A stretch of 13,686 nucleotides of DNA. Origin: Candidatus Heimdallarchaeota archaeon (GTDB lineage Archaea; Asgardarchaeota; Heimdallarchaeia; Heimdallarchaeales; Heimdallarchaeaceae). The DNA is taken from the NCBI GenBank assembly GCA_019057375.1, contig DXJF01000030.1, forward strand, positions 1-13,686, written 5' to 3'. Of this stretch, positions 1-13,686 are shown in pieces. A program made the position numbers and the translations under genes. Positions within the stretch are counted from its first letter, which is position 1; each line of letters opens with the position of its first letter. The notes below the pieces were generated by a model. That model was not told the origin of the DNA, searched no databases, and saw only the letters and a program-made list of their open reading frames with translations.

Positions 1-2
1 CT

Positions 3-1865
3 TATGGTGTGCAACGTACATCTCTTGCTCTCTATGCAAGTGAAATATCTGGTTCAAATATTATGAACATCTTGATTTTTCTTCAGATTTCCTCAACAAT
101 TATCACTTATGGTTTGTTTAAAGGTATTGCAGGTTTCTTTAGTTCTCGTATCAGTTCAAGAGTAAAGAGAAAAAATACTATGAGAATAGGGTTAGGACTT
201 CTATTTATAGGTTCTGTCTCAATTGTTCTAGCGAGATATATCAATCTGACAGGATTAATATTGGGTAACGTGTTTATAGGTGCTGGGTTGGGATTATTTT
301 TTACAGCTTCAATGTCAGCTCTAACCGAAATAGCAGGTGCAGAAGGGAGCGCTTTCTCTGTAGGTTCTATGGAATTTTCTGTGTATCTAGGATCCAGTAT
401 AGGTTCATTTTTTGCTGGGTTAATTGTGGAGAAACAAGGAAATAACTTTGCAGCAAGTTTTACATTTGCACTCATTGTTGCGGGTGTTGCTATTGTTATT
501 GGCATTTTATTACTCCGTAATGTTGAAACACAAGAATTGGTTAAAGGTACCAAGGAAGAAATCCTCTTAGATTCTACAAAAGTGGAAACTAAATGGAGTT
601 TAAGAAACATAATCAAAACTCCCACTTTATTGATATCATATTTAGTAGGTCATTTTTCCAGAATAATGGATAGTCTTATTGTTCTCCTCCTCCCTATTCT
701 TGTTTCAGCAAGTTATGGTTTTACTGCAACACAAGTGGGTTTAGTTACTGCTGGTTTCACTTTAGCTTGGGCTATTTCCATGCCCTTTACAGGAAAATTA
801 AGTGATCGTTTTGGAAGAAAAGAAGCCATTGTTGTTGGATTAATTGTCGAAGGTCTTGCATTAGTTCTGATAACATTTACAAAAGAACCTATTTACGTGA
901 TTTTATTAGCTATTGCAGCTGGTATAGGCACCGCAATCTACTACCCAAGCTTACCTTCTATAACCAGAGATGTTGTTCCTATAGTTAAGAGGGAACAAAG
1001 TTTTGGACTTTACAGAGCTTCCTTAGATTCAGGATATTTTACTGGACCACTCATTGCAATGGGTTTAGCATTTTCAGCAACTAAGCTAAATCTTTGGGGT
1101 GATACTTCAGACATAATTCTTGAAAATCAGCTCAAATTCCCATTTTTAGTTATTGGAATTTCATTGGGTGTTCTAGCTCTTTTATTTCTATTTCTTGCTA
1201 TGGAAACTAGACCTGGTTGGGTTCAAGCATCAATTAGCCTCAAACATGGTAATAAAGTAAAAGACGTTTATATGAAAATGAACCAAGCATTAGAAGCATA
1301 TATAGAAAATAAGGAAATTGACTGTTGTACAGACATACTCTTAGAAGCTAAAGAACTTGAAAGAGATGCTGATAGACTTGTTTTTAGAGTAACTCAAGCA
1401 CTATACGGTAAAGTTAGACCAGCACAAGACGATTATCATTTCTATAAAATCACTGACATTCTAGATACATCCATTGGTTTCACTTTGAGGTCTATGAGGA
1501 AGTTATTAATGATACCAAGACAAAATTTACCCAAAAGATTTATTGAATATTTGAAACTAGAATGTAACCTTCTTATCAAAATGATTACGAAAGCAGTCGA
1601 TGCTCTAGAAGTTGTATGTATTCAGCCTCTAGCTTCTCATCCTATATTTCAGGAAGTGCATGATTTAGAAAACAAGCTAGATTTAAACAGTCATCAAGGA
1701 TTATCTAGTATTACTAAAGATTCAGGAAAACTTAATCCTGTAGAAGCGCTCTATGTTATTCAAATAATCGAATCTCTAGAAATATCAGCTAATCAAATCG
1801 AAGATGCAGTAGATGTTATGAAGATTATTGGGTTGAAATATCAAGTAAGACCTCTTGTGGTTTAA
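3..1865 (+). CDS. MFS transporter fused to a C-terminal DUF47/PhoU-like (Pit accessory) domain; 5'-truncated by the window edge
   Basis: The frame is open to the left edge (tat ggt gtg from nt 3), so the GTG at nt 9 is probably not the true start. About 400 aa of hydrophobic helices carry two MFS motif-A loops (FSSRISSRVKRK; GKLSDRFGRK). The following ~215 aa soluble helical domain has the DUF47 pattern (KELERDADRL...DILDT...EVHDLENKLD...IIESLEISANQIEDAVDVM). Confidence 0.85.
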   Translation, partial: YGVQRTSLALYASEISGSNIMNILIFLQISSTIITYGLFKGIAGFFSSRISSRVKRKNTMRIGLGLLFIGSVSIVLARYINLTGLILGNVFIGAGLGLFFTASMSALTEIAGAEGSAFSVGSMEFSVYLGSSIGSFFAGLIVEKQGNNFAASFTFALIVAGVAIVIGILLLRNVETQELVKGTKEEILLDSTKVETKWSLRNIIKTPTLLISYLVGHFSRIMDSLIVLLLPILVSASYGFTATQVGLVTAGFTLAWAISMPFTGKLSDRFGRKEAIVVGLIVEGLALVLITFTKEPIYVILLAIAAGIGTAIYYPSLPSITRDVVPIVKREQSFGLYRASLDSGYFTGPLIAMGLAFSATKLNLWGDTSDIILENQLKFPFLVIGISLGVLALLFLFLAMETRPGWVQASISLKHGNKVKDVYMKMNQALEAYIENKEIDCCTDILLEAKELERDADRLVFRVTQALYGKVRPAQDDYHFYKITDILDTSIGFTLRSMRKLLMIPRQNLPKRFIEYLKLECNLLIKMITKAVDALEVVCIQPLASHPIFQEVHDLENKLDLNSHQGLSSITKDSGKLNPVEALYVIQIIESLEISANQIEDAVDVMKIIGLKYQVRPLVV

Positions 1866-1909
1866 GAGAAGGAGTTAAACTAAAAAGTGAGTATTGTACT
1901 TCACTCTTA

Positions 1910-3787
1910 ATGAAGAAATCGAATCTGATTTTGAAAACAGCTATTTTCGTCATTTTTGTTGCTTCATTTAACTCCATTAATGCAATTACATCTGTTGCTT
2001 ATAGTGTAGATTCAATCAACTTACCTGATTATAGTTTAGATACACGATTAACTTTGTATATCGAGTTTTTTGGTTTTGACTATGAACTACTTAATTTAGA
2101 TGAAATAGTAGGACTATTGGTAACAGAGTTCATTGGTGGAAATCAGGAGATTGGAACTTCAACTATTAGTTTCGATTTTAGTTTTTCATTTGCCACAGAG
2201 GCAGAATATACTCAACTTGAAAATTACATAAATTCTATAAAAGTAGATGGAACCGGAGTAGGATATTCCCTAAACAGAACTCAATTGCTCGATGATCTTG
2301 CTTCAGGGGAAAGAAACAATATCCTCATTCCAGAAAATGGGACTGTCATAGATGCAAGACTGGTAGAGAATTATCTCTATGAAAACTTCTATGAAGAAAA
2401 TACAGAAGATCCAGGTTACAAAATGTTTCTTTTGAATTTCACTCATTTGGATGCTCCAGAAATCGGTCAAGATCATTGGTATAAGATTGCAGAAACAGGA
2501 TTTGATTCTAATATCACTGTAGACTATTGGTTCTCAGGTTATAACGATATTCCTTATGTTCCTACTTTAGGGTTGGGGGGTTCAGAAAGATTCTGCTTTT
2601 TAGATTTATCAGCAAGAACTTGGTATTATGATTGGATATTTGATGCATGGGGATTTCCTACTGGAGATTACTCATATTATATTTATCCAGATTTGGATAC
2701 ACTCGCTCAAAATGTAAGCTTATATAGTACTTCAGGTCAAACAATACTTTCTACATACTTAGCCGACTACATCAACTCATATCTAGGGAACGTTTTTTCG
2801 GCTTATTATGGTGTAAGCCCTATAGGTGACTCATACTCAATGCAAGTTAAAGTATTCAATAATCTAACAGAAGCTGGTTATACATTGGATGAACTGAACT
2901 GGGTAATTTCTGAAGCTAGAATCTTTAATCAGCTAGAAATTGATTTTCCTTGGATTGATTGGATTATAGATGTTCAATTTGTTAATCTTCTAGATTATCC
3001 TAGTTTATCTTCATGGATATCCTCAAATCTTCAACAAGACCAAGATGGAGACTACATAGAGGTAATGAATGGCTTCTACCAATTACTTGAAACTCAATTA
3101 CCTATTCATTTTGATTACAGTGCAGCAGATAGTATTTTACCATGCTATTTCTTCTTAAATGATGATTTCCAATTCAGGTGGTATGGAACAGCTTTTGCGG
3201 GACTTGGAGGAATGGGATGGGAACTCTTAGTTAATGATCAATATGGTATGTTCGAAAATGGAAATCCTTCACTTCCTCGAAGAGGTATGTCTACTGTCAC
3301 AATCCATGAACTTGGACACAGTCTTGGAATTCCACATCCTCATAGTGGAGCTTATGGCTGGGGTTCTTCATTTATAGAAGATGCTATGAATTATTTTTCA
3401 AGAGGAGAAAGTAGCTTTAGTTCATTTTACAGAGATGGATTAGCAAGAGCTCATAATAATTACTGGTATAGTTTAGCTTCTGGTGAAATGGATGTAGCAT
3501 TTTTGAAATACACTGATGCTGGTTCCATTAATGAATTACTAGAGATGGTAAATGATATCTATATTCTATTAGGATCTGCAGCTAAGGATTACCAAGATAT
3601 GAATTATACTCTTTCAATCGAAAAGGTAAAATTGGCTAGATCTGAAATTGAAACCTTAGTTTTCTACATTGACAATCCTGACCAGATTCCCACAACTCCA
3701 ACAAATCGAACAGCGTCATATGCAAGCTTACTAGTTTTTACCTCAATTATCGTAAGTTCTGTACTAGTAAAGAGAAAAAGAAAATAA
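1910..3787 (+). CDS. Secreted, membrane-anchored metzincin-type zinc metalloprotease
   Basis: N-terminal signal peptide (MKKSNLILKTAIFVIFVASFNSINA). Extended zinc motif HELGHSLGIPH (HExxHxxGxxH, nt 3305-3337) followed by a Met-turn-like DAMNY. C-terminal Pro/Thr linker, hydrophobic helix and basic tail (PTTPTNRTASYASLLVFTSIIVSSVLVKRKRK). Confidence 0.8.
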   Translation: MKKSNLILKTAIFVIFVASFNSINAITSVAYSVDSINLPDYSLDTRLTLYIEFFGFDYELLNLDEIVGLLVTEFIGGNQEIGTSTISFDFSFSFATEAEYTQLENYINSIKVDGTGVGYSLNRTQLLDDLASGERNNILIPENGTVIDARLVENYLYENFYEENTEDPGYKMFLLNFTHLDAPEIGQDHWYKIAETGFDSNITVDYWFSGYNDIPYVPTLGLGGSERFCFLDLSARTWYYDWIFDAWGFPTGDYSYYIYPDLDTLAQNVSLYSTSGQTILSTYLADYINSYLGNVFSAYYGVSPIGDSYSMQVKVFNNLTEAGYTLDELNWVISEARIFNQLEIDFPWIDWIIDVQFVNLLDYPSLSSWISSNLQQDQDGDYIEVMNGFYQLLETQLPIHFDYSAADSILPCYFFLNDDFQFRWYGTAFAGLGGMGWELLVNDQYGMFENGNPSLPRRGMSTVTIHELGHSLGIPHPHSGAYGWGSSFIEDAMNYFSRGESSFSSFYRDGLARAHNNYWYSLASGEMDVAFLKYTDAGSINELLEMVNDIYILLGSAAKDYQDMNYTLSIEKVKLARSEIETLVFYIDNPDQIPTTPTNRTASYASLLVFTSIIVSSVLVKRKRK

Positions 3788-3799
3788 TCTTCTTTTTTT
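3788..3799 (+). terminator. Oligo-T archaeal terminator-like tract
   Basis: TCTTCTTTTTTT lies immediately after the stop codon of the metalloprotease, in a convergent intergenic region. Confidence 0.55.
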
Positions 3800-3858
3800 A
3801 CTCATCTAATGTGAAGAGAGATGCATTAAAAATTGATAGATATAGGTTCTGTATGCAT

Positions 3859-5919
3859 TTAAAAATCTACTTTAATAGCATTACTAAGGACTAAATGCGG
3901 GCCAAATAATTCTTGAACTTCTGTATCAATTGCATTACTAACTTCCTCAGAAAGTTCTCCAAAGAATTGTCTAGGGATATCAATTTGAGAGAGTTTATCG
4001 GTTAATTGATGTATTTTTCGACGTAAAGAAAAAGAATCTAAAGCACTAACTGCTACAGAACTGAATCCTTTGGGATGAGCTTCGATAATGATTTTATGGT
4101 TTCCATATGTTATACAGAGCATCTGACTTTTTTGTTCCTCGAATAGTTCTGTCAGCATATCTCTTACTGCAACAATGAACCCCCCAAATAGAAGCTGATC
4201 TTTTACAGCTCTCTTCAGGATGACATATGAACGAAGTGGAATACCTGATCTATGAAGAATGATTAGTGCTAAGGGTGATGCATCAAAATCAACATAAGAC
4301 TTTTGCATATGTCTTAATCCCACCTCTTCCAAAGTTGCAATATCCTTTCTAAATGGTTCATTAACCCAATCTATTTCCTTTACTGCTTCTATTGGAAAGA
4401 GCAAATTAATTTGTTCTATTTTACCTTCAACTAATTGTTGTAGTTGGGGGAGATTATTTTCTGACGCAAGTTCTTTTGCTTTTTGGAGGCGATTAAAAGA
4501 ACGAGTATAATTTTCTTGCAGTGCTAGAATTTTACCTTGTAACAAATAGAGTGCTACTTGTTCTTTTACTAGTTTATTCTCAGAGAAATATGGAATTAAA
4601 TCGTTGAGGTTATTTAAAGTTAAACCTAGTATTTTTTTGTCCTTTTCTAGATCATAGTTTTCCAAATTCATCAGAACAAGATTCATCAGAATCTTAGCAG
4701 ATAACTCTCCACTCCCGTGTCTATCAGCGATATCTAATGCCTTAGAAAATTCTTCTACAGCTTTACCATAGTTTAGTTTCTTTACACTGTACATACCTTT
4801 TAGGAAAAAAATATAAGACTCAATTACTGGAGAGGGATTTGTTCTAATTTCTTCCTCAATAGAATTCAAGAATATTTCAAAGTCTGTTAATCGATTACTC
4901 TGCAAATATAATTCAGCTAAAGTACAATAGTGATAAGTTTCTTTCATATTGAGCTTTTCAATAATTTTCAAGGCTTCTTCATATTTTTCAATAGCATCTT
5001 CAAATAGACCTCTTTCTATAGCTATGTCTCCTAAGCACTTTATTGTGAGTGCTAAATATCTATTTGCTTCTAAATCCTTAAAAATATCTAAAAGATCTGT
5101 GAATTCCTTTTCTGCTGAATCTAAATTACCTGTTACAACATTCAAAGTAGCAATATTTCCTCTTACAGCTGCAAGGAACAGTTGATTACCAGTCGATTCA
5201 AAAAGAGATTTAGCTTTTTCTGTCATTATAAGAGATTCTTCTATTTTTCCGCTATCACGATTTAATAATGCGAGAAGATAACAGAATTTTCCTATATGAT
5301 TTCTTTCTCCTAAATCTGTAGCAATATGAAGAGCTAAGTTAATTTTGTTTTCTAATTTTATTTTTTCTTCGACATATCTATTAAGAAGAAAATTATCTGC
5401 ATGACCATCCAAGAGTATATCATTGAGAACCTGTTTCTGTTCAGTAGGAAGTTTTTGAGAGGTAAAAGCTTCTTCAAACAAAGTGTTAAGGTTTATTCTA
5501 CATTGTTCGTAGTTTCCAAGATTTAGATAACCAAAAGCAATAGATCTTATAGCATGTAATCTGAAAAGTGGGGAAATATCTTCAATATCCTTGATCTCAG
5601 AGGCTAATCTAATTGCCACTTCGTTCATCCCTTTTTCAAGTAATAATCGAATCTGCCATAATTTGATACTATAGTGGTTGTTTAAACTAAAATTCTCAAG
5701 TGATGCATAATCAGAAATTGAGAAAAGGATTTTTCCAATGCTGAAAAGCAAATTAGCTGATGGTGTTTTTTGTTTTTCGACAAAATCTAGAAGAAATTTG
5801 CTTAATTTGACTAAAGAATCCCCAACTCTAAAATCTTCTTGATATCTTTTTAATTCTTCTTGCTCAGTCACATCTAAAATAGGCAAGTAAATTGAAAATT
5901 CCCTAGGGAACCCAACCAT
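3859..5919 (-). CDS. TPR-repeat protein with C-terminal longin domain (paralogue B)
   Basis: TPR units have about 40-aa spacing (HIGKFCYLLALLNRDSGKIEESL.../FLAAVRGNIATLNVVTGNLDSAE.../YLALTIKCLGDIAIERGLFEDAIEKYEEALKI). The C-terminal ~138 aa (nt 4275-3862) show a longin pattern (ALIILHRSGIPLRSY...DQLLFGGFIVAVRDMLTELF...ITYGNHKIIIE...FSSVAVS...LRRKIHQL). The start is placed at ATG 5919 rather than TTG 5946 because it aligns with the paralogue's N-terminus (FPREFSIYLPIL vs LPPEIMSVYSLL) and has AGGGGG upstream. Confidence 0.8.
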   Translation of the reverse strand: MVGFPREFSIYLPILDVTEQEELKRYQEDFRVGDSLVKLSKFLLDFVEKQKTPSANLLFSIGKILFSISDYASLENFSLNNHYSIKLWQIRLLLEKGMNEVAIRLASEIKDIEDISPLFRLHAIRSIAFGYLNLGNYEQCRINLNTLFEEAFTSQKLPTEQKQVLNDILLDGHADNFLLNRYVEEKIKLENKINLALHIATDLGERNHIGKFCYLLALLNRDSGKIEESLIMTEKAKSLFESTGNQLFLAAVRGNIATLNVVTGNLDSAEKEFTDLLDIFKDLEANRYLALTIKCLGDIAIERGLFEDAIEKYEEALKIIEKLNMKETYHYCTLAELYLQSNRLTDFEIFLNSIEEEIRTNPSPVIESYIFFLKGMYSVKKLNYGKAVEEFSKALDIADRHGSGELSAKILMNLVLMNLENYDLEKDKKILGLTLNNLNDLIPYFSENKLVKEQVALYLLQGKILALQENYTRSFNRLQKAKELASENNLPQLQQLVEGKIEQINLLFPIEAVKEIDWVNEPFRKDIATLEEVGLRHMQKSYVDFDASPLALIILHRSGIPLRSYVILKRAVKDQLLFGGFIVAVRDMLTELFEEQKSQMLCITYGNHKIIIEAHPKGFSSVAVSALDSFSLRRKIHQLTDKLSQIDIPRQFFGELSEEVSNAIDTEVQELFGPHLVLSNAIKVDF

Positions 5920-5964
5920 AATCCCCCTTTCATTCATTGGTTTCAAGATAAATAGGGATATGTT

Positions 5965-5995
5965 AAATAAAAATATTCTCCTCGTAAGAGAACAT
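5965..5995 (-). terminator. Hairpin plus U-tract between the two TPR-longin genes
   Basis: The minus strand reads ATGTTCTC-TTACGAG-GAGAATAT-TTTTATTT: an 8-bp stem with one G:U pair, a 7-nt loop and a T-rich tail, starting about 10 nt after the stop at 6005. Confidence 0.5.
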
Positions 5996-6004
5996 CAACT
6001 AATT

Positions 6005-8050
6005 TCAAGGCCTTTGACCTTTAATACCAAAAAGATTTCGTACAACTGAGTCTAGTTCGTAAGATTCAGTTTCACTTATATCTCCTTTGTATTTATCACT
6101 AGAAAGACCTTTGAAAGAGAGATTTTCAACCAAACGATGCATCTTTCTTCTTATCATGAAACTATCTCGCAAGGCAATTACTACTACCGAAAATACATTC
6201 GAATAGAACTCAATAAGGAGTTTATATTGTCCGTGATCAATTGACATAACTTGTTGTTTTTGTTCTACAAACAATTCATTCATCAGATGTCTTATCGCAC
6301 TTACGAACCCTCCAAAAAGAAGATCATCACTAACGCTCACATCTTCAGAGAAGTAAGATCGTATAGGTATGCCACTGGAATGAAAAATTAATACAGCAAT
6401 GGGTTTTTCTTCTTTTGGTGCAGCTAGTTTCTTGGATTCTTTCCTTAGTATCTTTGCTATGATTTGAATATCATCAAGAAAATCGATAACTCCCTCATCT
6501 ATTATTTTTTCTAATTCACTTTCTATAGCGATTTTCACTTGGTCTATTCTTTGTTTATAATCATCTATCAGCTGTGGAGTATATGTTCGAGCAAATTCCT
6601 CTCCTGTTTTAAGTAAGAATAGAGCTGTTTCAAAATCTAAAAGAACAATTTTTATTTTTGCTCTAATATGATAAATTAGTGAGAGAGATTCATATTTGGC
6701 TTTCTCTTCCAGATACGTAATTATATCTTCTAAACATTTGTCTGCTTCAATTAACTCTTCAAGATTTGTTGTAATTGTATACTTCTTAAGGAAAACTATT
6801 GATAATAATACTAGTGTTTTAGAGCTCAGAATTTCATTTCCTAATTCGTCAGCCAGAAGCATTGCCTGTTGGAGGAAATCTTGAGAATTACCATAATTGT
6901 TTTTCTTATATTCAAGAAAACCTAGCAAAAACCAATAATTTGATTTTTGAGTAGGAGTTAATTCTCCTTTTTTAGTCTTTTCTAGTTGAAGAAGAATAGA
7001 TTCAGTTTCTTTGACTTCATCTAAGTATAATAAAATCTCAACATATTTCATCTCCATAGCTAAATCCTGGAAACCTTTATTTTGGATGATATCTAGTACT
7101 TTTTCCATTTCCTTTTTAGCTTTAGCAAATTCTTCCTGTGAGAAATACACTTCCGCATAATTTGAATGTAGCATAAATAAAGATCTAAAATCACTAGTCC
7201 AATTATTGGTTATCTTCTGACTTTTATTATAATAAAAAATCGCTTCATCAAGATGCCCCATTTGTCTATACACATTCCCGATACTTTCAGTAATATGTCC
7301 CAACAATCGATCTATCTTGATTTCCTTAGCAATTGCTTCTCCTTTAAGAAAAATTTGATGAGCAATCTGAAAATTCCCTCTTTCAAGCTCTATATTACCA
7401 ATTGAATTATAGGTTTGTGCTGAGCTTATTCGGTCATTAAGGGCTCTATTGATGTTCAAAGATTCCTTAGTTTTATCTCTAGCTAGCGAAAGTATGTAAG
7501 TTGACTGAAGGTAAATTGCATCCAATTCAAGCATATAAATTTGAATGAGTTTGAATATCTCTCGAGATTCTTGCATATTTTCTACGTCTGCAAAACTATA
7601 GAAATTGTAGCAATTTTCTCTGTTCTCTTCATAAATCTGATAATCCTGAACTAAATAAGCTTCTATAGCTTGAATGTAATAGATAAATGCATGAAATATT
7701 GATTTTTCCAATTCCTGCTTAACTGTTTCAAGAACTTTGTTAAATTCCTCAAAATTACCTTCATACATTAAACAAACTGAATACCAAAGCCCTAATTCTG
7801 CAATAGGGTTATTAGAATATAGTTCCTTTATTTTTTCATACTTTCCTCTATGAAATAATATCCTACCAACGAGAAATGAGAAAGCTTTTGAAATTTCTAA
7901 AAATTTGCTGAATTGCGAAACTAATATTTCCTCTATTTCATCCAATTTGGATGTTTGAGAGAGATTTTCGTTGTTAAGTAAATAATTTTTCTCTTCCTCC
8001 GATAACAAAGAGTATACAGACATTATTTCTGGAGGAAGATTTTCAATCAT
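6005..8050 (-). CDS. TPR-repeat protein with C-terminal longin domain (paralogue A)
   Basis: TPR units of about 40 aa (SAQTYNSIGNIELERGNFQIAHQIFLKGEAIAKEIKIDRL/LGHITESIGNVYRQMGHLDEAIFYYNKSQKI). C-terminal longin-like domain at nt 6403-6008 (AVLIFHSSGIPIRSY...DDLLFGGFVSAIRHLMNELF...SIDHGQYKLLIE...FSVVVIA...IRRKMHRL). Clearly homologous to the adjacent gene. Confidence 0.85.
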   Translation of the reverse strand: MIENLPPEIMSVYSLLSEEEKNYLLNNENLSQTSKLDEIEEILVSQFSKFLEISKAFSFLVGRILFHRGKYEKIKELYSNNPIAELGLWYSVCLMYEGNFEEFNKVLETVKQELEKSIFHAFIYYIQAIEAYLVQDYQIYEENRENCYNFYSFADVENMQESREIFKLIQIYMLELDAIYLQSTYILSLARDKTKESLNINRALNDRISSAQTYNSIGNIELERGNFQIAHQIFLKGEAIAKEIKIDRLLGHITESIGNVYRQMGHLDEAIFYYNKSQKITNNWTSDFRSLFMLHSNYAEVYFSQEEFAKAKKEMEKVLDIIQNKGFQDLAMEMKYVEILLYLDEVKETESILLQLEKTKKGELTPTQKSNYWFLLGFLEYKKNNYGNSQDFLQQAMLLADELGNEILSSKTLVLLSIVFLKKYTITTNLEELIEADKCLEDIITYLEEKAKYESLSLIYHIRAKIKIVLLDFETALFLLKTGEEFARTYTPQLIDDYKQRIDQVKIAIESELEKIIDEGVIDFLDDIQIIAKILRKESKKLAAPKEEKPIAVLIFHSSGIPIRSYFSEDVSVSDDLLFGGFVSAIRHLMNELFVEQKQQVMSIDHGQYKLLIEFYSNVFSVVVIALRDSFMIRRKMHRLVENLSFKGLSSDKYKGDISETESYELDSVVRNLFGIKGQRP

Positions 8051-8072
8051 TGGTTTAACGACTAATTTAGCT

Positions 8073-8080
8073 ATTAAAAA
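8073..8080 (-). promoter_or_regulatory. TATA box candidate for TPR-longin A
   Basis: Minus-strand TTTTTAAT lies 23-30 nt upstream of ATG 8050, which fits a leaderless archaeal transcript. Confidence 0.5.
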
Positions 8081-8152
8081 GTTTGATGAAAGTGCGGCTC
8101 AGTTTAAAAGAAAAATTAATAGTTCAGTTAATGTTTTAAGAATTAACACATA

Positions 8153-8174
8153 TTTAAAATTGTACGATTGGAGA
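8153..8174 (+). promoter_or_regulatory. TATA box candidate and SD-like motif for the methyltransferase
   Basis: TTTAAAA at 8153-8159 is 20-26 nt upstream of ATG 8179, and GGAGA lies at 8170-8174. Confidence 0.45.
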
Positions 8175-8178
8175 TTTC

Positions 8179-10197
8179 ATGCATACTGAAGAGTCAAAAA
8201 ATATCTTGGAAACATATGTAAACCATTTACAAAGTGTAGGTTTAAATCATCAGGAGAGCTATTCTCTAGTTTTAAAGGTCTGGGTAATGGTCAATAATGA
8301 ATTTATCAAGATTATAGAAGATAACAAGACTATTTCATTAGCGAATATTTATTCATCGAACAACTTTCACTTATCAGATTTTGTACCTCTCTTTGAATAT
8401 TACAAAGTTTCTAAGGTTTTACTTGAGAAAGAATTAGTTGAAAAATTGTGTGATTTCTTAGCAAACATAGATATTGGATTCTTACTCTCGACTATTAAGG
8501 ATTTAAAATCTAGAAAAGTAATAGGACAGTATTTTACAAATCCAGAGATGATAGATCAAGTTTATCGAAACATTACAATCAACTCAGGATTAAAGGGAAA
8601 ATTTTCAGTAATGGATTTCTCTGCAGGATTGGGCTATTTCTTAAAGCCATTTCTAAAAGATAATTGCAGTATTTATGGTGTTGAATTGGATCCATTAATT
8701 TACGAATTAATGTTGTTTAGTTTTCTTTTCCATACCACACTAACAAACAATGTCAAAACAAGATTAGTACTTACTGTCAAGCAAGGAGATTCTCTGATTG
8801 GTTTCAAAGAGAAAATTATCGAAGAAATTTTTTCAAAATCTGTTCTGAAAGAGAATTTTCTTGAACTTATCTCTCTTCGAAACAAGATTCTTGCAACAAA
8901 TAGAAAAATTGATCTTAATGATTTGAAGGAATATTTTGATAGAAGAAGCTTTTTTGCTGAAAGAGCTAAACACTTCAGAAGTTTCAATTGGGTGGTAGAT
9001 TTTCCTGAATTATTTTTTGATCAAAAAGGCAATTTGCTTGAAGAAATTGGTGTAGACTATGTTGTCGGTAATCCACCATGGGTATATTACAAGGATGTAG
9101 ATGAAAAACAGTATAAGAAAGATATTCTTGATCCTCGGATTTCAAATTTTCTAAGAGGTAAATACAACTTTTCCCTTCCATTCGTGATTTTAGCTCATAT
9201 TATTTCGAAAGAAAAAGGCAGTTTAGTAGTTCCTCAAGGGATTTTAACTGAAACATATGCTAAAGAGTGGAGAAAGGAGGTTTTCACTAAAGGGTCTATA
9301 TCTGAAATAATTCTCTGCAAGAAAGATTGGTTTGAGGAGGTTATCAACGAATTCAGCATTATTTTCTGGAACAAAAAAAGCAAGTTCTCTGAAATTAAGC
9401 TAAGAAATGAAATCACTACTTCAGAATTTATAATACCTTATGATTCAATTGATCAGGACTTGAACCTATTAAAATTACTTCCACCAGATATTTTATCATT
9501 CCTTAAAAAGATAGAAGCAAAATCACCGACTCTTTCAGACTTTGTTTCAATTAGGCGAGGTTTAACTCTAAGCAAGATGTATCAAAACTATTATAATAAT
9601 AAGAAAATGGAAACTGAGACGTCAAACCAGATAAAAAAACTACTCAGGAGTAATTCTTTCTTAAACAATAAGGAGAATGGGGTGTTTAATTTTCAACTCT
9701 TTCACTCAGGGAAAACTTTTGTCTATGACAAGAACTTATTAGGAGCACCTGGATCAGAACAACTCTTTGAACAACCAAAAATAATTCGTCGAAATAGAGG
9801 AAAATTATGGTATATAGGAATGGATTTGAATGGAGATTATTATGTCAATGACATTTTCGATATCATGTATTCTAAAAAGAAGCAAATTTCAATTAAAATC
9901 ATTTATGGCTATCTTTGTTCATCCTTTATTCAACTGCTTGCAGAGAGTCTTCTAGTTAGAGATATAACGTCGAATAGTGTAAGACATTTTCCATTTCCCA
10001 AGTTTAATTTTGAACATTTTAGCAAAATAGAGGTGAGTGTTGATAAATGGTTACTTTCTCAAAGTACGGAAAATGATTTTTCGAAAATGCGAAAGGAAGT
10101 GGATGAGATTGTTTTTGATTATTGGAGATTTCCAGACGAAATTAGAATGTACATTGAAAATAATACTTTTCTCCGCTGGAGAGAGAAGGGAAGTTAA
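8179..10197 (+). CDS. Gamma-class N6-adenine DNA methyltransferase (Eco57I/TaqI-like) with C-terminal target-recognition domain; no nuclease domain
   Basis: Motif X RKVIGQYFT, motif I VMDFSAGLGYFL (nt ~8611-8643), IYGVELDP, VKQGDSL, FNWVVDFPELFF...VDYVVGNPPW (NPPW at nt 9070-9081). The C-terminus resembles TaqI_C (PKIIRR...DLNGDYYVND...YGYLCSSFI...FPFP). The motif order X-I-IV-TRD defines the gamma class. Confidence 0.88.
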   Translation: MHTEESKNILETYVNHLQSVGLNHQESYSLVLKVWVMVNNEFIKIIEDNKTISLANIYSSNNFHLSDFVPLFEYYKVSKVLLEKELVEKLCDFLANIDIGFLLSTIKDLKSRKVIGQYFTNPEMIDQVYRNITINSGLKGKFSVMDFSAGLGYFLKPFLKDNCSIYGVELDPLIYELMLFSFLFHTTLTNNVKTRLVLTVKQGDSLIGFKEKIIEEIFSKSVLKENFLELISLRNKILATNRKIDLNDLKEYFDRRSFFAERAKHFRSFNWVVDFPELFFDQKGNLLEEIGVDYVVGNPPWVYYKDVDEKQYKKDILDPRISNFLRGKYNFSLPFVILAHIISKEKGSLVVPQGILTETYAKEWRKEVFTKGSISEIILCKKDWFEEVINEFSIIFWNKKSKFSEIKLRNEITTSEFIIPYDSIDQDLNLLKLLPPDILSFLKKIEAKSPTLSDFVSIRRGLTLSKMYQNYYNNKKMETETSNQIKKLLRSNSFLNNKENGVFNFQLFHSGKTFVYDKNLLGAPGSEQLFEQPKIIRRNRGKLWYIGMDLNGDYYVNDIFDIMYSKKKQISIKIIYGYLCSSFIQLLAESLLVRDITSNSVRHFPFPKFNFEHFSKIEVSVDKWLLSQSTENDFSKMRKEVDEIVFDYWRFPDEIRMYIENNTFLRWREKGS

Positions 10198-10201
10198 TGT
10201 A

Positions 10202-10209
10202 TTTTTATA
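10202..10209 (+). promoter_or_regulatory. TATA box candidate for the uDENN-like gene
   Basis: TTTTTATA lies 25-32 nt upstream of ATG 10234, with no SD motif, consistent with its own leaderless promoter. Confidence 0.55.
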
Positions 10210-10233
10210 CTATTTTGCCTATTAATATAGTAG

Positions 10234-10755
10234 ATGAGCTTCGCCTACTCTGAATTGAATACAATTCTCTTACATGAACAAGAGGAAAAATTCGATAATG
10301 ACCTGATCGATTTAAGTCTTGTTTGTTCAATATTTGATGAAGAGATAGGGCCCACCATAATATACAACGATTCCTTACTTGACAAAGAGGTTTTAGAAAA
10401 TCTCAACATCAAAGTTTTTAGTTTTCTTATGCAAGAAAGCGATTTCGGATCCAATAATTTTGCTAAGATGAGAGGAATAGTTCAGATACCTCACTCAGAT
10501 TATTATACTTCAGCTATAGATATTCTTGTTAGAAAAGAAGGTGTAAATCGCTTCTATGATACTTATGTTCCACTTGTAGTATTCTTGATTTTTCCTAAGA
10601 AGCATTTTGGAACCTATGCAAAGATAGCTATTAGTCTAGAAGAGTTCATTTGCAAGAAATTCGGTGAAGGTTTAAGTCAAATTCCTGCTCTAAAGACATT
10701 AGAAGACTTCATCAAGCAGTTATACACAAAAACCAAAGAATCTAGGCTAGTTTAA
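10234..10755 (+). CDS. Stand-alone uDENN/NPRL2-like longin-fold protein
   Basis: The N-terminal hairpin LVCSIFDEEIGPTIIY matches the (F)D-x(3)-GP-x-I signature of uDENN/NPR2/AVL9-type longins. It is followed by a helix (EVLENLNIKVFSFLM), three strands (RGIVQIP, YYTSAIDILV, PLVVFLIFP) and C-terminal helices. Confidence 0.65.
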   Translation: MSFAYSELNTILLHEQEEKFDNDLIDLSLVCSIFDEEIGPTIIYNDSLLDKEVLENLNIKVFSFLMQESDFGSNNFAKMRGIVQIPHSDYYTSAIDILVRKEGVNRFYDTYVPLVVFLIFPKKHFGTYAKIAISLEEFICKKFGEGLSQIPALKTLEDFIKQLYTKTKESRLV

Positions 10756-10905
10756 ATACTAACTAAGAATGAGCTTAGAAACATTTTTGTCGGAAAATTC
10801 AAGGTTTTTAAGAAAAGTGCCAAGTCAACATGTATGTTTTTAATATTAACTGAATTACATTTACAAAAGATAATTTGTGAATTGAATGTTAAGATCTCTT
10901 TTTAA

Positions 10906-11106
10906 TTATAGTTTGCGAAATTGCTCCTTCTCCTTTAATTTTATGTTTTCAGAGAAGTTTCCTTCATAATACTCCTTAGAAAGGAACTCTTTTAGTGAAT
11001 CCCTGACAAGCTCAGACCTCGAGTCGTAATTCCCCATTGACATCATGTCATTCATCCATTTAATCATGCTATCAGTTACTTTGAAAGTAATTAATCTCTT
11101 CTTCAT
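10906..11106 (-). CDS. Ribbon-helix-helix (CopG/Arc/MetJ-type) transcriptional regulator
   Basis: The 66-aa protein has a beta strand with alternating hydrophobic residues (RLITFKV), helix A (DSMIKWMNDMM), a G-x-Y turn and helix B SRSELVRDSLKEFL, the typical RHH signature. Confidence 0.85.
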   Translation of the reverse strand: MKKRLITFKVTDSMIKWMNDMMSMGNYDSRSELVRDSLKEFLSKEYYEGNFSENIKLKEKEQFRKL

Positions 11107-11138
11107 CTGTTGACCAAGCTATATGCTTCACACTATGC

Positions 11139-11156
11139 ATATAACTTTTTTGTCGG
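11139..11156 (-). promoter_or_regulatory. BRE + TATA promoter of the RHH gene
   Basis: The minus strand reads CCGACAAAAAAG-TTATAT, with the TATA box 33-38 nt upstream of ATG 11106. Confidence 0.6.
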
Positions 11157-11273
11157 AAGCAACGTTTTGTAATACCCGAATGTTACAGTTTGAAAAAAAC
11201 GATATAATTAATCTTCAGATTCATTGAGTAAATAGGCTATATTTTTGATGAACTAGATAAAAAGTGTATAAAT

Positions 11274-12392
11274 TTACTCAGTATCTATTTCAAATTCTGC
11301 GATTTCTTCAAGCTCATTAGCTTCTTTTTTCCAAGCAGAGTATTTCTTCATTATTCCTTCAATGTCGCCTGATATTGACCGTGCAAGTTCTGCTCCTGAA
11401 GCTTTCTCAGCATCTATTTCCTCTACTTTCTTTATTTCTAAGATTGGTGCGCCTTTTAGCTCTTCTCTTGCATCCTTCTCTTCTTCTATTCTATCAAGCC
11501 AGTTTCTATATTTGTCAATTTCCTCTACTTCTGTTCTATGATCCTTTATCATCTGAAAAATCTCTGACCTTAGAGGTTTTGAGACATCCCAAGTCATTTG
11601 CCAGATTAAATCACTCTGATATTGCGAGAACTTTCTATCCATTTTGTTTTCAATGAAAGAAATGAATTTCCAGAATTTTTCTCCCAAAATATCTGATATT
11701 TTTTTCTCCGCTGTTTCTTCATTAGATTCAATACTTAAAGCAGTTTGAATCCCTTCTAATTGTTCATAGACATATTTTCTAATATATGGCCACAAAGTTG
11801 GGAATTCTAGTAATTCTTCTTTTTCTTTTATTTGCTCAACTTCTGGTATTATTTCTGTGTGTTTTTCCTTCTTTTCTTTCACAGATTTCACCAGTTCATC
11901 TATGTCTTTGTACCCATTGTTCCTTGCTATCATCTTCAGAGCTGAATCTATAGAATACAGCAGAGATGCTGGATGTTCCAATTTCGATTCACTCATTAAT
12001 TCTTCTACTGCTAATTCTGAACCTATAGCCCCTAATGACAAAGCAGCTCTACTTTTTACAATTACTTTTGGATCTTTTCTAAGTGAAATTAAAAGAGCAG
12101 ATATCGCTTGAGGAGAAGAAAACTTTCCTAAAGATCTTGAAGCTGCTAATCTGATTTTTTCTTCAGTATCCATGAGGCAATAGATTAGTGTTTCAATAGC
12201 TCTATGGTCAGCAATTTCAGATAAAGCAATAATCGCATAGGTTCTATTCTCAATTGTATCCTGGTTTACTACTTTTATCAAAGGTTCAACAGCTCTCTCG
12301 TCCCTTAGTTCTCCTAGTGCCAAAATAGCTTCTTCTCGTTTTTCAGGTACCTCGTGATTAAGCTGTTTAATTAGCTTATTTAGGCTAACCAT
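11274..12392 (-). CDS. HEAT (PBS-lyase type) repeat protein with uncharacterised charged helical C-terminal region
   Basis: The first ~150 aa hold about five HEAT_PBS-like units (KREEAILALGELRDERAVEPLI; NRTYAIIALSEIADHRAIETLI; IRLAASRSLGKFSSPQAISALL; VKSRAALSLGAIGSELAVEEL). The remaining ~220 aa are Glu/Lys-rich and helical. Confidence 0.85.
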   Translation of the reverse strand: MVSLNKLIKQLNHEVPEKREEAILALGELRDERAVEPLIKVVNQDTIENRTYAIIALSEIADHRAIETLIYCLMDTEEKIRLAASRSLGKFSSPQAISALLISLRKDPKVIVKSRAALSLGAIGSELAVEELMSESKLEHPASLLYSIDSALKMIARNNGYKDIDELVKSVKEKKEKHTEIIPEVEQIKEKEELLEFPTLWPYIRKYVYEQLEGIQTALSIESNEETAEKKISDILGEKFWKFISFIENKMDRKFSQYQSDLIWQMTWDVSKPLRSEIFQMIKDHRTEVEEIDKYRNWLDRIEEEKDAREELKGAPILEIKKVEEIDAEKASGAELARSISGDIEGIMKKYSAWKKEANELEEIAEFEIDTE

Positions 12393-12415
12393 GTTAATTA
12401 TAAGTGAAACTAAAA

Positions 12416-12430
12416 ATATAAAGGTTTTTT
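12416..12430 (-). promoter_or_regulatory. BRE + TATA promoter of the HEAT gene
   Basis: The minus strand reads AAAAAACC-TTTATAT, with the TATA box 24-30 nt upstream of ATG 12392, a textbook leaderless archaeal promoter geometry. Confidence 0.7.
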
Positions 12431-12458
12431 GGGTGATTTGACTAGTTAATCTCGAAAC

Positions 12459-13415
12459 TCAAAGCTTTTTCCTAAAAACATAATCTTCTTTTGCAATCAG
12501 GGTTACAGCTGAATCTTCCTTCTCATCAATTATTTTTAGATCAGAATCTTTTATGATTTCTTCTGAAAACGCTCTTATCTTCTCATACCTTGGCATAATT
12601 TCGTAAGATAATCTCTTTCTAGCATCTCCAACGGACATAAATCCTTTGGGTTCCAGAAAGTGTGCTTCAGATTTTTCAAACCATTCTCTGAACTTTTCTG
12701 GTTCAATCATATTATAGCCAGGTACTAAAGTTAATCTCATAACCTTTCGCGTCTTCAAAGATGGGAGAAGATCTATTGTCTGTAGAATCTTGTCCCACGC
12801 TTCCTTATCTGAAGGTCTTCCTGTTTTTTCAAATGATTCTTTTGTAGGTGCAATCATAGTTAAATATAGTTGAGATGGTAAAGTATCAAGTTGCTCTAGA
12901 ATCTCAGGATTGGTTCCATTTGTCACTAGAAAAGTAGTCATTTTCCTAGAATGAAATTCTTCTATCAGCTCTCCTAGACGAGGATAAAAGGTAGGTTCTC
13001 CACTTAATGAGATAGCAGCATGTTTAGGATTAAATGCTTCATCATATTTCTCCATTGGAACTTTAGCATGATTTTTGTAACCAGCTATCAGTTTACGTTG
13101 ATGATAAATCATAGAATCAACAATTGCTACTGGATCATCTACTTGACAGTTCATTGTACCTTTATTGTACCATGAAGCACTTCTCCAACAGAAAACGCAT
13201 TTCAGATTACACCAGATAGTTGCGGGAGTACACTGTAGACATTGATGAGAATTGATTCCATAGAATTGACTTTTGTAGCAAACTCCTTCTCCCTTTAGTG
13301 AGTGTTTCAACCATGTACAGGTTTTAACAGCTGAATGATTACCTGCGATTCTATACTGTTGTTTCTCGAGCTTCTCTTTAACTTTACTTGGAATGGTACA
13401 TGGTTCTATAGACAT
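12459..13415 (-). CDS. taw1: 4-demethylwyosine synthase Taw1/TYW1 (radical SAM tRNA-Phe modification enzyme)
   Basis: GNHSAVKTC...CYK..FYGI.SHQC (auxiliary cluster Cys residues and catalytic Lys), radical SAM motif CNLKCVFCWR, SLSGEPT, TTFLVTNGT, QLYL and EPKGFMSVG. There is no flavodoxin domain, as expected for the archaeal form. ATG 13415 with GGTG 5 nt upstream is preferred over TTG 13430. Confidence 0.95.
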   Translation of the reverse strand: MSIEPCTIPSKVKEKLEKQQYRIAGNHSAVKTCTWLKHSLKGEGVCYKSQFYGINSHQCLQCTPATIWCNLKCVFCWRSASWYNKGTMNCQVDDPVAIVDSMIYHQRKLIAGYKNHAKVPMEKYDEAFNPKHAAISLSGEPTFYPRLGELIEEFHSRKMTTFLVTNGTNPEILEQLDTLPSQLYLTMIAPTKESFEKTGRPSDKEAWDKILQTIDLLPSLKTRKVMRLTLVPGYNMIEPEKFREWFEKSEAHFLEPKGFMSVGDARKRLSYEIMPRYEKIRAFSEEIIKDSDLKIIDEKEDSAVTLIAKEDYVFRKKL

Positions 13416-13517
13416 TAAAACACCAAACAATGAGTTCTATTTCAATTTATCTAATTGTAAGGTACGAAGAAGTAAATTATCACTTTGGTTTTGGCTTAAA
13501 AGTAATGCGAGAGAATT

Positions 13518-13640
13518 TTGAAAGAGAAGGAAGTTGTTAGCGTATCTCCGTGCAGTCATACTTTTCTTAGAAGTGAATCACTTGATTTGTTGGATTCTGA
13601 TGATATTTGTACAATCTGTAATGAGAAAATCACAATGTAG
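13518..13640 (+). CDS. Putative 40-aa RING-like zinc-binding micro-protein (or RING pseudogene fragment)
   Basis: Manual translation from TTG 13518 gives MKEKEVVSVSPCSHTFLRSESLDLLDSDDICTICNEKITM* (TAG 13638-13640), containing P-C-x-H-x-F and C-x2-C. It is below the length cut-off of the ORF track, and the start codon is uncertain. Confidence 0.4.
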   Translation: MKEKEVVSVSPCSHTFLRSESLDLLDSDDICTICNEKITM

Positions 13641-13686
13641 ATATTAGTATTAATGATTAAAAATTAAAAAGTAAATATATATGAAA

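Follow-up and report, generated by a model that had tools for sequence, protein, structure and literature searches.

In eukaryotes, the longin fold serves in the docking and switching of small GTPases, and it is common to the platforms TRAPP Bet5-Trs23, Mon1-Ccz1, Fuzzy-Inturned/CPLANE and HPS1-HPS4 and to the two proteins described here (hereafter A and B). The strand-strand-helix-three-strand core of the Roadblock/LC7 proteins (dynein LC7/km23, MglB, LAMTOR) is likewise shared with the C-terminal domains of A and B. The closest described systems in the same phylum are the Asgard Roadblock/longin multidomain proteins, members of the same superfamily (Liu et al., bioRxiv 10.1101/2020.10.19.343400, and Tran et al., 2024, PMC10933270, both in excerpt; solved structures 8yqg, 9m28 and 8yl2). 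Both papers describe Asgard GTPase-longin fusions; whereas these join a longin domain to an Arf/Rag-like GTPase, A and B join it to a TPR solenoid of ~500 residues. In the excerpt of an ESCRT survey (PMC10936438), TPR repeats appear only as extra domains of Vps28-C, adaptin or longin proteins. Our literature search found no description of the A/B pair or of a TPR-longin family, in line with the preliminary description of this DNA, which was aware of no characterisation of the pair; supplementary asCOG tables, which lay outside the search, may list the family.

The two genes lie in a 13,686-nucleotide stretch of DNA from a Candidatus Heimdallarchaeota archaeon (the window). The upstream member, gene B (6005..8050, minus strand), encodes a TPR-longin protein of 681 aa from an ATG start, and the downstream member, gene A (3859..5937, minus strand; stop codon at 3859-3861), encodes one of 692 aa. 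The longest open reading frame for A is 3859..5946, 695 aa from a TTG; the ATG at 5937 is more likely the true start, since it yields 692 aa, the length of A's closest relatives. Depending on this choice, 58-67 nt separate the genes. Read directly from the B stop to the A ATG, the spacer is 67 nt long (5938..6004, minus strand) and carries an A/T-rich stretch, TTTTTATTTAA, ~25-35 nt 5' of that ATG. BLASTP aligns A with B at E 2e-43 (30% identity over 369 aa), and the C-terminal domains are 43% identical; judged by these alignments, the paralogy is far above chance. The proposal of two adjacent, co-oriented paralogues of ~680 aa therefore stands, with the open reading frames filling the interval assigned to them; that both lie on the minus strand is a detail absent from that account. 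Relatives of A (692-693 aa, Heimdallarchaeota 'tetratricopeptide repeat protein') are 70-95% identical to it in the C-terminal region, and B orthologues in five relatives show 64-71% identity.

A tree with 10 rows in the A clade and 10 in the B clade, drawn from four genera of one family, recovered A and B as sister clades (SH-aLRT 99), each clade having an SH-aLRT of 100. B lies upstream of A in every case across the four genera. The genes are adjacent on the same strand, ~2.1 kb apart, in 14 of the 19 genomes of the genus that have both, and adjacent in all four genomes sampled from three other genera; in one relative (G012), they lie on separate contigs, each with other neighbours. These comparative sequence data show a pair that is old and stably adjacent, bearing out the expectation that orthologues would be found as pairs. 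A third TPR-longin gene, absent from the present locus, adjoins A in eight relatives, indicating that the number of genes in the array varies: the term 'tandem pair' fits this locus, and in those relatives the array is a triple. TPR proteins throughout the phylum likewise terminate in this C-terminal domain; the architecture is that of a phylum-wide expanded family rather than a one-off.

The gene neighbourhood raises the idea of an anti-virus defence island in which the TPR proteins serve as sensors and work together with a neighbouring Eco57I-type methyltransferase. A 672-aa methyltransferase gene is indeed divergent from B and kept there in five relatives, and PADLOC returned TPR and MTase_II/DrmMI matches, the former covering B residues 121-341. 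However, the models matched are no more than generic ones for repeats and methylases, A and B are without a nuclease, NTPase or protease domain, and the neighbours (an MFS transporter, Tyw1 and a HEAT protein, at 62-79% identity) form a stable housekeeping context unlike a mobile island. We regard a defence role as extremely improbable.

Most of each protein is a helical-repeat solenoid. Pfam TPR_12, TPR_2 and TPR_MalT match both A and B within residues ~190-500 (TPR_12 in B at E 4.8e-17). In the full-length AlphaFold model, which is of protein A (pLDDT 85.5, pTM 0.79), residues 12-511 (4405..5904, minus strand) consist of helix pairs throughout with a period of ~40 residues, 26 helices in all and mostly paired. 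B's N-terminal TPR region (6425..8050, minus strand; ~residues 1-542, with its Pfam matches at 190-423) aligns with A's solenoid along its length. The earlier figure of ~540 aa of 40-residue TPRs was thus roughly right, the A model having ~500 residues of solenoid. Foldseek matched A's solenoid to generic TPR scaffolds at E ~1e-6 (6e-7 to 4e-6, over 350-490 aligned columns), among them the peptide-binding superhelices of LGN/Pins, TSK/BRU1, the TPR arms of O-GlcNAc transferase (OGT) and SPY, and the APC/C TPR subunits, which are likewise long and right-handed. This is a generic repeat likeness only, at 12-16% identity and an rmsd of 7-18 Å, and unlike A and B, the named scaffolds are without a C-terminal longin domain.

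Linker helices (residues 523-543 in the AlphaFold model; 4309..4371, minus strand) lead from A's solenoid to the longin-like domain. In Ykt6 and VAMP7, the longin domain folds back onto the SNARE motif of its own chain, and here the longin could likewise be an autoinhibitory lid on its own TPR groove, with A and B as independent, separately regulated receptors. The full-length model, with its high pTM of 0.79, sets the longin at a definite position relative to the solenoid, and the A/T-rich stretch 5' of A may be a promoter-like box of its own, both consistent with such an arrangement. We consider it unlikely all the same, because the linker is of low model confidence (the domain model has a block pLDDT of 52-70 there, leaving its packing unsure) and because independent receptors leave the A/B adjacency across four genera unexplained.

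The C-terminal domain of A spans residues 557-684 (3886..4269, minus strand; AlphaFold, VIA-align and Foldseek) and that of B ~residues 543-681 (6008..6424, minus strand; SGIP turn, helix and profile match). Two AlphaFold models, of the A domain and of full-length A, give the same topology, strand-strand-helix-strand-strand-strand-helix-helix, in which the last two strands and the two C-terminal helices have a block pLDDT of 89-96. The longin topology that had been read into the last ~130 aa was thus reproduced. In VIA-align, the 12 best rows are all longins and span model residues 58-186, including both C-terminal helices. A structure search had been expected to find sedlin, AP sigma, Fuzzy and Mon1 longins; recovered were VAMP7 (Z 11.8, rmsd 2.9, 116 aligned), synbindin (Z 11.8, rmsd 3.1, 120 aligned), AP-3 sigma (Z 11.5, rmsd 2.6, 119 aligned), Sec22 (Z 11.5, rmsd 3.1, 117 aligned), sedlin (Z 11.3, rmsd 3.3, 128 aligned) and the CPLANE chain 7q3d_C (Z 11.1, rmsd 3.6, 119 aligned), with Mon1-Ccz1 at Z 7.8 and BLOC-3 at Z 7.7. 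Matches to Asgard structures include 8yqg_B, a Lokiarchaeal longin (Z 9.2), and 9m28_A, LokiRagM (Z 8.8). Foldseek ranks the VAMP7 longin first (E 5e-5), and the matches it lists with E up to 1.5e-3 all belong to the longin or the Roadblock family.

Roadblocks score Z 8-10 (MglC 10.0, MglB 9.0, MP1/p14 8.5) over residues 55-159, versus Z 11-12 over 58-186 for longins. Their matches end at about model residue 159-172 and their own N-terminal helix is unaligned, while A's two C-terminal helices fit longins, not Roadblock/LC7. The predicted fold supports a longin-like domain, neither PAS nor GAF, which is a member of the joint Roadblock/longin superfamily. A small-molecule or signal sensor (PAS, GAF or profilin-like), which would make the proteins TPR signal transducers, could draw on a faint Pfam match to HK-GC-Chemotax_sensor (E 0.059, far below that model's cut-off) and on one profilin-family chain, 8ti6_A, at Z 8.2. 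We judge this very unlikely: among the best 50 VIA-align matches listed, no chain is PAS or GAF by its entry title, longins are ahead by more than 1 Z unit, and the Foldseek matches listed are longin or Roadblock.

At the sequence level, the H-x-SGIP motif quoted for both proteins was found in each, as HRSGIPLRSY...LLFGGFIVAVRDMLTELF in A and HSSGIPIRSY...LLFGGFVSAIRHLMNELF in B, and in alignments of 18-28 rows the turn has an invariant G and an almost invariant P. Profile A3 matches the B domain at E 1.4e-59. The ~130-residue domain had no Pfam match at E up to 10 to Robl_LC7 or to a curated longin family, and no NCBIfam match at E up to 0.01; by sequence it is no member of the eukaryotic longin families of Pfam, and a shared fold alone indicates no function. 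In the excerpt of one study, longin GTPase activators carry a strict GP motif (PMC12290439), at which position the A and B domains have G-I-P.

Among solved proteins, only the dynein Roadblock LC7b is significantly linked to the domain by sequence, at E 0.0025 and over the core alone, in which the G-[IV]-P-[IL]-R/K-S turn of A and B is nearly identical to that of LC7b and Roadblock chains. LC7 is a dimeric helix-binding adaptor and no GTPase regulator, and the domain of A and B may by analogy be a mere oligomerisation or helix-binding module that dimerises TPR scaffolds for another complex, free of any GTPase. The domain is also promiscuous, ending membrane proteins and an FrhB-like protein as well, and neither the window nor its contig has a small-GTPase gene, the genome's 36 Arf-profile matches all lying on other contigs. 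A helix-binding role has been proposed for an Asgard RBLC7 dimer in the excerpted text of Tran et al. (PMC10933270). Against this, longins outscore Roadblocks on the model and cover a longer part of it, and Arf-like GTPases carry a domain of this family in fusions. A profile of 17 TPR-protein domains, built without GTPase-fused rows, was run on the genome's full set of 5234 open frames and matched three Arf-like GTPase proteins in their C-terminal parts (C37, E 3.5e-10; C108, E 2.7e-7; C135, E 1.4e-6), with an Arf domain in the C37 protein and Arf matches at all three loci. Such fusions are common in the public protein set, where each of the 105 longer carriers of the domain is either a TPR protein (590-725 aa) or an Arf protein (PF00025; 312-335 aa). 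These profile matches show that the longin domain of A and B is homologous to the C-terminal domains of same-genome Arf-like GTPase fusions. We therefore hold a purely oligomerising module to be somewhat unlikely, and the suggested link to small GTPases to be plausible even with no GTPase gene in the window.

Our leading reading, held tentatively and a little short of an even chance, is that A and B are a TPR-longin adaptor pair for small-GTPase signalling. They would serve the Asgard small-GTPase network as a cytoplasmic adaptor, either as its two subunits or as two versions of it that are regulated together, each chain joining a 13-repeat TPR superhelix to a longin domain (Roadblock/longin superfamily) at the C-terminus. 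The superhelix probably holds an extended peptide or client protein. The longin domains would dimerise, that of A most probably with that of B, into a two-longin platform of the usual kind where one of the genome's Arf/Rag-like GTPases could dock, and the complex might then act as an exchange factor, GTPase activator or effector scaffold. That the regulator is 'TPR-gated', as first suggested, is conjecture. In contrast to eukaryotic platforms, A and B have one longin per chain, not three, and have solenoid and longin in one chain.

As for eukaryotic longin heterodimers, two diverged paralogues are kept together in A and B. Complex prediction lends the proposed A:B pairing weak in-silico support, scoring 0.32 versus 0.00 for the best of 3 controls; A:A and B:B homodimers are equally possible. 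Of 157 solved complexes, 116 pass this test, as do 2 of 215 mismatched pairs; passes scoring at most 0.60 comprise only 18 of the 157 and both of those mismatched pairs. At least 73% of contacts agree between runs, with a partner pLDDT of 67 or more; since longin dimers have been solved, the pass may reflect structures that the predictor had memorised. The two domains also differ in the loop between strand 2 and helix 1, which is basic in A (net +2) and acidic in B (net -4). In each of the 10 A sequences compared, this loop of 10-11 residues has a net charge of 0 to +3, and in each of the 10 B sequences one of -3 to -5, showing in the alignments a conserved opposition of charge.

Genes A and B are arranged head to tail, both on the minus strand of contig C125, which belongs to a 3.47-Mb genome that is 89% complete. 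The upstream gene B (6005..8050, minus) is an ORF of 681 aa, and the downstream gene A is an ORF from a TTG at 3859..5946 (minus); the ATG at 5937 is the more likely start of A, as the resulting 692 aa match the length of its nearest relatives. Nearly identical public proteins carry the names Candidatus Heimdallarchaeota or Heimdallarchaeaceae. The two products align by BLASTP at E 2e-43 with 30% identity across 369 aa, climbing to 43% over the final ~130 residues, and judged by these alignments they are clear paralogues. The preliminary description had placed two co-oriented paralogues here, and both the ORFs and the BLASTP match bear it out; the motifs that it quoted were found in both proteins.

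Pfam assigned only TPR families to A and B, between residues ~190-500, with TPR_12 at 48.4 bits (cut-off 30.1) and TPR_MalT at 51.5 (cut-off 45) in A, and TPR_12 at 62.4 bits in B. A full-length AlphaFold model of A, built from a 28-row alignment (pLDDT 85.5, pTM 0.79), folds residues 12-511 into 26 helices, mainly paired at ~40-residue spacing, followed by a short linker. Both are TPR proteins by their above-cut-off Pfam matches, and A also by the helix-pair solenoid of its model. Compared with known structures, the full-length model matched TSK/BRU1, LGN/Pins, Ctr9, SPY, APC/C subunits and OGT, TPR scaffolds aligned at E ~1e-6 with 12-16% identity and high rmsd; these matches are generic and suggest a TPR superhelix, nothing more specific. 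No NTPase, protease or nuclease domain was found in A or B by Pfam, PADLOC or, for A, the model. Likewise, Pfam, NCBIfam and PADLOC detected no effector domain of the STAND or CHAT type (NTPase or protease), and the A model leaves no space for one.

The C-terminal domain had been proposed to be a longin, and the predicted structures uphold this. We modelled A residues 500-695 with AlphaFold (26-row alignment, pLDDT 80.3); in the result an upstream helix precedes two strands and a long helix, with three strands and two more helices after these (DSSP: E61-66, E71-77, H85-104, E110-115, E118-125, E129-135). The full-length model has identical strand and helix elements at residues 557-631, within a whole domain of 557-684. 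Both models therefore contain the five-stranded antiparallel sheet of a longin, in the order strand-strand-helix-strand-strand-strand, and the sheet is followed by two helices, H140-153 and H168-182, with block pLDDT of 90-96. Roadblock/LC7 proteins carry an N-terminal helix packed on the sheet ahead of strand 1, which longins do not require. In A a helix does precede the domain, at H30-47 of the domain model and H530-543 of the full-length one, but it is of low confidence, with block pLDDT of 52-70.

When the domain model was compared with 48,161 PDB representatives by VIA-align, ranks 1-12 were all longins (Z 11.8 to 10.1, rmsd 2.6-4.9, 115-129 residues aligned). They included VAMP7 (Z 11.8, rmsd 2.9 Å, 116 aligned), synbindin (11.8, 3.1 Å, 120), AP-3 sigma (11.5, 2.6 Å, 119), Sec22 (11.5, 3.1 Å, 117), sedlin (11.3, 3.3 Å, 128) and the CPLANE chain 7q3d_C (11.1, 3.6 Å, 119). 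The earliest Roadblock-type chain came at rank 13 with Z 10.0 and 102 residues aligned; MglC scored Z 10.0, MglB 9.0 and MP1/p14 8.5. Longin chains align over model residues 58-186, both C-terminal helices included; Roadblock chains span only residues 55 to ~159-172, with their own first helix unaligned. Further down were the Lokiarchaeal longin 8yqg_B (Z 9.2), LokiRagM 9m28_A (8.8), Mon1-Ccz1 (7.8) and BLOC-3 (7.7). Foldseek also ranked the VAMP7 longin first, at E 5e-5, then Bet5 and sedlin.

Sequence searches gave a sparser picture. The final ~140 residues of A and B had no NCBIfam match and no Pfam match above cut-off even at E 10, and for the two domain queries (P0001 and P0002) Longin, Sybindin, Sedlin_N, Clat_adaptor_s, Fuz_longin_1 and Robl_LC7 were all absent from Pfam results to E 10. 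The sole Pfam rows, HK-GC-Chemotax_sensor (E 0.059) and Ribosomal_L32e (E 0.17), were both far under their cut-offs, and a single-sequence search of the PDB returned only CutA at E 0.26, which we judged to be noise. Relatives of the Fuz_longin, Mon1, sedlin and AP-sigma kinds, which the preliminary description expected, were thus recovered by structure (CPLANE, Mon1-Ccz1, sedlin and AP-3 sigma) and missed in Pfam. An all-library HMMER search with a single domain reached 20 representatives at E <=0.001, one of them the repetitive non-relative P0056, and the lead from the Atlas was an Asgard cluster with Fuz_longin_1 on 22% of its members (score 0.87). A profile of 18 domains matched the dynein Roadblock LC7b in the PDB at E 0.0025, over the core only (positions 8-85) and through a near-identical G-V-P-L-R-S turn; other dynein Roadblock chains followed at E 0.02-0.26 and Bet5 at E 0.7. 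Because structure points to longins and the best sequence match of the profile is Roadblock LC7b, we assign the A/B domain to the joint Roadblock/longin superfamily and its topology to the longins.

Searching this genome with a profile of the domain gave 19 places. Six are TPR proteins, namely A, B and four dispersed ones (588-678 aa); three are Arf-like GTPases carrying the domain C-terminally; further ones are stand-alone ~150-aa proteins and several membrane-anchored proteins. Since the first profile held one GTPase-fused row, a second was made solely of the 17 TPR-protein rows; searched against each of the genome's 5234 open frames, it still reached the three Arf fusions, at E 3.5e-10, 2.7e-7 and 1.4e-6. 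Arf-profile matches were present at all three fusion places, and the Arf domain was confirmed in the fusion protein on contig C37. Among public proteins, each of the 105 longer carriers of the domain is a TPR protein (590-725 aa) or an Arf protein (312-335 aa), named 'tetratricopeptide repeat protein' or 'ADP-ribosylation factor-like protein'; the organism names, where given, are Heimdallarchaeal except for one 'Asgard group archaeon'. Across the phylum, the domain matched at E <=1e-8 in 100 of 121 sampled genomes and 43 of 46 genera, and among the matches listed most sit in open frames of 600-780 aa. From these we chose 11 frames from 10 genomes, a picked rather than random set, and ten were TPR proteins, representing five further families, and one was FrhB/ferredoxin-like. 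Tandem TPR-longin genes recur at additional loci across the phylum. By these profile matches, A and B are members of a large family and not a lone pair.

At a locus in another Asgard family (L039, 922..2463, plus, contig C55 of genome G130), the same longin-like domain apparently ends a 514-aa ferredoxin/FrhB-like protein, in which Fer4, FrhB_FdhB_N and FrhB_FdhB_C extend to residue 343; the longin-like match overruns the frame end and has one TAG within it. In the Heimdallarchaeal genome itself, contigs C64 (42320..45931 and 46051..47412, minus), C11 and C63 carry the domain family on the cytoplasmic side of membrane-anchored proteins; those on C64 are a 1204-aa protein, much of it extracellular in a large segment, and the adjoining 454-aa protein.

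Both A-type and B-type matches were found in 19 genomes of the genus, and in 14 of these they share one contig and strand, with ~2.1 kb spacing and B upstream. Among the other five, a gene is cut by the contig end in G018, G024 and G023, the pair is split in G012, and the fifth is G002. In G012, one species of the genus, whole B and A genes are on different contigs (L029 and L030), with unrelated ORFs beside them, of 402 aa after B and 314 aa before A; an insertion or rearrangement may have broken this pair. An adjacent pair was also present in all four genomes sampled from three other genera of the family, so that orthologues do occur as pairs, as anticipated. We computed a quick maximum-likelihood tree, with SH-aLRT support only, of 30 hand-listed full-length TPR-longin proteins. 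A and B each formed a clade of 10 rows with SH-aLRT of 100, and the two were sisters at 99; the A clade took the downstream genes of the three other genera and the B clade the upstream genes. With sister clades that each contain four genera, the duplication therefore predates the family's four sampled genera, and the B-A order has stayed unchanged since.

The surroundings are conserved too, with an MFS-PhoU transporter and a zinc-protease-like protein on one side of the TPR genes and, on the other, a divergent methyltransferase, a protein of 173-186 aa, a HEAT protein and Tyw1. In eight relatives (G001, G005, G008, G021, G012 and G016, with G009 and G013 counted from coordinates) A is followed directly downstream by a third TPR-longin gene, of 670-674 aa. 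This gene is absent from the window, where merely 71 nt (3788..3858) separate A from the protease-like gene, and no orthologue was found elsewhere in this 89%-complete assembly. Its carriers include two whose A C-terminal domain is 95% identical to that of A here, and its lack here reflects a loss in recent time or else a gap in the assembly. In the 30-protein tree the third gene forms its own clade, joining a dispersed paralogue via long branches, a placement that speaks against its having been copied recently from A or B.

Do the two domains pair with each other? Prediction of the A:B longin-domain complex scored 0.32 against 0.00 for the best of three controls, graded 'weak support'. Of solved complexes, 116 of 157 pass the mark for such scores, as do 2 of 215 mismatched pairs; those that pass with a score <=0.60 are only 18 of the 157 solved complexes, along with both passing mismatches. 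At least 73% of contacts agree between runs, with partner pLDDT of at least 67. Because longin dimers exist in the PDB, the A:B pass may reflect likeness to solved structures. The loop between strand 2 and helix 1, of 10-11 residues, has a net charge of 0 to +3 in 10 of 10 A proteins and of -3 to -5 in 10 of 10 B proteins, in each case from four genera. These opposite charges fit a complementary contact or different partners and prove neither.

What would tie A and B to GTPases is domain fusion. The genome has 36 Arf-profile matches, none of them on the window contig, and we saw no clear excess of GTPase genes near its TPR-longin genes when inspecting them by eye. Two studies describe Asgard GTPase-longin and GTPase-Roadblock fusions and read them as pointing to functional interaction (PMC10933270; bioRxiv 10.1101/2020.10.19.343400). 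For A/B, heterodimer formation and a GTPase role are inferences. The reading we rank first, tentatively and at a little short of an even chance, is that A/B is an adaptor for a small GTPase. Next in rank, and on the unlikely side, comes a plain dimerising scaffold, with other readings lower; were the domain a mere dimerisation module, this would caution against assuming, as is often done, that any Asgard longin belongs to trafficking. We regard as improbable the fuller proposal of an obligate heteromeric A/B complex, in which the paired longins would serve an Asgard Arf/Rag-like GTPase as its exchange factor or activator and the TPR arms would select a client or membrane site. If true, it would be a prokaryotic complex with longin platform and alpha-solenoid in one chain, representing a phylum-wide adaptor family.

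Known longin regulators differ from A/B in several respects. The tri-longin subunits of Rab exchange factors (Mon1, Ccz1, Fuzzy, Inturned, HPS1 and HPS4) have three consecutive longins per chain, and paralogous subunits heterodimerise via their first longin domains and act in nucleotide exchange on Rab-type GTPases; A, in contrast, has a single longin (residues 557-684), preceded by helical repeat throughout. In eukaryotic trafficking complexes such as TRAPP and the adaptor complexes, a longin platform and an alpha-solenoid are on separate subunits, whereas A and B each hold longin and TPR solenoid within one chain. Longin-type GTPase activators have an arginine finger spatially beside a GP motif. 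In FLCN, NPRL2 and SMCR8/C9orf72 this motif lies immediately before strand 2 (PMC12290439). The A/B turn instead reads G-I-P and so lacks a strict GP, its G being invariant and its P nearly so. A nearly invariant Arg follows strand 5 of the A/B domain (R93 of P0001).

Small GTPases number in the dozens in Asgard archaea, which also encode many Roadblock/longin proteins, and to our knowledge almost nothing is known of which regulator serves which GTPase, or what target. The TPR-longin family offers a concrete handle on this, joining a putative client-binding solenoid to a domain that these cells also carry fused to Arf-like GTPases. Old, fixed in order and different in loop charge, the A/B pair lends itself to asking whether longin heterodimers existed before eukaryotes did; the small size and solubility of both domains put pull-downs, exchange assays and structure determination within reach. 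Within the portions of the literature searched, asCOG supplementary tables aside, we found no description of the family or the pair. The nearest statement found is that certain Vps28-C/adaptin/longin proteins also bear TPR repeats (PMC10936438). A/B differ from the Asgard Roadblock/longin proteins already known in joining TPR and longin within a single chain and in persisting as an ancient pair of genes.

Beyond B, the 173-aa protein P0003 (10234..10755, plus) has a GP dipeptide (EEIGPTIIYN) that is invariant among its relatives, at a spot matching the activator GP. It had no Pfam or NCBIfam match. Its closest Atlas neighbours are unnamed Asgard clusters, one with NPR2 on 19% of members (score 0.92), followed by folliculin/LST7 and C9orf72-like clusters at 0.77-0.78. 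Of five relatives examined, three keep P0003 as a neighbour, with 42-45% identity. A profile-profile comparison with the A/B domain gave a probability of 0.5%, and a profile of five relatives found no sequence match in the PDB. P0003 may be a 'GP-motif' longin of the NPRL2/folliculin activator type, the two pointers being the Atlas and the GP motif. On contig C37 (locus L005, 511..3210, minus) three genes stand in a row: an Arf-like GTPase whose C-terminal extension is of another kind, a 331-aa Arf-like GTPase ending in an A/B-type longin domain and, beside both, a 256-aa GP-motif protein resembling P0003 (BLASTP E 0.001). This trio could be a GTPase-regulator module.

Divergent from B is a 672-aa DNA methyltransferase (8179..10197, plus) of Eco57I/N6 type with a TaqI-like specificity domain, in which no nuclease domain was detected. 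It is in place in five relatives at 37-41% identity, well under the 62-79% of its neighbours. A defence-system reading was set aside, as PADLOC gave generic TPR, methylase and HEAT models only. On the other side of the pair, a 625-aa zinc-protease-like protein (1910..3787, plus) starts with a signal-like segment, ends in a membrane anchor and contains the metzincin-like motif HELGHSLGIPHPH; its only Pfam match is a faint Peptidase_M10 (E 0.022), and it is 44-55% identical in five relatives. The outermost gene (3..1865, plus) encodes an MFS transporter with a C-terminal PhoU_div (DUF47) domain, and its frame runs past the contig start.
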